From the IMG/VR virus record IMGVR_UViG_3300021425_002620: a stretch of DNA of 64,000 nucleotides; one strand, written 5' to 3'. The notes beneath the pieces were generated by a model, which did no database searches, was not told the origin of the DNA, and saw nothing but the letters and a program-made list of their open reading frames with translations. The stretch comes from a virus (lineage: Duplodnaviria; Caudoviricetes). A program made the translations under genes and the position numbers. Below are positions 1 to 64,000 of the stretch, in pieces; position 1 is the first letter of the stretch, and the number at the start of each line of letters is the position of its first letter.

Positions 1-477
1 ACGCTTGTTAACTTTCTGTGACTCTTCGTAGTGACGTTTGATATCTTCCATTTGCAGTTCTTGAATATGAACACTACCGCTTGTACCAGGAGTGCCTGAA
101 CTTACACGGTGAATCATTGTACGGCTTTCAGGTAATACAACTCGTTTACCTTCTGTACCTGCTTGTGCTAAGAAACTGCCCATTGAACATGCTTGACCCA
201 TTACAATAGTGCGTACATCACATTTAATAAACTGCATGGTATCATAAATTGCTAGTCCTGCTGTTACAGCACCGCCTGGTGAATTAATATACAAATTAAT
301 ATCTTTATCAGGGTTTTCACTTTCTAAAAATAACATTTGTGCTACAATTAGATTTGCCATATTATCCTCAACAGGACCATTTAGCATAATAATACGATCT
401 TTCAGCAATCGACTGTAAATATCGTATGAACGTTCTCCTCGAGCTTCTTGCTCAACTACCATAGGTATAAGTGGCAT
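1..477 (-). CDS. clpP: ATP-dependent Clp protease proteolytic subunit, 3'-truncated by window edge
   Basis: Hand-translated, absent from track: [30 protein letters not shown]...YINSPGG...[10 protein letters not shown]...RTMIHR; ATG overlaps upstream TAA at 477. Confidence 0.95.
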
Positions 478-713
478 TAGTATCTCCCCTTTGTATTAAC
501 TGATCTAATAACTTTAGGACCAGTAGTTGTTAATTCCATTCCATGTATGCTACCAACATAAATTCGGCCAGTCCATTTCATATGAATCTTTTCCCCGGCA
601 ACGAATGCGTTAAGCGATACGTTTTCTTTTAAGTCTGCTACTTCAGCTTCTATTGTAACATCAGTACGAGTGTTTGTCAACTGTGCTGTAGTACTGTAAA
701 TATCTTGTCTCAT
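477..713 (-). CDS. hypothetical protein
   Basis: Track ORF, stop/start coupled to neighbours. Confidence 0.7.
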
Positions 714-982
714 TTTTTTCCTAACAATTTTAAATTTAATACGAAGTTCTCAACTAATAGTTTAACAATAATTGCGCCATCTGTCAAGTGATTTCTTTCC
801 ATTTGTAGCACATGTGTTGCCATCATTATGTAGGCTTGTTCTTCTGTTATCGCAAGTTCGCCCCAGTCAATTGGATCGACACCCTCGCATTCTTTTGCAA
901 GTATAACAAGATTTCGGATTGCTTCGTCGTCTACATCAAACATATTTTGATGATTTTCTGCATCTTCTCTAAGTGTACTCAT
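710..982 (-). CDS. hypothetical protein
   Basis: Track ORF, ATGA overlaps. Confidence 0.7.
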   Translation of the reverse strand: MSTLREDAENHQNMFDVDDEAIRNLVILAKECEGVDPIDWGELAITEEQAYIMMATHVLQMERNHLTDGAIIVKLLVENFVLNLKLLGKK

Positions 983-1296
983 CGTTTAAATAACTCCCAG
1001 AATCTTCCAAGTAATATTAGTGCGCCTCCAAAAGCAAACCATCCAAAGACAGCACCAAATCCATCATAATACCAAATAAATGGCATTGCACCTATCCATA
1101 CTGCTTTAGCAGTATAACTTTTCCAGTTCCATAACACATAAAGCAAGCCATCGAAACTCCATAGTTTTTCAGGTTTTTCTGGTCCAAAGTCTAATTTAGC
1201 ATCTCCATATTGGTTTTTAAACCAACCTAAACGCCAAAATATCAAGCAAGGTAAACCTATGACAAGTAGTATTCCTAGTACTTCGTGTAACTCCAT
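979..1296 (-). CDS. hypothetical membrane protein
   Basis: Several hydrophobic, Trp-rich segments; coupled to neighbours. Confidence 0.7.
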   Translation of the reverse strand: MELHEVLGILLVIGLPCLIFWRLGWFKNQYGDAKLDFGPEKPEKLWSFDGLLYVLWNWKSYTAKAVWIGAMPFIWYYDGFGAVFGWFAFGGALILLGRFWELFKR

Positions 1297-1709
1297 TATA
1301 CTACATAACTCTGTACTAAGTTCATTGCAACTGCTGTACCGCTGATACTCGAGCCAATCATAATAGCTCTGTCACTCCATACCATGCCAACAAACACCCA
1401 GCACATGCTGGATACGAGATATGCTATTTGACCGTACTGTGTAAAGCCTGCGCTAATTGTAAATACACCTGCTACAGCGAGTATAGTAGCGATCCACTTT
1501 ACATACCAGTCTGGTGTACCAGTAGGAGTAGTAGGCGTTAAGTCTTCTACTTCTGTTTGCAGTTCAGCAAGTTCCGCTTTCAGTCGCTTTCGTTCTTTAG
1601 ACAATTCCATCGCAAGGTTGCGAGCTCTTGTCTGCGAAGAGATCTCTTTGTATTCTTCTTGCGTTGTTTTGTCGTCTAATTCCAATTCTTCAATCCCAGA
1701 GGTTTTCAT
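1296..1709 (-). CDS. hypothetical membrane protein (coiled coil plus C-terminal TM segments)
   Basis: Track ORF 1296..1736; ATG at 1709 preferred to reduce overlap. Confidence 0.7.
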   Translation of the reverse strand: MKTSGIEELELDDKTTQEEYKEISSQTRARNLAMELSKERKRLKAELAELQTEVEDLTPTTPTGTPDWYVKWIATILAVAGVFTISAGFTQYGQIAYLVSSMCWVFVGMVWSDRAIMIGSSISGTAVAMNLVQSYVV

Positions 1710-2343
1710 AATATTTTCCAAATAGTCGGAACCCATTACTTATTCTTTCTTGATATTTCTTTCTACCTTCCCAATCATACTCTCTAGTATGCTTAGGTCC
1801 ATTTACCATTTCGTAGTTACCATCTTCCAGTTTCTTCCACTGTAGATCGCTTTCACCTGACTCGAACTGTTCTTCCCAGCGTCCATCATCTACTTTAGTT
1901 TCAAACGCAAAGATCATTTCGTCTAACACCCAATCCCAACGTTCAAAGTGTGTGCTGTCAGTTTCGTGATTGTCTTTCTGTTTCTTAGTCTGCTTCTTAG
2001 GCTGTAGCTCTTTAGGCACATCCTTAGGATCAACAAATGGAGCACCGTGCTTGGTTTCTTTTAGTTGTTTGAGCATGGGAAGCACAATAAGGGCAAGAGT
2101 ATGATCCATACTCCACGTATCCCAGCGGTCTATGCGTACTTTTACTGTCTGTGTGCGTCTGTCAAACCAAATCCAGTTGAACACATTGTAAAAGTCTTGT
2201 ACACGATCCTCCAGCCATTCAAGACTGCGTTCGAATCGTGTTTGTTCTGTGGGCCAATCCACGTAGCCATATTTACGATCCATATAACGAGTATGGAATC
2301 GAGACATAAGTCTGTTAGGATAATTAGAAATTTTAACCTTCAT
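1690..2343 (-). CDS. hypothetical phage protein
   Basis: 217-aa ORF in the minus-strand gene run. Confidence 0.75.
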   Translation of the reverse strand: MKVKISNYPNRLMSRFHTRYMDRKYGYVDWPTEQTRFERSLEWLEDRVQDFYNVFNWIWFDRRTQTVKVRIDRWDTWSMDHTLALIVLPMLKQLKETKHGAPFVDPKDVPKELQPKKQTKKQKDNHETDSTHFERWDWVLDEMIFAFETKVDDGRWEEQFESGESDLQWKKLEDGNYEMVNGPKHTREYDWEGRKKYQERISNGFRLFGKYYENLWD

Positions 2344-2536
2344 AATAATCTACCACCATTACCATCTCTGGCCTGTCAGGATGTTGAAATGTTTTTGCAA
2401 ACTCCATTGCTTCTTCTGCATCTTCAAACAGTTCAGGTTGCAAGTCCCAACAGTGCTCTGTTTGTTTAGTAACATAAATCCAATCGTCCTTGCCGTCAAG
2501 ACATACCATCACTGCGTACATGCTTCTTCTCCTCAT
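2333..2536 (-). CDS. hypothetical protein
   Basis: Track ORF in operon. Confidence 0.55.
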   Translation of the reverse strand: MRRRSMYAVMVCLDGKDDWIYVTKQTEHCWDLQPELFEDAEEAMEFAKTFQHPDRPEMVMVVDYYEG

Positions 2537-2768
2537 AATCGTGCATTAACATTGTCAGTTCGTCTACAGGTGTAGTTGTGCTTAATATTTCAGGACACTT
2601 CGTTGCCAAGTAGTCTAGGTTATAGCCACCTGGATAATGTCGTAAACAATAGTATGCCTGTTGTCTAATAGCCTTAGGCACACGAGGCGTTTTCTTAGGA
2701 TCTAGTAGATCAACAAGAAACTGTTCAGTTCTTTGTAGAGCATGATATCGTTCGCAAGGTAGTGTCAT
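2496..2768 (-). CDS. hypothetical protein
   Basis: Start MTLPCERY at 2768, ATGA overlap with upstream stop. Confidence 0.7.
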   Translation of the reverse strand: MTLPCERYHALQRTEQFLVDLLDPKKTPRVPKAIRQQAYYCLRHYPGGYNLDYLATKCPEILSTTTPVDELTMLMHDYEEKKHVRSDGMS

Positions 2769-3160
2769 GATAAATCCGTGATTAGCAAATAGTTTTCCCA
2801 TGCTTTTTGTTGCGCAGGAGTATGATCTTCTTGTGGTACAACACACTCTAACCAGTGATATGGCATTCTTGGAGGATGAGCACCAAACTGACGAGGCTGA
2901 TGTAACTTACCTGTTTTGTATAGTTCCATTAGGATATCGTGCATTTCTCGTTCTCTATCTTCTAGGCCTGACCACTCTGCACGGCTAAGTCCACCGTACA
3001 AGTAACCTTCCCAAATCTGACTCCAGTGTTCATCATTGAAAGGATCTACATCTGTACGTGCTACAATAACTAGCACATCGTGTAGATCTACTTTATTTTC
3101 AAGAATGTCGCGCATACAGCGACTAAGGCTTAGACCTATTTTCATTGTTTTCTTACCCAT
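2765..3160 (-). CDS. hypothetical protein
   Basis: Track ORF in operon. Confidence 0.7.
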   Translation of the reverse strand: MGKKTMKIGLSLSRCMRDILENKVDLHDVLVIVARTDVDPFNDEHWSQIWEGYLYGGLSRAEWSGLEDREREMHDILMELYKTGKLHQPRQFGAHPPRMPYHWLECVVPQEDHTPAQQKAWENYLLITDLS

Positions 3161-3372
3161 CTATAAAATTCATGTTCAAAATTTTGTCCTACGTACAAGT
3201 TTTCAAAGTAGAATGTATCCTCGTATATGTCCGTCCATTTCACATGATTCCATTCGCACTTTTCTAACTGCTTGCACCAATCCTTTGCTTTACTTCTTAA
3301 GTCACTGTGTATAGGAACAGTATAACCCGGCATCCAACGTTGCTTGTATTCAAATATTTCTTGTGGTGTCAT
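3142..3372 (-). CDS. hypothetical protein
   Basis: Start MTPQEIF at 3372, TAATG overlap. Confidence 0.7.
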   Translation of the reverse strand: MTPQEIFEYKQRWMPGYTVPIHSDLRSKAKDWCKQLEKCEWNHVKWTDIYEDTFYFENLYVGQNFEHEFYRWVRKQ

Positions 3373-3605
3373 TAGTGTATAGTCTCCGAAAAATCGTCTT
3401 GCCAAAAATCATCTTCTTCACGCTCTTCTTCGAAGTTCATTCCGAAGTACTGTTCCATAATTACAATTATTGCTTCAGGTACTTCATCCTCGTCACTTCC
3501 GTCTGGTATAAACAATCCTTTTAGTTTTCCATCACCATCAATTACAATAGCCCAATCATCATTACCTAGTTGTTCTTCTAATGTTTTCTTTTTATCATCG
3601 TCCAT
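3372..3605 (-). CDS. hypothetical acidic protein
   Basis: Track ORF in operon. Confidence 0.7.
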   Translation of the reverse strand: MDDDKKKTLEEQLGNDDWAIVIDGDGKLKGLFIPDGSDEDEVPEAIIVIMEQYFGMNFEEEREEDDFWQDDFSETIH

Positions 3606-4044
3606 AAGAATAGTCCCCTATTGCTACTAGGTCGTCAATATCTTTAGCAATGAACTTGCCGTTAGTAATTCGCATAACAACATTACATCCACTAGACCTA
3701 ATATACTGTCGGCCGCCGTCAATCATTTTGTCTCCTACTACCTTATAATCATGATGTGATTGACTGTAATAGTACTTACCGTCTACTTCGATCATACCAA
3801 ACTCAAGTGACTCTACAATGTCTGCGTTTGTAATCATAAGATGACCTCTAACGTGATCGTGATACAAGCCAAAATAACGATTACCAAACTCAGGATGAGG
3901 CGTTTCTCTATAATACACATCAACAGGCACATCACTAGCATTAAGATCTGTAGTGCAAACATATGTCACAGGTACTCCGTCTTTTTTACTATAATGTTCT
4001 GTAATAAGTGCTACATCAAAATTGGGTTTATGTTCAATGTTCAT
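3595..4044 (-). CDS. hypothetical phage protein
   Basis: 149-aa ORF in operon. Confidence 0.7.
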   Translation of the reverse strand: MNIEHKPNFDVALITEHYSKKDGVPVTYVCTTDLNASDVPVDVYYRETPHPEFGNRYFGLYHDHVRGHLMITNADIVESLEFGMIEVDGKYYYSQSHHDYKVVGDKMIDGGRQYIRSSGCNVVMRITNGKFIAKDIDDLVAIGDYSYGR

Positions 4045-4240
4045 TTGGTCTCATACCTTTTCGTGTAAATTCTTTTGCTCTTTTATTAAGATCCTTATCG
4101 CTCAACTTGCTAGTTGCAAGATGTTGTTTCCATTCTTTTAGTAATTTTTTACTCTGCTCTTTAGAGAGTTTGTTCTGGGTCATCAGCACGTACCTTTTTT
4201 GCAATATTTTTATAAATGCCTGGATTGACATGCAATACAT
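4034..4240 (-). CDS. hypothetical basic protein (true start probably near 4183)
   Basis: Fills the gap between tilS and the next ORF. Confidence 0.5.
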   Translation of the reverse strand: MYCMSIQAFIKILQKRYVLMTQNKLSKEQSKKLLKEWKQHLATSKLSDKDLNKRAKEFTRKGMRPNEH

Positions 4241-4769
4241 GAGGCATCATTTCATGCCTAATATAGTTTCTAGTATAACACGTATCTGTGTTGCTGTCAT
4301 CCTCTACATAAGGTACTTGTTTTAAATTTTTCCAAAGTTCTAAGTCACGTTTGCGGGTAAGGCGAAAAGGACGAATAACATTACGATTGCGATACGGAAT
4401 AATTTTTCCTTGTCCATGCATACTGCTCCATACCCATGTTTCTACACAATCATCTAAATGATGTGCTGTAATAATTGGTGCGTCAATACTATGAAAGAAT
4501 TTGTATCTTTCATTACGCCAAAATTCTTCTGGGCTTTGTTCTTTAGGTTTTTCTTTGTTAAGAACACCTAGAAGTAACGGAATAGAGTTTACATGACAAT
4601 ACCAATTGACAAACTCATGTGCTTGGTCACTAGCTAGTGTTCCATGATTGTAGAAGCATATAGTTACATCGTGATTATTACGCAAAAAGTCAACAATAGC
4701 CATACTGTCGACTCCGCCACTACATGCTACAAAAACTTCTCTTGGTAACTTAGTTTGAAGTTTGATCAT
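4161..4769 (-). CDS. tilS: tRNA(Ile)-lysidine synthetase, short PP-loop form
   Basis: VACSGGVDSMA PP-loop, RxxRY, TAHHLDD, RP, DDSNTDTCYTRNYIRH motifs. Confidence 0.9.
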   Translation of the reverse strand: MIKLQTKLPREVFVACSGGVDSMAIVDFLRNNHDVTICFYNHGTLASDQAHEFVNWYCHVNSIPLLLGVLNKEKPKEQSPEEFWRNERYKFFHSIDAPIITAHHLDDCVETWVWSSMHGQGKIIPYRNRNVIRPFRLTRKRDLELWKNLKQVPYVEDDSNTDTCYTRNYIRHEMMPHVLHVNPGIYKNIAKKVRADDPEQTL

Positions 4770-4968
4770 CGCACCACTCGGTCCAAGGGATGATCTCCAT
4801 ATTATTACCGTGCCCTTGTGTTTTAATTACTTTTTGCTCAATTAAACTATCGATCACTTTTTCAGCTACACTTTTTACAGCATATTTGTAACCAATATAA
4901 AGACCAAATAAAGTTCCTACAACATAAGCAAGAAGTAGCCAAGTATGATCTGCACTAAAAAAGTCCAT
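4750..4968 (-). CDS. hypothetical membrane protein
   Basis: One TM segment; start MDFFS at 4968. Confidence 0.65.
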   Translation of the reverse strand: MDFFSADHTWLLLAYVVGTLFGLYIGYKYAVKSVAEKVIDSLIEQKVIKTQGHGNNMEIIPWTEWCDDQTSN

Positions 4969-4969
4969 A

Positions 4970-5221
4970 TTAATTTCCTTCAATCTCACGAATTAATTTT
5001 TCGTTTTCTCTGTCAATTTCGTCCTTTGACATCTGCCAGGTAAGTCTTATCATCATAGCTAAACTCGGAATAATTATCATACTAGCAAGTATAGCAACAA
5101 ACCCCCACTTACCATATAAGTCTTCAGCAAAGTTAGCAATCGAAAAGGCAATTACCACGTATACCATCATACCAATTGGTTCTGCAATTTTACGCAGAAA
5201 ACGTTTTGTAACTCTATCCAT
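4970..5221 (-). CDS. hypothetical membrane protein
   Basis: Two TM segments. Confidence 0.65.
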   Translation of the reverse strand: MDRVTKRFLRKIAEPIGMMVYVVIAFSIANFAEDLYGKWGFVAILASMIIIPSLAMMIRLTWQMSKDEIDRENEKLIREIEGN

Positions 5222-5897
5222 TTTTAATCTCCATCATATCAAAAAGTTCATTCTTCCATAGTTGTGAAAATTCACAATTTCTGTAGTTTTCAAACCAAGG
5301 TCCACCTTCTGTGTAGTGTATCAACTTTGGATTCTCAATGTCATCATAAACTCCAACAAGGTAATTCCAAGTATGATCTAATTTGCCAATTTCTTCATCT
5401 GTTAACCAACTAAATCTATGCAGATATGCTCCGTTTATTTCTGGACTATTTACTAAGTCCATTGTAAGTGCAGCATTACTTGGATGCGCACAATTAAACA
5501 ACATTACACTTGACCAGTTTTTACGTGGATATGTAGTTTGCTTTTGTCCATCCATTTTAAAACGTTCTTTAGGTGTGTAATCATGTTGTACACACATGAC
5601 AGCATATTGATCATCTGTTTGATCAAACAGCTCTTTAATGTCTGTTGTAAGGATCATGTCGCAATCCATAAACAGTGCCCAACCCTTATAGTCTGCAAGA
5701 GCTGGAACTAAGAATCTTGTAAAAGTAAATTCTGTACTTGCTAATTTGTCAACATCCCTGTAATACCAACCTGCATCACGTAGTTCTTTTTGATTTAAAG
5801 GACTTACTTCTGCATTAGGTTGCTTTGATAAGATACTATGCTTACACACTTGATAAGCAATATCTTCTCTTGTATCATATCCTATGAATACCTTCAT
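5214..5897 (-). CDS. glycosyltransferase (GT-A fold, GT8/CDI-like)
   Basis: VFIGYD, STEFTFTRFLVP, FMDCDM (DxD), RKNWSS, HYTEGGPWF motifs. Confidence 0.85.
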   Translation of the reverse strand: MKVFIGYDTREDIAYQVCKHSILSKQPNAEVSPLNQKELRDAGWYYRDVDKLASTEFTFTRFLVPALADYKGWALFMDCDMILTTDIKELFDQTDDQYAVMCVQHDYTPKERFKMDGQKQTTYPRKNWSSVMLFNCAHPSNAALTMDLVNSPEINGAYLHRFSWLTDEEIGKLDHTWNYLVGVYDDIENPKLIHYTEGGPWFENYRNCEFSQLWKNELFDMMEIKNG

Positions 5898-5898
5898 T

Positions 5899-6774
5899 TT
5901 AAACCTTATATAATCTTACGTAGTTTAAACGAGACTCGTCTGCGCTAAACATACGGTTTTTACTTTGAGCTTTTACTTTGGCTTTGATTCGTTTCATTGT
6001 GCCAACTTCGTGTGCATACTTGTTCATAAAACTAACAAGGTTGCCATCCATAACTGCAACATAGTTATAAGACTCCCAGCGAGAACTCCAAACTCTATCA
6101 AGAAACTTAATAACGCCTTCTACTGAATCGCCTACGTTGCCTACGTATTTGCTGTCGCGATACTCTACACGAATTTCTTTTTTAAGACCTGACTCTTGCA
6201 TATCACGTTTAATAAACTGCGGAGCAAATGCAATACGTCCCATACCAACAACACGAACTTCATCTTGCGACAGTTCTTTTACCATGTCTGCTTTAAAGTC
6301 ATCTAGATCGCCAAGGCCTAGCATTACATAACGCTTCATCCACTTGCGAGCTTCTTCTACTTTAGCATAATCTTCTTCAGTAGGTTCAAACATTACAAAG
6401 TCTGTAGGAAGATACTGTGCTTCGTTAGTGTTTAATTTCTTAGTCCAGTAGTAACGAACAAGACTTTTGTTATCAAACTGTGTTGGATTGTCTTCACTGA
6501 AGCGACGAGTATCTTTGATATATTGTTCGTTGTTAATGCGAAATGCCGCATATGCTACAGCAAGAGCTTCTGTAAGGGGTACAGTCTTAGGAGGAAGAGG
6601 CTTATCGTAACGAACCTGTTTGCCAGACTCGTCTGCAAGCTCGTATTCAAGTTCCCAACGTTTGAACTCGCTCTTGCTCATTGATCCCCAATCTAGTGTA
6701 TTTGGATCTGGAAGTGTATTTTTCTTCATTTGATTTGCCCATCCAATTGGTTTATAAATTGTCGTTGCTGACAT
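5899..6774 (-). CDS. hypothetical protein, possible C-terminal OB-like domain
   Basis: 291-aa ORF; beta-rich C-terminus. Confidence 0.65.
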   Translation of the reverse strand: MSATTIYKPIGWANQMKKNTLPDPNTLDWGSMSKSEFKRWELEYELADESGKQVRYDKPLPPKTVPLTEALAVAYAAFRINNEQYIKDTRRFSEDNPTQFDNKSLVRYYWTKKLNTNEAQYLPTDFVMFEPTEEDYAKVEEARKWMKRYVMLGLGDLDDFKADMVKELSQDEVRVVGMGRIAFAPQFIKRDMQESGLKKEIRVEYRDSKYVGNVGDSVEGVIKFLDRVWSSRWESYNYVAVMDGNLVSFMNKYAHEVGTMKRIKAKVKAQSKNRMFSADESRLNYVRLYKV

Positions 6775-7162
6775 GTTGTGCCTCTTCCAATTTGCCTATT
6801 AACTCTTCTATAGTATATACTGTTTCTCCGTCTGTGTCAACCGAAAAAACATGATAATGATAACCTTTGATAGTTTCGTTAATCTGTTCTAGAATTTTAT
6901 CTTCTGTTTCGTAAACCCATTCTGTAAAGCCACGTCCTTCAAATTGAATAGCATATCCAAATTGATTCTTAAGTGTCTTTTCAAGTTCCTTAACAGGATT
7001 GTCTTCACCATACCACACACGATTAAATGTAGCAAGGTGACTCTTACCTGGAAATGAGTTTTGGTATGTGCCAAGTCTTACCTTGGCACTGCGAAATGAT
7101 GTTATTCCAATCTTGTTAGCATCACTGCCAAACGGGTCACGCATTAAGTATAAAAGTTTCAT
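6752..7162 (-). CDS. GIY-YIG superfamily (T5orf172-like) protein
   Basis: LYLM...KIGIT...VRLGTYQ...E motif spacing. Confidence 0.55.
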   Translation of the reverse strand: MKLLYLMRDPFGSDANKIGITSFRSAKVRLGTYQNSFPGKSHLATFNRVWYGEDNPVKELEKTLKNQFGYAIQFEGRGFTEWVYETEDKILEQINETIKGYHYHVFSVDTDGETVYTIEELIGKLEEAQHVSNDNL

Positions 7163-7725
7163 TCTAGTACCTCAAAAAAATTGTTAAAAGACTCACTTGC
7201 AAGTTTAGGCAAGTATTCTGCACCAGGCAATTGGTCCCAATCTCTGTAAAATATAGTATCCTTGTTGCCTTCTTTAAATACATCAATTGTATGAACATAT
7301 CTAATGTTTGAAATCGTTTCAAACAGTGTTTCAATTACTGAATATGTTTGATTGCAATCTAATTTAAACAACTCAGTACCAATTACTTCTGGACCCGCAT
7401 AATATTTACGTAACAAACGATGTATTTGTGATTCTAGCCTTTTCACATTATTTCTTGAATTGGTTGTTACACTCCAAAAAAGTCTAGTGTCACTGCCTAC
7501 TTGATTATATGCACGTTGTCTGTTAGCAATGCTTTGTGCTTTTCCTATTTTGGTAAAATCTGATGGAAACCATTCACCATTAATTCTAAAGTAAGGTTTC
7601 ATTGCATATACACCCCATGGGCATCCTGTACCATAATCCAATTCTGTTGCAGTAACACAATATTCATTCATTAAGATTTCTCTAGTATCAAAAACATCAA
7701 TACCTTGCATAATTACCACCGACAC
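7159..7725 (-). CDS. GIY-YIG superfamily (T5orf172-like) protein
   Basis: GVYAM...TKIGKA...NRQRAYNQ...LESQIHRLL...TELF. Confidence 0.5.
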   Translation of the reverse strand: MSVVIMQGIDVFDTREILMNEYCVTATELDYGTGCPWGVYAMKPYFRINGEWFPSDFTKIGKAQSIANRQRAYNQVGSDTRLFWSVTTNSRNNVKRLESQIHRLLRKYYAGPEVIGTELFKLDCNQTYSVIETLFETISNIRYVHTIDVFKEGNKDTIFYRDWDQLPGAEYLPKLASESFNNFFEVLE

Positions 7726-8816
7726 TGTGCTGTTGGAAGTTGAATGCGTTTAATTTTCTTGTTGTACAAGTTAATAATCGCATCATACACACGCCACTGA
7801 TCGTGGTCTCGAGGCTCCTTAAAGCCATTTGTATGCAGTTCGTTGTAGTATTCGTCCTTAAGACTTTGCTGTACTGTGTTAGGATCGCCATACAACTTAA
7901 CAAACAAATTGCCTAGTTCAATATCAAACTGTTCGTCTAATACAAAGCCTTGTAATTCTGCTTCTTTGTAAAGCAGTGCCATAGGACGCCATACTTCTAG
8001 TTCTGCAGGTGCCAAGTCCCAGGTACGCTTATGGAACTGTAGAGCACGTTTGAAATATTTGCCCCTGCTACCATATTCGTCTGTCATATCAAAGATTGCT
8101 TGTCCACTCTTAATCTGACTAAATGCATTGTTTGTGTTTGCATTACGCTTAGGAGTAAATCCTGCGGCAGTTAAGATATTGTTCATTTGAACAGTATGTG
8201 TATCTTTTGTTTCTAACAAAATCATAAACTCATCGTATGCGTGTAGTTTACGCTTGTTACGACTGTTAATACGGATCATGTTCTGTCCTGCAAGCCACAC
8301 ACCGTATTCTACTTTGTCGTCAAATCCTGCGGCACTAACTTCGTCATCTGTGATTAAGTCGGTATCAATGTACCATACAGGAAACGCTGTATAATTTTGT
8401 CGCTTCATTGCTTGTGCAGTGTGATGTCCGTCCCACAGCATGTACTTGCCATTAATTTTAATTGCTGTTGGAACAATCACACAGGTAGGATCAAAATCTT
8501 GTTCAATTTTGTATAAATGGTTTGGCGCAACATCACGTTGGAATCGCGGCCAAAGAAATAATTCTTCCCAAGTTACGTATGCAAATTTGACTACGCCATC
8601 GCGAGGATCAAATGGATCACGTTCTTGTGGATGTTTTTGAGGACCTAGCACAATATCAATTGCTTCTGCAATATCTGCTAGTGGAATAATACCATTCTCG
8701 TAGTTGTCTGCCATTGTACGTGTGTCAATAGCATCGTCTTTCATTTCAAAAGACACATTAAATTTAGATTGGTATTTGTTAATTTCAACCAGACGGTTGT
8801 AAGGTTTCGTTTTCAT
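7713..8816 (-). CDS. ParB/Srx-like N-terminal domain protein (DGQH-type)
   Basis: FQRDV...KIEQDFD...VPTAI...WDGHHT motif series. Confidence 0.6.
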   Translation of the reverse strand: MKTKPYNRLVEINKYQSKFNVSFEMKDDAIDTRTMADNYENGIIPLADIAEAIDIVLGPQKHPQERDPFDPRDGVVKFAYVTWEELFLWPRFQRDVAPNHLYKIEQDFDPTCVIVPTAIKINGKYMLWDGHHTAQAMKRQNYTAFPVWYIDTDLITDDEVSAAGFDDKVEYGVWLAGQNMIRINSRNKRKLHAYDEFMILLETKDTHTVQMNNILTAAGFTPKRNANTNNAFSQIKSGQAIFDMTDEYGSRGKYFKRALQFHKRTWDLAPAELEVWRPMALLYKEAELQGFVLDEQFDIELGNLFVKLYGDPNTVQQSLKDEYYNELHTNGFKEPRDHDQWRVYDAIINLYNKKIKRIQLPTAQCRW

Positions 8817-8883
8817 GTTTTTTCCTTTGCTACTTTACTTTTGCGTTTAGTGTAGTGCGTAACGAATTACTGGCTACAACTAT

Positions 8884-8911
8884 ATAATAACATCTATAGG
8901 TTAGATGTCAA
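8884..8911 (-). promoter_or_regulatory. sigma70-like promoter with palindrome in spacer
   Basis: TTGACA-N16-TATTAT; ACATCTA-N5-TAGATGT at 8890-8908. Confidence 0.6.
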
Positions 8912-8914
8912 CCA

Positions 8915-9394
8915 TTAAATGACTTCTTGAGTCCATTTATATTTTGCTAGATCGTTTGCTTCAGCCCACTGAATAAACAAGCCTGCTTCTCGGCCGTGTG
9001 CTTCAATTTCCCAAGGCATATCCCAATAGTTAAGATTTTTGCTAACCCACTTTCCTTGCCAACGTTGCTTTGCAAGACGTGTGCTGTCGTACAGCTCACC
9101 TTTTGCATACTGTTTAGCATGTACCATTTCATGTGCAACAGTTTCAAGAACTCTACGTAGACGCATATTCTTGTGTACTTCGATCATAAAATGTCGTGGA
9201 CGATCTGAACGTTCGGATTCGCCATCTGGATCAGAAGTACAAAATCCATACGCATGTTGCTTTGTGAGATCTTTTAGATGGATTCTAATTTCGACTACGT
9301 CTTTGATACGTGGCATAAACTTATCTACACAAAACTGTGCTAGACTAGCCACATGCTTTTTTTGACTCTTAGATCCACCAAATACTGTAATCAT
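8915..9394 (-). CDS. zincin-type metallopeptidase-like protein
   Basis: AHEMVH (HExxH) and PWEIEA motifs. Confidence 0.65.
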   Translation of the reverse strand: MITVFGGSKSQKKHVASLAQFCVDKFMPRIKDVVEIRIHLKDLTKQHAYGFCTSDPDGESERSDRPRHFMIEVHKNMRLRRVLETVAHEMVHAKQYAKGELYDSTRLAKQRWQGKWVSKNLNYWDMPWEIEAHGREAGLFIQWAEANDLAKYKWTQEVI

Positions 9395-9426
9395 TAGATT
9401 AGTTCCTTTGTTGTGTTTATTTGTAT

Positions 9427-9455
9427 ATTATACACTATTCAGGAGGTGTGGTCAA
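9427..9455 (-). promoter_or_regulatory. sigma70-like early promoter
   Basis: TTGACC-N17-TATAAT. Confidence 0.75.
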
Positions 9456-9498
9456 GTAAAATCGTAATTTTAAATTCTAGTAGAATCAATGACTTACG

Positions 9499-9717
9499 TT
9501 AAAGTCTGAAAATAATTCTGCCTTTTGACAGATCATATGGGCTCATTTCTACTCGTACTTTGTCGCCCAATATCATTCTTATTTTATACTGACGCATTTT
9601 TCCGCCCGTATATGCAGTTATTTCATGTCCGTTTTCCAAACGTACTTTGAACATTTGATTAGGGAGAACATTAACTATTTCTCCTTCTATTTCTAATAAC
9701 CCTTTATCTTTTGACAA
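9499..9717 (-). CDS. infA: translation initiation factor IF-1
   Basis: [26 protein letters not shown]...[33 protein letters not shown]. Confidence 0.97.
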
Positions 9718-9726
9718 TTTTAGTTT

Positions 9727-9930
9727 TTACTCCTTGACCCAGTCAATTTTAATACCGCGTCTTTTTAGTTCGTTTATGCACTTTTGCTTTAATTTTGGCT
9801 TTGTGCTAGTTTTATTAATTGCTTCAAAAAGTTCTTCTTTTGAAGTATTTTTTATATAGTGTCGTTGTATGGACTTCTTACCTGTTTTTCTATCAACTGT
9901 TATCGAGTCCTCCTTGAATTTCACTGGCAT
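9727..9930 (-). CDS. hypothetical basic protein
   Basis: Track ORF. Confidence 0.65.
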   Translation of the reverse strand: MPVKFKEDSITVDRKTGKKSIQRHYIKNTSKEELFEAINKTSTKPKLKQKCINELKRRGIKIDWVKE

Positions 9931-10117
9931 CGTCGTTCTCCTTAACTTCTGTGATTATGACCGTTCCGTGGTCGCCAATTTCAAATTTTAGATTAGTTCC
10001 TTCAACCCAACCTTGGGCATCTAAAATTTCTTGTGGGATATTCATTAGAATGTTTTCATCATCTCCTGGTATATCTTCAAAAATTTCTTCTGCTTTATAT
10101 GTAAATGTCTTACTCAT
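9893..10117 (-). CDS. AbrB/MazE-like small DNA-binding protein
   Basis: LMNIPQEILDAQGWVEGTNLKFEI resembles the swapped-hairpin pattern. Confidence 0.5.
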   Translation of the reverse strand: MSKTFTYKAEEIFEDIPGDDENILMNIPQEILDAQGWVEGTNLKFEIGDHGTVIITEVKENDDASEIQGGLDNS

Positions 10118-10148
10118 TTTCTAGTCTCCCAATAAGGTAAATATTTAT

Positions 10149-10574
10149 ATGAAAGATGAATACACAACAGTATTCTTTGATGCTGTACGTGAAACCCAGA
10201 CTTCAACAGGGTATGAACTGCCCGAACATATAGAAGCATACATTGTAATGCTTTTAAGCAGTTATGTGGATAAAGAAGATTTTCCGCCTGACTTAACATT
10301 TACCGAACAATACCTTACTCTCAAAAACTCTTATCAAGCCAAAGAGCTTGGTGATACCTGTTTGTTTATAAGCGGAGCATTTCCTCATTTTAAAAAACGT
10401 CGCGGAATGAATAGACGATTTTATATAGATATTGGATCATCGTCATACGAAATAGCAAGCACAATGAACAATGATTTGTTTCCTGTGCTTGCTACTCATT
10501 TTGTATTTTTATCCGAATTTATAGAAACTACTATTCATTCGCCCAAACGTAAGCTGAATAGCCTTTTCCGTTAG
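10149..10574 (+). CDS. hypothetical protein
   Basis: 141-aa ORF 5 nt after TAAATA. Confidence 0.7.
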   Translation: MKDEYTTVFFDAVRETQTSTGYELPEHIEAYIVMLLSSYVDKEDFPPDLTFTEQYLTLKNSYQAKELGDTCLFISGAFPHFKKRRGMNRRFYIDIGSSSYEIASTMNNDLFPVLATHFVFLSEFIETTIHSPKRKLNSLFR

Positions 10575-11250
10575 TATCGCCGCCGTTGTTGTCAACTTCC
10601 TGATCATCATAATGAACTTCCGTAATAACATCTTCACCATTTGGATATTCAGTTGTAACAAACTTTAGTTTTTTAGGATCAAAGTCTCCATAAGTTTCAA
10701 TGACACCGTCCCAGAAGCCGCCTTTTTCTGCGCTATAGAACTGTAAAACATATTCCATGTCGTCTGGTCCCATGTCTTCGTCACCTTCAACTTGTTCGAC
10801 TTCCCAGTCAGTTTCTTCACCAATTCTATCAATGAATGAACTTACTTCCTCGCCTTCTATTACATCAGCAACAAAACTTGAGCCCCAGCCATCGCCGTCG
10901 ACTTCTTCAACAGTTAGATATGCACTGTCATATGAAACTCCATACTGGTGAATTTCTTCAGTAGGTGCTTCGTACCATTGTGATTTAAAATCATCTTCTG
11001 TTAAAAAGTCAGCTTCTTCCGGTACTCCGTCAATATCATCGAAATCGTATTCTTCTGGATCATCAGTTACACAATAGTTAACTAGATCAGAATCTCCATA
11101 TTCGTCGCAAACATTATTCCAAAAATCAAATGCTTCTTTGGTTAATTTAATATATGCTGCTTCACCACCGTATCCACTAAGTGATAATCTATAATAACGT
11201 CTTCCTTTTAATGCGTCGACTGTTTCTTGTCTTTCTTCTGGGCTTGCCAT
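10531..11250 (-). CDS. hypothetical highly acidic protein
   Basis: 239-aa D/E-rich ORF. Confidence 0.75.
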   Translation of the reverse strand: MASPEERQETVDALKGRRYYRLSLSGYGGEAAYIKLTKEAFDFWNNVCDEYGDSDLVNYCVTDDPEEYDFDDIDGVPEEADFLTEDDFKSQWYEAPTEEIHQYGVSYDSAYLTVEEVDGDGWGSSFVADVIEGEEVSSFIDRIGEETDWEVEQVEGDEDMGPDDMEYVLQFYSAEKGGFWDGVIETYGDFDPKKLKFVTTEYPNGEDVITEVHYDDQEVDNNGGDTNGKGYSAYVWANE

Positions 11251-11260
11251 AATATAATCC

Positions 11261-11812
11261 TTATGCTGGCTCTAACACGCTTTCAAAATATGCAATAACG
11301 TTTTCAGGTGAAGTTTCTCCATATGGATCAGGATCATCTGCTGTGCCTACTGGTTCAACAAATGATTTTACTACTACACCATCCTCTAGGACAACTGCAA
11401 AACGTCTAGAACGCTTGCCAAAGCCTACATCACTCATATCAATAAACATACCTAAACTATCAGCAAATTCCCCATTTCCGTCTGGAATAACTTTTACATT
11501 TTTAATATCTAGATAATCAGCCCAGGCGTTCATAACAAAGCCGTCATTTACTGATGATACATAGATTTCATCTACTTTGTACTTTTCACAGATTTCATCA
11601 TAGTTTTCTTCAAAGCCTGGTAATTGGTATGTTGAACAGGTTGGAGTGTATGCGCCCGGTAGGCTGAATACAATTACTCTTTTTCCTGCAAACAAATCTT
11701 CTGTTGTGGTGGGAACAAACTCGCCACCAATTGGACAGCCACCATCTTCGGGGGCTTCATCACCTTCTCTATACATAAAGGTGATATCTGGGATCACTTT
11801 ACCTTCAATCAT
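11261..11812 (-). CDS. peroxiredoxin, Prx5-like
   Basis: FSLPGAYTPTCSTYQLPG, SVNDGFVMNAW, DGNGEF, RSRRFA. Confidence 0.93.
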   Translation of the reverse strand: MIEGKVIPDITFMYREGDEAPEDGGCPIGGEFVPTTTEDLFAGKRVIVFSLPGAYTPTCSTYQLPGFEENYDEICEKYKVDEIYVSSVNDGFVMNAWADYLDIKNVKVIPDGNGEFADSLGMFIDMSDVGFGKRSRRFAVVLEDGVVVKSFVEPVGTADDPDPYGETSPENVIAYFESVLEPA

Positions 11813-11869
11813 ATTTTATCTCCTGTGTGTATGACTGTATGGCGAGATGTTTATCATCTCACACTACTA

Positions 11870-11897
11870 ATTATACACAATAATAATCTATTGTCAA
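11870..11897 (-). promoter_or_regulatory. sigma70-like early promoter
   Basis: TTGACA-N16-TATAAT. Confidence 0.7.
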
Positions 11898-11933
11898 CCA
11901 TTTTCTTTATATTTTTTAAAGATAAATATTAAT

Positions 11934-12110
11934 ATGAAGCAAGATCCAGAACTAATAAGTCAACCCGAGGGCGCGATGATATATGAAAAATGTGTGGTGT
12001 GCGGCCATGCATGTCATCACGGGGATGTCTGCAAAGTTAAGGACTGTTCTTGCGGAGTTTGCTATCACGAAGTTGAAGAGGTAGATGATTATATAAACAT
12101 GGAGGGCTAA
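11934..12110 (+). CDS. small Cys/His-rich (metallothionein-like) protein, 58 aa
   Basis: Hand-translated: ...CVVCGHACHHGDVCKVKDCSCGVCYH...; TAAATA 5 nt upstream; TAATG coupling to next gene. Confidence 0.7.
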   Translation: MKQDPELISQPEGAMIYEKCVVCGHACHHGDVCKVKDCSCGVCYHEVEEVDDYINMEG

Positions 12111-12388
12111 TGGATTTTTTATCATTAGTAAGTGAAGTAGGATTTCCTATTGCGGGGGCTATTGCGGCAGGATATTTTGTATATCTTACACTAAGATTTA
12201 TTTTAGCAGGTGTTACTGGATCGGTAACTACACTTAAAAATATCATAGGACAACTAGACAATCGTGTACAAACAATGAACAACGATCTTGTTAAAATAGA
12301 TGCACTACTATCTTATACACTTGGTGTAAAACCCAATGTGGATCGTATTGCAGCAAACGAAGGTAAAGAAGACGCAAGGAGAGATTAA
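12110..12388 (+). CDS. small membrane protein (TM plus coiled coil, holin-like)
   Basis: VGFPIAGAIAAGYFVY TM; paralogous to 12520..12882. Confidence 0.75.
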   Translation: MDFLSLVSEVGFPIAGAIAAGYFVYLTLRFILAGVTGSVTTLKNIIGQLDNRVQTMNNDLVKIDALLSYTLGVKPNVDRIAANEGKEDARRD

Positions 12389-12519
12389 TGTCAAATATCG
12401 TTGAAATAGTAGATAACATAAAAAATAGATTAGAGCAGAAAGCATTAGAAGAGACGCCGCCCGAATTAATTAAAATAACAGATAATAGTACTGCTGTTGA
12501 ATCAAAAAAGAAAAAATAA
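12388..12519 (+). CDS. hypothetical protein, 43 aa
   Basis: Hand-translated; fills the gap exactly with TAATG / TAA-ATG junctions. Confidence 0.55.
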   Translation: MSNIVEIVDNIKNRLEQKALEETPPELIKITDNSTAVESKKKK

Positions 12520-12882
12520 ATGGAAGCTGACCTCGCAACAACAATTAAGGATTTAGGATTCCCAATAGTGGCAGCACTAGGAATGGGATACTTCATCTAC
12601 TTCATTTGGAAGTGGGTAACAGAAACTATTGATCCTATTATTGGCGAGACAATGGGAACACTTATTAAACTAGTTGACCGTGTTCGTATGTTAGATAATG
12701 ATATGATACGTATGAATATGAAACTAGCAATGGTGTTAGAGCATAGACATTTATTAGAAGAAAAATTGTCGCCAGAACAAGTTAGCGAACTAGATGAAAT
12801 AATTACTCGTTACCAAAGTAGAAATAACGAATTTGACTCTACAGGGAAAGCTCCGGGAGGAAGCGATGAGCCAAAAAAGTAA
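12520..12882 (+). CDS. small membrane protein (TM plus coiled coil, holin-like)
   Basis: LGFPIVAALGMGYFIY TM; LVDRVRMLDND resembles LDNRVQTMNND of paralog. Confidence 0.75.
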   Translation: MEADLATTIKDLGFPIVAALGMGYFIYFIWKWVTETIDPIIGETMGTLIKLVDRVRMLDNDMIRMNMKLAMVLEHRHLLEEKLSPEQVSELDEIITRYQSRNNEFDSTGKAPGGSDEPKK

Positions 12883-13027
12883 CTACTTGCCAGAAGAAAA
12901 AAAGTACGATTCCATGGATCGGTTTATTGAGTTTTTATGCAAGCACGATGATTGGATTATTACTTTTGGGATTGTTAGTTCTATAATGGCGTTATTTCAA
13001 GCAGTATGTTTTTTGGGGATTATATAA
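12866..13027 (+). CDS. small membrane protein
   Basis: GGAGG SD before ATG 12866; C-terminal TM. Confidence 0.55.
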   Translation: MSQKSNYLPEEKKYDSMDRFIEFLCKHDDWIITFGIVSSIMALFQAVCFLGII

Positions 13028-13192
13028 ATGTTTAAATCTAAATGGGATATATGGTTAGAAAACCAAAACGAAGCTACTAGAGTTTATCTAAAAAATCAAA
13101 TGAAAGAAGATGATAAACTTATTTGGCTCGGTTTTGGTTTAGGCATACCTGTAGGATTATTACTAGCAGTTATTATTTACTCTGCGCTATAA
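13028..13192 (+). CDS. small membrane protein, 54 aa
   Basis: Hand-translated MFKSKWDIWLENQ...LIWLGFGLGIPVGLLLAVIIYSAL. Confidence 0.55.
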   Translation: MFKSKWDIWLENQNEATRVYLKNQMKEDDKLIWLGFGLGIPVGLLLAVIIYSAL

Positions 13193-15212
13193 ACACACCG
13201 TTCCAATCTTTAGGTAACTTTTGCGTTTTCTGGAACTCACAGCGTTCAATCCACATTTTATAATAACCTTCCATTTTTCCATCAAAATGCCGCATAAGTT
13301 TATTACATTCTGTAATTGCTTGATCAAACTTTTGTGCTCTATAACAATCGTGCATACGTTCGTGTATTTCTTTGCTTTTTAGTTGTGCAGGTGTTCCAGC
13401 AATATCTAATACTGTATAAATGCTTAGTCCAACACTTTTACCTTTAACTTGTAGATCATCTACTTTTAAGTAGAAGAAGTCATTTTTAGTTTCTTTGTAG
13501 GTTGATTCTCCGACAAGGAGTAAGCATCCGTATTCTTTACACTTTGACTCAATTCTTGCTGCTGTGGAAACAGCGTCTCCCAAAACGTCATATGAGTGTC
13601 TTTTTGTTGAGCCCATTTCACCAAGATATCCAAGGCCTGTGTTGATACCGGCTCCCATTCCAACTGGCGGCCTTCCTTCTGCTGTAATTTTGTCATTAAA
13701 CTTCTCCACTGCTCGCAACATTTCTAGCCCACATTGTACTGCTGTTTTAGGATGATCTGGATCTTCTATAGGTGCATTATGTATATGCATACTTGCATCG
13801 CCTATGTATTTGATAATCATTCCGTCCATATCAAGTACAGGCTGTGTGATAGCATCCATATATCCATTCATGATTTTTGTTAGTCCTTTAACATCGTCGC
13901 CAAAACTTTCACCTAATGGTGTAAAGCCACGCAAGTCTGAGAATAAAATACTAACTTCTCGTTTCATACCTTCTTTAATAAGTGCAGGATTTTCTTGTAA
14001 TAGTCTTACTACAGTAGGTGATGCATAACCTGCAAACTGTTTCTTTATCGCTTGTTTTTCAAGGAACTCACGAACAAACTTAATTCCGTATACTTGTAAT
14101 GCAATAATAACCAAAGTAATGATAGGTGCTGTAACATCAATTAACGCCTTTTCTGTTGCAAACATATGCCATGAGTAAGGTAGTACTCCACTAATTAATC
14201 CTACTGTAACTACTAGTCCTACTAGCATCCATCGACTGAGTAAAATCAATAATAAACCACCTATAGCAAGCCCTACAAGCTCTGCTGTTGGCGCCCAGTC
14301 AGGTCGTTGTATATTTGTACCGTTAAACATTGTACCTATTACTGCGGCTTGGGTAGTACCTGCAAACTGTGCGCCTGTTGCTGTAGGAACAGGATTAGCA
14401 ATACCTGCTGCTGTTACATCTACAATAACAACTGCTCCGCCAAAATCACTAGGCAAGTCTGCTACACTTACACGTTTTGATTGTTGACTCCAGTCAATCC
14501 ACACACGCCCTTCTGAATCAGTAGGTATAGGACCAAACTGAGGTATACGCATTTTTTCTACGCCAAACTGATTTAACTTAATTTGAAAGTTTGGATCGCC
14601 TGCTATAACACGCAGTGTTTCTAATGCTAAACTAGGATATAATGTGCCGTCAACTACTGCTACAGTTGGCATACGTCTTACTACACCGTCAATTTCGGGC
14701 TCTGTACTTACAATACCTGCTCCAACACTGCTGTTTTCTAGTATAGGAATATTAGCAATAATGCCACCATATGGAAGTATACGATCTAAGTATTGAGGTT
14801 GTAGAATTGCTGCTCCAGGATTAATAGGCAAGTTAACAGTTTTATCGCTAGGACGACTTGCTAGTATTACAGGCAATGCCATCATAGTTTCTGCTAATTC
14901 TGTATCACCTCCAAAGCGATCTTTTTCAGGCATCATTACGTTCCATATAACTATACCTGCTCCTCTGTTATATAGATCTTTTATAATGTCTGAATATATG
15001 TTTCTAGGAAAAGGATACTGTCCGTAAATCTCTAATGCAGCATCGTCTATTTCTGCTACATAGATATTGTTTTCTACAGGTTCCTGATTTACAATAAGTT
15101 GATCAAAATAATTTAATTTAACACTTTGGAAAAAAGCAGGCGGTGTCATAAACAAATATATTAGAGCAGATAGTGTTAATAATGCCCACCACGGACTTAG
15201 TAATTTTTTCAT
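13173..15212 (-). CDS. CHASE2-domain class III adenylate/guanylate cyclase
   Basis: N-terminal TM, CHASE2 motifs (IDD, PFPR, DGVVRR), 3 TM, FSDLRGFT, KYIGD, GINTG, YDVLGDAVSTAARIE. Confidence 0.93.
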   Translation of the reverse strand: MKKLLSPWWALLTLSALIYLFMTPPAFFQSVKLNYFDQLIVNQEPVENNIYVAEIDDAALEIYGQYPFPRNIYSDIIKDLYNRGAGIVIWNVMMPEKDRFGGDTELAETMMALPVILASRPSDKTVNLPINPGAAILQPQYLDRILPYGGIIANIPILENSSVGAGIVSTEPEIDGVVRRMPTVAVVDGTLYPSLALETLRVIAGDPNFQIKLNQFGVEKMRIPQFGPIPTDSEGRVWIDWSQQSKRVSVADLPSDFGGAVVIVDVTAAGIANPVPTATGAQFAGTTQAAVIGTMFNGTNIQRPDWAPTAELVGLAIGGLLLILLSRWMLVGLVVTVGLISGVLPYSWHMFATEKALIDVTAPIITLVIIALQVYGIKFVREFLEKQAIKKQFAGYASPTVVRLLQENPALIKEGMKREVSILFSDLRGFTPLGESFGDDVKGLTKIMNGYMDAITQPVLDMDGMIIKYIGDASMHIHNAPIEDPDHPKTAVQCGLEMLRAVEKFNDKITAEGRPPVGMGAGINTGLGYLGEMGSTKRHSYDVLGDAVSTAARIESKCKEYGCLLLVGESTYKETKNDFFYLKVDDLQVKGKSVGLSIYTVLDIAGTPAQLKSKEIHERMHDCYRAQKFDQAITECNKLMRHFDGKMEGYYKMWIERCEFQKTQKLPKDWNGVFIAQSK

Positions 15213-15222
15213 TATAATATTC

Positions 15223-15327
15223 CTAAATAAACAGCATACCTATTAAAAATCCAATATTAAGTCCTAGTGAACAATACAATAAAAGATCTTTCCCATAACT
15301 GTAAGGTTGGTATTCTACTTCGTTCAT
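15223..15327 (-). CDS. small membrane protein, 34 aa
   Basis: Hand-translated MNEVEYQPYSYGKDLLLYCSLGLNIGFLIGMLFI; ATGA overlap upstream. Confidence 0.5.
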   Translation of the reverse strand: MNEVEYQPYSYGKDLLLYCSLGLNIGFLIGMLFI

Positions 15328-15623
15328 GCCCTTCTTCCCATTAGTTTTGCTTTTAACGCATTCATTTCTGCATCTCTGCTTGTTTTTTCAGATGTTGTAC
15401 CCAAGTCTTTTTGCGTAACATTTGTTTCCTTGGGTTGGCGTATATCTCTGGGTGTCGAATAACGATTAAGTCGTCTGTTCTGTTCTGCAATTCTTCTTCT
15501 GATATCTCGAACTTTGGCTTCAAGATCCACGGTACTATTTTGTCTGTCACTGTTTGCCCTTTCTGCGACTGTGTCTGTCGCGCCCTTATTTCCACAAATG
15601 ATTCTGCACAACCATTGCCTCAT
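15324..15623 (-). CDS. hypothetical basic protein
   Basis: 99 aa; TATAAATA 4 nt upstream. Confidence 0.65.
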   Translation of the reverse strand: MRQWLCRIICGNKGATDTVAERANSDRQNSTVDLEAKVRDIRRRIAEQNRRLNRYSTPRDIRQPKETNVTQKDLGTTSEKTSRDAEMNALKAKLMGRRA

Positions 15624-15630
15624 AACGTAT

Positions 15631-15735
15631 TTATATTACACCTAAGAAGGCTAGCCTAAGAATTGCTAGCCAAGCTGTTACTGATACTAACAGCCACAAG
15701 TAATGTCTATAAGTTGTGTCCTTATAGTGCCACAT
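15631..15735 (-). CDS. small membrane protein, 34 aa
   Basis: Hand-translated MWHYKDTTYRHYLWLLVSVTAWLAILRLAFLGVI; GAGGG SD-like. Confidence 0.45.
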   Translation of the reverse strand: MWHYKDTTYRHYLWLLVSVTAWLAILRLAFLGVI

Positions 15736-15761
15736 TTATACGCCCTCTAAACGTATTTATT

Positions 15762-16433
15762 TTAATTATTACGATTAACTGTGACTGAACAGCCACCTAA
15801 TGTTGCACAAGTACCTGTAATGCTAAATGAATCAGAAGCAGTAGTAACATTTTGAGTAAGAGTATAATTGTAGGCTCCGCCACCGTTTGTTAGATCTATT
15901 GCGGCACTTGCACTTTTGCTTCCACGCTGATCAACATCTACACTATGACCATCACCTGTAAGAACTATGTCAGCCCACTTTTGTCCGCCGTTGCCTCTTT
16001 GCAGTAAATCTACAGTATTACCGTCGCCTTGTATTTCTACAAATCCATCGTGTCCTGCTTTGCCCATTTGTATGTGTTCAACTGTATTGCTGTCACCATT
16101 TACAATGTTTGCTAGATGATGCGGTGCTCCGCCTCCGCCACCTCTATTTTCATCTGTTTGATAACTGGCTACTGTGTTTCCATCTCCAGTTACAGTCCAG
16201 TATGCTTCGTGGCCGCCTGTTTCGTCTTGATCTATTGTACCATCTTTGTGCATGCCTTGACGTATTGTAATATTATTGTTTGGTCCAGTAGAATTCAAAC
16301 TAACGTAGTTGTCTACACTACGTTGTTGTATTTCTAAGTCGAGATTATCTCCACTTTGTGTTACATAAATTTCGTTAGCACTACTTTTGAATGATATTAA
16401 TGTTGTTGTTACCAACACCAAGAAGGTAGTCAT
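15762..16433 (-). CDS. curlin-like repeat secreted protein
   Basis: Signal peptide, then NEIYVTQSGD and repeated GDGNTV...Q(R)G units; start 16433 or 16445. Confidence 0.75.
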   Translation of the reverse strand: MTTFLVLVTTTLISFKSSANEIYVTQSGDNLDLEIQQRSVDNYVSLNSTGPNNNITIRQGMHKDGTIDQDETGGHEAYWTVTGDGNTVASYQTDENRGGGGGAPHHLANIVNGDSNTVEHIQMGKAGHDGFVEIQGDGNTVDLLQRGNGGQKWADIVLTGDGHSVDVDQRGSKSASAAIDLTNGGGAYNYTLTQNVTTASDSFSITGTCATLGGCSVTVNRNN

Positions 16434-17514
16434 AAACTGCTTCATCGCCTTGCTCCACGTTAAGTTTGTATCCATAATTTCCGTTCAAATATAAATCTAT
16501 TGTATTTTCTACACTAGAATCTTGTCTTTTAATATGCCACATAGGATCTTCGTAATCTAAGAAAAATCCTGTTTCTTCGTCATAACCTAATTGACGCTGT
16601 CTAAAAAATTCTTGGTTTTGAGCTTCTAGTTCGTCTTTAAAACTATTTAGTAATGCTTGATTAAGAGCATCTATCATATCAACAAGTATTTCTCTAAGAT
16701 AATAATCTGCTCCTTTATCTAATTCTGTTACCCAAATATCTTTAATGCTATCAGCTAGTGCATCTTGATCAAGATCATCAAATTTTAAAAAATCAAAATC
16801 TAATACACTTACACTAGCTTCTTGTTGCAGCTCTTTTTCTATTGCTGCATCAATAGGATCTTTACGCCTTACAATAAGCATACCAGTAATTTGTGGCTCT
16901 GTTAGCTCAACAATAATAGGAGGGCTAGGAGACTTCCAAAGACTTTCTACACGAGTCATTTGGAATGGTTGATTCATTATAACCATTCCTGCATCATTCT
17001 CAACACTAATTTCACCTGTCACGCACTCTAACTCTACGCCGTTTTCTGTTTGACAACTAGGTAATAGTGTTACATAACTTTCGCCTATTTCATTTACAAT
17101 CATAGCAAAGTCTGTACCACGAACTGATATAGTTGCAGTTGGTGTTCTTAGTCTTACATTTTGTCTTGAGTTTTTTGCAATTTGTCCACTTGCATAACGA
17201 ACAGCACCTAGTGTTGCTCGCATATCTAACACGCCCTTGCCCGAAGCTGGATCATATATAAATTCATCAATAACAACTCTACTATGATCAACTACATCAA
17301 GTCGAGTGTCATCAACAAAATCAATACGCATTTTACCTGCATTAGTAACGGCTTCGTCCAATTGTTGGACGCTAGTGCCTACTTCGTTACCTGCATTGTT
17401 TCTGTCGCGTAAGATTTGTCCATCCCCGTCTAGTTCAGTAACGGTACCAATTGAGGACTGTGCCGCAGATGCGACAGAGAAAAATAAACTAAAGAGTAAG
17501 ACTAGCACTCTCAT
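16381..17514 (-). CDS. FecR-domain secreted/periplasmic protein
   Basis: Signal peptide; IDFVDDTRLDV, VRLRTPTATISVRGTDF. Confidence 0.85.
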   Translation of the reverse strand: MRVLVLLFSLFFSVASAAQSSIGTVTELDGDGQILRDRNNAGNEVGTSVQQLDEAVTNAGKMRIDFVDDTRLDVVDHSRVVIDEFIYDPASGKGVLDMRATLGAVRYASGQIAKNSRQNVRLRTPTATISVRGTDFAMIVNEIGESYVTLLPSCQTENGVELECVTGEISVENDAGMVIMNQPFQMTRVESLWKSPSPPIIVELTEPQITGMLIVRRKDPIDAAIEKELQQEASVSVLDFDFLKFDDLDQDALADSIKDIWVTELDKGADYYLREILVDMIDALNQALLNSFKDELEAQNQEFFRQRQLGYDEETGFFLDYEDPMWHIKRQDSSVENTIDLYLNGNYGYKLNVEQGDEAVYDYLLGVGNNNINIIQK

Positions 17515-17521
17515 ACTAGTC

Positions 17522-18277
17522 TTAATCTATTTGTGTGATGTCAATAGTACTACCGTTTGTTGTAGCATCAATATCAATAACGTTATCGTATACTCCGCCT
17601 TGCGAAATAGTGAATACATTGCCGCCGCCTGTTAAATCTAGATTGATAAAGTGGCCGTTTGCATCTCCATCGCCGTCTACGTCGATATCAATAATGTTAC
17701 CTGCATTAGATGCACTCAAACTTACGTCTGTAGCACTAGTTGCGCCTGTTGTGTGTAAACTTGCACTATTATTAACAACAACTGTGATATCTGAATCAAC
17801 ACCATCAACATCTGCATCAACTACGTTGTCGTCACCTGTTACTGTAAACGCAACTGTTGACGAACCTGCGTCTGCATTTTCGCCGATGTAGAATTTAAAT
17901 GTGTTATCGTCACCTGTAGTTGTAATATCTAGTTGTACACTTTCACAATTTCCTGCACCTGCTGTTCCTAAACTGTCACACTTCATGTCTACGACATTAG
18001 TATTGCCAGTGAAACTCCAAGTACCTGTGTATGAATCACCATTGATGATTGCTGCAATATCATTAGTATCACCTGTTTGGGTAATAGAAAATACCATGCT
18101 GTCACCTGTTAAAGTCACACCCGTGGTGCTGTCACCAAACTGGTTATTCTGCCCATCTTGAGTAATGTCTAAATCTAAGCTATCACCAACTTGCGTAATG
18201 TAAATATCATTCGCTAGGGCTGGTGTCGCTAGTAGCACTGTCATCAACGCCGATAATGTCAACGTCTTCAACTTCAT
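17522..18277 (-). CDS. curlin-like repeat secreted protein
   Basis: Signal peptide ALA; NDIYITQVGD, TQDGQNN, TGDDN, SQGG repeats. Confidence 0.75.
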   Translation of the reverse strand: MKLKTLTLSALMTVLLATPALANDIYITQVGDSLDLDITQDGQNNQFGDSTTGVTLTGDSMVFSITQTGDTNDIAAIINGDSYTGTWSFTGNTNVVDMKCDSLGTAGAGNCESVQLDITTTGDDNTFKFYIGENADAGSSTVAFTVTGDDNVVDADVDGVDSDITVVVNNSASLHTTGATSATDVSLSASNAGNIIDIDVDGDGDANGHFINLDLTGGGNVFTISQGGVYDNVIDIDATTNGSTIDITQID

Positions 18278-19079
18278 AACTTCCCTCCTGTTGGAACTTC
18301 CAAAGTCCCTTTCTTTCGCCTTCGTAAACTAGTTCAACTACCGCTTGCTCGATAGCAGCCCTCGTAGCATAATTTACGGGCTCATTAACTGAAAAACCTG
18401 TTTCAGTCTCGAGTAACTCAGTTCCCATGTCCAAGAACTTAAATACATCCGCTCCGGACTGGTGGCTTGCAATCGTTTTTTCGGTTGCAATACTTAAAAG
18501 TACTTTCCCTGTACTTACACTTACAATTCTTAAAGAAATTGTAACTGTATCGATGCGATATTGCGTATTTGCGCCAACACCTAACCATCTTGCGCCGACA
18601 CCGCCTACTGCGACATTACTATCGTAGCCAATTATCCCCCCTTCTAATAAAAGTCCTGCAAATAGCAAGGGTTTTAATTGTGGTGCATCTGGGCCTTCGT
18701 ATTGATCTCTAGTCTGTCTTATTAGTTGTCTTTCTTTGATAAGATTGTCCATCCCTACTCGCTCAACTACGTCAAACCATCCTTCGTCGCCTACATCTTG
18801 CAGAGCCTTAATTACCCAAACTTCTCCACCTTGCGTGACTGCTGAGCTTAATTTTGCTACACCGTCACTTGGTTTACGTTGTCCTGTTTTATCACTAAAC
18901 TGATAAACAGCAATAGTAATTTTAGGTCCGTCAATTTTTGGTACATCTTCAAGACGTTGCTGAATTGGAGATGGTTGTACTATCGGTGATGTCTCTGCTT
19001 CCTGTAGTTTTAATAAACTCGGAGTCATTGCACAACCGCCTAGTAGAGCTAAAGATAGTACGAGAAACAGATGCTTCAT
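18207..19079 (-). CDS. csgG: curli secretion channel lipoprotein CsgG
   Basis: Lipobox LGGC; AVYQFSDKTGQRKP, SSAVTQG, VVERVGMDNLIKERQLIRQTR, EGGIIGYDSN. Confidence 0.93.
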   Translation of the reverse strand: MKHLFLVLSLALLGGCAMTPSLLKLQEAETSPIVQPSPIQQRLEDVPKIDGPKITIAVYQFSDKTGQRKPSDGVAKLSSAVTQGGEVWVIKALQDVGDEGWFDVVERVGMDNLIKERQLIRQTRDQYEGPDAPQLKPLLFAGLLLEGGIIGYDSNVAVGGVGARWLGVGANTQYRIDTVTISLRIVSVSTGKVLLSIATEKTIASHQSGADVFKFLDMGTELLETETGFSVNEPVNYATRAAIEQAVVELVYEGERKGLWKFQQEGSYEVEDVDIIGVDDSATSDTSPSE

Positions 19080-19531
19080 TAGAAACTAAAGTCTCCTTCT
19101 GCCGGAATAGTAATCTCTGTAACTGTGCCATCTTCTTGGACAATAGTTATAGTGATCATTCCGTCTGCCTTTACCCAAGTAATTGTTGACCCTTCAATCT
19201 CTGCTGTGCCTGTGTTAGAACATGTATCTGTGCAATCAGCAAACATAGCGTCAACCATCTGTTTGGATAATTGGGCATATATTCTTGATTCAACATTCCG
19301 AATAAACTTATTCAAAATGCTATTTTCTAGCTCACGTTCAATTCTTCTAGCCTCTGCTTCTGCCTTGTCTTTAATATCTTGCTTGCGATTGAACGATAAT
19401 TGTTCTGTACTTAAAACGTGTGCAGAATAACCTTGTCCACTAAAACTTGGGTTTTTAAATCCCCAAACTAATTCGCTTGCCTGAGCTACAGAGCTCATAA
19501 AGAACAACGTGAGTACGGCATATTTAATCAT
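19079..19531 (-). CDS. csgF: curli assembly protein CsgF
   Basis: Signal peptide; ELVWGFKNPSFSG, ESRIYAQLSKQ, DGTVTEITIP; adjacent to csgG. Confidence 0.85.
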   Translation of the reverse strand: MIKYAVLTLFFMSSVAQASELVWGFKNPSFSGQGYSAHVLSTEQLSFNRKQDIKDKAEAEARRIERELENSILNKFIRNVESRIYAQLSKQMVDAMFADCTDTCSNTGTAEIEGSTITWVKADGMITITIVQEDGTVTEITIPAEGDFSF

Positions 19532-19579
19532 AATGGATTCCCTCTTTCATATATTTATTAAAACGTTGCCCTAATCACG

Positions 19580-19624
19580 TAAATACACTTGTATTTATCT
19601 GATGGGTGTTAAAATTCTAACACC
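19580..19624. promoter_or_regulatory. back-to-back late promoters and palindrome
   Basis: TAAATAC-ACTT-GTATTTA (19580-19597); GGTGTTA-N6-TAACACC (19605-19624). Confidence 0.5.
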
Positions 19625-19650
19625 ATATTACTTCGATAGGAACAAGACAA

Positions 19651-19899
19651 ATGAAAGATAAAATGACTGAAGACGAATTACGAGCGGCTGAGCAAGATGC
19701 CCTTTGGAGAATATGTGAAGAACTAAGTGCCTATCATGATACAAGGCCTGTGGATTTGTCTCAAGAAGTTAGCGAATTAGAACAACAAGAGATTGAACGT
19801 GCATTAAGAGCGTGTGATGATAATCAAACAAAGGCAGCTAAATTATTAAAACTTAATCGCACTACACTTCTTGCTAAAATGAAAAAGTACAATATTTAA
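19651..19899 (+). CDS. Fis-type HTH DNA-binding protein
   Basis: EIERALRACDDNQTKAAKLLKLNRTTLLAKMKKY matches HTH_8 pattern. Confidence 0.85.
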   Translation: MKDKMTEDELRAAEQDALWRICEELSAYHDTRPVDLSQEVSELEQQEIERALRACDDNQTKAAKLLKLNRTTLLAKMKKYNI

Positions 19900-21560
19900 G
19901 AAGCAATATATCCAGGTGTTGGCGTTTGCTGATCGTCGTTCCAGTTAAAGCCGCCGCCTGTTATAATTTTATCTCCGCCCATTTGCTGTACTAAATCATC
20001 AGCGTCTTTAAAGATAACATAGTTTAGATTGTCTGTTCTAAGCAACATAACAGTAGTAATACCATCTGCTAAATGATAACTTGAATACGCAATTTTAGAA
20101 TATGCTATATTCATTTTCTTCATATCAACTGTACCGTCATCGTTAATAGCATCAGCAATAAGTTCGCCCGGATTAAATGGTTTATGATGTTTGTTACCTG
20201 CTTGTTCTTTGCTTAACTTATCATAGTTTTGTACTAGTGCTTTGATAGTAGATTCAAAGAGTTCATATGTTTCTCTCTTGTTAGCATAAGGTTGTAAGAC
20301 TTCAATATTAAGTGCTTTGAAACCTGAATTGTTCCAGTTGTATTTTGAACCTTCTTTTGCTTTCTTTTTGATAACGTTATATCTATTACCGTTATACTTT
20401 CTTGCAGGTACTAGTTTTTCTGAACCATCTTTTTGTGTAACAGAGACTGTTGCGTCTTCTGGTGCATTCTGCATTATTTGATTAATACCTTTTGCCCACG
20501 TAGACCAACCTGTTGTTGCTTTTGCAATAGCCTTACTATTAAATCGTCCACCAGTCTTTGCACTTGCTTTAATTTCAACTTCTTCGTCACCTATCTTAAG
20601 ATCACCCTTTTTGCCTTTTTCAGCAGGGTTACCCATCATTGACAGTGCCATTTCGCCTGGACCGATTGCACCTGATGTTGTACCTGGAGAATAACTAAAA
20701 ATGTTTTCTTCAACAAATACATCAAACACTTTTTGGTATTTAGGATTTACATGATTCTTAATGTTACCCTCTGATCTACTAATAACATCAAGCATGTTAA
20801 TAACATCGCCTTTTACACAGGCACCTAAAAAATCTTTTATTTCTTCACTTGTTACATCGCTGCCTTCTTGTATGTCAAGTATTTTACCAAACAGTGCTTG
20901 CTTTAGTGTCTTGGTAAACTTTTCTGCATTAACAGCCATCTTTTTATATGAAGCTCTGTCTGTTGATGTCATTGCAGAAGTGTCTGCATCTGCTGAATAG
21001 CCTTGTACCTTGTTTCCTAATGTGACAAGAATACCAGTTACTTCTTTTACAAAATTTATAGCTTCATCACGCTCTGATCTTGCTTGATCACGTTGCGCAC
21101 GAACTACTTCAAATTCTTTTACTAATTGATCTAATGGTTTATTGATGTCTGCAATAACTTTTTCTTTTTGTGCATCATCAATAGGTAATTTAGCAACTGC
21201 CGAAACTGCATCTTTAATTTCTTTAATTGCTTTTTCAGCTCTTGCATCAGCTGCTTCATAATCCTTAATTGAATATAACTTCTTTTGTACTTGTGGATTT
21301 GCTTTAGCTTCTTGTTGTTGTGGTTGTGGAGCAGACTTTGCTTGATTTGTAACTCTGTTAACAAATGCTGTAACATCTTTAGCCATTTTTTCTAGTTTAG
21401 AAACTAGAGTCATTTTAGCATCTACTTTTTCAGTAGGTATTTGTGATATAGAAGAACTAATGGCTTCTAAATCGTGTAACGTGTGTTGTGTTTCTAAACC
21501 AGCATTAGCTGCTTTATTTTCTGCAAGTTGAATTGATACTTTGATGTCACTAAAACGCAT
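19896..21560 (-). CDS. coiled-coil protein with possible C-terminal PD-(D/E)XK-like domain
   Basis: GPGEMAL...GDLKIGDEEVEIKAS; TATAAATA at 21586-21593. Confidence 0.6.
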   Translation of the reverse strand: MRFSDIKVSIQLAENKAANAGLETQHTLHDLEAISSSISQIPTEKVDAKMTLVSKLEKMAKDVTAFVNRVTNQAKSAPQPQQQEAKANPQVQKKLYSIKDYEAADARAEKAIKEIKDAVSAVAKLPIDDAQKEKVIADINKPLDQLVKEFEVVRAQRDQARSERDEAINFVKEVTGILVTLGNKVQGYSADADTSAMTSTDRASYKKMAVNAEKFTKTLKQALFGKILDIQEGSDVTSEEIKDFLGACVKGDVINMLDVISRSEGNIKNHVNPKYQKVFDVFVEENIFSYSPGTTSGAIGPGEMALSMMGNPAEKGKKGDLKIGDEEVEIKASAKTGGRFNSKAIAKATTGWSTWAKGINQIMQNAPEDATVSVTQKDGSEKLVPARKYNGNRYNVIKKKAKEGSKYNWNNSGFKALNIEVLQPYANKRETYELFESTIKALVQNYDKLSKEQAGNKHHKPFNPGELIADAINDDGTVDMKKMNIAYSKIAYSSYHLADGITTVMLLRTDNLNYVIFKDADDLVQQMGGDKIITGGGFNWNDDQQTPTPGYIAS

Positions 21561-21588
21561 TAAATTATTTCCTAAATGTTTTTAGTAT

Positions 21589-22287
21589 TTATACTATTTT
21601 AGGAAATAACATATCCGTGCAGAATTTATCTACATCTGCTTCTGGTAATCCTAAACTTTTCATTGTACGTGGAGTGTGCGGATTTTGTTGTTGATTATGA
21701 CAGTAATAGTTTTGTGCGGCAGCAACTAATGGTACTTCACCTGAACCATCGCTTTGACCTATTTCATCAAAATATGCACGAAGATTGTTTAATGCTAGTT
21801 CTACGATAGCAACTGCTTCTTCTTCAGTGTTTACATTACCTGCGGCAACCATTTTATCAGTAAAAATATTTTTAGCCCACTGCGGAAGCTCACGTTGTTT
21901 CTTAGGAATAAAATCTGCTACTGCTTCATAATAGCCTTGTATCATATCATGATCTTCATTGGTAGTAGGAGAAAAATCATGGAATGCTCCTGTCATTTTA
22001 TTCTTACCTGCAATCACATCAAAGCCATATATTGGTCCGTCATTATTTAAATTAGGAAAGACACATACATGCATCATCCAAAGGCCTTTGCTATCTCTAG
22101 CATCCACAACGTCAATGTGTGCCCTGCGAACACTACTGTTAGCCCACACACGGTTAATCCAACCGTTATCAGGTTGGTTAAAAGCATCAAGTCCTTCTTC
22201 ATTATATTCTGTTGCTTTTTCGTTGAATATATTTATAATTTCGTCTTGACATTCAATTAGTTTAGTCCAAATAATACTCAAGAGCAA
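21589..22287 (-). CDS. pcyX: ferredoxin-dependent bilin reductase, PcyA/PcyX family
   Basis: RRAHID, MHVCVFP, PIYGFDVIAG, FHDFSP, RELPQWA, QQQNPHT; coupled to heme oxygenase. Confidence 0.85.
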   Translation of the reverse strand: MLLSIIWTKLIECQDEIINIFNEKATEYNEEGLDAFNQPDNGWINRVWANSSVRRAHIDVVDARDSKGLWMMHVCVFPNLNNDGPIYGFDVIAGKNKMTGAFHDFSPTTNEDHDMIQGYYEAVADFIPKKQRELPQWAKNIFTDKMVAAGNVNTEEEAVAIVELALNNLRAYFDEIGQSDGSGEVPLVAAAQNYYCHNQQQNPHTPRTMKSLGLPEADVDKFCTDMLFPKIV

Positions 22288-22831
22288 CCTCCATCATTTC
22301 TTGAAATAATTCTGTAGCAGATGTAAACACCCATTTGGCTTCTTCTGCTTGTCCGTCGTGTGTATATGTTCTTAAATTTTCTTTAAGATCTTTTACATCA
22401 CCTTTAAACTGATACATGCGGCCTTCACCAGGTATCTTCTTTTTAATCATTTGCCCGCCACTAAGGTCACCCATATGTAGTACATATACGTGTGCCATAA
22501 GCAGGTCTTTGTTGTCTTTAATTTCTTCAATTCTATCTAAGTACTTCCAAGTACTAGGTAGTGTTATTGGTGTCCTATTAGCAATGTCCCAAAGCTCTTG
22601 CCAATCATCTTCTATCTTTTTCATTTGTTTGATGTCAAATAATTTTAAATCATCTGCCCAAACACCTAACTGATCTAATGCTTCTTCGAGTGCTTCGTAC
22701 TTCTTCCATTGATTATATAAGTATGTTGCATAAAAATCAGGATTGATTTTACCACTCATTAATACTTTGACAAACTCTTGTCTTTCGGCGTTTTGGTGAT
22801 GCTCCCAAGTTAGCTCTTTTAAATTGCTCAA
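22262..22831 (-). CDS. hemO: heme oxygenase
   Basis: LKELTWEHHQNAE; AHVYVLHMGDLSGGQMI. Confidence 0.92.
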   Translation of the reverse strand: MSNLKELTWEHHQNAERQEFVKVLMSGKINPDFYATYLYNQWKKYEALEEALDQLGVWADDLKLFDIKQMKKIEDDWQELWDIANRTPITLPSTWKYLDRIEEIKDNKDLLMAHVYVLHMGDLSGGQMIKKKIPGEGRMYQFKGDVKDLKENLRTYTHDGQAEEAKWVFTSATELFQEMMEVALEYYLD

Positions 22832-23146
22832 TTAGTCCTCCTCTTCCATTTTGATTTGCAATGGAAAGCCTTTTTGTCTACTTGCCTGAACAGCTTCGTT
22901 GGTCTTTGTTTCAGCAATTTCAAAACTATACACGCCTGCTATTCCACTTCCTTCTGTATGTATCGTCATTGTAAGTTGTTCTGCAGAAATATGGCTGTGT
23001 TTGAATACAACAGTAAGTAATTCTATTACCCATTCTACCGGAGTATGATTATCATTTAAAAAAATAACTTTGTAGCGTTTTGGAACTTCAACAGTCTTTT
23101 CTATTTTTTCATCAATTTGAATATCTTCTACAATATCTGTACTCAT
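22832..23146 (-). CDS. clpS: Clp protease adaptor ClpS
   Basis: YKVIFLNDNHTPVEWV...IHTEGSGIAGVYSFEIAETK...FPLQIKME. Confidence 0.93.
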   Translation of the reverse strand: MSTDIVEDIQIDEKIEKTVEVPKRYKVIFLNDNHTPVEWVIELLTVVFKHSHISAEQLTMTIHTEGSGIAGVYSFEIAETKTNEAVQASRQKGFPLQIKMEEED

Positions 23147-23162
23147 TTATTTTTCCTTAAAA

Positions 23163-23190
23163 TGTTAGGGGAGACAATGCTCCCCTAACA
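23163..23190 (-). terminator. intrinsic terminator after hsp20
   Basis: 11-bp inverted repeat TGTTAGGGGAG/CTCCCCTAACA followed by T4. Confidence 0.75.
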
Positions 23191-23196
23191 ACTCTA

Positions 23197-23655
23197 TTAC
23201 TCGACTTCGCCGTTAATTACAGGTGAACCAACATTGATGTTGATTTTCTTAGGTTGTAGTTCTTCAGGTACTTCACGAACTAAAGTAATGTTTAACATAC
23301 CTAGTTCAAGATTTGCCTGCTCTACTTCCATATGATCTGCAAGTGTAAATTCTCTACGGAAATTACGTCCTGCAATACCTTTGTGCAAGTAATTTACATC
23401 ATCGTCACCCTTTGGTGCTAAACCTTCTACACGAAGAATATTACCCTCTTTAGTAATATCCAACTCGTCCATAGCAAAGCCTGCAACGGCAAGTGAGATT
23501 ACATACTCATCATCAGATATCTGTACAATATTATACGGAGGATATCCTGTTGATTGTGAATTAGAAAATTGTCTTTCTAATTCGTTAAACATTCTATCAA
23601 AGCCAATTGTGGCCCTGTGAAAATGTGGTAGGTCTAAAGTTGTTAGTCTTGTCAT
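23197..23655 (-). CDS. small heat shock protein Hsp20/IbpA family
   Basis: GFDRMF, YPPYNI, LAVAGF, YLHKGIAGRNFRREFTLA, GMLNITL. Confidence 0.95.
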   Translation of the reverse strand: MTRLTTLDLPHFHRATIGFDRMFNELERQFSNSQSTGYPPYNIVQISDDEYVISLAVAGFAMDELDITKEGNILRVEGLAPKGDDDVNYLHKGIAGRNFRREFTLADHMEVEQANLELGMLNITLVREVPEELQPKKININVGSPVINGEVE

Positions 23656-23660
23656 TTTAT

Positions 23661-23712
23661 TTCTCCTTATTAAGCAAGATTAATGTGTAGAGCCCAAATG
23701 GCACTCTACACA
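23661..23712 (-). promoter_or_regulatory. ROSE-like RNA thermometer in hsp20 leader
   Basis: 5' hairpin (9-bp arms) then UCUUGCU-UAAUA-AGGAGA with bulged G. Confidence 0.7.
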
Positions 23713-23720
23713 ATTATTTA

Positions 23721-25616
23721 TTAAGATGCTTCGTCAAACTCTGCATCAATTATATCCTCAGCTTCAATTGGACCTTCGTCTGTTGCTGCTGAAGAATCTT
23801 TTTGCTGTTTAGCCGCCATTACTGCGCCGGCTGCGGTAGCAAACTCCGTGATCTTAGCGTTGATAGCATCTGTATCATCGCCTTTAACTGCTTCTTCTAA
23901 TGCATCACGTGCTTCAGTATAAGCAGTAACTTGTTCTTCTGTTAAGTCTGCTTGCACTTCTTCAAAGTCACGGTTGGCTTGAGCAATGTGTTGCTCTGCA
24001 CCATTACGTGCTTCAACAAGGGCTCTACGCTTCTTGTCTTCTTCTGCATTAGCTTCTGCATCTTTCACCATTTGTTCAATTTCAGACTCAGACAAGCCGC
24101 CGTCACTTTGAATAGTTAACTTTTGTTCTTTGCCTGTGCCTTTGTCTGTAGCACTTACACTTAGAATACCGTTTGCATCAATATCAAATTTTACTTCAAT
24201 TTGAGGAATACCACGCATTGCTGGTGCAATACCTTCTAAGTTAAACATGCCAAGATGTTTGTTATCTCTGATAAACTCACGCTCACCTTGTGCTACATTA
24301 ATTGTAACTGCTGGTTGGTTGTCTTCTGCTGTTGAGAAAACTTGTGACTTTGATGTAGGAATAGTTGTATTCTTATCAATCAATTTAGTCATAATGCCAC
24401 CCATTGTTTCAATACCTAGTGACAATGGAGTAACGTCTAATAATAGTACGTCCTGCTTGTCGCCTGCTAGTACTGCACCCTGGATCGCTGCACCTGCTGC
24501 AACTGCTTCATCTGGATTTACATCCTTGCGTGGAGCCTTACCAAAGTATTTTTCAACAGCCGTTTGTACTGCTGGCATACGTGTTTGGCCACCTACAAGA
24601 ATAACTTCGTCAATGTCACTTGGCTTTAGTCCTGCATCTTTAACTGCAACTTTACATGGCTCAATTGAACGTGCAACAAGGTCATTCACCATTGCTTCGT
24701 ACTTTGAACGTGTAAGGTTAATAGCCATATGCTTAGGACCACTAGCATCAGCAGTCACATACGGAAGGTTAATTTCAGTTTGTTCTGTGCTTGATAGTTC
24801 TACTTTTGCCTTTTCTGCCGCTTCCTTCAAACGCTGAAGAGCCATTTTATCTGTCGATAGATCAACAGCATCTGACTTTTTAAATTCTGCAATCAAATAG
24901 TCAATAATTGCTTGGTCAAAATCTTCACCGCCTAAGAATGTGTCGCCGTTTGTAGCAAGAACTTCAAACTGCTTTTCACCGTCAACATCTGATATTTCAA
25001 TAATTGAGATATCAAAAGTACCACCACCTAAGTCGTATACTGCAATCTTCTTATCACCTTTGCCGCCTTTATCAACACCATATGCTAGTGCTGCTGCCGT
25101 TGGCTCGTTGATAATACGTAGGACTTCAAGACCTGCAATCTTACCAGCGTCTTTAGTTGCTTGACGTTGCGAGTCGTTAAAGTATGCAGGAACTGTAATA
25201 ACTGCTTGTGTTACAGGCTCACTTAGATATGCTTCTGCATCTTGTTTAATTTTGCGTAGGATTTCTGCACTAATTTGCTGTGGTGCATACTTTTCTTCAC
25301 CTACTTGTACCCATGCATCTTTGTTGTCTGCTTCGACAATTTTAAAGGGCATGTTTTTGATATCTTTTTGTACTGCTTTGTCTTTGAACTTACGTCCAAT
25401 CAAACGTTTTACAGCAAATACTGTACTATCTGCGTTTGTTACGCCTTGACGCTTTGCAGTAGTACCTACTAGAACTTCACCGTCGTCCTTATAGGCAACA
25501 ATACTTGGGGTAGTTCTGTTACCTTCTTTGTTTTCGATGATTTTATATGATGATCCGTCTACAATAGATAGACATGAATTTGTTGTACCGAGATCGATAC
25601 CGATTACTTTTGCCAT
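23721..25616 (-). CDS. dnaK: chaperone DnaK
   Basis: [46 protein letters not shown]; full length. Confidence 0.99.
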
Positions 25617-25620
25617 TTTA

Positions 25621-25667
25621 TTCTCCTTTATTAAGCAAGATTAATATTCGAACCCTTTCGGCGTTCA
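25621..25667 (-). promoter_or_regulatory. ROSE-like RNA thermometer in dnaK leader
   Basis: GAAA-tetraloop hairpin then UCUUGCU-UAAUAA-AGGAGA. Confidence 0.65.
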
Positions 25668-25677
25668 TTTTTATTTA

Positions 25678-25962
25678 TCACGAGAAAACCGCTACTATTT
25701 CATTATTGGTAACAGAAATGTATTCTTCATCCTCATGAGTAAATTTTGTTCCACCATTTGCATTTACCAAGATACGATCTCCTGGAGATACATTTGGCTT
25801 TGTAAACTTACCTTTGTTATCGTAAGTTCCTTCACCTACTGCTAAAACTTCAGCTTCTACTACGCCATCGTTTTTAGCATTAGCTAAAATAATTCCGCCT
25901 GATGTTATTTCATCAGGATCATTTTGTTTAATAATGATATTTGCGTGAATTGGTCTTAACAT
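25678..25962 (-). CDS. groES: co-chaperonin GroES
   Basis: LRPIHANIII, TSGGIIL, VLAVGEG, PGDRIL. Confidence 0.9.
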   Translation of the reverse strand: MLRPIHANIIIKQNDPDEITSGGIILANAKNDGVVEAEVLAVGEGTYDNKGKFTKPNVSPGDRILVNANGGTKFTHEDEEYISVTNNEIVAVFS

Positions 25963-25963
25963 A

Positions 25964-27112
25964 TCAATTTCCTATTGTTGATTTTTCGTATACAGCATTA
26001 TGTGTTTGCGTACATCTAACAAATGTAGTGCATTTACTTAAATGCTTTAATTTTACTGCGCCTGCGTAAGTACAAGTAGAACGCACCCCACCAAGGATAT
26101 CTTGAATAGTACGAGCCACTGTTCCTCTGTAAGGCACAAGAACCGTTCGTCCTTCACTGCTACGGTACTCCTTTAGTCCGCCAAAATGTTTATCGTTTGC
26201 ACTTTCACTACTCATACCGTAGAACTGCACAAACTGTTTTGTTTCTTTTACATAACTTCCAGTTGCTCCAGAAGGTATTATTTCATTTGTAACATAAGTC
26301 TTTGTAATTACTTCGCCGCCGCCTTCATCGTGTCCAGCAAGCATACCACCAAGCATTACAAAGTCGGCCCCGCCCGCAAAAGCCTTAGCAATATCGCCAG
26401 GACAGGTACAACCACCGTCAGCAATAATATGACCACCAAGGCCATGAGCGGCATCAGCGCACTCCATAACGGCACTGAGTTGTGGATATCCCACACCAGT
26501 TTGTATCCTAGTAGTGCAAACGCTACCAGGCCCGATACCCACTTTAACAATATCTGCTCCTGCAAGAATAAGTTCCTCCGTCATTTCGCCTGTAACAACA
26601 TTGCCTGCAATTATTACAATATGTGGATAAGTCTCACGCATCTTTGCAACAAAGTCACGAAAGCGATTTGAATATCCGTTAGCTACATCAATGCAAACAT
26701 ATTTTAGATTGCCGTCTGCACGTTCGTATACATTTTCAAACTTGTACCAGTCATTACCACCAATACCAATGCTCATTGCTACATAGTTTGTACGTTCGTA
26801 CATATCTGTATCGAAGTATTCAACGAGTTCGTCTACGGTATAAGTTTTAACTAGACATGTAAACAAGCCGCCTTCTGCCATCTTGTCTGCCATTTCAAAT
26901 GTACCAACACCGTCCATATTAGCAGCCATAATAGGCACACCTACCCAATGCGGAATATCTCGCATGGTTTCTATACTCATGTCTTCAGGTTGCCAGTTAC
27001 GCCAATTATATTCTCTATTAAGATCTACTTCTTTACGACTTCCTAATGTGCTACGTTTTGGTCGAATCAAAACGTCTTTGTAGTCAAGTTTTAGATCCTC
27101 TTCAAGGCGCAT
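25964..27112 (-). CDS. guaC: GMP reductase
   Basis: [55 protein letters not shown]. Confidence 0.97.
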
Positions 27113-27113
27113 T

Positions 27114-27377
27114 TTAAAATCCTCTTTCTTGTTCCTGTTTGCGTAATTTTTTCAACCAACGAGCCCTGCCGGCTGCTTTTGCTTTTTTACGAAGTTCACT
27201 TGGCTTAGTGTAACGCTCACGTTCTCTAAGCTCTTGTAAGATTCCATCTTCTTGGACTTTCTTTTTAAAAATTCTTAGTGCTTTGTTAAAGTCACCGTTT
27301 TTAACTTCAACACTTAAACCTTTGAAGTTACTTTCGTTTTGATATCGATTCCGATTATTTTTGCGATTAAACGCCAT
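27114..27377 (-). CDS. rpsU: 30S ribosomal protein bS21
   Basis: [19 protein letters not shown]...[14 protein letters not shown]. Confidence 0.9.
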
Positions 27378-27747
27378 TCATATCTCCTTCTTTTAAGAAT
27401 GATAAATCATATACTCTGTTAATGCTTATATTATTATATACTGAATCGATAGAGTTTGTCAACCAGTATGTGTTCGGATTAGCAATAATATAACTTGCTA
27501 GATCTCTAACTTCTGATGTAGAGTTATCAACATCAAATATAACATAATCTACAATTTTTGACACAGTTAATAACCAATCAAAATTATGTTCTTTTAACTC
27601 GTACACGTAAAGATTAAAACTTATGTTCCAGTCTTGTACAACAGTTTGAAACTCAGATTTAAGAGATTCACTAGGATAAATTAAAAGTATTGATTTGCTA
27701 TGATTAAGGACTTTGTCGGGTGGTGTAACTAATGTTATATTTGGCAT
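27367..27747 (-). CDS. hypothetical protein
   Basis: 126-aa ORF in operon. Confidence 0.7.
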   Translation of the reverse strand: MPNITLVTPPDKVLNHSKSILLIYPSESLKSEFQTVVQDWNISFNLYVYELKEHNFDWLLTVSKIVDYVIFDVDNSTSEVRDLASYIIANPNTYWLTNSIDSVYNNISINRVYDLSFLKEGDMNGV

Positions 27748-27754
27748 TTATGAC

Positions 27755-29578
27755 CTATTTGTCTCGTATCTCTTTCCAAATAGAATTGTTTGATTGCTCT
27801 GCATTTTGAACATAACCTTCTTCTGGTATCCATGGCAAACTATTGATTCTACCATGTATGTATAACTTTTTATACATCTTGAGGTTCTCGTTTGGATGCT
27901 CTGCTTTCCACTGTTGTTTTAATGTTTTTATATCGTCACGTAGTTCTTGTTCTTCAATGTATTCTTTACGTTGTCTTTGTTCTTCAGTTTCAATATGTAT
28001 TTCTTCGTCGGCTTCAGGATCAATTTTTACTTCTGTTTCTTTAGACTGCACTTCATCAGGTTGTACTTCTGACTGTTCCAGTTCTGTATCCACTGCATCT
28101 GCCACGGCAGTATCTGCTTCTGGTACCACGTCTCCCAAATCATCATCTGTTGTAGTAGTAGGTTCTGTAACATCTACTTGTCTTTCTTCTTGCGAAGTTT
28201 CAACCACAACTGAATCATCTCCAGTCTCTGACGGAACGCTTTCTTTAGGTTCCCCGTCGCGAAGTTCTTCAGCATCTTGCTGTTTTTCTTCTGTAGTTTC
28301 TCGTCTATCTTCTTCATCTTTTTCCTCCTTAGGAGTATTAACATTAAAGCCAGGGTTGTCAACTATACGCTGTGCTCTTGCTTGCTCGTATTGCCGAAGC
28401 CAGCCACCGTTATCATCTTTGCGTGATCTCCACTCAAAGGTATATTGGCTTGCTATCAATAATAAGACTGCTAGTGGATCAAATACAAATATAATAATTA
28501 TAATTACCCAGCGAACTGCTTCTTCAAGCATATTCTTGTCTGCTTGTTCGCCATAAACAAATTCAGCAATATATTTAATTGGACCTACTTCTGCTTCTAG
28601 TTTGCGGTACTCGCTTTCTAGTGTTATTTTTTCGTCTGTTAAGCGATCAATCTCAAATGACGCTGTTCGAACACGTTCGTTCTGTTCATCTATGTCAGAT
28701 TGAATTTGTTTTGAATTATCTTCGCTTGCTATGTTGTTTTGCAATCTAGCAATAAGTGATTGACTTTGTTGTACTTGATTTTCAGCACCTCGTCTTAGTC
28801 TTGCTATTTCTTCTCGAGCTGCTTGTACTGTAGGGCTATTTGCGGCATTTTGTATTTTTTCTAACCACTCATCGCGCTCTTGTTTTTTACGGTCTTGATA
28901 GGCTGTAAATGCGGCGGCCGTTCTTGGACCGTAGTCGCCGTCTACCTTTGCTCCTACCATTGCTTGTGCTTTTTCAATATCGTTTGTATCGATATAATTT
29001 TGTAGTGTTGCAAGTTCGTTATCAATTCTTGTAAGCTCTGCTTGGAATAATGCTGTTACATTATTGATTATTTCGTTTTGCTCATCTATTGCAGGTTGAA
29101 TACGAGTAAATGCACTATCAATACGTTCTTGCTCTCTATCTATTTGAGCTTGAACGTTTGCATCACTGCCTGTTCCTACATTTTCTAGTTGTTCAATTCT
29201 GTCTTCTGCTCTAGAAATTATATTTTGATTTCTATCTATTTCTGATTGCAGAGTTTCTATTTTTGCAATATTATCTTCGCTTGCACTTGTTTGTTCTATA
29301 TGTGCTTTTGATAAGAAACCAAAAATACCCATACTTGTTATGAGCATTAGAACAAGAACTGCTGTGGAGAGATAAGTCTTTAGCCACCAGGTAGCCTGAC
29401 TCCAGTATCTATGTAACCAAACTGCTGTAACTAGTTTGCCTATTTCTAATACACTGCCCATTATTATAATAGGCACTGCGGCCGCGGCGAATATAGCGAC
29501 CAAACCTGCCACTGAATAGTATATTGCTACTGCCGAAATGCTTAAGGCAGTAATTAAAGTTAGTATTCCTAAAAGCAT
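27755..29578 (-). CDS. multi-TM coiled-coil membrane protein with peptidoglycan-binding-like motif and acidic tail
   Basis: 3 N-terminal TMs, coiled coil, KAQAMVGAKVDGDYGPRT, TM at VRWVIIIIIFVFDPLAVLLLIA. Confidence 0.75.
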   Translation of the reverse strand: MLLGILTLITALSISAVAIYYSVAGLVAIFAAAAVPIIIMGSVLEIGKLVTAVWLHRYWSQATWWLKTYLSTAVLVLMLITSMGIFGFLSKAHIEQTSASEDNIAKIETLQSEIDRNQNIISRAEDRIEQLENVGTGSDANVQAQIDREQERIDSAFTRIQPAIDEQNEIINNVTALFQAELTRIDNELATLQNYIDTNDIEKAQAMVGAKVDGDYGPRTAAAFTAYQDRKKQERDEWLEKIQNAANSPTVQAAREEIARLRRGAENQVQQSQSLIARLQNNIASEDNSKQIQSDIDEQNERVRTASFEIDRLTDEKITLESEYRKLEAEVGPIKYIAEFVYGEQADKNMLEEAVRWVIIIIIFVFDPLAVLLLIASQYTFEWRSRKDDNGGWLRQYEQARAQRIVDNPGFNVNTPKEEKDEEDRRETTEEKQQDAEELRDGEPKESVPSETGDDSVVVETSQEERQVDVTEPTTTTDDDLGDVVPEADTAVADAVDTELEQSEVQPDEVQSKETEVKIDPEADEEIHIETEEQRQRKEYIEEQELRDDIKTLKQQWKAEHPNENLKMYKKLYIHGRINSLPWIPEEGYVQNAEQSNNSIWKEIRDK

Positions 29579-29617
29579 AATGTATTTATTGGGTTCTCCT
29601 ATGCCTATTAAAGCATG

Positions 29618-30058
29618 TTATTTCTTTATAAAATACCAATGGTCGTCTTCATAGTGTTTTTTACAAGCAGTTTCATCAAACTGTCGAGTTGTACCTCTAA
29701 CAGTAATTGCAGAAAATATAACTCTACAAAACCCTACACCTTGCGGATATCCATGTACTGCTTTTACTGCGCCCATTGCATCTTGTTCGTACCAATGTAT
29801 AACTTTACCATAGTCTGATGCTAGTGCTGTATACACTGCCTGTGTTTGTTTGAGCTTTTGGTCTTTGTCCAAACTGTATCGATTAGCAATGTAAACATGT
29901 TGTACCGCAGAAACAATCATACTCCCGCCACCATTTGGTGCTGTAACTACAGGAGTTGATATTGTACTACTTTGATATGGTGTTACACTACAGGCAGATA
30001 AACTAACTATTATTGCCGTTGATATTAACAATCTCAAGTGAACCGTCAAACTTTTCAC
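29618..30058 (-). CDS. lipoprotein, 17-kDa surface antigen-like C-terminus
   Basis: Lipobox LSAC; YPQGVGFCR...ETACK. Confidence 0.65.
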   Translation of the reverse strand: MKSLTVHLRLLISTAIIVSLSACSVTPYQSSTISTPVVTAPNGGGSMIVSAVQHVYIANRYSLDKDQKLKQTQAVYTALASDYGKVIHWYEQDAMGAVKAVHGYPQGVGFCRVIFSAITVRGTTRQFDETACKKHYEDDHWYFIKK

Positions 30059-30329
30059 AGGCTACTCCTTTTTGTTTTACAAGGTTACCATTACGTCTCT
30101 CAGTGTACCAAAACTCTCTGCAAGATGCATCAACACCAGCACGTTGTATTGCTGTTTGTTGTCCAGGTCTATCTGTACATTGAAGGACTGTTTCACTGCC
30201 TACTTGATTGCCATTACTCATTGTAATAGTTTCATCAGTATAACAGTAAGGAGCAGTATAATTGTACTGTGTACTACTACATGCTCCTAAGAACAGTATA
30301 CTAGTTAGCAGAAGCGATAGCCGTTGCAT
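30003..30329 (-). CDS. Cys-containing lipoprotein
   Basis: Lipobox LGAC. Confidence 0.7.
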   Translation of the reverse strand: MQRLSLLLTSILFLGACSSTQYNYTAPYCYTDETITMSNGNQVGSETVLQCTDRPGQQTAIQRAGVDASCREFWYTERRNGNLVKQKGVACEKFDGSLEIVNINGNNS

Positions 30330-30807
30330 CTTTAGCCTCAGTAATTAGTCTGTCAAATGTTTCGAGTGGCATTTTAATACGCACATAGGTGTGTACATGA
30401 CCAGTGCTTGCTAGTTGATAAGACTTTTTCTTAACTTCTAAATGCTCTCTAATAACAGTATCTTCTACAGAGTGCTTTACATAAGTCTGTGTAGTGCGCA
30501 GATCATTATTAATGTCTACTTCAGTAAAACTATTTACTGTACCATTAATGCGTTCTGCAAATCCTTTGACAGCAAATGCATATGCTTGTGCTTCACTTGC
30601 TTGTTCATATCTACTTTCGCCCATGCCACATGCATATGCGTAGTCAGTTTTCCAAAACAAGAAACCTTCAGATCCGATTTGTTCGCAATCTTCATACCAA
30701 TTAGGATTGGCTTTAGTTTCTCTTACTTCGATTGTTTTCATTGAGCTACACGCACCTAGTCCAATAAGAAGTGCGCCCAAACTCAATGCCTTAATTGTGC
30801 CTTTCAT
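30301..30807 (-). CDS. lipoprotein (LPP20-like)
   Basis: Lipobox LGAC; NPNWY; start 30807 or 30819. Confidence 0.65.
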   Translation of the reverse strand: MKGTIKALSLGALLIGLGACSSMKTIEVRETKANPNWYEDCEQIGSEGFLFWKTDYAYACGMGESRYEQASEAQAYAFAVKGFAERINGTVNSFTEVDINNDLRTTQTYVKHSVEDTVIREHLEVKKKSYQLASTGHVHTYVRIKMPLETFDRLITEAKDATAIASAN

Positions 30808-30838
30808 ATATGCCTCCATTAGGTCATTTAATTTTTAA

Positions 30839-30867
30839 AGTATACAACCACACGTTTACATTGTCAA
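30839..30867 (-). promoter_or_regulatory. sigma70-like early promoter
   Basis: TTGACA-N17-TATACT. Confidence 0.75.
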
Positions 30868-30870
30868 CCA

Positions 30871-31389
30871 TTATTTTTCCCATCGGTAAAATATATGATC
30901 TTCAATTTCGATTGTTTTAGTTTTAGTTTTAGCCCATGCAGGCATTACATAATCTGCATGGTAGTGAGTTGCACCTTCGGTAATATCTACTACAGTGATT
31001 TCACCTCGTACAACAAGTGCGGCTAAACTATAAATCTCATTATAGACTTTTTGGTCATAGATAGTATCAGCCTTGCCATCGCAATACCAACTAAACTGGC
31101 AACGATTTCGTACAGGAATCATTTCTCCTGTGCCTTTCCAACTGGGTCGAGTTGGACCTTGTTTTACAACTTCACAAACTGTATCAGGATATCTGTCATC
31201 TTGAACCCTATTTGATGTAACTGCAATAACTGCTAGTCGTCCAGCGGTTCCCTGTCCACGAGCTTCGTGATAGACGTTTTGAGCCATACACTCAACTTGT
31301 TTTTCTAACCACACGTTGTCTGATGTTTTTGCTTCGTTGACGGGTGATACTGAAAGGATAGTTGTTAGAATAATTTCAGAAATAGTCAT
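30871..31389 (-). CDS. cell wall hydrolase, SleB/Hydrolase_2 family
   Basis: CMAQNVYHEARG, NRV, YPDTVCEVVKQ, CQFSWYCDG, GATHYHA, HIFY. Confidence 0.93.
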   Translation of the reverse strand: MTISEIILTTILSVSPVNEAKTSDNVWLEKQVECMAQNVYHEARGQGTAGRLAVIAVTSNRVQDDRYPDTVCEVVKQGPTRPSWKGTGEMIPVRNRCQFSWYCDGKADTIYDQKVYNEIYSLAALVVRGEITVVDITEGATHYHADYVMPAWAKTKTKTIEIEDHIFYRWEK

Positions 31390-31392
31390 TTG

Positions 31393-31824
31393 TTACCTCC
31401 GCATTTTGGCTATTTCTTCAGCCTGTTTTGTTCCTCGCATTACTGGTACTGCGTTTGACTTGTGCATTGTAGCAATACCAACAATAAGATCGCCAGTATA
31501 TTTCATAGGTTCTTTTCTAGTGCCACCACCTGTTGGTATGCTGTTTGTTAGTGATGGATAGTTTGGGGTTTCACGTTGATAACTTTGATCTCCTTTATAG
31601 GGAACAAATTCACGTTTAGTCTTAGGTTTGCTCTCGCCTCTACAATATGCAATATAATCTTCTAGTTTTTCATACTGAAGATCATGCATATGATTTTTGC
31701 GCATTGATTTATTATGTTGACGCCATTGAACAGTGTATTGTTCAATTTGCTTTTGTGTTAGAGGTTTCTTCTTACGCTTTTTGGTATTGATGGTTGTAAG
31801 GCCTCTAGCCAAATGCATAGTCAT
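31393..31824 (-). CDS. conserved T4-like phage hypothetical protein
   Basis: C-terminal GIATMHKSNAVPV motif. Confidence 0.65.
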   Translation of the reverse strand: MTMHLARGLTTINTKKRKKKPLTQKQIEQYTVQWRQHNKSMRKNHMHDLQYEKLEDYIAYCRGESKPKTKREFVPYKGDQSYQRETPNYPSLTNSIPTGGGTRKEPMKYTGDLIVGIATMHKSNAVPVMRGTKQAEEIAKMRR

Positions 31825-31888
31825 AAAAAAACTCCTGCTATTTTGTTAATAGTAAAACTATTATAGCAGGAGTTTAGTAAGGTGTCAA
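31825..31888 (-). promoter_or_regulatory. sigma70-like promoter embedded in a terminator-like hairpin that pairs with the downstream SD
   Basis: TTGACA-N17-TATAAT; 13-bp arms 31829-31841 and 31863-31875; T6 tail. Confidence 0.7.
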
Positions 31889-31894
31889 CCGATT

Positions 31895-32140
31895 TTATGC
31901 AAAAACTTTTGCTCTAGAACCGTTTACATCTCTTGCTGATACTGAATATCTAGTCTTGCCAGTTGTAGCAACGTCAGTATTCACTTTTAAGCCAGCTGCT
32001 CTAAATTCGCTCATTCTTGCAGGTAGTTGCTGGATACCGAATCTTGCTTTAGCGTCTGCTGCTGTAAGAGTCTTACCAGTACCTCTAAGATAATTCTCTA
32101 AGAATGTTTTTTGGTTAGTTTTAATTGTAGTAAATGCCAT
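31895..32140 (-). CDS. small winged-HTH-like protein
   Basis: YLRGTGKTLTAADAKARFGIQQLPARMSEFR. Confidence 0.65.
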   Translation of the reverse strand: MAFTTIKTNQKTFLENYLRGTGKTLTAADAKARFGIQQLPARMSEFRAAGLKVNTDVATTGKTRYSVSARDVNGSRAKVFA

Positions 32141-32195
32141 TTAGGGCCTCCTTTATAAAAATTAATAAACATACTAATTTTCTTAGTATTCTATT

Positions 32196-32224
32196 ATTAT
32201 ACGGTCGCCCTAATGTATTGTCAA
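32196..32224 (-). promoter_or_regulatory. sigma70-like early promoter
   Basis: TTGACA-N17-TATAAT. Confidence 0.8.
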
Positions 32225-32712
32225 CCTTTTTCTTCCATTAATTTTACAGCCGCATCATAATCTTCTTGTTTGATTACACCTTCGCGCAATAGTTTTGCTC
32301 TATTGGCTTCGTGTTTCATTTGCACTTCTTCTTTGCTTCCGCCAAAGTATGCAACTGCATGTCCTTCTTCAATAAGAATATCTGTAACTTTTGCCCAGCG
32401 ATCGTGTGTACCATCGTAAACTCTAAAATCACCTAAGATACGTCCGAACTTGCCTTTCATATCTTCGCCTTTGCGATCTTCTGTGGTAATAAGTTTGCCA
32501 CCGTTCTTCATAAGTTCCTTTAGTCTTGCCTTTGCGGCTTCACCAAATAGATCTTCTACTTTGTCTCTTGTTCTCGATTCTGGAGTGTCAATGCCCATAA
32601 TACGAACACGTTCGTCTTTTAAACATACGCCAAATCCTAGATCAATATCTACATCAACTGTGTCGCCGTCGACGACTTTTAATACAGTAACATCATACTC
32701 GTTTTGTGTCAT
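32221..32712 (-). CDS. staphylococcal nuclease (thermonuclease)-like protein
   Basis: KVVDGDTV, RVRIMGIDTPES, KFGRILG. Confidence 0.88.
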   Translation of the reverse strand: MTQNEYDVTVLKVVDGDTVDVDIDLGFGVCLKDERVRIMGIDTPESRTRDKVEDLFGEAAKARLKELMKNGGKLITTEDRKGEDMKGKFGRILGDFRVYDGTHDRWAKVTDILIEEGHAVAYFGGSKEEVQMKHEANRAKLLREGVIKQEDYDAAVKLMEEKG

Positions 32713-32761
32713 TTGGATTATCCCCTCTAAATAATATGCCCATATTATTTAGTCAAAAATA

Positions 32762-32785
32762 AAGGGGCAAGTTTCCCTGCCCCTT
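32762..32785 (-). terminator. intrinsic terminator
   Basis: AAGGGGCA/TGCCCCTT arms, T-rich tail on minus strand. Confidence 0.7.
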
Positions 32786-32812
32786 GACACCGCTTTGTTC
32801 TGTGTGCTTATC

Positions 32813-33208
32813 TTAGAACGAGAATGTAGCTGTTGCTGTGATCTCGCCACGCTCTTCTGCTTCTAGGTCATATGATGTGCCTAGTTCTAGTTCTACATTG
32901 TCCATCATTGCTGGTACATATGTTGCACCAAACTTTAGTGTTGGTAGAGTGTCGAACTCGTCACCCAGTGTGAAACCACCATCGTTGTCCCATACTGATA
33001 GAGTTGTGTCAGCTGTTAGGCTTAGTGGACCGTCAACCATTGGTTGCCACTCTAGTTCTGGTGTGATTGTTAGTGTAGTTGCTTCTGCATCAAACTTGTG
33101 CTCTGCTACTACGTCTGTGTTTAGCGCCAAACCTGGAACTGGTAAGTCCATGGCTGTCGCTGATGTTGCAGCCATTGCGGCTACCATTGCTAATACTGCT
33201 GTACGCAT
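32813..33208 (-). CDS. outer-membrane beta-barrel/porin-like protein
   Basis: Signal peptide, alternating beta pattern, C-terminal Phe. Confidence 0.65.
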   Translation of the reverse strand: MRTAVLAMVAAMAATSATAMDLPVPGLALNTDVVAEHKFDAEATTLTITPELEWQPMVDGPLSLTADTTLSVWDNDGGFTLGDEFDTLPTLKFGATYVPAMMDNVELELGTSYDLEAEERGEITATATFSF

Positions 33209-33368
33209 TCATAAATTTCCTTATTATTATTATTTTGATATGAGCGGAGGGTTTTTGTTTGCTCACAATATTAGTTATCTTATTCTAACACAAAATTTAC
33301 AGATGCGACAACCATAAAAAAAGAGTGCGGCATTTCTGCAACACTCTTATTCTACGTTTTAATTTAAA

Positions 33369-34001
33369 TTAAAACTTTACAGCAAAAGCCACTAGTGCTT
33401 CTCTGTCTACTTTGTTAAAGTCCGCATCCATTGTTTGCATTACTGCTACTGAAACTACAGTGTTTGATGTAACGCTGAACCTTGTGCCAACTTTTCCATA
33501 ACTGTCTGACTTACGAAAATCTAGAAAATTTCCATCATCTGATTTGAAGTCATAACCTAATTCGACAAAAGGAACTAAGACTGAAATGTTTCTTAATTCA
33601 ATTCCTGCATATGGACTAAGCAATAGTTCACTACCGTCAATTGAATCGCCAAAGTCGAAATGTGCTTCTGCTGCACCATATCCTGTAAAAGCACCTAATG
33701 GAACTTCACCGCGTGTTGACACGTTGATACGGTAATCCTGTACACTGTTGTCATCAATAATTTGAACGCCAACATTTACAGGTCTGTTTACTGTGAATAC
33801 ACCTAGCCTACGTGAGTCTGCTGAAAAATCACGAGAAGCGCCTGTACCAAGCGACACTCCAAATTTTTCACCATGAGCTGACACATATACTCCGGTATTA
33901 TCAAAGTCGTCTGCTAAAGCAGAAGTAGTTAGGCCAAAAAACAAGCCTAATGCTAATATAATATTTCTCATTTTATTATTTCCTTTATTTTTGTTTGCCA
34001 C
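33369..34001 (-). CDS. outer-membrane beta-barrel protein (true start probably MRNII)
   Basis: Signal peptide ALA, alternating beta strands, C-terminal Phe. Confidence 0.7.
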   Translation of the reverse strand: MANKNKGNNKMRNIILALGLFFGLTTSALADDFDNTGVYVSAHGEKFGVSLGTGASRDFSADSRRLGVFTVNRPVNVGVQIIDDNSVQDYRINVSTRGEVPLGAFTGYGAAEAHFDFGDSIDGSELLLSPYAGIELRNISVLVPFVELGYDFKSDDGNFLDFRKSDSYGKVGTRFSVTSNTVVSVAVMQTMDADFNKVDREALVAFAVKF

Positions 34002-34059
34002 CTGGCAAACACAATACTTACTTATGATGGATAACTATTTTTATGTTTAATTCTGGCAG

Positions 34060-34085
34060 AAAAGAAAAGCACCCGAAGGTGCTTT
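34060..34085 (-). terminator. intrinsic terminator ending the tmRNA transcript
   Basis: AAAGCACC-UUCG-GGUGCUUUUCUUUU on minus strand. Confidence 0.85.
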
Positions 34086-34452
34086 CCTGCTATTTTTGGT
34101 AACAAGGTATAACTACCCCGTAGCGATCACGCCGCTAATGCAAAGTTTTCGTTTGCGTTTGTTTTGTTTCTTGCGTTAACCGAGCTTGCGCCGGACAACT
34201 CCACTCATCTATGCCGTGTATCGATCCTAGTTCGCCCCCATCATAAAAACACTATCCACAACACTTTGGCTTTTGTCTGCCTGCTCTCCAAGCACGGAAA
34301 TCGATAACCCATTTCGTCACACACATTCCTAGTAGTGCGGCTAAACTTGTGTATTGTATTCCTGTCCAAATTAATGCCATTATAGTGTCCTTATGGTGGA
34401 GGCGCCGGGTACCGCCCCCGGGTCTACTCCGTCGTCAAATTGCTTCAACATT
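34086..34452 (-). ncRNA. ssrA: circularly permuted (two-piece) tmRNA; outer ends approximate
   Basis: Acceptor piece first (T-arm CCGGG-GGCGGUA-CCCGG, CGCCUCC-A-CCA ending 34394); 154-nt IVS; coding piece starts GGGGGCG at 34239; 7-bp acceptor stem with G3.U70; tag ANENFALAA* at 34156-34127. Confidence 0.93.
34252..34380 (-). CDS. 42-aa ORF inside the tmRNA intervening segment
   Basis: AAGGA SD 7 nt before ATG; MALIWTGIQYTSLAALLGMCVTKWVIDFRAWRAGRQKPKCCG. Confidence 0.6.
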   Translation of the reverse strand: MALIWTGIQYTSLAALLGMCVTKWVIDFRAWRAGRQKPKCCG

Positions 34453-34458
34453 GTATAT

Positions 34459-34490
34459 TATTTATAACACACTCAGACCGAGTAAGTCAA
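34459..34490 (-). promoter_or_regulatory. overlapping early-type and late promoters of tmRNA
   Basis: TTGACT at 34490-34485 and TATAAATA at 34466-34459. Confidence 0.6.
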
Positions 34491-34776
34491 GTTCTAATTC
34501 TTCTTGTTCTTTAGATTTTTTACCTGGTCGAATAGGTTCTAACCAAGTGTCTGCAATATATGCTCTAGGGCTCGGTCCTAGTTGAATGTCTAAATCTTCT
34601 GCTTCAATCCACCAATAGTGATCTGATACTAATGCTTGACATACTACACCTCTAAAGGCAAACTGTGAACCCTGTTGAAACTTTCCAATATACTCTGCTA
34701 CTTTAACAATTCGTCCTACATTGCTAGGATTCATAGAGTATATTATTTTTGCTACATCACCTTTGTTACACTTCAT
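34462..34776 (-). CDS. hypothetical protein
   Basis: Track ORF. Confidence 0.7.
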   Translation of the reverse strand: MKCNKGDVAKIIYSMNPSNVGRIVKVAEYIGKFQQGSQFAFRGVVCQALVSDHYWWIEAEDLDIQLGPSPRAYIADTWLEPIRPGKKSKEQEELELDLLGLSVL

Positions 34777-35005
34777 TCTTTTTTATTTTATTACTTTCAT
34801 GTTTTATTAGTAGTGCATTGACTTCATCTGTTTTACGCAACCAACCGTCTTCATCTACTATGTAAACATCACCTGGGCTATATAAGACGGTCTTGTCAGG
34901 AATTTTATTACCATCCTTATCAAAGCCCATTACTTCTCCGGGCCAGTCGCCTTCTACTCTAAATCTATTTAATCCGCTATGTACCGTATAATCTATCCAA
35001 AACAT
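34766..35005 (-). CDS. hypothetical protein
   Basis: Track ORF. Confidence 0.65.
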   Translation of the reverse strand: MFWIDYTVHSGLNRFRVEGDWPGEVMGFDKDGNKIPDKTVLYSPGDVYIVDEDGWLRKTDEVNALLIKHESNKIKKNEV

Positions 35006-36150
35006 TAACTCAATATATCAGCGATACGATGTGCTAATTTATTAAACCACATTTTATCGTGTCCTTTTGTTGTCTCTGCGGCTGTGCCTATTCTAATACC
35101 GCTTGTTTCGACAAAAGAACGTGGATCATTTGGCACACCGTTTTTATTGACAGTGATGCCGTTTTCTTCTAGTAAGTCAGCGGCTTCTCTGCCACTGTAT
35201 TTACTACTAGACAAGTCCATAAGAATTATATGCGAATCAGTACCTCCTGTGAGTATTTTGATGCCACGCTCGTTAAACACTGCACACATTTCTTGTGCAT
35301 TATCAACAACACGGCATGCATAATGACGGAAGTCAGGGTCATTTGCTTCTACAAATGCTTGTGCTTTGGCAGCAATAATGTTCATTAGTGGACCGCCTTG
35401 TGTTCCTGGAAAGATTGCTGAATTAATTTTCTTTGTATAGGCTGCATTGTTCCAAAGAATAATACCGCCACGTGGGCCTCTTAGAGTTTTATGTGTAGTT
35501 GATGTAACAAAATCTGCATAAGGTATAGGACTTGGATATGCATGTCCTGCAACAAGACCCGAGTAATGTGCCATGTCAACTAATAGATAAGCACCTACAT
35601 GATCTGCAATTACTCTAAATGCTTCCCAATCAATTTGTCTTGGATATGCACTTGCACCAGCGACAATCATTTTAGGTTTAACTTCAACTGCTTGTTTCAT
35701 TATAGCATCATAGTCTAGCCAACCTGCTTCGTCTACACCATAGTGATGTGCTTCATAAACTTTACCAGAAATATTTACAGGTGCACCATGGCTTAAATGG
35801 CCGCCGCTTGCTAGATCCATTCCAAGTATACGATCGCCTGGCTTTAAAAATGCAAGATAAATTGCAGTGTTTGCATTGGCTCCACAGTGAGGTTGGACGT
35901 TAGCAAACTCACATTCATATATTTCTTTAAGTTGATCTATTGCAAATTGCTCAATTTCGTCCATATGCTCGCAGCCGTTGTAATAACGCTTGCCTGGATA
36001 ACCTTCTGCATACTTGTTAGTAAACACTGAACCACATAGATTCATTACACTATGGCTTGCAAAGTTTTCACTTGCAATTAATTCAATAGTAGAATGTTGC
36101 CTGTCTACTTCTCTATCTAAAATTTCGTATATTCGTTTATCCATTACCAA
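35005..36150 (-). CDS. glyA: serine hydroxymethyltransferase
   Basis: LIASEN, KYAEGYPGKRYY, GGHLSHG, DMAHYSGL, TTHKTLRGPRGG, SGIRIGT. Confidence 0.98.
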   Translation of the reverse strand: MVMDKRIYEILDREVDRQHSTIELIASENFASHSVMNLCGSVFTNKYAEGYPGKRYYNGCEHMDEIEQFAIDQLKEIYECEFANVQPHCGANANTAIYLAFLKPGDRILGMDLASGGHLSHGAPVNISGKVYEAHHYGVDEAGWLDYDAIMKQAVEVKPKMIVAGASAYPRQIDWEAFRVIADHVGAYLLVDMAHYSGLVAGHAYPSPIPYADFVTSTTHKTLRGPRGGIILWNNAAYTKKINSAIFPGTQGGPLMNIIAAKAQAFVEANDPDFRHYACRVVDNAQEMCAVFNERGIKILTGGTDSHIILMDLSSSKYSGREAADLLEENGITVNKNGVPNDPRSFVETSGIRIGTAAETTKGHDKMWFNKLAHRIADILS

Positions 36151-36353
36151 ATTCCTAAAGTTTTACTGTTACCAAGGATAATCATTACACAAGTAACTAT
36201 GTGAAGCACTATCCAAAAGGTGCGAAAAGCCAGTGCCTTCTTTACATCCTTTTGAGATATAGGAAGGAATTCTGGCTTATCGTCGTCTGTTATGCCTATG
36301 GGCATACCAACGGTTCGTGCCCAAGTTTTGAGCCAACGCCGTTGCCCGCTCAT
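36144..36353 (-). CDS. small membrane protein
   Basis: C-terminal TM; coupled to neighbours. Confidence 0.65.
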   Translation of the reverse strand: MSGQRRWLKTWARTVGMPIGITDDDKPEFLPISQKDVKKALAFRTFWIVLHIVTCVMIILGNSKTLGIW

Positions 36354-36529
36354 TACATAGAGTTCTTTTTATCTTGAATTTCTTTGCGGCGTTCTTTTGT
36401 AAGTTTGCCAAGATCGCCTAGAGCTTTACGAGCTCTTGCGGCTGCTGCCTTTACACCTTTTTCTTCAAAAGTTGCGTGTTCAGCAAGATAGTTATTGTAC
36501 GCCTGTACAATTTCTTCATGGTTTGACAT
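36353..36529 (-). CDS. histone H1-like (Hc1-type) small basic protein, 58 aa
   Basis: Hand-translated ...FEEKGVKAAAARARKALGDLGKLTKERRKEIQ...; AGGAG SD. Confidence 0.75.
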   Translation of the reverse strand: MSNHEEIVQAYNNYLAEHATFEEKGVKAAAARARKALGDLGKLTKERRKEIQDKKNSM

Positions 36530-36542
36530 ATTTTTTCTCCTA

Positions 36543-36809
36543 TTAATTACCTACAAATACGTTTTCACTGCCTGTGGCAGCATGGCCACATGTAGCAGTA
36601 TCATCAGCATTGCATACTGCAATACCGCCTACAAAAACATTTTTAGAACCTGCTGTCATAGTAGGAGAATTGTGAGGCGCATCGCCGTGACTTGCGACTG
36701 AATCGCCGTTGACAATGACCTTTTCTCCGTTAGCATATACAGTAGTTTGACTCGGAATTAAATCTCCGCCTGCTGTATCGTTATCTCTGCAGATTCCTGT
36801 TTTTGACAT
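36543..36809 (-). CDS. PAAR-type tail spike tip (T4 gp5.4-like)
   Basis: GDSVASHG...GSKNVFVGG...DTATCGH...GSENVFVG. Confidence 0.85.
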   Translation of the reverse strand: MSKTGICRDNDTAGGDLIPSQTTVYANGEKVIVNGDSVASHGDAPHNSPTMTAGSKNVFVGGIAVCNADDTATCGHAATGSENVFVGN

Positions 36810-37093
36810 TAAGTTACAATACCTGTAGTTTGGGTTGTATATGATTTAGCAACATCATCGGCTGTTTTCATAACACACGATACTGCTGCTTTTTTAATGA
36901 GTACAGGACTATCTGCACTTACAGAAAACATAAACGGTGCAAGTCCAAGTCCATCTGTTGTTTGAACTAGCATCATTGGTTTATGCATTTTGTATCCATT
37001 TTCTTCATCTTCCAGACGACCTACAACTTCTTCGCCTGACAATAGTTTTAGTGAGACTGTGTCTCCAATTTTATAAGGGGTTTCTATAATCAT
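36809..37093 (-). CDS. Sm/SH3-like phage protein
   Basis: GDTVSLKLLSGEEVVGRL, GLGLAPFM. Confidence 0.6.
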   Translation of the reverse strand: MIIETPYKIGDTVSLKLLSGEEVVGRLEDEENGYKMHKPMMLVQTTDGLGLAPFMFSVSADSPVLIKKAAVSCVMKTADDVAKSYTTQTTGIVT

Positions 37094-37356
37094 GTTCCTA
37101 CGCTATATCCTGTACCGTTAAAACCTGTGTCTTCACAATACTTTATTAGTTCGTTATATCCGCCAATGGATTGACCATTGATTAATATTTGCGGTACACT
37201 TCTTGCATTTGGTACAGACTCTAAGAGATCTTCTCTTGTCCATCCATCGCCAATTTTACGAACTTCGTAAGTTAAGTGTAAAGAGTTTAGTTTTGCTTTT
37301 GCTTTATCACAAAACGGACAGTTATCTTTAGACCATACTACAATGTTTGTTGTCAT
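37090..37356 (-). CDS. glutaredoxin
   Basis: CPFC, SVPQI, IGGYNEL; adjacent to nrdB. Confidence 0.95.
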   Translation of the reverse strand: MTTNIVVWSKDNCPFCDKAKAKLNSLHLTYEVRKIGDGWTREDLLESVPNARSVPQILINGQSIGGYNELIKYCEDTGFNGTGYSVGT

Positions 37357-38456
37357 AATGAAAATCCTTTCAGTGAGTCTTTACTGACATCTTGTTTAAT
37401 GCCACCAATTACATAACTTTCTACTTCTGTTTCTTGAGGTGCAACCTGTAGTCCAGAACTAGATAGCCAATGTGTTGTCCACGGTAGCGGGTTAGTATTA
37501 ACTGGAGCATCAAATATAGTATTCATGCCCAGTGCCTTTAGTCTACGATTAGCAATATACTCTACATATTGATGTAGTAGTGTATCATTTAGTCCAATCA
37601 TTGAACCATCTTTAAATAGATAATTGGCCCAATCTTTTTCTTCAGCTACACATTCACGCCATAAGTCGTATACTTCTTCTTCACATTCTTTTGCAATCTT
37701 AACCATTTCAGGATCATCTTTACCTTGCGCCCAAAGTTTTAAAATATGAGTGCTTAGTGCAAGATGTTGTGCTTCGTCTCTAGCAATAAGGCTAATGATC
37801 TTAGCACTACCTTCCATTAGTTTTAATTCGCCAAATGCAAATGTACAAGCAAAAGAAACATAAAAACGTAAACCTTCAAGAATATTTACCGTATGCATTG
37901 CTAGGTAGAGCTTCTTTTTGACTTCACGTAAGTCGCCTTCGCCACGATGAAAATAAGCATCTGCTGCTTCGTTGAATGCATCGTAATGTTTTGTTACTGA
38001 CTCTGCACGAGCAATAATCTTCTCGTCGTCGAGTATTGTATCAAATACTTCACTTGGGTCTGCATATACATTTTTCATAATATGTGTATATGAACGACTA
38101 TGAATTGTTTCAAAGAAGTCCCAAGTTACAATACAACCTTCGATTTCAGGTAATGATACATGTGGTAAAAAACTTAGGCATGGCCCACGTCCTTGAACAC
38201 TATCTAATAGTGTTTGGTATTTTAAGTTTGATGTAAAAATATGCTTTTGCTCTGGACGGAAATTAGCATAGTCTGCACGATCTTTCTGCAAACTTACTTC
38301 TTCTGGTCGCCAAAAGTAACCGAGCATAGTTTGGTTCAATTTGTCAAACACAGGAAATTTGAATGTGTCATATCTCTGTGTGTTTTGTTCTGCGCCGAAA
38401 AACATCGGCTGTTTGGTAAAATCTACCTTTTCTTTGTTGAATACTGTCTTTGACAT
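37353..38456 (-). CDS. nrdB: ribonucleotide reductase class Ia beta subunit
   Basis: FWRPEEV, DSVQGR, ETIHSRSY, LEGLRFYVSF, RDEAQH, VAPQETE. Confidence 0.98.
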   Translation of the reverse strand: MSKTVFNKEKVDFTKQPMFFGAEQNTQRYDTFKFPVFDKLNQTMLGYFWRPEEVSLQKDRADYANFRPEQKHIFTSNLKYQTLLDSVQGRGPCLSFLPHVSLPEIEGCIVTWDFFETIHSRSYTHIMKNVYADPSEVFDTILDDEKIIARAESVTKHYDAFNEAADAYFHRGEGDLREVKKKLYLAMHTVNILEGLRFYVSFACTFAFGELKLMEGSAKIISLIARDEAQHLALSTHILKLWAQGKDDPEMVKIAKECEEEVYDLWRECVAEEKDWANYLFKDGSMIGLNDTLLHQYVEYIANRRLKALGMNTIFDAPVNTNPLPWTTHWLSSSGLQVAPQETEVESYVIGGIKQDVSKDSLKGFSL

Positions 38457-38479
38457 TTTTTAATCCTTTTCTATGTTCA

Positions 38480-38508
38480 ATAATAATATAATTATATTGA
38501 CTTGTCAA
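38480..38508 (-). promoter_or_regulatory. sigma70-like promoter of nrdB
   Basis: TTGACA-N17-TATTAT. Confidence 0.65.
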
Positions 38509-38511
38509 CCA

Positions 38512-40812
38512 TTAAATTGCACAAGCCTCGCACTCTTCGCCTTCTTCAACTTCACTTGGTGCAAGCTCTGGCTGTGGCTGTTCATCTTCTAACTCGCTTG
38601 GATCTTCTTTATAATCATATGTATTCTGATAATAAGAAGTCTTCCAACCATATTTGTAAGTATTCAACAAATCTTGAATCATCACACTCATAGGAACTTC
38701 ATTGTTTTCAAAATGCGTTGGATTATAACTCCAGTTTCCGCTGATCGCTTGATCAAAGAACTTTTGCATAACTGCAACAACATTAATGTATCCCTCGTTA
38801 CTTGGCATCTCCCAAAGTAATGTGTAGTGATTCTTTAACGTTTGATACTGTGGAACAATCTGCTTAAGAGGTCCTTTCTTTGACTTCTTAACGGACAAGT
38901 ATCCTCTAGGTGGCTCAATGCCGTTTGTTGCATTCGACACAACGGAACTGCTTTCTGATGGCATCTGTGCGGACAAAGTTGAGTGCCGTAGTCCATATTC
39001 TTTAATGTCATTTCGAAGACTATCCCAATCATAATTTAATTTATGTGGTACTAAATTATCCACGTCCTTTTTGTAAGTATCAATCGGTAGAATACCGTCA
39101 CTGTATTTAGTGCGGCTAAAATAATCACATGCACCTCTTTCCTGCGCTAATTTGTTACTGGCTTTTAGCAAGTAGTACTGAAATGCTTCAGTTAAATCGT
39201 GTACAATCTTCCAAGCTTCTGGCTCACTATACTGAACCTTCTGCTTAGCCAGATAGTGGGCTAGGCCAATATACCCTACACCTAACGAGCGCCTTGCTTT
39301 AGTGCTTATCTCTGCTGCCTTAATTGGATAACGTTGATAGTCAATAATTTCTTCTAAGGCACGAACAGCAAGATCGCATAGTTCTTCTAAATCGTTTAAG
39401 TCTTTAATCACACCAACATTAATTGCACTTAAAATACATAAAGCAATCTCGCCTTCTTCGTCATCAATATGCTGTAAAGGTTTTGTAGGCAATGTGATTT
39501 CTTGGCAAAGATTGCTCATGTAAACTGTGTCTTTGAATGAACTGTGAGTGTTGCAATGATCAACGTTCATAATGTAAATACGTCCTGTTTCTGCACGTTC
39601 TTTGATTAGTGCAGAGAACAATTCCATAGCATCAATTTTCTTTTTCTTAATGCTTGTTTTACGCTCATACATTTCGTACATTTCTTTAAATGCATCTGGA
39701 TCTCCAAAGTATGCTTCGTATAGTCCAGGGACATCATGTGGCGAGAAAAGAGTTATTTCTTGACCAGATAATAATCTTTCATACATTGTTTTGTTGAGCT
39801 GTATGCTATAGTCTAATTTACGTACTCGATTGTCTTCTGTACCTTTGTTATTTTTAAGTACAAGAATATCTTCAATCTCTTGATGCCAAAACGGAAAGTG
39901 TGTTGTAGCACTTCCGCCACGTACACCATTTTGTGTACAACATCTTACAGTAGATTCAAACTTCTTTAAGAAAGGAATGATACCAGTATGCGCCACTTCG
40001 CCACCGCGTATCTTCGAATTGACGCCACGTATTCTGCCAGCATTAATCCCAATACCTGCACGTTGTGCAGTATAGCGGCCAATAGCCATATCGCTACTGA
40101 AGATGCTATCAAGAGTATCATCACTGTCAACCAAAACACAACTAGCAAACTGACGTACAGGAGTTCTAACCCCTGCCATGACTGGGGTTGGAATGTTGAC
40201 TTTAAAAAGTGAGGTCGCATCGTAGTATCTCCTTACGTAGTGCATACGTGTTTCTTTAGGATAGTTAGCAAATAGTGTTGCCGCAATCATCATATACATA
40301 TACTGCGGTGTTTCAAAAATCTCGCCTGAGCTTCTATCTTGTACTAGATACTTATCAACTACTTGACGCATACCTGCATAGGTAAAGTTTTCATCACGCT
40401 TGTGGTGAATGTAACTATCAAGTCTTTCAATTTCTTCGTCTGAATACAAATCAAGAATAGCAGGATCATATACTTTACGATCAATATTTGCTTTAATAAT
40501 GTCAATAAACGGTACAGCGTCATATTCGCCAAATACTTCCTTGTACAAGTTATATGTTAATAGGCGAGCAGCAGCAAATTGATAGTTTGGATTTTCTAAA
40601 CTAATTAAATCGTTAGCACTTCTTACTAATATTTCTTGAATTTCTTTTGTACTCATACCATCGTAAAACTGTAAATTAGCATTCATTTCGATTTGACTAC
40701 TACTAACTCCTGCTAAACCTTCACAAGCAAATTCTACTACCTTGTGTATTTTGTTAATGTTAATTGATTCTGTAGCGCCATTTCGCTTTACGATGTGAAT
40801 ACCGTTTGACAT
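38512..40812 (-). CDS. nrdA: ribonucleotide reductase class Ia alpha subunit
   Basis: ATP cone, ASCVL, SNLCQEITLP, ALCIL, C-terminal CEAC. Confidence 0.98.
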   Translation of the reverse strand: MSNGIHIVKRNGATESININKIHKVVEFACEGLAGVSSSQIEMNANLQFYDGMSTKEIQEILVRSANDLISLENPNYQFAAARLLTYNLYKEVFGEYDAVPFIDIIKANIDRKVYDPAILDLYSDEEIERLDSYIHHKRDENFTYAGMRQVVDKYLVQDRSSGEIFETPQYMYMMIAATLFANYPKETRMHYVRRYYDATSLFKVNIPTPVMAGVRTPVRQFASCVLVDSDDTLDSIFSSDMAIGRYTAQRAGIGINAGRIRGVNSKIRGGEVAHTGIIPFLKKFESTVRCCTQNGVRGGSATTHFPFWHQEIEDILVLKNNKGTEDNRVRKLDYSIQLNKTMYERLLSGQEITLFSPHDVPGLYEAYFGDPDAFKEMYEMYERKTSIKKKKIDAMELFSALIKERAETGRIYIMNVDHCNTHSSFKDTVYMSNLCQEITLPTKPLQHIDDEEGEIALCILSAINVGVIKDLNDLEELCDLAVRALEEIIDYQRYPIKAAEISTKARRSLGVGYIGLAHYLAKQKVQYSEPEAWKIVHDLTEAFQYYLLKASNKLAQERGACDYFSRTKYSDGILPIDTYKKDVDNLVPHKLNYDWDSLRNDIKEYGLRHSTLSAQMPSESSSVVSNATNGIEPPRGYLSVKKSKKGPLKQIVPQYQTLKNHYTLLWEMPSNEGYINVVAVMQKFFDQAISGNWSYNPTHFENNEVPMSVMIQDLLNTYKYGWKTSYYQNTYDYKEDPSELEDEQPQPELAPSEVEEGEECEACAI

Positions 40813-40847
40813 TCTTTGTTCTCCTAATTGTTCCGTTTATCTGATAT

Positions 40848-41276
40848 TTAGTTTAATGCTGGCATGCTATATTGCATTTGAGGCTGTAAATCTTTTGGGA
40901 AAGTTTGCCTAGTTATTCTTAATTGATTTTCGTAACCAATTACTACTTCGCCAACATTAAGAAGGTAGTAATGGTTGCTCTTCGCTCTATCTATAAAGAT
41001 ATGTATCTCAAATTTCTCTTGGGAAAAACGTTCAGTTAACTGCAAAGAGTATGCAATTCCTAACAATTTTCCAAAGAGACAATAAGAGTTTTCCTTGATT
41101 AATTCCCAAGGATTGGGCCATGCAGATGGAGTGTAAGGATCAACAGACATATGTTCTGTTGGAACAGTTTCATATGTATCTATTGCTTCTTGGAACGGAT
41201 CTTCTGCAGACTCTAAAACTTGTCTAAAGTCGTGCCAGATGCGTAGTCTTTCTTCATAAGTCTTATTAAAAAACAT
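40848..41276 (-). CDS. hypothetical phage protein
   Basis: 142-aa ORF. Confidence 0.7.
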   Translation of the reverse strand: MFFNKTYEERLRIWHDFRQVLESAEDPFQEAIDTYETVPTEHMSVDPYTPSAWPNPWELIKENSYCLFGKLLGIAYSLQLTERFSQEKFEIHIFIDRAKSNHYYLLNVGEVVIGYENQLRITRQTFPKDLQPQMQYSMPALN

Positions 41277-41279
41277 AAT

Positions 41280-42881
41280 TTATGACTTTGAAGAAATTCT
41301 AAATGTTAGTGTTCCTTGATCTGATATGTTCTTACATTGTACTTGAGCAGTATATACTCCTTCTAGTTGTACTAGAAGTGCTTGAAACGATAGTGTCTCT
41401 TCGTATGTATCGTTGCCAGCAAAGTCATATTCATCTGAAAGTGTCACGCTGTTGTTCTCTCTATTAATTATCACCGATAACTTTCCAGAACGTGTAAAGA
41501 CATTTTGTGTTGACTGATAATGATATTCAATATCGTAGAATTTAGTTTCTTCAGCAGGTAGTCTAAATAGACCGTTAAAGTTAATATCTGCTGCAACATC
41601 TACTGTCTCTGTATAACCATAGTCAACGAATCCAGGTCCTTCTACATCTGGTATGTAAGGGTCACTTACAAAAAAGTTATTATCTATGCTTAAATTATAT
41701 GTTCTATCAAAGTGATCGTCAAGAGAAATATTGCCTTTTTCACCAAATTTTATTATTGGCCATGCTGCACCTGATGCGTCTCCGCCATTGTTACCAACAC
41801 TTACGCCAAACTTATTTTGGCTTGTCATGTTACGTGTGCCTTCTGATATAAAGATTGCATACTCGTCAATGTCTTCAAAATAACAACCTTTAATTGTATT
41901 GTCATATGGTGCTTTTTGTCCTGCTTGACGACTCACACCAAATTGTATTGCGCTTACTGCTCTATCAAATGTACAAAACTCTATATCATTATGATGTATT
42001 GAGTGATCTGACTTCATGCAAATTCCCAAGCCTACAAACTCACAATCGGTAATTCTATTAAATTGAGATTGTACTGCATCGCTCTTGCTTCTAATAAGTA
42101 AACCAATATCACTTGCTGATCCTGTTAGTCTTGCACCGATAAACTTAACGTCATTTACTCTACAGTCTCTTGCGCTGTTCATTTGAAGTAGTACAGTGTT
42201 AGCAACTGTTGCTGTAGTTCTTAGAGTAAATCCTGATAAGTTAATGCCTCTTGACGATTCAGCGAAAGATAGTATTGGATCTTCAACCGGGTTAGTTGCA
42301 GCTACACTACCATTATAACCTGTGTCACTAGATATTGTGCTGAACATTATAAAGCCGCCGTCGCTTTCAAAAACTGTTTTGTCTCTACCTGCGCCTTGTA
42401 GTGTAACGTATGGAGGAATATATACTGTGCTAGTTAGTTTATAAACACCTGGTTCAACATGTAAAACTACTCGGCTCTGTGGATTAGTATAATTTGTGGC
42501 ATTAAGATATAATTCATAAAGAGCTTTTTGTAGTTGGTTAGTTACATCTGCACTATCACCTGTGCAACCAAATGCTCTAACACTTACTCTGTCATTAAGA
42601 CGTGCAGATAATGTTCTTTTTACTCTTGATAGTTCACCAGTTTCAATTTCATTTTCTCTATACTCGTAAGTTTCTGCAATGTCAAAAAAGTTATCATGTT
42701 CAGTAATAATTTTAGTATTACCTACTGCTGGTGCACCTTCAACTACTGCACCATTACCAATATAAAGTGATTGTGAATCAATAGCCCAACCTAGCTCTCC
42801 ACTTGCAAGTTGTGGTAAGCCTGAGCCGCTATCTTCTCGTCCTCTTCGGACTTGAATTCTTGAAATTTGAATTACTGCCAC
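41280..42881 (-). CDS. virion tail/tailspike-like protein with beta-helix
   Basis: Mtd-N-like IQVRRG...LASGELGW...LYIGNG; pectate-lyase-3-like VSVRAFGCTGD. Confidence 0.7.
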   Translation of the reverse strand: MAVIQISRIQVRRGREDSGSGLPQLASGELGWAIDSQSLYIGNGAVVEGAPAVGNTKIITEHDNFFDIAETYEYRENEIETGELSRVKRTLSARLNDRVSVRAFGCTGDSADVTNQLQKALYELYLNATNYTNPQSRVVLHVEPGVYKLTSTVYIPPYVTLQGAGRDKTVFESDGGFIMFSTISSDTGYNGSVAATNPVEDPILSFAESSRGINLSGFTLRTTATVANTVLLQMNSARDCRVNDVKFIGARLTGSASDIGLLIRSKSDAVQSQFNRITDCEFVGLGICMKSDHSIHHNDIEFCTFDRAVSAIQFGVSRQAGQKAPYDNTIKGCYFEDIDEYAIFISEGTRNMTSQNKFGVSVGNNGGDASGAAWPIIKFGEKGNISLDDHFDRTYNLSIDNNFFVSDPYIPDVEGPGFVDYGYTETVDVAADINFNGLFRLPAEETKFYDIEYHYQSTQNVFTRSGKLSVIINRENNSVTLSDEYDFAGNDTYEETLSFQALLVQLEGVYTAQVQCKNISDQGTLTFRISSKS

Positions 42882-42942
42882 GTTATTCTCCTACGCATTT
42901 ATAATGTATTTATGCGAAGAAAGGGGACAGTGCCCCCTATTA

Positions 42943-43272
42943 TTACGTGTCTTTTAAAATTGACTTTCTTTGCTCGATGAGTTCTTGTATCTGTTTGTTG
43001 ATTTCTGATACTTGGGTTTGAACTTTATCTCGTTCAACGGCTGTTTCAGTGAGTTTTCCTTCAATACAAAGTTCTCTTTCAGCAAGTTGCATTGTTTCTT
43101 CAAACTCGCTTGCAAAAATGCCAGGATAAGCAAAACCTGTTTCAGTACACTCTAATTCAGCCAAATACCAATCATCAGATGTACTATACTCAGGAACAGG
43201 TGGCTCGTAATTTCTTGCATCCCATAGACCGTCTAATACTACGGAAAATACAAGTGCTGTTAATGGTTCCAT
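42943..43272 (-). CDS. hypothetical protein
   Basis: AGGAG SD; track ORF. Confidence 0.6.
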   Translation of the reverse strand: MEPLTALVFSVVLDGLWDARNYEPPVPEYSTSDDWYLAELECTETGFAYPGIFASEFEETMQLAERELCIEGKLTETAVERDKVQTQVSEINKQIQELIEQRKSILKDT

Positions 43273-43331
43273 AATTATCTCCTTATTAGGTCAGTACATG
43301 ATACCACCGTAAGTCTACTGACAAAGGATAT

Positions 43332-44012
43332 TTATGCATGTTTTTCATAGTAGGTGTAAACGCGATTCCACCATTCTTGTTCCCATTCGGCAAACTCGTC
43401 TGGCCAAATATCAAACTGTTGATAAGTTAAGTCTCTAGAACACATAAACACATGTCCTTCACGTATATTAGTACCGTGTACTTCGTTGTGTGCGATTGCG
43501 TAGGCAGTAAGTTGTAGGAAGTAATCATAAACCCATTCTTCTTTCTTAGGTTTATTTGACTGCTTGAAGTCCATAATACAAGGATTGCCTTTGTATTGTC
43601 CTACTAGGTCTGTTGTACCTGCATAGATGCCTGGAACATATAATGGAACTTCTGAACCCCATATTTCGTCTACATCACACATGGCTTTTTCTTTAATTTG
43701 TGTTGCCATCTTATGTGCTTGTTGTGCGTAAGGATTGCTGCCGGGTTGAGGCCATTCACCAAACTCAATATAGTCCTCAAGATACTTGTGCATCCTTGTT
43801 CCTACACCTGCTGCTTCAGTAACAATTTCCTGTGCTTTCTGTTCTCCCACTCTTTTACGCCATGCAATAAGATGTGTTTTATCTTTTGTTGCATCAAGGA
43901 TTGTAGTAACACTTGCTACTGGGGGGCTTCCTGGTGCTGCATACCTACGTTTGCCATTTACTTCAACTCTCTTCAATCGCTCATAGGTGTATCTTTCAGT
44001 AATTAAACTCAT
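43332..44012 (-). CDS. PD-(D/E)XK exonuclease
   Basis: SVTTIL, GTRMH, SE..LY, AGTTDL, MDFK, QLTAY. Confidence 0.88.
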   Translation of the reverse strand: MSLITERYTYERLKRVEVNGKRRYAAPGSPPVASVTTILDATKDKTHLIAWRKRVGEQKAQEIVTEAAGVGTRMHKYLEDYIEFGEWPQPGSNPYAQQAHKMATQIKEKAMCDVDEIWGSEVPLYVPGIYAGTTDLVGQYKGNPCIMDFKQSNKPKKEEWVYDYFLQLTAYAIAHNEVHGTNIREGHVFMCSRDLTYQQFDIWPDEFAEWEQEWWNRVYTYYEKHA

Positions 44013-44024
44013 AAGTTCTCCAAT

Positions 44025-44062
44025 GTTAACAACATGTTAACATCAAAAGTGTTGTTTGTCAA
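44025..44062 (-). promoter_or_regulatory. sigma70-like promoter overlapped by TTAA-N7-TTAAC
   Basis: TTGACA-N17-TAACAT; box at 44026-44041 reads on both strands. Confidence 0.55.
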
Positions 44063-44068
44063 GTTAAA

Positions 44069-44380
44069 TTAAAGGTCTGATAAGTCAGTTGCTCGTTTAG
44101 CCATATCGGTTACAGTTGTATCCGGAGCATCTGTTGCAGGTGATGCTATTTGATCCATTGCATCATCATTAATTGTGATGCCGTCTGGATCAAACTTTAC
44201 TAACTTTTGTAGTTGTGCAGTTGAATCGTATATTGTTTTGAATGATTCATAATTGAACTGAGGTATACCGGCTTTTTCCATATACTCGTTCATTGTGTCC
44301 CAAGATACTTGAGAACCAGGTTTGATTGTTTTTAGGATTTGTAAGACAATGCCAGCATTGTCTAATGTTTCATTTAAGCC
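44069..44380 (-). CDS. -1 frame extension of the 44374..45111 gene (103 aa)
   Basis: Frame open from the A8 run to 44069 with no ATG/GTG/TTG for the first 29 codons. Confidence 0.6.
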   Translation of the reverse strand, partial: GLNETLDNAGIVLQILKTIKPGSQVSWDTMNEYMEKAGIPQFNYESFKTIYDSTAQLQKLVKFDPDGITINDDAMDQIASPATDAPDTTVTDMAKRATDLSDL

Positions 44381-45111
44381 TTTTTTTTAGAACGCTCTAC
44401 AGACTCACGTTTTTCACGGCCTGCTTCTTCTTCACCGCCAGCTGCTGCTGCATCTGTTGCGAACTCATCGTCCATTGGCTCTTCTGCAGGTGCTTCCATG
44501 TCCATTTCGCCGTCAACTGTTGGCTCCATTGCTGGATCTTCTGCGCCCATTGCGTCCATTGGCTCAGCTTCGCCTGTAAGCATACCAACACCTTGTGTTA
44601 GTGTTTCGCGTGTTGTTTCCATTGTTGCATACATTGCTTCTAGTGCAGGCTTAACTGTATTAACAAATGATTCAGATTGCTCTGAACCCATTTCATCGCG
44701 AATAGCATCTGCTAGTTCTAACATTGATTCTGTTTGCATTTCAGCAGTGTCTTCCATCCAACCAGTTACACGGTCGACCATATCTTTTGCTGCCATTACT
44801 AATTCTGCTTTATCTTCTTCGCCTTCTACAATAACACTTTCTTCAATTGCTACATCAACATGATCACGCTCAGAAAGCTCAGCATTTAAAACGTCAAGGA
44901 AGAGTTTTGATTTTTGATACTGTGCTGTGCTTGTTGAGTTGAAACTTTCAGTTGTTTCAACTTGGCTTAATTTAGTACGTAAGTTATTACGTGCTGTTTG
45001 TAGTTGATCGATAGTAAACGCTTCTAGGTTAATGCGTTGTCCGAACTTCTTAGCAAGGCTTTCGTTTAAGCTCTTCGCTGTTACTGGTTTTGAAATCTCT
45101 CTTATATTCAT
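44374..45111 (-). CDS. acidic coiled-coil protein, possibly head core/scaffold
   Basis: M/E/A-rich; ends SKKKA* across A AAA AAG. Confidence 0.7.
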   Translation of the reverse strand: MNIREISKPVTAKSLNESLAKKFGQRINLEAFTIDQLQTARNNLRTKLSQVETTESFNSTSTAQYQKSKLFLDVLNAELSERDHVDVAIEESVIVEGEEDKAELVMAAKDMVDRVTGWMEDTAEMQTESMLELADAIRDEMGSEQSESFVNTVKPALEAMYATMETTRETLTQGVGMLTGEAEPMDAMGAEDPAMEPTVDGEMDMEAPAEEPMDDEFATDAAAAGGEEEAGREKRESVERSKKKA

Positions 45112-45156
45112 TTGTTACTCTTCCTAATTAGTAAATGTTTGTTATAGTTATTTATC

Positions 45157-45597
45157 TCAAGATAAAATTATTTGATCCAATTCTTCTTTTGCATCTTTTG
45201 TTGCATCAATGCTTATCTCAAAGCGGTTCTGTGCAGAAAGATACTTTATATTATCTTTTGTGACATCCATCGTGTGTTTATAAAATACACAATCATTGTA
45301 GTGTTTTGCTATAAAATGATCTAGTTCTATTATTCTATCTTGTTTAGTTCCTTCATCTGCTATGTTTTTAGCAAATGCCAATGCACTAGTTTTACAAAAC
45401 ATTTTAGCAAGTTGTACGTTTTCCTTTGAATCGTAGACTAACCAAGCATTGATCTTTTTGCTATGACGCACTATAAGATGTTTTATTCTAATAGAGTTTC
45501 CTCTTACATGAGGAATTGAATAGTTCTCTATTTTAGAATTAACTATATCTTCTAGTACAGTTACTACGTTTTTATTCATGGGGACTCCAACAAACAT
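45157..45597 (-). CDS. hypothetical protein
   Basis: Track ORF. Confidence 0.7.
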   Translation of the reverse strand: MFVGVPMNKNVVTVLEDIVNSKIENYSIPHVRGNSIRIKHLIVRHSKKINAWLVYDSKENVQLAKMFCKTSALAFAKNIADEGTKQDRIIELDHFIAKHYNDCVFYKHTMDVTKDNIKYLSAQNRFEISIDATKDAKEELDQIILS

Positions 45598-45640
45598 AAT
45601 TATACTTAAACTATTTTTTATTAAGCTAGTGCAAATTAGA

Positions 45641-45880
45641 CTATTCGTCTACTTCTACACTATCACCTGGTTTAATTAATTTTGCTGGATCTTTTTTGTT
45701 GGGGTCTGGTTTCTTATTAAGTTGGACTTTACCCTGAGCATCTTTTGTTAATGCAGCAGGATTCTTTTTAAGGTCAACAACTGTTTTAGTTCCGTCACCG
45801 TGATCGATTTCAGCACTCTGACCAGGTTTCACCTGGCTAATTTTAGCAGGTTGCGCTTCTAAAATTTCTTTCATCTTCAT
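45641..45880 (-). CDS. small late protein
   Basis: MKMKEILE N-terminus; ATGA coupling. Confidence 0.7.
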   Translation of the reverse strand: MKMKEILEAQPAKISQVKPGQSAEIDHGDGTKTVVDLKKNPAALTKDAQGKVQLNKKPDPNKKDPAKLIKPGDSVEVDE

Positions 45881-46185
45881 ATTCTTTTTCCTTTAGACTT
45901 TTTCTTTTGTGTTCTATAACCAATATTAATATTGCTTAATCTCTTTGAATACGGATTTGCTCTCTTTGTCCTGCTGCTTTTTACTTTAATCGTAGGCGCT
46001 TTTGACCTTTTTGTTTTTGTTAATGTTCTTGACGCTTTTACATTACGTGGTGCATGACATGTTGCTGCCTTTGCAACAATACGGCCTTTGCGTTTACCAC
46101 TAGTGCAACGATACTTACGAACAGTTTTGTTTCCTGAACGCCCAAAGATAGTAGTTACACCTTCTGTTATTTGTCGCAGTAACAT
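45877..46185 (-). CDS. highly basic small protein (paralog A)
   Basis: VRKYRCTSGKRKGRIVA..ATC. Confidence 0.8.
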   Translation of the reverse strand: MLLRQITEGVTTIFGRSGNKTVRKYRCTSGKRKGRIVAKAATCHAPRNVKASRTLTKTKRSKAPTIKVKSSRTKRANPYSKRLSNINIGYRTQKKKSKGKRI

Positions 46186-46481
46186 TAAATTCTTCTACTT
46201 CTACCTGCTCGGTTTAATGCTGCTACTCTACGTGACGCTGCGTTTGTCCTTTTTGTTTTTCTAGCCTTACGTGTCATTTTAGCACCGAGTCTTGCTTTTG
46301 TCAATTTTAATTTGTTTCTCTTTTTTATGTCAGGTTTAGCAAAGCATTGTGATATGTTAGCAACAATGCGGCCGTGACGTTTTCCGCCTGAGCATCTAAA
46401 CTTACGGACAACTTTCTTGCCCTGTTTTGCCCAAGCCATTTTTGCTTCACCAAGAGGTTGTGTTAGTTCTCGTAATAACAT
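46185..46481 (-). CDS. highly basic small protein (paralog B)
   Basis: VRKFRCSGGKRHGRIVA..SQC. Confidence 0.8.
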   Translation of the reverse strand: MLLRELTQPLGEAKMAWAKQGKKVVRKFRCSGGKRHGRIVANISQCFAKPDIKKRNKLKLTKARLGAKMTRKARKTKRTNAASRRVAALNRAGRSRRI

Positions 46482-46499
46482 ATAGTTATTTAGCGAGAA

Positions 46500-46742
46500 T
46501 TACTGAGTATTCATTAAAATTACGACGACTGTGGAAAGTAAACCTGCGATTATAGTACCTGCTGTACCAATTAAAACTTTGGTCATCGACTTCTGACCTT
46601 CTGTGATATCTTTGTGAATTGAATCGACCTTTTCTTCGAGTGTGCTAAGACGCCCGTCTAATTGCTCATAACGCAATGCGCATAAGTCAACGTGTGCTTC
46701 TAAACTTGTTCTTTCTAGGTCTGTTGTTGGCGAACCAGCCAT
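46500..46742 (-). CDS. coiled-coil protein with C-terminal TM (holin/XhlA-like)
   Basis: Heptads then VLIGTAGTIIAGLLSTVVVILM. Confidence 0.65.
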   Translation of the reverse strand: MAGSPTTDLERTSLEAHVDLCALRYEQLDGRLSTLEEKVDSIHKDITEGQKSMTKVLIGTAGTIIAGLLSTVVVILMNTQ

Positions 46743-46838
46743 ACTTAAATCTCCATTTAATTAATAAGTAAACTCGAAGTTGGCCTTAAAATGTGTTGTT
46801 AGTATGTGCCTGGTTTAAGTGTTGTATACTTTTATTTA

Positions 46839-47225
46839 TCAAACTACTTCAAAAATGATGTTGATATGCTTCAAATCTTTAGAGTGAAATACTGGTTTTG
46901 CAAACTTCGCTGTTTCTTCTAGTTCTGGTATAAATGGTACTAGATCAAAATCTTCTACTAAATTATCAACAGTAAGATAACCTTCACGTTCTACTTCAAA
47001 CGTAAAAGTCCAAACATTTTGTTTGCCTTTAAAGTTAGATCCAAAGTTCATATCTGTTAATGATTTGTTTTCTTGTTCGAGGCTAATAAACTCTATGTTA
47101 GTCCTCATTCCTATTGTTTGCAACACAGACAAATAGTTTTGATTCTGCCTGTAAGCAATTGGATCTTCGCCTCTGCGAGCATTTGTATTAGTGATGTCAA
47201 CTAATGTAGAAATACGATATATCAT
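46839..47225 (-). CDS. hypothetical late protein
   Basis: TAAATA 4 nt upstream. Confidence 0.7.
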   Translation of the reverse strand: MIYRISTLVDITNTNARRGEDPIAYRQNQNYLSVLQTIGMRTNIEFISLEQENKSLTDMNFGSNFKGKQNVWTFTFEVEREGYLTVDNLVEDFDLVPFIPELEETAKFAKPVFHSKDLKHINIIFEVV

Positions 47226-47317
47226 GCTGTATTTACAGAGATAAAAAAAGAGCCCAGTAAAAACTGAGCTCTCTTAATGTGCGATTGCACGGTCCCTAAG
47301 GTAGTTAGGAATTTAAG

Positions 47318-47566
47318 TTACGCAGGGTTCTGATCGAAAGTTGCGACTAGAACAGCGTTAGTGATTGAAGGTGTACCTGTACCTTGAATTACAAAGTGGT
47401 TACCGTCTGCTGTGCCTTCTACTGCTGCTACTGTGAAACCTTCTTGTGCTGCTTCAGCTACACAACCGGCCATGTTAGTGCCTGTTGCTACTGATAGTAC
47501 GTGTGTTTTTGGTCCTAGACCGTTACCTGCAACTACTGCTGCGTTTGGATTTGATACGATTGCCAT
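47318..47566 (-). CDS. small Ala/Gly/Val-rich putative virion protein
   Basis: AGGAG SD before MAIVSNPN; terminator-like hairpin near 47250-47273. Confidence 0.7.
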   Translation of the reverse strand: MAIVSNPNAAVVAGNGLGPKTHVLSVATGTNMAGCVAEAAQEGFTVAAVEGTADGNHFVIQGTGTPSITNAVLVATFDQNPA

Positions 47567-47661
47567 TTTATTTCTCCTATATTTCTCGAATGACACAAAA
47601 CTAACTACTCTGTTAGTATTTGTTATTATTATTTAGTTCTTTTAAGAAAAAAACGGAGATA

Positions 47662-47982
47662 TCAGCGTTTTTTGACTCTTTTATGGAGTTGTTTTAGTAA
47701 AGTAATGCCGCCTGGGCCCGATTCTACTATATCATCTATCATTTCTATAATTGGACGATATGCTTTTACAAAGTTGCTTGGTATGCCTTTGCCTTCTTCT
47801 GCCATCTCAATGAATCGCTTTGCTCTAGCAGCATTTTCTATACCAACAAGGTAACCGTATAGTGCGATTCTTCTTGAGTCTGACAAACGGCCAATACGTC
47901 TAGCACGGATATCCTCCCATGCTGTTTCGTCTAACTGTGATTCAGTTAGCCCTTCTTCGTATAAGCCTTTAATAAAATCCAT
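47662..47982 (-). CDS. hypothetical late protein
   Basis: Track ORF, TAATG coupling. Confidence 0.7.
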   Translation of the reverse strand: MDFIKGLYEEGLTESQLDETAWEDIRARRIGRLSDSRRIALYGYLVGIENAARAKRFIEMAEEGKGIPSNFVKAYRPIIEMIDDIVESGPGGITLLKQLHKRVKKR

Positions 47983-48395
47983 TAGCGTCCTCTTGCCACC
48001 ATGTCTGCTTGACGTGCAATTTCGTCATCATCTGGACCGCCCATATCATCTTCTGGCTCGTCTTCTGGTTCTACGTCATTGCCTTTAACTTTTACAGGAC
48101 CTGCTTTCTTAGCAAGTGCAATAAACTCTTTTGCTTCTTCGCCTGTGCATCTTGCTTGTTGACAAAGTTCAGTTGCATTCTTTGGACCCCATGATGTGCC
48201 AAAGCGTGTTAGTGCATCACCAAATGCTGCCATTTTATTTGACTTCTCAATTTCTGAATCTGGTGTGTCTTTTGTAATTTTCATCTTTGCACTTAGGTCC
48301 ATTAGTGTACGACCCATACTTGCAAACTGTCTTAGTTTAGGATCATCACCGTAGTTTGGTGATGCTTCTCTTTTGATTACTTCATTTACTTTCAT
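47982..48395 (-). CDS. hypothetical late protein
   Basis: Track ORF. Confidence 0.7.
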   Translation of the reverse strand: MKVNEVIKREASPNYGDDPKLRQFASMGRTLMDLSAKMKITKDTPDSEIEKSNKMAAFGDALTRFGTSWGPKNATELCQQARCTGEEAKEFIALAKKAGPVKVKGNDVEPEDEPEDDMGGPDDDEIARQADMVARGR

Positions 48396-49165
48396 GATAT
48401 TTTCCTTGTTAGTTCTTGAATTCTGTTAAGTTGTTTGTCTGCTAAACTTTCAACTGAAACTTTAGACTTGTTCCATGGATGTTTTGGATCATCATTTGCT
48501 TCTAGAGCATCAACAAGCTCTTTTGCTTTTGGACTTACTTTTACCATTGCTTCAACTGATCCTAAATCTTTAGCACCGGCATTACCACCTAATAGTATTT
48601 TAGCAATTTCATCTAAGTTACTAGACACTAAAGCATCATCTCTACGATCTAATAATCCTTTATATGCGCTCCACTTAAACCCTTCTGGGTGATCGTCTGT
48701 TATTGTGTTCTTTGCAAGGTCTGCAATTAGTATTTGTTTGTGTACGCCTTTGTATGGCGAACCTTTAGGAATATCATGAACATGAAACTTTTGTGCTGTC
48801 TCTCCATTATCAACAACCATAATGTCAACCTGTTGTGCAGTATCACCTATTGTTGTTTTAACGTGTACACTTGTTCCTGATTTTTTAGTTTCAAAGCCTG
48901 CTTGCTGAAACATTTTCTCTAATTCTATTCTTGCATCTTTAGGTGTCTTTACGTCAAAATGTTTGAATAGCGCACCAGCATCTATAATCATATCAAGGTC
49001 GCCACTTACCTTGCCTGGAGTAGGTGTTGCACCTGAACCAATTGGTAAAGCCTTTGCTCCTGTTTTTGCTGTAACACTATTGATCTGTTTCATCATGTCA
49101 GGAATGATTTTATGATCAAAAGGTTCTGTACCTTGGAATATATTTCCGCCTTCATTAATTATCAT
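48392..49165 (-). CDS. Pol-beta-superfamily nucleotidyltransferase-like protein
   Basis: LPIGSGA...SGDLDMIID...QQVDIM (hGS, DxD, third D). Confidence 0.65.
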   Translation of the reverse strand: MIINEGGNIFQGTEPFDHKIIPDMMKQINSVTAKTGAKALPIGSGATPTPGKVSGDLDMIIDAGALFKHFDVKTPKDARIELEKMFQQAGFETKKSGTSVHVKTTIGDTAQQVDIMVVDNGETAQKFHVHDIPKGSPYKGVHKQILIADLAKNTITDDHPEGFKWSAYKGLLDRRDDALVSSNLDEIAKILLGGNAGAKDLGSVEAMVKVSPKAKELVDALEANDDPKHPWNKSKVSVESLADKQLNRIQELTRKIS

Positions 49166-49415
49166 TCTTTTTACTCTCGATTACTCTTGCCATGCTACGT
49201 TTAAACTTTCTTGGATCTCCGCTTTTAATAGAATTAATAAATCTACGCTCAAGTTCGCCTGCTGTTTCTGCATCGTATATGTCATTAATTCTATTAAGCA
49301 AGTTAATAGAACTTTCAATGATATTGCTCGCAGTGGTTTCAACTAGAAGATCGTTATCCTTCTTCATTCCAATGTTGTTAAGCTCTGCAAGTATACTTCT
49401 AGTATGTTTCTTCAT
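49155..49415 (-). CDS. hypothetical protein
   Basis: Track ORF. Confidence 0.7.
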   Translation of the reverse strand: MKKHTRSILAELNNIGMKKDNDLLVETTASNIIESSINLLNRINDIYDAETAGELERRFINSIKSGDPRKFKRSMARVIESKKNDN

Positions 49416-49511
49416 AACTTTAAATTCCTATATGTGTATTTAGTTTTATTAAACTATAAATACACATGCTACTGGGTAGTAGCACTATTAATACAGTTTT
49501 GAGGGGTTAAA

Positions 49512-50300
49512 ATGGGCATATCCAATATGAATTTTCCAGATCGATCTCTGTTATTTGCTAAGTTGTCAAGTATTGCATACAATGATAACATCAAAGAAGT
49601 TAAAAAGCAAGTAAAAGAGCTCGGATTTACAACCGTTGAGTTTTATAATAGAGATGGCGCACAAGCATATCGCTTTATGAATAAAGAAGATCTAGTAATT
49701 GCTTGCAGGGGTACACAGCCAAGTGAATTCAACGATATTAAAGCAGATTTAAAAGCAGTACCAGTAATGGCTGAAACCATTAGTAGAGTACACCAAGGTT
49801 TTAAAGATGAAGTAGATGAACTTTGGCCTATGGTGTTAGAAGACATCCAGCGCACTGTAAACAAAGATAAAAAACTTTGGTTTACAGGACATAGTTTAGG
49901 TGCAGCAATGACTACTATCATGGCAAGTCGTTGTTTCCATAAAGAAGACATTCGTGATCCAGAAGAAGTTTATACATATGGTTCACCAAGAGTTGGCTGG
50001 CCTGCATATTGTAAGAGTTTAGGTATCGTACACCATCGTTGGGTAAACAATAATGACATTGTTACTCGTGTTCCTTTATGGATTATGGGTTACAGACATA
50101 ACGGTGAAGAACATTATCTAAACGCATACGGTAATGTTAGAAAGCCAACGGGCTTTCAACGTTTCAAAGATAGAATGCGTGGCATGTGGATGGGTTTGAA
50201 GCAAGGACAAGTTGATAACTTCTCAGACCATTCTATGGTTAACTACATTAACTATCTTTCAATGTATGCTAGTGGAAAAGAAAACAGTCAGTCTAGCTAG
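49512..50300 (+). CDS. lipase class 3
   Basis: [18 protein letters not shown] (GxSxG), [21 protein letters not shown]; TATAAATA at 49455. Confidence 0.92.
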
Positions 50301-51246
50301 GAAACAAACTACTTACTGACTCTTCATTAGAAACTCGTCTAATCGCCTCACCAAAAAGTGCTCCAACTGAAACTTGGCGCACTTTTTTAATGTTCTTGGG
50401 GCACTTGTATTCAATACTATCTGTAATTACAAGTTCTTCAAGAACGCTCTTCTCAACACGTTGACATGCTTCTCCGCTTAACACCCCATGTGTGATGTAA
50501 GCTCTAACACTAAGGGCACCTGCTTCCATTATTGCTTTAGCGGCATTACATAGTGTGCCGCCACTGTCAATAATATCATCAACAAGGATAGCGTGTTTTC
50601 CACTTACATCACCGATGAGATTCATTACTTCTGATTTGCCTGCTTCTGGTCTACGTTTGTCTACAACTGCAATGTCTCCGTGAAACATATCAGCAAACTT
50701 TCTAGCACGAACTGCGCCACCTGCATCAGGACTTACAAAAACAATACTTTCATCTTCAGTTTCGTTAGCATAAAGTTGACGCCTAATGTCTTTTGCAAAA
50801 ACTACTCTGCTGGTTAAGTCATCTACCGGAATATCAAAAAAGCCTTGGATCTGTCCTGCGTGTAAGTCCATTGTAAGAATTCTATCTGCTCCTGCTGTTA
50901 CTAACAAATTAGCAACTAGTTTTGCTGTAATTGGTGTACGACTTGCACTCTTACGATCTTGTCTTGCATACCCAAAATAAGGTATAACTGCTGTTATACG
51001 TCTTACACTTGAACGTCTTGCAGCATCAATCATAATCAATAGTTCCATTAGACTATCGTTGACTGGTGTGCTAGTTGGTTGTACTATAAACACATCTTCA
51101 CCGCGAATGTTTTCAAGAAACTCTACACTTGTTTCTCCATCTGCGAATGTGCTAATGTTACCGGGAACTAAACCACAAAAACAATTTTCTGCGATTTCCT
51201 GTGCTAACTTTAAGTTAGCATTTCCAGCAAGTATTTTCATTTTCAA
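50293..51246 (-). CDS. prs: ribose-phosphate pyrophosphokinase
   Basis: [44 protein letters not shown]. Confidence 0.98.
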
Positions 51247-51289
51247 ACTAAATCCTTTCCCCAGGAAAAATGTAATTAATATTGTTTAA

Positions 51290-51318
51290 ATTATATGACA
51301 CATTTGTAACTTTGTCAA
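51290..51318 (-). promoter_or_regulatory. sigma70-like early promoter of prs
   Basis: TTGACA-N17-TATAAT. Confidence 0.8.
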
Positions 51319-51638
51319 TCACTTATTACGTGTCCGATGTTAGTACTCCATTGCATTGCCATTGGCAGCCCGCCATACATTGGTATTACTTTTGCAGGAT
51401 CGCCTACTTTGACAAATGTTTCCTTTACAAAATCAAAGTCATCAAGTTCAAGTTTTTCTAAAAAATCATCAATAGTTGGCATCTGATCGTCTGCAAGATG
51501 ATATAATTCTCTTACAGTTTCAATGCAACTAATCATATCAGGTGTTAAAACAACACCATCTTCTTGAGCCATTGTATACATGTAATCTATGTTCCAATCC
51601 CACTCGTTTAAAACAAAACCTTGTTCGTTTCTATTCAT
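51315..51638 (-). CDS. DsrC/TusE-like protein lacking C-terminal Cys
   Basis: NEQGFVLNEWDW...AQEDGVVLT...VRELY; PAKVIPMYGGLP. Confidence 0.6.
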   Translation of the reverse strand: MNRNEQGFVLNEWDWNIDYMYTMAQEDGVVLTPDMISCIETVRELYHLADDQMPTIDDFLEKLELDDFDFVKETFVKVGDPAKVIPMYGGLPMAMQWSTNIGHVISD

Positions 51639-52368
51639 TGTTTTTCCTTATCTTAATATTATAAGCCTGTGCTTCTTTTAATATTGAAAGATCTACATTA
51701 TCTCTTTCTGCTGTGTGTAGGATAGCACGAACATCTTTAGGAAAACAATGGCCGCCATAGCCTCGATTGTCAGTAACTTCCGAATGACTAGGTCCTATCC
51801 TTTCATCAAGTGTAGTATACTGCCTTACTGCGTCAAAGTCAACACCTATTTCTTTACAAAGATCAAACAGCTGATTAAAATAACTAACTTTCAAGGCAAG
51901 GAAAGTGTTCCTTGCATACTTGGTTAATACTAGAGCTTCAGGATCACATACTTCTGTTTTAATATTAAACACATCTTTCCAAAAGTTTGTTGCTTTGCCT
52001 CCAACTAGTAACAATGACATTGTTTTTAGATCTTCTACTGCTGTTGCAGCTCTTAGGAACTCAGGTGAAAATGCAATACGGTGTGTTGGAAATGCGTCTA
52101 CTAACATTCTCCAACCTTCTAGAGAAATTGTACTTTTTATAAGAATTGGGATATCAATTGAGTTGTCAATAACATTAAAAACGTTTGCCATTTCACACGA
52201 GCCATCGTGTCTTGGTGGTGTAGCAACACATATAATTAGTGCATCGCAAGTACGCAAGTTACCAAAATATCCTTTTGCAGGATCGCTTATAACTATTTCA
52301 TGTTCTTTTTCTAGCAATTCATGATGAGCTTGACCTACAAATCCATAACCTGCTATTCCTATTCTCAT
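51631..52368 (-). CDS. UDP-glucose/GDP-mannose dehydrogenase family protein
   Basis: GYGFVG, ICVATP, IKSTI, SPEFLR, KYARN, GYGGHCFPKD. Confidence 0.9.
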   Translation of the reverse strand: MRIGIAGYGFVGQAHHELLEKEHEIVISDPAKGYFGNLRTCDALIICVATPPRHDGSCEMANVFNVIDNSIDIPILIKSTISLEGWRMLVDAFPTHRIAFSPEFLRAATAVEDLKTMSLLLVGGKATNFWKDVFNIKTEVCDPEALVLTKYARNTFLALKVSYFNQLFDLCKEIGVDFDAVRQYTTLDERIGPSHSEVTDNRGYGGHCFPKDVRAILHTAERDNVDLSILKEAQAYNIKIRKNNE

Positions 52369-52595
52369 TTTGATAGTGTCCTAAACGTTTCTCTTTTTTC
52401 ATGCTGCCGAACATATTCTTCTTCATCGGCATAGGTACTACACTCTTCTAATCGTCTTTCTACAAGCCAAAGTATTTGATACAGATCTTTTTTAGCACCC
52501 CAAGTTTCGTATCCTGTAGCATACTTGTCTTTTTCTGCCCAGGCTATCTTTGCTATTTCGTTTGCTATTTTTTCTACTGACCAATCTATAATCAT
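52365..52595 (-). CDS. hypothetical protein
   Basis: Track ORF with upstream TTGACT promoter. Confidence 0.65.
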   Translation of the reverse strand: MIIDWSVEKIANEIAKIAWAEKDKYATGYETWGAKKDLYQILWLVERRLEECSTYADEEEYVRQHEKRETFRTLSK

Positions 52596-52671
52596 TGTGT
52601 AGTATATAACTAAAAAAGAAATTTAAGTCAAGAAAAAAGGCAGTGCCGTCGAACACTACCTTACTGCTTTC

Positions 52672-53643
52672 TTACAATCCGCTTGGAAGAATGATATAAT
52701 GAATCATTAGAACAAGTGCAACTGAAGCACCTAAACCTACCATCATTTTACCAAAGTCTTTTGCTACAAGTGGAAACACACTCTTAGTCTTTTGCTTACC
52801 ATAGTATGTAGCCATTGCTAGTTCACGTCCTGCAAGTAAACCAACGAACACCCAAGTTGTTGACATAGGAATATCGTTAAGTTCTTTAAAGAAGTACAAG
52901 CACAACCAGTAGAATAAGTCAATCAGTGTTGCTGAACGAACATATCTTGTATTGTGTTTCTCTAATACAATTTGTTGTATCTTGCCGCCTCGTTCTCTAA
53001 ACATAAAGAACATGCCTGCTACAAATACAAAACTAATTAAGACCATTAAGTCCATCGGAACTACACGTGGTAGGAATACAGCGATGTTTGCCATGTCATG
53101 ACTAAGCCATGTCCACCACAAGCCTCCAGTTGCTACCCATTGTGCTATCCGCCAAAACTTTTTATTGCCTTCGCTAACAGGTTGTGTTTCGTCAAACCAA
53201 CTGTTTGCATACTTTGTTATAGCAAACCATACCATGTATGCAAAACCTGCGGCTACACCGTAACCCATTATCGATTTCATAAGCATTTTCTCTAACACGA
53301 AAGTTGAAGCAAATACTGATAAGACCAAGAACGAAGTTGATACTGGCACACCTAAACGTGTTAGTGCAACAAGTATAGCAGGCGCGGCTGCATGATACCA
53401 TTGTACTTCTTGCCATGGTATCTTGTTAAGTCTTCCGTAACTGATGTCTCCACCATTTACAGTCCAACCATACCACAGTGTTGCAAGTAGAACAGCAGAG
53501 GCTGCTGCCCATAAAGTTTTGTAGTTAAATCTCTCATTGTTTGATGCCATCCATGTACCGAGAGTCTGTACTGAGTCGTTGGCAATTACTGCGTATGCAG
53601 CAAATAGGAAACCTACAAGGCTCCATAAGGTGAGTGCGTCCAT
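52672..53643 (-). CDS. PiT/PHO4-like inorganic anion (probably phosphate) permease
   Basis: Multi-TM; IANDSVQTLGT, PVSTS, SHDMANI, PMSTT echo the duplicated PiT signatures. Confidence 0.7.
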   Translation of the reverse strand: MDALTLWSLVGFLFAAYAVIANDSVQTLGTWMASNNERFNYKTLWAAASAVLLATLWYGWTVNGGDISYGRLNKIPWQEVQWYHAAAPAILVALTRLGVPVSTSFLVLSVFASTFVLEKMLMKSIMGYGVAAGFAYMVWFAITKYANSWFDETQPVSEGNKKFWRIAQWVATGGLWWTWLSHDMANIAVFLPRVVPMDLMVLISFVFVAGMFFMFRERGGKIQQIVLEKHNTRYVRSATLIDLFYWLCLYFFKELNDIPMSTTWVFVGLLAGRELAMATYYGKQKTKSVFPLVAKDFGKMMVGLGASVALVLMIHYIILPSGL

Positions 53644-53660
53644 TTTTTTCTCCTAAAATT

Positions 53661-53687
53661 GTTTGACGGCTTTACCCCGTCGCTCAC
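53661..53687 (-). repeat. 27-nt leader element, copy 1
   Basis: GTGAGCGACGGGGTAAAGCCGTCAAAC just 5' of the AGGAG SD. Confidence 0.9.
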
Positions 53688-53728
53688 ATATTGTTAGTTT
53701 AACAAGCTCGACGATGCTTGTCAAGTAT

Positions 53729-54274
53729 TTAAAGTTTATATTCAAAGTAGGTTCCATATAAGACATAATTGTGTCGATAGTCTTCAGTTGCTCCTCTTTC
53801 TACAAAAGGACTGATTTTTACATCGCCAAACACAAATTGTAAACCTAATTGATCTCTAGTATCAAAAGATGTTCTTACATCTTTCATACTCCATCTAGGT
53901 TGTACCTTTGCCCATAGGTATACATCTTCAGTCACCTGATGTTTTACATCAAGAATAAAACGATATCTCCAATGCGATTCTTCGTTATCAAAGTCTCTGT
54001 ATTCTATTCTGTGTGACAGTTTGATGTTCTTGTATTGGTAAAGTTTGTGTGTAAATTTGATACGGTTTTCGATTGTTCCGTCAAGGTCAGCGTAACGATA
54101 CATTACGTTTATGGGTCCTACTTGTTTGCCTATTTCTGTGTGGTATGTTCCTTCTCTATGCCTAAATGTGTATGTCCAATTATTATCTTTAAATTTATAG
54201 TTGTGTTCTGTTTCTTCAGCAGATACGCTAATAGAAACCATACTCAATAAGAGTACTGCTATTATAGCTTTCAT
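53729..54274 (-). CDS. outer-membrane beta-barrel protein
   Basis: Signal peptide; aromatic, alternating beta strands. Confidence 0.7.
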   Translation of the reverse strand: MKAIIAVLLLSMVSISVSAEETEHNYKFKDNNWTYTFRHREGTYHTEIGKQVGPINVMYRYADLDGTIENRIKFTHKLYQYKNIKLSHRIEYRDFDNEESHWRYRFILDVKHQVTEDVYLWAKVQPRWSMKDVRTSFDTRDQLGLQFVFGDVKISPFVERGATEDYRHNYVLYGTYFEYKL

Positions 54275-54287
54275 TTTACTTTCCTTA

Positions 54288-54314
54288 GTTTGACGGCTTT
54301 ACCCCGTCGCTCAC
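54288..54314 (-). repeat. 27-nt leader element, copy 2
   Basis: Identical to copy 1, just 5' of the AAGGA SD. Confidence 0.9.
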
Positions 54315-54368
54315 TAAAGGATACAAACACCCGTCTGTATCAAGTTTATTTACACTATTATCGATAAA

Positions 54369-54412
54369 GATAAGATTATTTTTATGTTAAGATTAGATTA
54401 ATTTTATGTTCA
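54369..54412 (-). promoter_or_regulatory. four tandem 11-bp boxes (OmpR/PhoB-family site candidate)
   Basis: TGAACATAAAA TTAATCTAATC TTAACATAAAA ATAATCTTATC. Confidence 0.55.
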
Positions 54413-54498
54413 GAAGTTGTGCAGGTTTTGCATAACGGAAATGCAAAACTAACAATACAGATTCAATTAAAAGACGTTATAATTTATATAAATAAAGA

Positions 54499-54650
54499 TG
54501 AATAGGACAGCGATCCTGCACTATTCACACTCTAAGAGCGTCTTCAGCTCAGAAAAAATGAAGGGCATATCCCATGCCATAAAAGAGGTAGCGCCGGGAG
54601 AGACCGGGGTACGTGACAGACCTACTTTCACACACACTTACACATAAAAG
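54499..54650 (+). other. multi-hairpin 5' leader of the DUF1127 gene
   Basis: TGAATAG/CTATTCA, CTTCA/TGAAG, GGCAT/ATGCC, CCGG-GAGAGA-CCGG after TATAAATA (54487). Confidence 0.45.
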
Positions 54651-54661
54651 GAGAATGAAGC

Positions 54662-54910
54662 ATGACTTCACTTATAATGACGGCTGACAAAATTGGCCTA
54701 CCATCACTAGCTGGATGGTTCAAAAAACTATCAGCACAACTAGAACACAACCGCAAGGTACGTTCAACAATCAAAGAACTTTCAAAACTATCAGATCGTG
54801 AATTAAATGACATTGGTATTGCTCGCGGTGATATCTATGCTATTGCCCACGAAGATCCTTCATATAAAAGATTTGCTGAAACAAACAAAAATTTAGAGGG
54901 GTGGGTGTAA
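54662..54910 (+). CDS. DUF1127 family protein
   Basis: RSTIKELSKLSDRELNDIGIARGDI. Confidence 0.9.
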   Translation: MTSLIMTADKIGLPSLAGWFKKLSAQLEHNRKVRSTIKELSKLSDRELNDIGIARGDIYAIAHEDPSYKRFAETNKNLEGWV

Positions 54911-55113
54911 TGACTGAACTAGCAATGAAAGCATTCCGTAATCCATTCACAGCAATTGGATCAGTTCTAACAGGTATCCTTGTAGCAATGATTGCAATGG
55001 GTGAGCAAGCAGGTCGTTCAAGAGCTGCCGCTGAACTTGCACGTCAAGGTTATATGGACGAAGCAAAAGCGTTAATACTAGGTAAAAACATTGATGAGGT
55101 CAAAGATGTATAA
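54910..55113 (+). CDS. small hypothetical protein
   Basis: TAATG coupling; GRSRAAAELARQGYMDEAKAL. Confidence 0.7.
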   Translation: MTELAMKAFRNPFTAIGSVLTGILVAMIAMGEQAGRSRAAAELARQGYMDEAKALILGKNIDEVKDV

Positions 55114-55216
55114 AGCACGAGACTTACTCAAAGGTATATTTACTCTAGCTCTACTATTTGCATTCCTAGCAGGGTTTCTAACTCTAAACGGATTGCACTA
55201 CGCCGGAGCACTATAA
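55106..55216 (+). CDS. small membrane protein, 36 aa
   Basis: Hand-translated MYKARDLLKGIFTLALLFAFLAGFLTLNGLHYAGAL. Confidence 0.55.
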   Translation: MYKARDLLKGIFTLALLFAFLAGFLTLNGLHYAGAL

Positions 55217-55218
55217 TT

Positions 55219-55488
55219 GTGAAGAAGAACTTATTTTTTGCATTGTGCTGGCTATCAGTTGCAACTACAGCTTCAGCTAAAGAAACAACGAAAATGGAAG
55301 AAGTAAAAGTTACAGCAAGACCTTTTAGAATCATGCTAGAACATATTTCACTTCAACACAAGTATAATGTAATTACTAATCGTTGGTACTACGTTGAAAC
55401 TACACAGAACGAAGAGCCTAAACATAGGAGAACACAATTCATGTGGCCATATACAGAGGAAGAACTAGAAATCATTAATGGGAAATGA
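55219..55488 (+). CDS. small secreted protein
   Basis: Signal peptide ASA; MEEVKVTA. Confidence 0.55.
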
Positions 55489-56104
55489 TCACTATAAACC
55501 ACTAACAGTGTCAGACAAATTTGCGTATGGTTTTACGAAAACAATGCGTTGGTTTGCTGACACTTTTTTCCGTAAACGCTACGGTCATCGTGCCGTAGTC
55601 TTAGAAACTGTTGCTGCTGTACCGGGAATGGTAGGCGGCATGTGGACTCATTTAAAGAGTCTACGCAAATTGCGTCCTGGTTATGGACCAATGATAAGAA
55701 CGCTATTGGCAGAAGCAGAAAATGAACGTATGCATCTTATGACGTTTATTGAGATAGCAAAACCAAATATTTTTGAACGCTATCTTATTTTATTTGCCCA
55801 AGCAATTTTTTGGCATATATACTTTCTTATATTCCTACTAGCACCTAGAACAGCACATCGCATTGTTGGATACTTTGAAGAAGAAGCAGTATACAGTTAT
55901 ACTGAATACCTCCGTGAAGTTGAAGAAGGTAGAATAGAAAATGTACCTGCTCCACAGATTGCAATTGACTATTGGGGACTATCAAGCGATGCAAGATTAC
56001 GTGAAGTAATCGTTGCTGTTAGAGATGACGAGGCAGGACATAGAGATGTAAACCATCATATAGCAAGTACAGGACAAATAGATGAAACCAAACACAAAAT
56101 TTGA
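55478..56104 (+). CDS. aox: alternative oxidase (AOX)
   Basis: [39 protein letters not shown] diiron ligands. Confidence 0.95.
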
Positions 56105-56246
56105 ATTAACAGTGAATGATATTGACCTTATCGAGCAAGCTCTACGTAGTTTGCCTGCAAGTAAAGAAGTGCAAGAATTATTAGGTCGAATACATCATCA
56201 AAAGGTTTGGTATAGGCCTGCCAAAAAAATTTACGTTTCAGGTTGA
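56082..56246 (+). CDS. hypothetical protein, 54 aa
   Basis: Hand-translated [21 protein letters not shown]...[14 protein letters not shown]. Confidence 0.65.
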
Positions 56247-56320
56247 CTTTAACTAAATACTCTGTTACATTAGTTATATAAACAATGTAGCCAACACACA
56301 GACACACAAGGAGAAAAACA

Positions 56321-56638
56321 ATGAGTACTGTAGAAACAAAATACGGGGAAACTATCCTCAAGCAGACACAAGAAATTGCCGATATGTTTAAGCAGGCAAT
56401 GCCAAAAGTAACAACAAATAAGAACGGTTACGAAATCCGCACCAAAGTGCTAGAGATGGCACAAAATCAAATGTGGCAAGATTATCATGCCAAGTACGGA
56501 CAGTTTGAAACTGCTATTACTAAAGATGGTGATGAAGTTGTAACCAAAGTAACGATGCCTGAAATTCCAGGTGCCGATGCTGTATTAGAAGCGGCTAACA
56601 AGTTTTACGACTTTGTAAACGGTAAGCCAACTAAATAA
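56321..56638 (+). CDS. conserved phage hypothetical protein
   Basis: AGGAG SD; NKNGYEIR motif. Confidence 0.75.
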   Translation: MSTVETKYGETILKQTQEIADMFKQAMPKVTTNKNGYEIRTKVLEMAQNQMWQDYHAKYGQFETAITKDGDEVVTKVTMPEIPGADAVLEAANKFYDFVNGKPTK

Positions 56639-56705
56639 TAGATAAAGAGTAGAAACTAATAAAGGGACATAGTCCTTAACATAAAAAGTATATTACACCA
56701 AGCAG

Positions 56706-56733
56706 CCCCCGGCATTAGAAATAGTGTCGGGGG
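56706..56733. terminator. hairpin between convergent genes
   Basis: CCCCCGGCATTA-GAAA-TAGTGTCGGGGG. Confidence 0.7.
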
Positions 56734-56741
56734 TTAATCTT

Positions 56742-57599
56742 TTATGGAACACCTGCTGTATTATCTACAAGTAGGATATCAAACGTACAAGTATAACGTC
56801 CGTTGTTTGACTGTGTATGCATCCTTGCATCAATATCTGTCTTCTCTGGGAACGATTGTGGAATAGGATATTCCAACTGATATGGTCCGCCCACACCATT
56901 AACTTCAGCAACGTGTTTGAGTTGAAAACTGCCTGCGCCTCCTGGGCGAGCAAACAGTTTGAAACTGCCTGTTGCTGTGCCCTGTGCTGTAACATCAAGA
57001 CGCATCAAATAACCTGTGAAGCCTGCGGGTATGGTATAGACACTCATCAGTGTTTGTCCCAAGTCTTCAAGTATCTTTGCCACTGTAGTGACACCTGACT
57101 TGATTAGTATTCTTTTTGTGTTTGGATCAAAACTTCCACCATTTGTAAATCGTGCTCTGAACACTCGTTTGAAGTTGTTGGTGGTTGTAGCACTTGATCC
57201 TGATATAGTAACTGTTTCTGTTTGTAGATTGTAGTCGCCATCCAATCCCTGTATTTCTACTGTATCGCCATCGTGTGCTGTGCTGGTGCTGCCTTCGTTG
57301 TTTGGCTCTACCACACTCACAGTAAGCACACCGTTGGCATCAATGGTTGCCCAAGGATAAACTGTATCGTTCTCATCCCATATGGTTCCGTTGGTGTTTT
57401 GGCTCATTGCCGGAACAGCACCAAACTTGTGTATCTGTCCAAAGCCTGCGGGTAGGTTGATTGAGTTGTAGATGTCTCCGCCCACAGTTCTAATCACAGG
57501 TTGCCCAACACTGTTGTAGTCCATTGCCATAGTCAAGTCATTTGTGTTTGGCTCGAAGCTATGAGTGTAGCTGGTGCTGTTGGGATTTAAATTTGGCAT
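56742..57599 (-). CDS. putative virion structural protein
   Basis: Beta-rich, T/G-rich; IHKFG motif. Confidence 0.65.
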   Translation of the reverse strand: MPNLNPNSTSYTHSFEPNTNDLTMAMDYNSVGQPVIRTVGGDIYNSINLPAGFGQIHKFGAVPAMSQNTNGTIWDENDTVYPWATIDANGVLTVSVVEPNNEGSTSTAHDGDTVEIQGLDGDYNLQTETVTISGSSATTTNNFKRVFRARFTNGGSFDPNTKRILIKSGVTTVAKILEDLGQTLMSVYTIPAGFTGYLMRLDVTAQGTATGSFKLFARPGGAGSFQLKHVAEVNGVGGPYQLEYPIPQSFPEKTDIDARMHTQSNNGRYTCTFDILLVDNTAGVP

Positions 57600-57600
57600 A

Positions 57601-57828
57601 TTACGGAGCCCAAGGTCTGCCGACTTTTAGTCCGCCTGTGTTTGCATTGTCTTCAAGTGTGTTATCTGCTTTATACTTTGTTGGTAGTTGATCGATGTCT
57701 GCGGTTGTGTCAGCGTAGCGTCCTGGCTCTACTACATTGCGGGCCGCTCTATCTGCTTCTGCAAGTGCAAGTTTTGCTTCTTGTCTTAGTTTCTTGTTAG
57801 CAAGTGTTGATATATTGTTAGCTGCCAT
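57601..57828 (-). CDS. small hypothetical protein
   Basis: AGGAA SD; LPTKY...GGLKVGRPW. Confidence 0.7.
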   Translation of the reverse strand: MAANNISTLANKKLRQEAKLALAEADRAARNVVEPGRYADTTADIDQLPTKYKADNTLEDNANTGGLKVGRPWAP

Positions 57829-57838
57829 TGTCTATTCC

Positions 57839-59083
57839 TTATGGTCCGAGATAAATTGAAGCGTCAGCGAAGAACGGAGGTAGTTGATAAACTAATACAT
57901 CGTCTGCGTCTCCTGTGCTATCAGTTAAAACATCTGTGTTGTCAGCATAACCACTTAAATCTGCTGCTGCTTCTGCACTGATGTCATAGTTTTGACTCCA
58001 CCATTTACTGGCACTTGCTTTTGGAACTTGACTGCCACTTGCTGTGTTATCAACATCGTCTGCCAATAGGGGTTCTTCGACCACGTGTCTTGCTCTTTTG
58101 AGAATATCTACTACCTCGCCAATGGGTCTGTCGATCATCATAACCAATCCGTATTGACCTATCATAGCATATTGCTCGCCGGTACCCTCAAAACCTGCAG
58201 AGTTCAGTCTGTCACCATTAAAGTTACAGGTGTATGCCAAAGGGTTAATTTCACTCAATAAGAAATCTACATATGATCCTCTCACGTGCCAATCTGCTGA
58301 TGCTTGTCCAATGTTTCCGTCACCGTTGGCAGTTGAACTTGAGCCACCTACGTCAAGAATAATACCATCTATGTCCCAGTTGATGAACGATATAAATCCT
58401 GCGTCTGTGCCCTGTTGATATACCACATCGTATTCTATCGCTTCATCTCTGCCCAAACTCTGAACACCTTGAGCACAACGGATACCCGCTCGATCAGCAT
58501 CGCTTAAACCGCCTGAAGTAGGAAATACTGTGATAGGTTCACTTGCAACTTGGTCATAGTCTCTAACGTAGTGGGCAATGTCTGCCGCACTGTCTAACAC
58601 AGGATCACCGTTAGCGTTTTCAAAGCCCGCAGGTGGATCTCTGCGTATGCTCAATGCTCCGCTTGATAGATTGTCTAAAGCGTATGGACTGCCGCCATCG
58701 TAACCTGGTTGTAACCCACCGTTCCACACACCTGTCCAAGGAAAAACTCCCCCCACTTCTAATATTGTGCCGCCTGCGGTTCGATTCATTATAGTTCTTA
58801 AACTGGCTCCGTCCCATCTGTTTCTTTCTACAATCATCTGAAGCACACAGAAAGTGTCGCCGTCACCGCCGTTCACAATAAACCAGTTTGGTGAAACTTG
58901 ATTGAAGAACAGTTTGATACATTGTCTCATATGATCTTCATCGTCGAAATCAGCAAGGTAAAGGGCGAACTGGAAGCCTGTAAAGTTGCTCAGTTCAGTC
59001 CATCCAGTTAGATAACTTGTATCATATGTCCTTGTTTCTTGTAGTTTATTAGCAGGGATACTGCCTTTCATTTGTAAACTCAT
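57839..59083 (-). CDS. hypothetical protein, possibly virion
   Basis: 414-aa D/G-rich ORF. Confidence 0.7.
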   Translation of the reverse strand: MSLQMKGSIPANKLQETRTYDTSYLTGWTELSNFTGFQFALYLADFDDEDHMRQCIKLFFNQVSPNWFIVNGGDGDTFCVLQMIVERNRWDGASLRTIMNRTAGGTILEVGGVFPWTGVWNGGLQPGYDGGSPYALDNLSSGALSIRRDPPAGFENANGDPVLDSAADIAHYVRDYDQVASEPITVFPTSGGLSDADRAGIRCAQGVQSLGRDEAIEYDVVYQQGTDAGFISFINWDIDGIILDVGGSSSTANGDGNIGQASADWHVRGSYVDFLLSEINPLAYTCNFNGDRLNSAGFEGTGEQYAMIGQYGLVMMIDRPIGEVVDILKRARHVVEEPLLADDVDNTASGSQVPKASASKWWSQNYDISAEAAADLSGYADNTDVLTDSTGDADDVLVYQLPPFFADASIYLGP

Positions 59084-59370
59084 TATTCATATCCTCTTGG
59101 GTCTTTAATTCTAATATCTGCAGGGTGCTTTGGACCGTTTACGCCGCCGCCTGCTAGTGTAGTTACTGCGTCAATGTCTGCAACTACTTCGTTTGGTGAG
59201 TTAGCAAGCGGACCAAAACTATCAGCATCTAGCATTGCTAGGATCTGTTTAAATCTGCCATCATCTTCGTCATTTTGATTTACTTGTACATCAACTTTTG
59301 GCTGCTCTGCACTATCTTCTACAGCATCAAGTAGATCCAAAACTTGTCTTAATATATCGGTTGCTCGCAT
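59083..59370 (-). CDS. hypothetical late protein
   Basis: AGGAG SD before MRATDILRQ at 59370. Confidence 0.7.
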   Translation of the reverse strand: MRATDILRQVLDLLDAVEDSAEQPKVDVQVNQNDEDDGRFKQILAMLDADSFGPLANSPNEVVADIDAVTTLAGGGVNGPKHPADIRIKDPRGYE

Positions 59371-59408
59371 TTTGTTAACTCCTATGCTGTATTTATGTAA
59401 ATAGTAAC

Positions 59409-60605
59409 ATGATAGACAAGAAACCATTCCAACAAGTTATACACAAACTCAAAGACCAAGGAAAATATCGCGTCTTTAATGATATATTAAGAGAGCGTGG
59501 TGATTTCCCTAGAGCTATTTGGTACGGAAAGTATGCAATCAAAGAGATTGTAAACTGGTGCTCAAATGATTACCTAGGAATGGGCCAGAACAAAGTAGTA
59601 ATTGACGCTATGCATACTGCATTAGATCAAACTGGTGCTGGCAGTGGAGGGACTCGTAATATTGGAGGAACTTCGCACTATCATGTTGCGCTGGAAGGAG
59701 AATTAGCGTCCCTGCATAGCAAGGGTAGTGCGCTTTTATACTCGTCAGCGTATGTCGCAAATGAGTGGACACTTATCTCCTTAAAACAAATCATTCCCGA
59801 CATTGTGTTCCTAAGTGATTCTATGAATCACGCCAGTCTTATTCAAGGTATTAGGCACAGTGGTGCGTCTAAAAAGATATGGACGCACAATGACATGGGA
59901 GATCTTGAAGATAAACTAAGAGAAGTAGCAACGGAAGGCGGTACACCATGTATCGTATTTGAATCTGTATATAGTATGGATGGTGATGTCTCTCCTATCT
60001 TCGAGATTTGCGACTTAGCCGATCGTTACGGTGCAATGACCTATATAGACGAAGTACATGCCGTTGGTTTGTACGGGGACACTGGAGCAGGATACTGCGA
60101 ACTCTTAGGGGAAGACCGTATTGATATAATCAATGGTACGTTGGGCAAAGCCTATGGTGTTACAGGAGGATATATAGCAGGGGACGCTGAAGTCATAGAC
60201 GCTATTCGTTCTATAGCATCTGGGTTTATTTTTACTACTAGCCTCAGCCCTGTGATATGTGCAGGTGCTTTGGCTAGTATTAAATATCTAAAGGATCATC
60301 CTGAGCTAAGAGATGAACATCAATTAGCTGCAAGAAAACTTAAAAAGAAACTAGAACGTGTTGGGCTAGAAGTACACGAAGATGCCTGCACTCATATAGT
60401 TCCTGTTATGGTTAGAGATCCTTTTAAATGCAAAGCAATGAGTGACGCATTGCTAAATGAGTACGGCATCTACGTGCAGCCCATAAATTATCCAACGGTT
60501 GCAGAAGGTACTGAACGACTACGATTTGCTCCTACCCCTTATCATACTGATGCAATGATGAGTGATTTGGTAGTTGCACTTAGAAAGGTGTTTGATGAAC
60601 ATTAA
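59409..60605 (+). CDS. hemA: 5-aminolevulinate synthase
   Basis: [63 protein letters not shown]. Confidence 0.96.
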
Positions 60606-61011
60606 AAAAGCTCTATGGGCTAGTGCAGGTTTCATTCTTTTAGGCATTGCCTATCTGGGTGTTATTCTTCCAGGCCTACCATGGAGTATCTTTGTTGTTA
60701 TGGCTGCGTATTGTTTTGCTAAAAGTTCAAAACGTATGCATGATTGGTTATACAATCACAAGTTGTTTGGTCCATTCCTTACAAACTGGCAAAGCAAAAA
60801 GGTATTTCCATTAAAATTAAAATACTTTATGATTGCCACAATGGCAACCACAGTTGCATTTACATACTTTGCAACAGGCAACGAAAAGGCTGCTCTTTGG
60901 ACAGGCGGTTTTATGATACTCGTAGCGATATACTGCTGGAGATATCCTAGTTCTGTTGAAGAATACGATAGACGTAAAGCAGCTGGCGAAAAGATTGCTT
61001 GGTTTAAGTAA
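60595..61011 (+). CDS. YbaN/DUF454 family membrane protein
   Basis: LGVILPGLP...[24 protein letters not shown]. Confidence 0.88.
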
Positions 61012-61513
61012 GCCAGGCTTCCCAACTTGGATGTTTGATATCAAACTCTAGTTGTTTTCTTTTGTTTACAAGATCATAATAATCTGGGCGGTAAGGAAGT
61101 CTTTTAGGCTTGATCAACTTACTGCCTTTTTTGCTGTTGCAAGGATTACATGCACTTACTATATTTTCCCAATTTGATTTGCCTCCAAGACTAATTGGGT
61201 ATACGTGGTCTAGTGTTAGTTGTTTTTGGGGGAATTGTTGTAGGCAGTATTGGCAGGTAAACATGTCTCGCAAGTGGACATTGTATTTGGAGTATCTTGG
61301 ATTCCGTCGCCGTCGATACATGTCTTTGAGCATGATCACAGCAGGTACTCTAGTTTCCCAGGTGCTACTTCGAACTATCCAATCATCATACCATTCTAGC
61401 ACATTCACTTTGTCTAACCATAGATATGTGATTGCTTCTTTCCACTGAATAGTGGAGGGTGGTAACAAGCTGATAGGTTGTCCGTCTGCATTGAGCACAA
61501 GTGTATCTGCCAC
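61004..61513 (-). CDS. HNH endonuclease (McrA-like)
   Basis: RDMFTCQYC, TLDHVYP...GG, WENIVSACNPCNSKKG. Confidence 0.92.
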   Translation of the reverse strand: MADTLVLNADGQPISLLPPSTIQWKEAITYLWLDKVNVLEWYDDWIVRSSTWETRVPAVIMLKDMYRRRRNPRYSKYNVHLRDMFTCQYCLQQFPQKQLTLDHVYPISLGGKSNWENIVSACNPCNSKKGSKLIKPKRLPYRPDYYDLVNKRKQLEFDIKHPSWEAWLT

Positions 61514-61539
61514 TTGATAGTCCTCTCTACTCTATAAAA

Positions 61540-61743
61540 TTATTTATCGTCGAAATAATCGTAAGGTACACAAACGGCCTGTTGACCAGTTGGAAAATGT
61601 CCAGTAGCAGGATCGCCGCCTACTTTGATTGCAAGCTCTTCTCTTGCTAGAAAACAATCTGTCATGGTTTTGTATCTACCTTCTTCTGTAGCTATAGGGT
61701 GCCCGTGGTAACTAAGGCTTATGTAAACTAATATCCATTTCAT
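61540..61743 (-). CDS. small secreted Cys-containing protein
   Basis: Track ORF; hydrophobic N-terminus, C...C. Confidence 0.6.
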   Translation of the reverse strand: MKWILVYISLSYHGHPIATEEGRYKTMTDCFLAREELAIKVGGDPATGHFPTGQQAVCVPYDYFDDK

Positions 61744-62105
61744 AAAGGATCACCTTGCACTGAAAATGCAGGTGCAAAGTTAGAACCAGCTAGTAACAAA
61801 CATTCAGTGCCACTGCCTGGTTCAATAATAATTACACTATAACTCATACTCGAGGGGTTAATTGTGGTTACTACTTCTGCCTGCATCCAACTGCCATTGA
61901 TGTTTTGTATTACTCCTTGAGCTGTTGAAAATGGAATTTCACCATATTTTTCTTGAACCATGCTTATGATCTTGCCAGGTTCGTTGTCGCACTGTAGCAT
62001 TGTTCCCATTATCATGGGTTCTGCTAGTGTTTCATCTGCGACTGCGGTTGCTAGAAAGAGTCCTAACAACACGGTCAGTACTCTTGCTAACATTGTTGTC
62101 TCCAA
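61740..62105 (-). CDS. secreted hypothetical protein
   Basis: Signal peptide AVA; C...C. Confidence 0.65.
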   Translation of the reverse strand: METTMLARVLTVLLGLFLATAVADETLAEPMIMGTMLQCDNEPGKIISMVQEKYGEIPFSTAQGVIQNINGSWMQAEVVTTINPSSMSYSVIIIEPGSGTECLLLAGSNFAPAFSVQGDPL

Positions 62106-62123
62106 TTTTATTATGGTTACGTG

Positions 62124-62660
62124 TTAGAACCAGCTCTCTACTGATTCTGAAGCACATAACTCTATGCACAGTTTCCAAAGACTTTCTTGCCCGGAACTGA
62201 ATACTATGCTCGGTTTGGCTGTTAGTGGTAGCCACGCATGTTTGTCTATTTCATTTTCTAATTGGCCTGCAATCCAACCGCATTTGCCTGCTGCCATTAG
62301 CCATTGACGTGGAGTATTACCACTTGCTATTTTTTCTAACATAAATTGGTCTGAACTAAGACTGAAATCTTCACTAACAACTCTAGTGTTTGCTGAGAAC
62401 CATTCGCCCGTGTGCAACATAGTTATAGTACGTTCTGATACAGGGCCACCATGGAAGATGGGTTCTTGAAGTGTAAGACTACTATTAAGTAAAGGATTGT
62501 CCAGTAGGTCTGCTATTTTGGTTTCTTCACTGGGTCTGTTTATCACTAGACCTTGACTGCCTTGACGACCGTGATCGTAAAGATATACCACTGTCTTGGC
62601 AAACATTGTTCCATCCAGTTTGGGTGAGGCTACGAGCAGTTTCCCACTATACTTGGCCAT
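62124..62660 (-). CDS. YqgE/AlgH (DUF179) family protein
   Basis: GKLLVASP, FAKTVVYL, GLVINRP, GGPV, GWIAGQLENEI. Confidence 0.9.
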   Translation of the reverse strand: MAKYSGKLLVASPKLDGTMFAKTVVYLYDHGRQGSQGLVINRPSEETKIADLLDNPLLNSSLTLQEPIFHGGPVSERTITMLHTGEWFSANTRVVSEDFSLSSDQFMLEKIASGNTPRQWLMAAGKCGWIAGQLENEIDKHAWLPLTAKPSIVFSSGQESLWKLCIELCASESVESWF

Positions 62661-62661
62661 G

Positions 62662-62916
62662 CTAACTCCAATCTGGCAGTGGACCGCCGTACTTTTTGCC
62701 TTTGATCTTCTTGCCGCCTACTTTTACACGACTGTCTTTTGACTTGCCCAGTTTGTGACTTTTGTTGCCTTCGCGACGACGATAGCCTTGCGATTTGCAT
62801 GAGGCGAGTGCGCTGGCGCCCAGTGCCGAGTTAGGCTTGCTGCTCTTGCAGAGGCTTCTTGACGCTTGCCAATCAAGTATGTCACTTTCTGTTTCTAGTA
62901 GTTCTTCAACCTTCAT
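62662..62916 (-). CDS. small basic late protein
   Basis: TAAATA 4 nt upstream; K-rich C-terminus. Confidence 0.7.
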   Translation of the reverse strand: MKVEELLETESDILDWQASRSLCKSSKPNSALGASALASCKSQGYRRREGNKSHKLGKSKDSRVKVGGKKIKGKKYGGPLPDWS

Positions 62917-62928
62917 ACTGTATTTAGT

Positions 62929-63147
62929 TTATCGATAACGGTCTGCGGGATTTTCGAACTCAAACTCTGGCTCTGGTGCCAATCTAAATGTCAGTGCTTT
63001 TCTTGGCCCTCGTGTGGTATTGATTGCGATCTCACCTGTGCGTTCATGAAACTCTATTTTGGTGATGGTTGCTCGATCGTTGTTCTGCCCTACAAGTATT
63101 TCTTGTCCAAGCTCTAGGTGTAGTGAAATTTCTTTGAGTGTACTCAT
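62929..63147 (-). CDS. hypothetical protein
   Basis: AGGAGG SD. Confidence 0.7.
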   Translation of the reverse strand: MSTLKEISLHLELGQEILVGQNNDRATITKIEFHERTGEIAINTTRGPRKALTFRLAPEPEFEFENPADRYR

Positions 63148-63309
63148 CCGGGTGTCCTCCTTGAGTGCAACGACTGTTGCTTACAAGTATTTAGCGCCAA
63201 ACCAACGCTGCCAATTGGGAGTCTCAGTGATGTCGTCACAGGGATCATCCCACAGATATACACTCTCGTGTGTCATCAATTATTTAAAAAGGTGTGTAGA
63301 GTAGTTAAA

Positions 63310-63600
63310 CTACTGGTTTTCTTCTTGGGTGTCGTCTATGATCACAGCACGATCAATGTCCCAAGCATCGCCATAGTCAATAACGTGTGTGGTTGAGTCC
63401 TGTAGATCACGCACTTCCAGTCTACGGTTTTCTCTGTCGCGAACTAGTATGACACCAATTGATTCATGTTCGCCTGGTCCTGCGGCACTTTCCCCTACTC
63501 TTAAATTGACCACTGGGTTGCCCTCTGAGTCCAACATGCGTGTGGTACGGTATTTGCAAGCCCAAGTTTCTCCTGGTGTGATATCTTCTGGTGTAAACAT
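63310..63600 (-). CDS. hypothetical protein
   Basis: Start MFTPED at 63600, TAATG overlap. Confidence 0.7.
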   Translation of the reverse strand: MFTPEDITPGETWACKYRTTRMLDSEGNPVVNLRVGESAAGPGEHESIGVILVRDRENRRLEVRDLQDSTTHVIDYGDAWDIDRAVIIDDTQEENQ

Positions 63601-63788
63601 TATCGTTGTTCTTCCTCCGGTTGCCAAAGATGAGCGTCTTCTTCTATGTGTATATATGTTACCATGCTCTCCCCACAGCGCACACATGGATCATAGTCTT
63701 TTAGTCCATGGCGTGTGTTGTCAGGTAGTGCAACCTCTACTACTGCACAGCCTTGTACGAGTAACATCAGAGCAAAGATTCTCATCAT
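63600..63788 (-). CDS. small lipoprotein
   Basis: Lipobox VQGC; CxxC. Confidence 0.6.
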   Translation of the reverse strand: MMRIFALMLLVQGCAVVEVALPDNTRHGLKDYDPCVRCGESMVTYIHIEEDAHLWQPEEEQR

Positions 63789-63824
63789 TGTGTTATACCT
63801 ATTTACTAGTTTCATAATACACAC

Positions 63825-63853
63825 AGTATACGTTCTGAACACACAGTTGTCAA
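63825..63853 (-). promoter_or_regulatory. sigma70-like early promoter
   Basis: TTGACA-N17-TATACT. Confidence 0.75.
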
Positions 63854-63868
63854 CCAATAAATATGAGT

Positions 63869-64000
63869 ATGCAAACCTACTATAGAATCATAGACATTGA
63901 CACAGGTGAAATCCTAGCAGACATCCCTGATCAAGATCAAGCATTTGAAACACTTGTACTACTAGAACTAGATCATCCTGACAGTCGATTGGAAATGGAA
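63869..64000 (+). CDS. hypothetical protein, truncated by window edge
   Basis: TAAATA 5 nt upstream; open to end. Confidence 0.55.
   Translation, partial: MQTYYRIIDIDTGEILADIPDQDQAFETLVLLELDHPDSRLEME

Follow-up and report, generated by a model that had tools for sequence, protein, structure and literature searches.

Known systems related to the locus

Viral T8SS modules are already known from pelagiphages and methylophages (PMC7029224, PMC9004378, PMC9599517), and a 2022 paper already described the entire module, with FecR and cyclase among its genes (PMC9599517). The same survey reports podophage modules that have FecR but lack the cyclase, which means that FecR may act for secretion only. 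Neither a CHASE2 domain nor an HTH gene is mentioned in these papers on the viral T8SS (PMC7029224, PMC9004378, PMC9599517).

As for bacteria, a LysM-FecR and CHASE2 kinase operon is described in Burkholderia/Pseudomonas (PMC5192318), and a Campylobacterota cluster contains a CHASE2 cyclase and a FecR-domain protein (PMC9239204). In S. meliloti, the CHASE2 cyclases CyaD1/D2/K occur with the outer-membrane protein NsrA and respond to free ribosomal protein uL2 (PMC7529298).

The locus analysed here comes from a marine T4-like phage and belongs to the viral T8SS (curli-type) modules that marine T4-like and podo-like phages carry, a cassette already described. What the analysis adds is a candidate HTH regulator with a conserved palindrome, together with signs that FecR links the export and sensor halves of the module.

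Gene content and conservation of the module

In the window, meaning the whole stretch of 64,000 nucleotides that was analysed, csgF and csgG are adjacent in a phage genome (Pfam matches; the phage context is given by ribonucleotide reductase and T4-like genes). Downstream of csgG, a curlin-repeat gene, a FecR-domain gene, a second curlin-repeat gene and an adenylate cyclase gene follow in that order. A sequence-only reading of this DNA had listed these genes in one direction with a Fis-type HTH gene divergent, and we found every named gene in its place on the minus strand, with the HTH gene pointing away from them.

13173-19531, minus strand: csgF, csgG, curlin-repeat 1, FecR-fold gene, curlin-repeat 2, small ORF and CHASE2 cyclase gene (Pfam matches and ORFs)
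19079..19531, minus strand: csgF, 150 aa, signal peptide (PF10614, E 6e-17; hydropathy)
18207..19079, minus strand: csgG, 290 aa, outer-membrane lipoprotein channel, lipobox LLGGC (PF03783, E 2e-51)
17522..18277, minus strand: curlin-repeat protein 1, 251 aa, signal peptide (repeats, orthologue Pfam matches, model)
16381..17514, minus strand: secreted FecR-fold protein, 377 aa (PF04773, E 1e-6; AF2 model)
15762..16475, minus strand: curlin-repeat protein 2, 237 aa, signal peptide, likely start MKQF at 16445 (Curlin_rpt, E 2.5e-8)
15324..15623, minus strand: small basic 99-aa protein in a variable slot between curlin 2 and cyclase (homologue clusters)
13173..15212, minus strand: receptor adenylate cyclase, 679 aa (CHASE2 PF05226, E 3e-31; Guanylate_cyc PF00211, E 4e-17)

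The statement that marine myophages carry csgF and csgG was right. Melnitz and HTVC008M both have the module. The synteny survey suggested at that stage gives the identical six genes, in the same order, in these two phages and in 54 of 80 IMG/VR loci, with a partial module in most of the other loci. Linkage of the module genes is far above chance. The order persists down to 32% FecR identity, across marine and freshwater phage contigs, and public metagenome protein collections contain its homologues in great abundance. In this window the neighbours of the module are chaperone, bilin and redoxin genes, not lysis or structural genes; in Melnitz and HTVC008M it adjoins baseplate genes.

The remark that the window has no csgE or csgD holds among the module ORFs, none of which encodes CsgE, CsgC or CsgD. 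CsgE (PF10627) was also not found in the complete Melnitz and HTVC008M genomes or in three large related contigs.

The CsgG protein matches E. coli CsgG structures at E 2.5e-52, and in the alignment the constriction residues Y51/N55/F56 of E. coli are replaced by S/K/L. In CsgF, an N-terminal FxFxNPxFxG-type motif plugs the CsgG barrel. This motif is kept here, with WGFKNPSFSG aligned to FQFRNPNFGG of E. coli CsgF (6L7A).

Curlin 1 is acidic and rich in T, D, G and N, contains repeated I-x-Q-x-G-x-x-N motifs, and was found in every relative examined. The protein itself has no Pfam match; Curlin_rpt is matched by 4 of 11 orthologues, and there is a cross-match with curlin 2. Its AF2 model is all-beta (pLDDT 75), and a fold search returned no significant structural match to solved curli subunits. 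Curlin 2 is the most variable member of the module, with homologues of 195-460 aa and a mean p-distance of 0.66. Both curlin-repeat proteins are predicted to be Sec-dependent cargo of CsgG.

Homologues of the 99-aa ORF fall in 17 clusters, with 33-97% identity and equal length. One occupies the identical slot in the related locus L106, and the ORF is absent from Melnitz, HTVC008M and the locus L003.

A candidate regulator and its putative operator

The region upstream of csgF and one further intergenic region contain the following features.

19651..19899, plus strand: small Fis-type HTH (HTH_8) protein, 82 aa (PF02954, E 8.5e-12)
19605..19624, no strand assigned: palindrome GGTGTTA-N6-TAACACC, probable operator of the HTH protein (sequence motif)
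19552..19599, minus strand: two T4-late-promoter-like boxes between palindrome and csgF, GATAAATA at 19599-19592 and AATAAATA at 19559-19552 (read from sequence)
15628..15635, minus strand: perfect TATAAATA box between curlin 2 and the small ORF/cyclase (sequence)

Of 93 phage loci with the module, 23 have a homologue of the HTH gene encoded on the opposite strand, and it takes one of two positions: upstream of csgF, or in the space separating csgG from curlin 1. The gene is not in Melnitz and not in HTVC008M. We consider the protein a probable dedicated regulator of the module. The short “HK” placed before csgF in podophages by published papers may be this same gene, which is a guess.

The palindrome has one strict match in the whole 64-kb window, against 0.19 expected. 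In 19 of the 23 HTH loci, its core, TGTWA-N6-TWACA, is found upstream of the HTH start and no more than 170 nt from it, with a density of 4.86 per kb upstream of the HTH gene and 0.033 per kb elsewhere (about 150-fold, binomial p 4e-33). From this sequence pattern, the palindrome is probably the operator of the HTH protein. The HTH gene and palindrome, as parts of the module, were not found in the published papers on it.

When the intergenic region of the window was compared with those of 8 relatives, 5 of the 9 had a late-promoter-like box after the palindrome. This call is weak, because TATAAATA is not enriched in the window, with 7 found and 6.2 expected.

The FecR-fold protein and its bacterial relatives

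The FecR-fold protein consists of a signal peptide, a beta domain (23-200), a helical linker (210-305) and a six-strand C-terminal beta domain (317-376). The AF2 model (pLDDT 86.6) matches the C-terminal cell-surface signalling domain of PupR (6OVK_R, from 6OVK) with Z 15.1 and rmsd 2.6 over 135 residues, and 4M0N with Z 14.2. No membrane segment other than the signal peptide is seen by hydropathy. There is no cytoplasmic anti-sigma domain, PF04773 being the sole family above the Pfam cut-off, and no ECF sigma (FecI) or TonB-dependent transducer (FecA) gene in the module. An iron anti-sigma factor was considered and rejected, given the signal peptide, the PupR-like periplasmic fold and the lack of anti-sigma and membrane segments. 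It had been proposed that FecR relays outer-membrane signals; with those segments absent, a relay in the FecIRA sense does not apply.

A different partnership emerges from bacterial genomes. Homologues of the phage FecR N-domain were located in 71 bacterial loci; 20 of these loci encode a CHASE2 protein at most 10 kb away, and none (0/71) encodes CsgG or CsgF. Twelve of the 20 have a cyclase output and eight are Pelagibacteraceae; a SpoIIE/PP2C output is seen in one Pelagibacteraceae locus, L041. SAR11 cells have their own CHASE2-FecR operon, with a GAF-PP2C protein encoded beside it. CHASE2 receptors, and not iron uptake genes, are the partners of these bacterial homologues, in agreement with the published operon and gene cluster (PMC5192318, PMC9239204). 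In the window, just curlin 2 and the small ORF separate the FecR and cyclase genes. We read the FecR-fold protein, from its sequence relatives, as the phage counterpart of the FecR-domain accessory proteins encoded beside bacterial CHASE2 receptors.

The C-terminal tail is phage-specific and shows a weak likeness to the last curlin repeat (hhalign P 0.0016, score 22.7, against 7.6 +/- 1.4 for 150 column shuffles).

The CHASE2 cyclase

Pfam matches, hydropathy and alignment give a layout of one transmembrane segment, a periplasmic CHASE2 domain, a transmembrane bundle (306-382), a class III catalytic domain (417-593) and a helical tail of about 80 aa. The CHASE2 domain lies between transmembrane segments and is fused to a cytoplasmic output domain.

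Class III adenylate cyclases are marked by two metal-binding Asp, an adenine-specifying Lys/Asp pair, and a transition-state Asn and Arg. Read from an alignment to Cya2 (2W01) and CyaB (3R5G), the phage protein keeps D426, K468, D472, D542, R553 and K592. The transition-state Asn is Ser549 in this clade, a change that accompanies Ser/Thr to Asp at position 542. We read the domain as a probably intact ATP-type class III cyclase, a predicted cAMP producer.

A CAP-type cNMP-binding domain was not found in Melnitz, HTVC008M or three large related contigs. Five Pelagibacteraceae (SAR11) genomes, which may not be the host group of this phage, have no CAP-type cAMP receptor either, and class III cyclases are likewise absent from them. 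This leaves a cAMP route without a visible receiver. The suggestion of a FecR/CHASE2 sensing pair that drives cAMP synthesis is favoured indirectly, by the bacterial pairing (20/71), the kept catalytic residues and the co-variation of FecR-N and CHASE2 described below; the lack of a CAP-type receptor in related phages and SAR11 genomes counts against it.

Co-variation among module proteins

Mirror-tree-type co-variation was computed on 65 loci; shared ancestry and linkage confound correlations of this kind, and the p-values attached to them are optimistic. The proteins csgF, csgG, curlin 1 and FecR co-vary tightly (r 0.7-0.89), with r 0.73-0.89 for FecR against the other three and r 0.47 for FecR against CHASE2. 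The CHASE2 sensor domain evolves separately, and its best tracker is the FecR N-domain: the partial Mantel value is 0.27 with FecR-N, 0.115 with its own catalytic domain and 0.08 with curlin 2. For the FecR tail with curlin 1 the value is 0.31. These are signs that FecR may be the hinge of two halves, co-evolving with csgF, csgG and curlin 1 while its N-domain tracks the fast-evolving CHASE2.

Proposed mechanism and alternative explanations

We propose, with moderate confidence, that the module has three coupled parts: an export device, a FecR/CHASE2 envelope sensor and an HTH-controlled operon. The locus encodes a CsgG channel, a CsgF cap and two Sec-dependent curlin-repeat proteins, which the channel and cap would send to the surface of the infected cell, presumably as fibres. 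Homology and gene pairing suggest that the CHASE2 receptor works with, and may bind, the secreted FecR-fold protein. Since FecR co-evolves with the export genes and FecR-N tracks CHASE2, FecR probably reports the state of curlin export, or an outer-membrane cue, to the cyclase. The HTH protein, associated with the palindrome in the divergent promoter region, would bind there and control the operon, both binding and sign of control being putative. Several findings count against the proposal as a whole: the genomes examined show no CAP-type receiver for cAMP, the cyclase has Ser for the transition-state Asn, the CsgG constriction departs from that of E. coli, the curlin 1 model matched no solved curli subunit significantly, and podophage modules with FecR but no cyclase are reported (PMC9599517).

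The published reading (PMC9599517, PMC7029224) describes a complete curli system through which infected cells aggregate (“sibling capture”) or resist superinfection, with an iron-responsive FecR and the cyclase as CsgD-like input. It accounts for the presence and conservation of CsgG, CsgF and two curlin-repeat proteins with signal peptides, and the paper reports metatranscriptome matches. Near-identical csgG and curlin 1 fragments are present in RNA libraries of three studies, a weak support because DNA carry-over is possible. We find this reading rather unlikely as a whole: FecR lacks the anti-sigma and membrane segments of FecR-type regulators, FecI and FecA genes are missing from the module, its bacterial relatives keep company with CHASE2 receptors and not iron uptake, the SAR11 genomes examined have no CAP-type receptor, and Melnitz cultures showed no clumping (PMC9004378). 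FecR could instead serve secretion only, replacing the missing CsgE to gate or feed CsgG, with the cyclase an independent passenger that has an unrelated sensing role. The far stronger co-variation of FecR with csgF, csgG and curlin 1 than with CHASE2, the curlin-like tail, the absence of CsgE from the relatives checked and the podophage FecR without cyclase (PMC9599517) all fit. We still judge it unlikely, as the cyclase holds its place after curlin 2 in most loci, FecR-N correlates with CHASE2 better than the cyclase's own catalytic domain does, and in bacteria the homologues are encoded beside CHASE2 proteins, never beside CsgG.

A self-regulated trans-envelope sensor, and not an adhesion device, is a speculative extension that we think quite unlikely. 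The CsgG/CsgF pore and curlin fibre would be an outer-membrane antenna, to which FecR would be tethered by its curlin-like C-terminal tail, handing on a surface cue to the CHASE2 cyclase. The contents of lysed neighbours might serve as this cue, as with the S. meliloti CHASE2 cyclases and uL2 (PMC7529298), or a superinfecting phage might. The nucleotide made would act on a non-CAP receptor, a candidate being the GAF-PP2C protein beside the SAR11 CHASE2-FecR operon, and so time late events; the Fis-like protein and operator would close the loop. It has also been proposed that lysis timing makes use of CsgG, alone or together with CsgF, as a gated outer-membrane pore or pinholin analogue, the other genes being accessory or unrelated (PMC9004378). 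The altered constriction and the relatives without CsgE agree with this, but we consider it very doubtful: an outer-membrane pore cannot depolarise the inner membrane, the two curlin-repeat substrates, FecR and cyclase are co-inherited with the pore in at least 54 of 80 loci, and the window neighbours are not lysis genes. The tight co-variation of csgF, csgG, curlin 1 and FecR argues for a single export machine with its cargo. Lastly, the curlin-like proteins might be virion fibres and the module structural. Their beta-solenoid-like models do weakly resemble tailspike-type beta-helices, and baseplate genes adjoin the module in Melnitz and HTVC008M. This is highly improbable, considering that tailed-phage virions are assembled in the cytoplasm, that both curlin-repeat proteins, as well as CsgF and FecR, have cleavable Sec signal peptides, and that no structural genes adjoin the module in this window.

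Significance

Few accessory modules of ocean phages are as widespread as the curli cassette. Its “FecR” makes more sense as the accessory partner in an envelope sensor of the bacterial CHASE2 type than as an iron regulator. Together with the SAR11 CHASE2-FecR operon and the candidate regulator and operator, this gives defined protein pairs, a DNA site and an enzymatic output to assay. SAR11 and OM43-type hosts dominate the surface ocean, and should phages use the module to monitor the cell surface or surroundings, this would bear on the infection dynamics of such hosts.

Comparison with known systems

The closest likeness is to the viral T8SS of HTVC008M, Melnitz and HTVC023P-type podophages, with the same order of csgF, csgG, curlin, FecR, curlin and adenylate cyclase. 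The window proteins have 40-56% identity to their Melnitz counterparts and 33-58% to those of HTVC008M. The phage is of a different lineage: only 31% of the region aligns, at about 70% nucleotide identity, and its module sits in another genomic neighbourhood. The window module also has the divergent Fis-type HTH gene, the conserved putative operator and the small basic ORF preceding the cyclase.

Compared with the curli systems of E. coli and Salmonella (csgBAC-csgDEFG), the CsgG lipoprotein channel, CsgF with its barrel-binding motif and secreted curlin-repeat proteins are common to both. The window module has no CsgE, CsgC or CsgD among its ORFs, its CsgG constriction is S/K/L instead of Y/N/F, its curlin proteins are longer and acidic, and its curlin genes are interleaved with those for a FecR-fold protein and a receptor cyclase.

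With the FecR/PupR anti-sigma regulators of TonB-dependent signalling, the protein shares the periplasmic fold; unlike them, it has no cytoplasmic anti-sigma domain or transmembrane helix, and the module has no gene for an ECF sigma or TonB-dependent transducer. The HTH protein resembles Fis and the detached HTH_8 domains of NtrC-type activators in its HTH_8 domain, small size and AT-rich palindromic site, but it is a stand-alone phage protein without receiver or AAA+ domain, and TGTWA-N6-TWACA is specific to this module.

Finally, bacterial CHASE2 and FecR-domain pairs share with the phage a secreted FecR-domain protein encoded with a CHASE2 transmembrane receptor, and a class III cyclase output in 12 of 20 loci. 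The bacterial FecR proteins carry other C-terminal parts, either LysM or a long unannotated region, whereas the phage protein carries a helical linker and a small beta domain of its own, and only the phage pair is linked to CsgG/CsgF (0/71 in bacteria).

Gene content of the locus

The window comes from a marine T4-like myophage and encodes a class Ia ribonucleotide reductase alongside further phage families. Among isolates, it is nearest to Methylophilales phage Melnitz and Pelagibacter phage HTVC008M, sharing ~67-70% nucleotide identity with them across parts of the region. Seven minus-strand ORFs lie head to tail at 13173-19531, with an HTH_8 gene divergent from them, so that the gene list, order and orientation proposed in the sequence-only reading were right.

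Genes of the curli-type module and its divergent neighbour, in module order
within 13173-19531, minus strand: csgF (PF10614, 6e-17)
within 13173-19531, minus strand: csgG (PF03783, 2e-51)
within 13173-19531, minus strand: curlin-like protein of 251 aa (curlin 1), without a Pfam match of its own
within 13173-19531, minus strand: FecR-domain protein of 377 aa (PF04773, 1e-6)
within 13173-19531, minus strand: curlin 2, 237 aa (Curlin_rpt, 2.5e-8)
between curlin 2 and the cyclase, minus strand: basic protein of 99 aa
13173-15212, minus strand: CHASE2 and class III cyclase protein of 679 aa (3e-31 and 4e-17)
19651-19899, divergent from the module: HTH_8 gene, 82 aa (8.5e-12)

Neighbouring genes overlap at two points. 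About 70 nt at the 3' end of csgG also form the beginning of curlin 1 (window 18207-18277; 9247-9314 in the close relative L003), and the FecR gene and curlin 2 share ~50-95 nt, according to the start codon chosen. An Rfam search of the region gave no credible match.

Upstream of the module, 21589-23655 encodes heme oxygenase, a ferredoxin-dependent bilin reductase, ClpS and HSP20, and the same is seen in the related contigs L003 and L006. It is thus a chaperone/bilin block that accompanies the module in this lineage, not lysis or baseplate genes. A 554-aa protein (19896-21560, minus strand) without Pfam or PHROG match separates the bilin genes from the HTH gene; it is found at the same place in the close relatives L003, L090 and L134 at 65-84% identity.

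A published and widespread module

This locus is one more member of a published and very common phage module. The csgF-csgG pair was described from pelagimyophages in 2020 (PMC7029224), in agreement with the sequence-only reading, which had placed these genes in marine myophages. The description of Melnitz followed in 2022, with a lysis-pore proposal (PMC9004378). In the same year the complete set csgF-csgG-CsgA/B-FecR-CsgA/B-adenylate cyclase, together with a short 'HK', was reported from podo- and myo-pelagiphages, along with its global abundance and metatranscriptome matches (PMC9599517).

The six-gene order is identical in Melnitz, HTVC008M and one close relative, and is also kept in distant marine and freshwater phage contigs, where FecR identity is just 32-34%. 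A synteny survey had been named as a check on the sequence-only reading. Of 80 IMG/VR loci, 54 have the six-gene order, and most of the others carry the module partially. New here are a reassignment of 'FecR', the pattern of co-variation, a CHASE2-FecR operon in SAR11, the lack of a visible cAMP receiver, and a probable Fis-type regulator with its candidate operator.

A probable Fis-type regulator and a candidate operator

HTH_8 homologues are present in 23 of 93 phage loci with the module, invariably on the opposite strand, either divergent from csgF (as in the window) or between csgG and curlin 1. The gene is no chance neighbour. It is absent from Melnitz and HTVC008M, and the accounts of the module cited above mention neither the gene nor an operator.

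The single element preserved in the otherwise divergent promoter regions is a palindrome, (G/C)TGTWA-N6-TWACAC. In 19 of the 23 loci its core, TGTWA-N6-TWACA, falls in the 170 nt preceding the HTH start; the density there is 4.86 per kb, compared with 0.033 per kb across the other 1.25 Mb (binomial p 4e-33). The strict palindrome has one match in 64 kb, at 19605-19624 (0.19 expected). This fixed-spacer pattern was used because a looser one, tolerating a mismatch in each arm and spacers of varying length, matched too often (~1 per kb). A late-promoter-like box follows the palindrome in the window and in 4 of 8 relatives compared; across the window, such boxes (TATAAATA) are not enriched.

Some loci have a second copy of the palindrome core between curlin 2 and the cyclase. 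In L114 (position 10136) and L145 (position 5959), two loci where the HTH gene is located between csgG and curlin 1, an exact second core, TGTAAAAATATTTACA, stands after curlin 2 and directly upstream of the cyclase. This placement hints that the regulator may also control the cyclase separately.

The slot that separates curlin 2 from the cyclase varies in content. The 99-aa ORF is a real gene, with 17 homologue clusters of equal length and the same slot in the locus L106, and is restricted to a subclade. Its product is conserved and arginine-rich, and its stop overlaps another short reading frame. The spacer at 15213-15761 also contains three late-promoter-like boxes, including a perfect TATAAATA at 15635-15628. 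In L003 the slot is occupied by different small ORFs, of 160, 72 and 72 aa.

Export proteins and curlins

CsgG has the lipobox LLGGC. CsgF, the two curlin-like proteins and the FecR protein each have a cleavable signal peptide and are otherwise free of hydrophobic segments. The phage CsgG aligns with E. coli CsgG over its full length (2.5e-52), but at the constriction S, K and L take the place of Y51, N55 and F56. The phage CsgF retains the N-terminal motif for insertion in the CsgG barrel.

Curlin 1 contains repeated I-x-Q-x-G-x-x-N units, and 4 of its 11 orthologues have a Curlin_rpt match. Curlin 1 and curlin 2 also match each other in sequence comparison. The AF2 model of curlin 1 is all-beta (pLDDT 75); Foldseek searches against the PDB and Swiss-Prot models yielded weak beta-helix rows but nothing significant.

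Short RNA-library contigs from three studies contain near-identical csgG and curlin 1 fragments. This places them in RNA libraries, which is not the same as transcription, and is weak evidence of expression. Among the database records containing the stretch, none is registered as RNA.

FecR-family proteins have a C-terminal tail that finishes in …I-x-V-x-Q-x-G…G-x-N-x-I-x-I-x-Q, similar to the last curlin repeat. Profile comparison of the FecR and curlin C-termini gave P 0.0016 (0.004-0.005 for other curlin repeats; 0.06-0.87 for controls with other families), with a score of 22.7 versus 7.6 +/- 1.4 in 150 column shuffles. Curlin_rpt is not among the Pfam families listed for 82 FecR homologues, and an ESM Atlas search with the FecR C-terminal part returned no usable match, so that a weak profile match is the sole source of this possible resemblance, which we take as a lead.

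Cyclase and cAMP receiver

From its N-terminal helix the cyclase continues into a CHASE2 domain in the periplasm, a membrane bundle (306-382) and a catalytic domain in the cytoplasm. It retains both metal-binding aspartates, the adenine-specifying Lys468 and Asp542, Arg553 and Lys592. The transition-state Asn is replaced by Ser549, a change linked to Asp542 in one phage clade that includes the window and Melnitz; HTVC008M and all bacterial relatives have Ser/Thr and Asn. The phage cyclases of the window and of the L001-L018 homologues form two groups, Asp542 with Ser549 versus Ser/Thr with Asn, and this split does not match the similarity groups of the CHASE2 domain.

Neither Melnitz nor HTVC008M nor any of three large related contigs yielded a cNMP_binding domain. 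Five Pelagibacteraceae genomes of 1.1-1.2 Mb contain neither this domain nor class III cyclases. If the phage host is Pelagibacteraceae-like, the nucleotide is without a canonical receiver.

Co-variation between module parts

Pairwise distances were compared over 65 loci, with partial Mantel tests controlling for csgG and csgF; all these figures are confounded by shared ancestry. CsgF, CsgG, curlin 1 and all three FecR parts co-vary tightly (r 0.7-0.89), with curlin 2 (0.27-0.52) and the CHASE2 domain (0.27-0.47) outside this block. The catalytic domain of the cyclase tracks CsgG (0.64) above its own sensor domain (0.34), and so low a value within one protein suggests domain swapping.

In the partial tests, the highest value for CHASE2 is with the FecR N-terminal domain (0.27), compared to 0.115 with its own catalytic domain and 0.08 with curlin 2. 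The FecR tail gives 0.31 with curlin 1 and 0.03, not significant, with curlin 2. The pattern is only suggestive of a FecR protein that may be part of the export block, yet also tracks the fast-changing sensor domain.

The FecR protein and its CHASE2 partners

Published accounts label the phage FecR protein an iron-dependent regulator. It has neither a cytoplasmic anti-sigma part nor a membrane helix. Its AF2 model (pLDDT 86.6) shows a beta domain (23-200), a helical linker and a small six-strand C-terminal domain. Structural matches of the beta domain are the periplasmic cell-surface signalling domain of PupR (6OVK; Z 15.1, rmsd 2.6 over 135 residues) and, at Z 14.2, an anti-sigma factor from Bacteroidetes.

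Scanning one genome per prokaryote species with the FecR alignment gave 80 loci. Nine match FecR full-length, eight of these with further module genes. The single one inspected more closely, L016, has a gp44-type clamp loader and a DNA ligase, which marks it as phage DNA in a bacterial bin. The remaining 71 are bacterial, mainly alphaproteobacterial, and match in the FecR N-domain only. A profile search found CsgG/CsgF in none of the 71. With purpose-built profiles, a CHASE2 protein was found at most 10 kb from the FecR homologue in 20 of them, twelve with cyclase output and eight from Pelagibacteraceae single-cell genomes.

One such locus, L041:3469-12898 from SAR11, encodes PBP2, RodA, a CHASE2-SpoIIE protein (PP2C phosphatase), a 455-aa protein with a weak DUF2860 match, a 191-aa FecR-domain protein and a 345-aa protein, with a divergent GAF-SpoIIE gene. 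The operon is conserved in SAR11 cells (L042-L044, L054, L059, L062 and L080). It is a native CHASE2/FecR envelope sensor beside cell-elongation genes. The SAR11 genome is renowned for its scarcity of regulators. Recent host capture of the phage CHASE2 is not supported, as the SAR11 domain is not specially close: all bacterial CHASE2 domains found are ~26-32% identical to that of the phage.

The sequence-only reading had FecR and CHASE2 sensing an amyloid-like surface structure, or a ligand, to make cAMP. It is partly supported: the bacterial pairing and the co-variation speak indirectly for such a pair. Lacking an anti-sigma part and a membrane helix, the FecR protein would not relay outer-membrane signals in the FecIRA manner. 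Complex prediction for the CHASE2 periplasmic domain (28-308) and the FecR N-domain (20-215) scored 0.01, which speaks neither way.

Similar pairs are known from other bacteria. In Burkholderia and Pseudomonas, a LysM-FecR protein is paired with a CHASE2 histidine kinase (PMC5192318), and Campylobacterota have a cluster of a CHASE2 cyclase and a FecR-domain outer-membrane protein (PMC9239204). In S. meliloti, sensing of free ribosomal protein uL2 by CHASE2 cyclases requires the outer-membrane protein NsrA (PMC7529298, PMC13001267). Given the FecR fold and this recurrent pairing, the phage cassette is best read as two units joined together, a curli-type export set and an envelope sensor of the bacterial CHASE2/FecR type.

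Follow-up and report, generated by a model that had tools for sequence, protein, structure and literature searches.

A protein-coding gene of 42 codons is nested in the excised spacer of a permuted tmRNA gene from a marine T4-like virus. To judge from the comparison with its relatives, it is a real gene under purifying selection. The explanation that we prefer, and to which we assign a probability of about 0.7, is that the spacer constitutes an exchangeable slot, and that the accessory gene which it holds here, on the ssrA transcript, encodes a helical and probably membrane-associated peptide of 42 residues. In what follows, the window is the whole stretch of DNA that was analysed, with a length of 64,000 nucleotides (IMG/VR record IMGVR_UViG_3300021425_002620). 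The existence of a gene in the spacer had been proposed in an initial annotation based on the sequence of the window alone.

The permuted tmRNA gene and its genomic context

ARAGORN calls a permuted tmRNA at 34036-34486 on the minus strand with the tag ANENFALAA*, which is the tag given in the initial annotation. Two Rfam models align with the window above their gathering cut-offs: (i) tmRNA_permuted (RF04321; 91.1 bits, threshold 47; extent 34455-34127); and (ii) alpha_tmRNA (RF01849; 78.6 bits, threshold 50; extent 34469-34131). As in alpha-type permuted tmRNA, the order on the minus strand is acceptor piece with CCA, intervening segment and coding piece. The sequence contains the acceptor stem GGGGGCG/CGCCUCC, with G3.U70 present, and the tag frame (ANENFALAA) has a hydrophobic tail of the ALAA type. 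The presence in the window of an alpha-type permuted (two-piece) ssrA gene is confirmed. Both ARAGORN and the Rfam alpha_tmRNA model, which had been put forward as the means to fix the ends of the pieces, call a permuted tmRNA, and the positions that had been read from the sequence (CCA end at 34394, coding start at 34239 and a spacer of 154 nt) all agree with ARAGORN, Rfam and the sequence itself. The locus comprises the following elements:

34459-34490, minus strand: ssrA promoter, with TTGACT at 34490-34485, an 18-nt spacer and TATAAA at 34466-34461 (sequence)
34394-34455, minus strand: acceptor (tRNA-like 3') piece, which ends in the encoded CCA at 34396-34394 (Rfam, ARAGORN)
34240-34393, minus strand: intervening segment (IVS) of 154 nt, in insert state in both Rfam alignments and outside the mature two-piece tmRNA
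34382-34393, minus strand: 5' strand of the closing helix, TAAGGACACTAT, including the SD AAGGA at 34392-34388 (RNA fold)
34252-34380, minus strand: 42-codon gene, with ATG at 34380 and TAG at 34254-34252 (ORF list, purifying selection, structure model, hydropathy)
34244-34255, minus strand: 3' strand of the closing helix, ATAGTGTTTTTA, including the stop TAG (sequence, RNA fold)
34243-34240, minus strand: 4-nt leader TGAT between the closing helix and the presumed RNase P site (sequence)
34086-34239, minus strand: coding piece, which starts with GGGGGCG at G34239 (ARAGORN, Rfam, sequence)
34156-34127, minus strand: tag reading frame, with stop TGA at 34129-34127 (ARAGORN, Rfam, sequence)
34058-34087, minus strand: intrinsic terminator with a 10-bp stem, a UUCG loop and a U-run (sequence; scanner palindrome at 34066-34085)

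The ssrA promoter is missing from the list produced by a consensus scanner because this scanner accepts only a T as the sixth base of the -10 box. Both the promoter and the stop codon of an upstream gene of 104 aa are overlapped by a T4-type late box, TATAAATA (34466-34459). The arrangement TTGAC-N17/18-TATAAAT is likewise found ahead of the tmRNA in the loci L119, L120, L123 and L124, where relatives of the nested gene occur.

The virus is a marine T4-like myovirus whose NrdB is ~66% identical to those of cyanomyoviruses and of Pelagibacter phage HTVC008M. The window also has curli genes, which are typical of the Melnitz/pelagimyophage group. Directly downstream of the tmRNA terminator, and on the same minus strand, two small proteins are encoded (32813-33208 and 33369-34001), whose N-termini look like signal peptides and whose sequences alternate in the manner of beta-barrels. 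Two genes upstream of the tmRNA lies a serine hydroxymethyltransferase-like gene (35005-36150, minus strand; 381 aa), beyond which there are a glutaredoxin-like gene, a PAAR-like gene and nrdB.

Coding status of the nested gene

In the sequence, the SD AAGGA is followed, after 7 nt, by the ATG of an ORF that nearly fills the spacer and that sits in the loop of the 12-bp helix closing the IVS. Every coordinate that the initial annotation had given for this SD-N7-ATG arrangement and for the 42-codon frame (34380-34252) is correct. According to shuffling of the window locus alone, a spacer-filling ATG-ORF equal to that of the window would arise by chance with p ~0.02.

Ten distinct nucleotide versions of the ORF, at eleven loci, were available for comparison. 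One relative, on a TARA contig, came from a protein search, and it is the only one among 1.84 billion representatives covered by a word-index search and a full HMMER scan. The rest came from degenerate DNA patterns for two peptide motifs, which were run on viral and metagenome contigs. The metagenome scan was mostly unspecific (119 loci, 5 of them true), and the locus L245, retrieved with the second pattern, was discarded as a false positive.

All ten versions have exactly 42 codons and an AAGGA or AGGAG box 7 nt ahead of the ATG, and the SD, at this distance, persists in each of three upstream settings: (i) within the closing helix; (ii) in the loop; and (iii) in the 3' trailer. Pairwise dN/dS values between copies range from 0.00 to 0.19, with dS up to 0.87, and the variable alignment columns are distributed as 7/2/23 over codon positions 1/2/3 (chi-square p = 1.3e-5). 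Furthermore, the frame of the 42-codon gene is the only one which is free of stops in all ten copies. A second open frame of 42 codons is present on the same strand at 34241-34369; it has stops in all the relatives and was set aside as a product of chance, since the frame is broken in every one of them. Because the length of 42 codons and the SD are kept, dN/dS is 0.00-0.19, the changes concentrate in third positions and no other frame is open in all the copies, the ORF is regarded as a genuine gene. Judged by these comparisons, it is a real protein-coding gene under purifying selection, nested in the excised spacer, as had been claimed from the window alone. The comparison across related phage ssrA loci that had been suggested together with that claim found the SD and the frame kept, and a bias towards synonymous sites.

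A contig of 171 nt from one marine metatranscriptome spans 34215-34385 in the variant of locus L115, which is weak evidence of expression; carry-over of DNA is possible in this material, and contigs do not give the ends of an RNA. Within the ORF, the promoter-like sequence ATGGCA-16-TACAAT matches 9 of 12 positions; it falls in conserved codons and was treated as a chance occurrence.

The predicted peptide

A structure model (pLDDT 77.9) predicts a single helix at residues 3-36, followed by a flexible basic tail which carries a charge of +4 and ends in Cys-Cys-Gly. The Kyte-Doolittle maximum over 19 residues is 1.46, a borderline value for a membrane span, so that insertion into the membrane is not assured. 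It is likely, though not certain, that the peptide crosses the membrane once or is associated with it. The initial annotation had described a small membrane protein with a basic Cys-Cys tail: the prediction supports the tail, together with a helix, whereas the hydrophobicity is only borderline for the membrane span.

The databases give no functional lead, since (i) Pfam has no match for the peptide at E <= 1; (ii) the match to phrog_19977 is weak (E = 0.0029, 18.7 bits, residues 9-38) and maybe due to hydrophobic composition alone; and (iii) the comparison with the Atlas yielded scores of 0.81 or lower, with no useful match. Among cultured phages, tblastn found no match for the window peptide or for the peptide of family H, one of the ORF families found in other tmRNA spacers. 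The window peptide and family H have in common a WRAG-basic motif (5/8 identities; E = 0.014 in a single comparison), which is not taken as evidence of homology.

The closing helix

The fold of 34225-34410 has an energy of -61.7 kcal/mol (z = -3.83), and in it the 12-bp helix is stacked on the acceptor stem. In the folded precursor of the window, the SD is base-paired, and so is the start region. Of the 66 unique viral IVSs, 63 have a closing helix (median of 11 pairs vs. 4.1 in shuffles), and the cargo is always within the loop of this helix.

The position of the SD relative to the helix varies among the loci that carry the 42-codon gene. In L119, the helix is TAAACACACTA/TAGTGTGTTTA and the SD is found in the loop, not in the helix; this looks like the ancestral form. 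In L122 and L308, the SD is in the helix and a G stands opposite G at the position facing the second G of the SD. In the window, L115, L124 and L337, a T faces this second G, which results in G.U, and in the unrelated L022 family a C at the same position of the helix results in G-C.

Location of the gene and exchange of the spacer

The gene lies within the IVS in seven loci (window, L115, L119, L122, L124, L308 and L337). The remaining four (L120, L121, L123 and L266) have it in the 3' trailer, where it starts 14 nt past the complete Rfam tmRNA match; in L120, there is no terminator between the tmRNA and the trailer gene. Therefore, at 11 of 11 loci, every known copy belongs to a portion of the pre-tmRNA which is absent from the mature tmRNA. 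As for the tags of two of these loci, L120 (11868-12372) and L121, ARAGORN reports AADKTATL*, a sequence overlapping with the last part of the trailer ORF, while the real tag frame, located upstream, is ANSNFAPSDYALAA; cargo ORFs can thus mislead the calling of tmRNA tags.

Between loci, the IVSs are 79-99% identical and the flanking pieces are usually far more diverged (60-93% for acceptor pieces, 50-80% for coding pieces). The window and L122, for instance, share 95.5% of the IVS vs. 67% of the acceptor piece and 59% of the coding piece. The loci L308 and L123 have a near-identical acceptor piece and the same peptide variant, with the gene in the IVS of the former vs. the 3' trailer of the latter. 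The locus L337 is a mosaic, similar to L124 in its acceptor piece and where its coding piece begins, and to the window in its tag region and terminator; it demonstrates that recombination has taken place within the tmRNA gene. From the higher similarity of the IVSs, the placement of the gene in L308 and L123, and the mosaic structure of L337, it can be concluded that the ORF-bearing spacer moves as a cassette between ssrA alleles. Recombination through conserved flanking sequences is the simplest route for it.

Downstream of homologues of the 104-aa gene, the IVS of the tmRNA measures 29-193 nt and consists of hairpins, non-coding inserts or ORFs of other families. Since the spacer varies at this syntenic site, the 42-codon gene is dispensable for the tmRNA.

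Spacer genes in other phages

An exact 20-mer taken from the acceptor piece occurs in 118 viral loci, which between them have 70 unique spacers of 8-215 nt. A sense ATG-ORF fills at least 75% of the spacer in 14 of the 19 distinct viral IVSs with a length of at least 100 nt; across 500 shuffles, the number of such spacers averaged 0.78 and never exceeded 6. The spacer ORFs form about eleven unrelated families, which include hydrophobic, strongly basic, acidic and Cys-rich peptides, and those other families with diverged members have dN/dS values of 0.18-0.32 at deeper divergence. Family H matches phrog_16066 (E = 7e-10) and is also found free-standing, with its own C-terminus, in ~24 viral loci, so ordinary small phage genes have been recruited to the slot. 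Six other families have no stop codon of their own within the IVS and terminate only beyond the presumed RNase P site, at a TAG in the opening bases of the coding piece. In the 112 bacterial ssrA loci that contain this acceptor 20-mer, all the IVSs measure 3-82 nt, which bears out the premise of the initial annotation that alphaproteobacterial spacers are normally short. In these phages, tmRNA spacers are thus a common, exchangeable slot for small genes.

Other observations concern the remaining spacers. Some of them recur unchanged across viral contigs and lack a spacer-filling ORF: (i) a 121-nt IVS (L005, L079, L082 and L118); (ii) a 127-nt IVS (L052, L056 and L088); and (iii) a 79-nt IVS (L002, L008, L027, L057 and L084). 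They look like structured non-coding inserts, and a search of them with Rfam gave no family besides tmRNA. The cultured alphaproteobacterial phages RcRudolph, RcSimone-Hastad and DSS3_MAL1, which have the same acceptor type, carry spacers of ~98 nt with no ATG-started ORF. Two of these cultured phages, both from Rhodobacter (L484, RcRudolph, 732-829; L486, RcSimone-Hastad), and a viral contig (L089) have in common a conserved GC-rich spacer of ~98 nt with a shared core, which lacks an ATG-started ORF and may be a conserved RNA element. In RcRudolph (L484; OP009285.1), the 'hypothetical protein' RCRUDOLPH_61 of GenBank (624-959) is drawn over an unannotated permuted tmRNA, of which it covers the acceptor piece, the spacer and the start of the coding piece; it is probably a mis-annotation. 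Finally, the 146-nt IVS of L441 has a longer ORF, with two CxxC pairs and a zinc ribbon-like appearance, that runs on into the coding piece.

Proposed mechanism and alternative explanations

In the reading that we prefer, the gene, by its place in the spacer, is transcribed from the strong early-plus-late ssrA promoter within a pre-tmRNA of ~395 nt. Owing to its location in the loop of the closing helix, the tRNA-like domain would still be able to fold and to be cut, by RNase P 5' of G34239 and by 3' processing at the CCA (34394). Ribosomes would load mainly during RNA synthesis, before the 3' strand that pairs with the SD exists; translation is probably co-transcriptional because the SD and the AUG emerge ~130 nt ahead of that strand. 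Upon termination at the UAG in the 3' strand, the helix would close, the precursor would mature and the two tmRNA pieces would be released. The tmRNA sequences conserved on both sides could, in turn, provide the homology for recombination between co-infecting phages, so that small genes of many families would be swapped in and out. We infer the translation from the precursor and its timing, as well as the membrane location of the peptide and its biological role. Some findings count against this reading: the base-paired SD and start region should limit initiation in the window allele, the hydrophobicity of the peptide is borderline, and the linkage to tmRNA at 11 of 11 loci, in two arrangements, is not predicted by a pure hitch-hiker model.

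The exclusive linkage of the 42-codon gene to tmRNA may reflect a functional tie. An alternative built on such a tie, in which the gene and the tmRNA form one module, seems to us rather unlikely. Translation of the nested ORF would, as had been suggested in the initial annotation, gate tmRNA maturation, with ribosomes melting the closing helix or occluding the RNase P site, or else the peptide would act in trans-translation or tag-dependent proteolysis. It would account for the presence of the gene inside the pre-tmRNA (IVS or 3' trailer) at all eleven loci despite diverged tmRNA alleles and different neighbours, for the changes that preserve pairing in the closing helix (G.U in the window, G-C in the L022 family), and for the six families whose TAG lies beyond the RNase P site, in which processing would give a non-stop mRNA. 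As regards a regulatory ORF of the leader-peptide or attenuator type, in which translation as such would count and not the peptide, the location of the SD and the stop in the closing helix speaks in favour and the strong conservation of the peptide speaks against; a cis-acting ribosome sensor would not need strong amino-acid conservation. Moreover, syntenic relatives keep intact tmRNAs with 29-nt hairpin spacers, unrelated peptides (basic, acidic, hydrophobic) occupy the same slot, and family H exists outside tmRNA genes too; the 42-codon gene is also found in the 3' trailer at four loci, and L119 has its SD in the loop instead of the helix. The short-spacer relatives and the diversity of the cargo argue that coupling is not required. 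We give slightly less credence to a bifunctional pre-tmRNA, in which ribosomes would open the closing helix and each round of translation would hold back both RNase P and the processing of the 3' end; where the frame of a family overruns the RNase P site, a non-stop mRNA would arise and its product would be tagged by the same tmRNA. If that were true, the phage would control how much peptide is made relative to rescue RNA, or their relative timing, during infection.

The IVS is far more conserved than its flanks and its presence varies at the syntenic site, as would be expected from a selfish or neutral mobile spacer, in which the IVS and its ORF would spread via recombination at the conserved tmRNA flanks and be tolerated without benefit. 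A precedent would be the 23S rRNA IVS of Coxiella, described as a selfish element with an ORF that is apparently not expressed (PMC4990558). Nevertheless, the strong purifying selection at dS of up to 0.87 and the maintenance of the SD in three contexts argue that the product is made and matters, and no mobility enzyme function is plausible for a helix of 42 residues, all of which makes this explanation improbable. The least probable of all is a chance ORF in a non-coding structured spacer. It is true that open frames of 42 codons are not rare at ~40% G+C, that the window has a second one on the same strand, and that long IVSs of the L005, L052 and RcRudolph types appear to be non-coding. But the p of ~0.02 at the window locus, dN/dS <= 0.19, the third-position bias (p = 1.3e-5) and the breaking of the alternative frame in the relatives stand against it, and the comparative data have refuted it already.

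Comparison with known systems

The exchangeable slot with an accessory gene, i.e., the reading that we prefer over the above alternatives, has partial parallels in the literature. In marine myophages (Melnitz, pelagimyophages), phage-encoded two-piece tmRNA has been published (PMC9004378). It shares with that of the window the alpha-type permuted ssrA gene, the occurrence in marine T4-like phages and the early promoter upstream. But while that article makes no mention of spacer contents or ORFs, the spacer of the window contains a selected gene and serves as a cassette site. In a 2025 tmRNA database, the cargo of permuted IVSs consists of a tRNA-Ala gene in one case and a repetitive element in another (PMC11915505); the word ORF is absent from its text, whereas the IVS of the window carries a protein gene. 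The homing endonuclease genes reported there belong to group I introns in the T-loop of intron-form tmRNA, not to permuted IVSs. The insert of the window was rejected as an intron of this kind, which would have its core in the T-loop and a LAGLIDADG ORF: only tmRNA models of Rfam match, the insert comes after the CCA, and its ORF, of 42 codons, is without a Pfam match. As for the enzymes that process tmRNA, they are "probably" RNase P and tRNase Z according to a review (PMC3985003).

The closest analogue is found in rRNA. A 23S rRNA IVS with an S23p ORF is known from Coxiella and Leptospira; in Coxiella, it is excised by RNase III and its ORF is decaying and apparently not translated (PMC4990558). 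Both this IVS and that of the window are ORF-bearing segments closed by a helix within the precursor of a stable RNA, excised and not religated, horizontally acquired and dispensable. In contrast to the S23p case, with rRNA as host RNA and RNase III as enzyme, the window has tmRNA, presumed tRNA-type processing, an ORF under strong purifying selection and a retained SD. The IVS of the window was not accepted as a member of the 23S rRNA group, given that its host RNA is tmRNA, instead of helix 25 or 45 of 23S rRNA, and that Pfam has no match at E <= 1; it is an analogue only.

Protein genes co-transcribed with stable RNAs include the ORFs of the T4 tRNA cluster, tyrT-tpr of E. coli and tufB behind tRNAs. 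The 3'-trailer copies (L120, L123 and L266) resemble tyrT-tpr, with an mRNA and a stable RNA on one precursor. But while all those genes lie between or after complete RNA genes, the ORF of the window lies between the halves of a single RNA. T4-type phages also show modular shuffling of small early genes via conserved promoter/stem-loop flanks (PeSL). The spacer cassettes are PeSL-like, in that small accessory ORFs are swapped via short conserved flanks, which here are the halves of the tmRNA acceptor stem and the closing helix. The initial annotation knew of no described case, and a full-text literature search for protein genes in tmRNA spacers likewise gave no published example.

Implications

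Until now, the spacers of permuted tmRNA genes have been regarded as filler to be discarded. What emerges here is a phage-specific slot that is occupied repeatedly by small genes under selection and that has recombination arms already in place on both sides. It houses small phage proteins beyond the reach of ordinary annotation. Gene callers and tmRNA finders both mishandle such loci, as can be seen from the tag of L120 and the CDS of RcRudolph. In addition, these precursors would represent a compact natural system in which ribosomes and tRNA-processing enzymes compete on one RNA, and they suggest a site where cargo may be inserted into phage and bacterial ssrA genes without losing tmRNA function.

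Follow-up and report, generated by a model that had tools for sequence, protein, structure and literature searches.

A conserved adenine run between two overlapping reading frames of a large marine T4-like phage is likely to mark a single recoded gene

Introduction

The minus strand of a 64,000-nucleotide stretch of viral DNA (IMG/VR record IMGVR_UViG_3300021425_002620; Duplodnaviria, Caudoviricetes), referred to below as the window, carries a gene for a protein of 245 amino acids (aa) which ends in a run of eight adenines, and beyond this run a second open reading frame (ORF) continues in the -1 frame with no start codon over its first 29 codons. This arrangement raises the question of whether the two ORFs represent separate genes, a single gene that was broken by mutation or by a sequencing error, or a single gene whose halves are joined by slippage on the run. 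A first-pass annotation had favoured the last of these, as a ribosomal frameshift of the dnaX type which extends a putative head protein. On the evidence presented here, the 245-aa gene and the 103-codon -1 ORF are likely to form one recoded gene, with products of 245 and 347 aa and putative release of the added part in the prohead.

The source of the window is a large marine T4-like phage. The window encodes ribonucleotide reductase, DnaK and tmRNA, and a near-identical contig of 18.8 kb is rated by CheckV as 9% complete. The DnaK (Hsp70) homologue (23721-25616, minus strand) is full length and shares 66-67% identity with bacterial DnaK proteins in tblastn. A cluster of small genes ends with the 245-aa gene, which is followed by a sigma-70-like promoter and a gene for a PD-(D/E)XK exonuclease.

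Results and Discussion

Anatomy of the site

The features of the locus, all on the minus strand of the window, are as follows.

44374..45111, minus strand: upstream gene with the 245-aa zero-frame product (from the ORF list)
45097..45111, minus strand: leader MNIRE of the upstream protein, of the M-x-[ILF]-x-E type (from the ORF list and comparison with stand-alone leaders)
44387..44389, minus strand: TAA which closes the -1 frame directly 5' of the slip site (sequence reading)
44380..44388, minus strand: slippery run of eight A (44388-44381) followed by G (sequence reading)
44069..44380, minus strand: -1 frame extension of 103 codons plus stop, GLNETLDNAG...ATDLSDL (from the reading frame and its conservation in relatives)
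44369..44377, minus strand: L-N-E codons TTA AAT GAA, a putative prohead-protease site just past the junction (motif kept in relatives)
44344..44363, minus strand: perfect 8-bp hairpin with a 4-nt loop, a possible stimulator, 16 nt 3' of the heptamer
44069..44293, minus strand: 74-aa ORF, an N-terminally truncated reading of the extension (from the ORF list)
44034..44062, minus strand: sigma-70-like promoter TTGACA-17-TAACAT with TG (consensus match only)

The 245-aa ORF ends TCT AAA AAA AAG GCT TAA, and the heptamer A_AAA_AAG lies in its zero frame at 44386-44380. The TAA at 44389-44387 shuts the -1 frame, and the -1 ORF is thus left with no entry from upstream. Beyond this TAA the -1 frame reads AAA AAA GGC TTA AAT GAA and remains open to a stop at 44071-44069, which amounts to 103 codons counted from GGC. 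The earliest ATG, GTG or TTG in this frame comes at codon 30, an ATG with which the listed 74-aa ORF begins. The description in the first-pass annotation (the ORF end, the heptamer, the closed and then open -1 frame, the position of the first start and the hairpin) holds in every detail when the sequence is read again.

At the A-run, some ribosomes or transcripts very probably slip back by one base. Most translation would stop at the TAA and yield the 245-aa protein, while a fraction would change frame by -1 at the run and yield a fusion of 347 aa, with the junction ...RSKKK-GLNE-TLDNAG... and the predicted junction peptide (K)GLNETLDNAGIVLQILK. The sigma-70-like promoter, situated between the stop of the extension and the exonuclease gene, appears to mark the limit of the expression unit formed by the 245-aa gene and its extension. 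The promoter-like TTGACA-17-TAACAT also overlaps an inverted repeat, GTTAACA TGT TGTTAAC (44020-44045, minus strand), which lies just 5' of the Shine-Dalgarno (SD) sequence of the exonuclease gene and may be an operator.

Authenticity of the A8 run

A reading of this locus as a pair of frames depends on the length of the homopolymer, and the first-pass annotation had named a ninth A in the reads, whereby the two frames would become one ordinary gene, as evidence that would refute a frameshift. An independent seawater metagenome contig (run X3, depth of about 115) spans positions 44000-44751 with zero differences and zero gaps, and thus reads A8, as does an IMG/VR contig of 99% identity. Raw reads of the DNA run X21 gave almost zero coverage of the region, and contigs from two RNA libraries match 44091-44341 and 44501-44826, the A-run lying outside both.

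The run is the sole A-run or T-run of at least eight in the whole 64-kb window. Relative to a first-order Markov model of the window, sense-strand A-runs are depleted about six-fold: coding-strand A-runs of at least seven number 4 (24.6 +/- 4.7 expected) and those of at least eight number 1 (8.4 +/- 3.0 expected). Coding-strand T-runs show no clear depletion, with 8 of at least seven (9.4 expected) and 0 of at least eight (2.8 expected). The genome thus avoids poly-A on the sense strand, yet retains a run at this position.

The split state could also have arisen from a continuous gene by loss of one A, through sequencing error, decay or phase variation. In this respect, three contigs encode a continuous protein of 344-376 aa, and their runs (P0008, A9; P0012, A10; P0219, A11) are each one A longer than those of their split relatives (A8, A9 and A10, respectively). 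Two of these continuous fusions were found among the best 120 of 4132 homologues of the upstream protein, about 118 of these 120 being split, and one further case among the 150 listed representatives (of 518) of the extension domain, of which all but one are split. The out-of-frame state recurs in all 54 distinct IMG/VR contexts described below, both halves are conserved at 30-80% identity, and A8 itself is confirmed at a depth of 115. An origin of the split by mutation or error is therefore most improbable, and the A8 site is neither a sequencing error nor a decaying gene. One of the rare fusions, P0008, reads exactly the predicted junction, SKKKGLNETLDNAG.

Conservation of the run and of the frame

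A relative of the locus was found in 563 viral contigs, 80 of which were fetched to give 54 distinct junction sequences; the fetched loci range from 58 to 100% identity in the upstream protein. All 54 have a run of eight to ten A within five codons of the stop, mostly as TCA AAA AAA AAG. The run is A9 in 50 of them, A8 in two and A10 in two, with a G directly after it in 52. In 50 of the relatives AAG is in the zero frame, and the remaining four keep an in-frame A_AAA_AAA. In every case the downstream ORF occupies the -1 frame, uninterrupted from the run, the +1 frame being closed, and in 53 of the 54 there is no ATG, GTG or TTG in the -1 frame between the last stop and the run.

The pattern of conservation extends to silent positions. 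The first two lysine codons of the run are always AAA, in genes in which 39% of the lysine codons elsewhere are AAG. The codon that precedes the run is TCA, CCA, CGA or TTA, such that its third-position A is constant across four amino acids. Together, these two features point to selection at the nucleotide level.

In three relatives (L005:3720-3790, L048 and L051) the slippery cassette occurs as a tandem duplicate, TCAAAAAAAAAGATCTAACTAAC then TCAAAAAAAAAGATAGCTGAAG. The post-shift frame in these loci meets a second in-frame TCA AAA AAA AAG before an I-A-E motif, and a second slip at the duplicate run would lead to a stop. The C-terminal tail of the upstream protein may also be remodelled: a homologue of 334 aa (P0114) has an internal tandem repeat, ATKNAMMADAEKMSK..., ahead of its C-terminus and still ends SSKKK, with the lysine run retained.

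The extension as a domain, and lineages with a start codon

The 29 codons that separate the run from the first ATG allow a simpler account, in which no recoding occurs, the downstream ORF is translated alone, starting either at the internal ATG (74 aa) or at a non-canonical codon, and the preceding 29 codons are an untranslated spacer. The window does have an ATG at codon 30, and gene callers routinely report such short ORFs. Nei-Gojobori dN/dS, a crude estimate which is partly saturated here, is 0.78 for the first 29 extension codons, compared to about 0.5 for the rest, suggesting that constraint on these codons is weak by that measure. In the relatives, however, the position of the first start after the run varies, from 0 to 40 codons into the conserved protein, and this start is often a TTG or a GTG. 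Homology of the extension begins at residue 2-4 in most relatives (tblastn), the alignment is conserved from its first residues, and the frame is open from the run in all 54.

The predicted structure likewise involves the segment in question. In the AlphaFold2 model of the extension (49 sequences, pLDDT 73), residues 1-78 form a compact H-b-H-H-b-b domain followed by a disordered linker, beyond which the C-terminus carries a conserved V-x-x-MAK-x-AT. Residues 1-29, before the first ATG, are modelled as helix 1 and strand 1, and the predicted fold would thus require them. The order of elements in DSSP fits the winged-helix arrangement H1-b1-H2-H3-b2-b3, and the top 50 structures in VIA-align are mostly winged-helix domains, with Z of 5.6-7.4, below the caution line of 8; the best Foldseek E value is 0.11. 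These structural matches are weak, and the extension is best described as a folded domain of about 80 residues, possibly a winged helix. A feature search also offered DUF3008 (score 0.86); this weak lead had no Pfam confirmation and was set aside.

A profile of the extension matched 518 cluster representatives. Many of these are gene calls of 65-98 aa from an internal Met, which is how gene callers see loci of the frameshift type. Stand-alone proteins of full length (105-131 aa) account for about 35, and the domain also forms the N-terminal part of proteins of 261, 463 and 771 aa. Profile positions 1-33 align to stand-alone proteins which translate this segment from their own ATG, which argues against its being a spacer. 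All of the full-length stand-alone and longer forms begin with a leader, M-[RK]-[ILF]-x-E-[FVIL].

A single-protein query for the stand-alone forms gave 5 loci. Wherever the DNA of stand-alone loci could be read, an ATG is present, the junction is ATGA or TAAtATG, and the A-run is absent. The upstream gene is a homologue of the 245-aa protein (...KRESIE...) and the synteny is unchanged, with the exonuclease gene and then a gene for a pectate-lyase-like fibre. An ATGA overlap places the downstream gene in the -1 phase, the same as in the frameshift arrangement. At one and the same locus, therefore, a run without a start and a start without a run are mutually exclusive. This exchange between lineages, as read from the sequences, is the strongest single argument for the run standing in for the start codon. 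The first-pass annotation had considered orthologues with a normal start and no slippery site to be evidence against a frameshift; such orthologues do exist, but only in a separate, more distant lineage, and the mutual exclusivity of run and start speaks in favour of the claim. Independent translation of the downstream ORF would moreover leave both the invariant A-run and an invariant Glu just past it without a reason, and is highly improbable.

Reinitiation was another candidate, since many relatives have TAAATG at the end of the upstream gene. It was rejected, because this ATG belongs to the zero frame and begins an ORF of three codons, not the extension. Among the proteins with the extension domain, the 771-aa protein (P0159) and a protein of 134 aa (P0146) share the extension domain at their start and a common tail, ESMEY(M/L)RLSIEYNKIKS, such that P0146 looks like P0159 without an Ala/Gly-rich middle of about 640 residues.

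The existence of two isoforms of about 245 and 347 aa, as first proposed, is thus strongly supported by the comparative data, the set ratio between them being a part of the model. A locus of two genes that exists with two types of junction, ATGA with a start or an A-run, in the same -1 phase, also offers a natural experiment on the origin of recoding sites.

Which molecule slips

A slip of the ribosome by -1 and the insertion of one A by RNA polymerase yield an identical protein. The efficiency of the shift and the identity of the slipping molecule are matters that we infer.

The heptamer A_AAA_AAG is the most shift-prone in E. coli (PMC5009743). Its occurrence in the zero frame, the -1 ORF that can be entered by slippage only and the conservation of the lysine run at the nucleotide level are all shared with E. 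coli dnaX and with IS3/IS911. The surrounding elements are less similar. The hairpin of the window, AGACAATG-CTGG-CATTGTCT (44363-44344), has a predicted energy of -10 kcal/mol and z = -1.78 compared to shuffles. A 64-kb strand contains 26 perfect 8-bp hairpins, and the chance of one in a given 25 nt is about 1%. The spacer between heptamer and structure is usually 5-9 nt, and the 16 nt found here are longer than typical, as had been remarked at the outset. The stem is not retained in the closest distinct relative (5 of 8 pairs), which has a different hairpin; spacers among the relatives vary from 5 to 37 nt, and RNAalifold detected no common structure in 49 aligned junctions. The window hairpin is therefore real but weak, distant by 16 nt and not conserved in position.

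Some enrichment of structure is nevertheless evident. In the relatives, the 45 nt downstream of the run show more structure than other segments of these genes do (mean z of -1.0), and 39% fall in the lowest decile, a figure which does not amount to a clean P value because the sequences are related. One clade retains a 9-bp stem, GTAGATAGY-N3-RCTATCTAC, via compensatory changes. Upstream of the run, an SD-like 4-mer at 3-20 nt was found in one of the 54 relatives (background of 10%), whereas E. coli dnaX and IS911 have such an element. The dnaX-type cassette proposed in the first-pass annotation is thus incomplete: the heptamer and the start-less -1 ORF stand, the run being present in all 54 relatives, while the hairpin is not constant in position and the SD-like element is absent. 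Further differences from the dnaX and IS type are the A9 of most relatives and, with regard to dnaX, a product that is truncated there and C-terminally extended here.

These same differences are suited to another possible mechanism, whereby RNA polymerase slips on the run of eight to ten A and adds one A to a share of the transcripts, which are then translated normally into the fusion. Transcriptional slippage on A9-type runs is employed by Thermus thermophilus dnaX, by Shigella mxiE/spa13 and by some IS elements, which resemble the present locus in their homopolymer of about nine A between overlapping frames and in needing no flanking stimulators. The A9 of 50 of the 54 relatives goes beyond the A6G that a ribosomal heptamer requires, the base before the lysine codons stays A whatever the amino acid, there is neither a position-conserved 3' structure nor an SD-like 5' stimulator, and the window counts show sense A-runs to be depleted, as would be expected if they are slippery in this system. 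Bacteria use runs of about nine A in this manner (PMC5009743). The window itself, however, has A8 only, and the relatives keep the run in phase (zero-frame AAG in 50 of 54, A_AAA_AAA in the other four) even though a polymerase needs no phase. Moreover, A9G comprises two overlapping ribosomal heptamers, and the length of the run is therefore not decisive between the two mechanisms. The enriched downstream structure and the compensatory stem of the one clade would serve the ribosomal route. Slippage by the polymerase as the source of the fusion is accordingly a serious but less probable reading, and ribosomal -1 slippage on A_AAA_AAG is somewhat more likely than insertion of one A by RNA polymerase. 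The ribosomal mechanism originally envisaged gains from the in-frame heptamer of conserved phase, although the mostly-A9 runs fit polymerase slippage at least as well and the constant preceding A is compatible with it, and both processes may contribute.

The upstream protein and a possible route into the prohead

The upstream protein consists of the leader MNIRE, a conserved helical core and an acidic low-complexity tail with the end RSKKKA. Its 4132 homologues in the database are nearly all of 243-256 aa. It matches phrog_14154, 'virion structural protein' (E of 2e-11), and in the fused form P0008 the match runs over the junction with an E value of 2e-14. Pfam and NCBIfam contained no family for either the upstream protein or the extension, nor did PHROGs for the extension, and cultured-phage records (megablast, tblastn), among which near-identical entries may be masked, gave no match to the region, to the 245-aa protein or to the 771-aa stand-alone homologue.

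The junction itself carries a second conserved element. A [VIL]-x-E motif occurs 1-11 residues past the run in all 54 junctions, its Glu is invariant in the alignment, and K-K-[VIL]-x-E of the junction takes the position that M-R-[ILF]-x-E, the leader, has in the stand-alone homologues. The internal proteins of T4 have a 10-residue N-terminal capsid-targeting sequence, and T4-type prohead proteases cleave after the Glu of a short motif (PMC9026906, PMC3012670); from the same literature (PMC9026906, PMC3012670), MNIRE seems to resemble such a capsid-targeting sequence. The evidence for a prohead protease comes from outside the window, namely from a complete relative of 357 kb (G002, 71% identity in the 245-aa protein), which encodes a Peptidase_S77 of the T4 gp21 family (E of 8.5e-27).

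These observations allow a packaging role to be proposed. The upstream protein, bearing the same type of leader, would carry the extension into the prohead at a fixed sub-stoichiometric amount, where a prohead protease of the T4 gp21 type would cut after the invariant Glu (L-N-E|T) and free the domain inside the head. Uptake and release in the prohead are suggested by the invariant [VIL]-x-E aligned with the leader, by MNIRE and by the precedent of the T4 leader and protease. The frameshift may thus be a packaging device, in which the slippery lysine run has replaced the leader, and a minor fusion is co-assembled and freed by the protease at [VIL]-x-E; this proposal is a tentative one, with a probability that falls a little short of even. 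The earlier notion that L-N-E acts as a gp21-like cleavage site is strengthened by the invariance of the motif after the junction and by its alignment with the stand-alone leader, which make cleavage plausible. The label of head protein is kept as a putative one, on the basis of one PHROG match, the leader motif and the analogy with T4, and a location of the 245-aa protein and of the fusion in the head is proposed by that analogy.

Comparison with other phage and viral systems

The recoding mechanism is of a known kind. The proposed recoding is comparable to that of T7 gene 10A/10B and lambda G/GT, in which a virion or assembly gene undergoes a -1 shift close to its 3' end and thereby yields, at a set ratio, a minor product with a C-terminal extension. 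The genes are unrelated, and the present locus also differs in that the added part is a self-contained domain which elsewhere is a separate gene, and in that a protease motif lies at the junction.

The internal proteins IPI-III and Alt of T4, whose capsid-targeting sequence is cut by gp21, are similar in their short N-terminal leader with hydrophobic-x-Glu at its end; one relative has a protease of the gp21 family, and the gene belongs to a cluster of small genes that bear leaders. There is, however, no sequence homology, and the leader has 5-6 residues rather than 10. In the extension the Met-Arg of the leader is replaced by the lysines of the slippery run and the cargo is supplied as a fusion, the packaging and cleavage being putative. 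The proposed logic, in which a -1 frameshift fixes how much of the carrier bears the added part and a maturation protease releases this part in the particle, is also that of retroviral Gag-Pol. This is an analogy and not a homology, and the putative cargo of the phage is a small domain that does not look enzymatic.

Full-text literature searches turned up no account of the present frameshift, or of one in any capsid-targeted protein of a T4-like phage. While the mechanism is familiar, its proposed use would be new for tailed phages: the run takes the place of both start codon and leader, and the cargo domain arises solely as a putatively cleavable fusion. If true, the proposal would add a conserved recoding event to the T4-like phages, in an upstream family of more than 4000 homologues from seawater and estuary samples, and a strategy of the Gag-Pol type not described for tailed phages, with the frameshift-type and separate-gene lineages as a natural comparison. 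If release by the protease holds, it would represent a second way, beside the short targeting leader, of supplying a T4-type head with a defined quantity of cargo, with a bearing on head assembly and on T4-type heads as vehicles for protein delivery. In practical terms, the downstream gene is at present mis-annotated as a truncated ORF of 65-98 aa.

Elsewhere on the minus strand of the window (45877-46481) there are two adjacent small and very basic paralogous ORFs of 102 and 98 aa. They matched no Pfam, PHROG or NCBIfam family, and their starts, MLLRQITEG and MLLRELTQPLGEA, are leader-like and end in hydrophobic-x-E.
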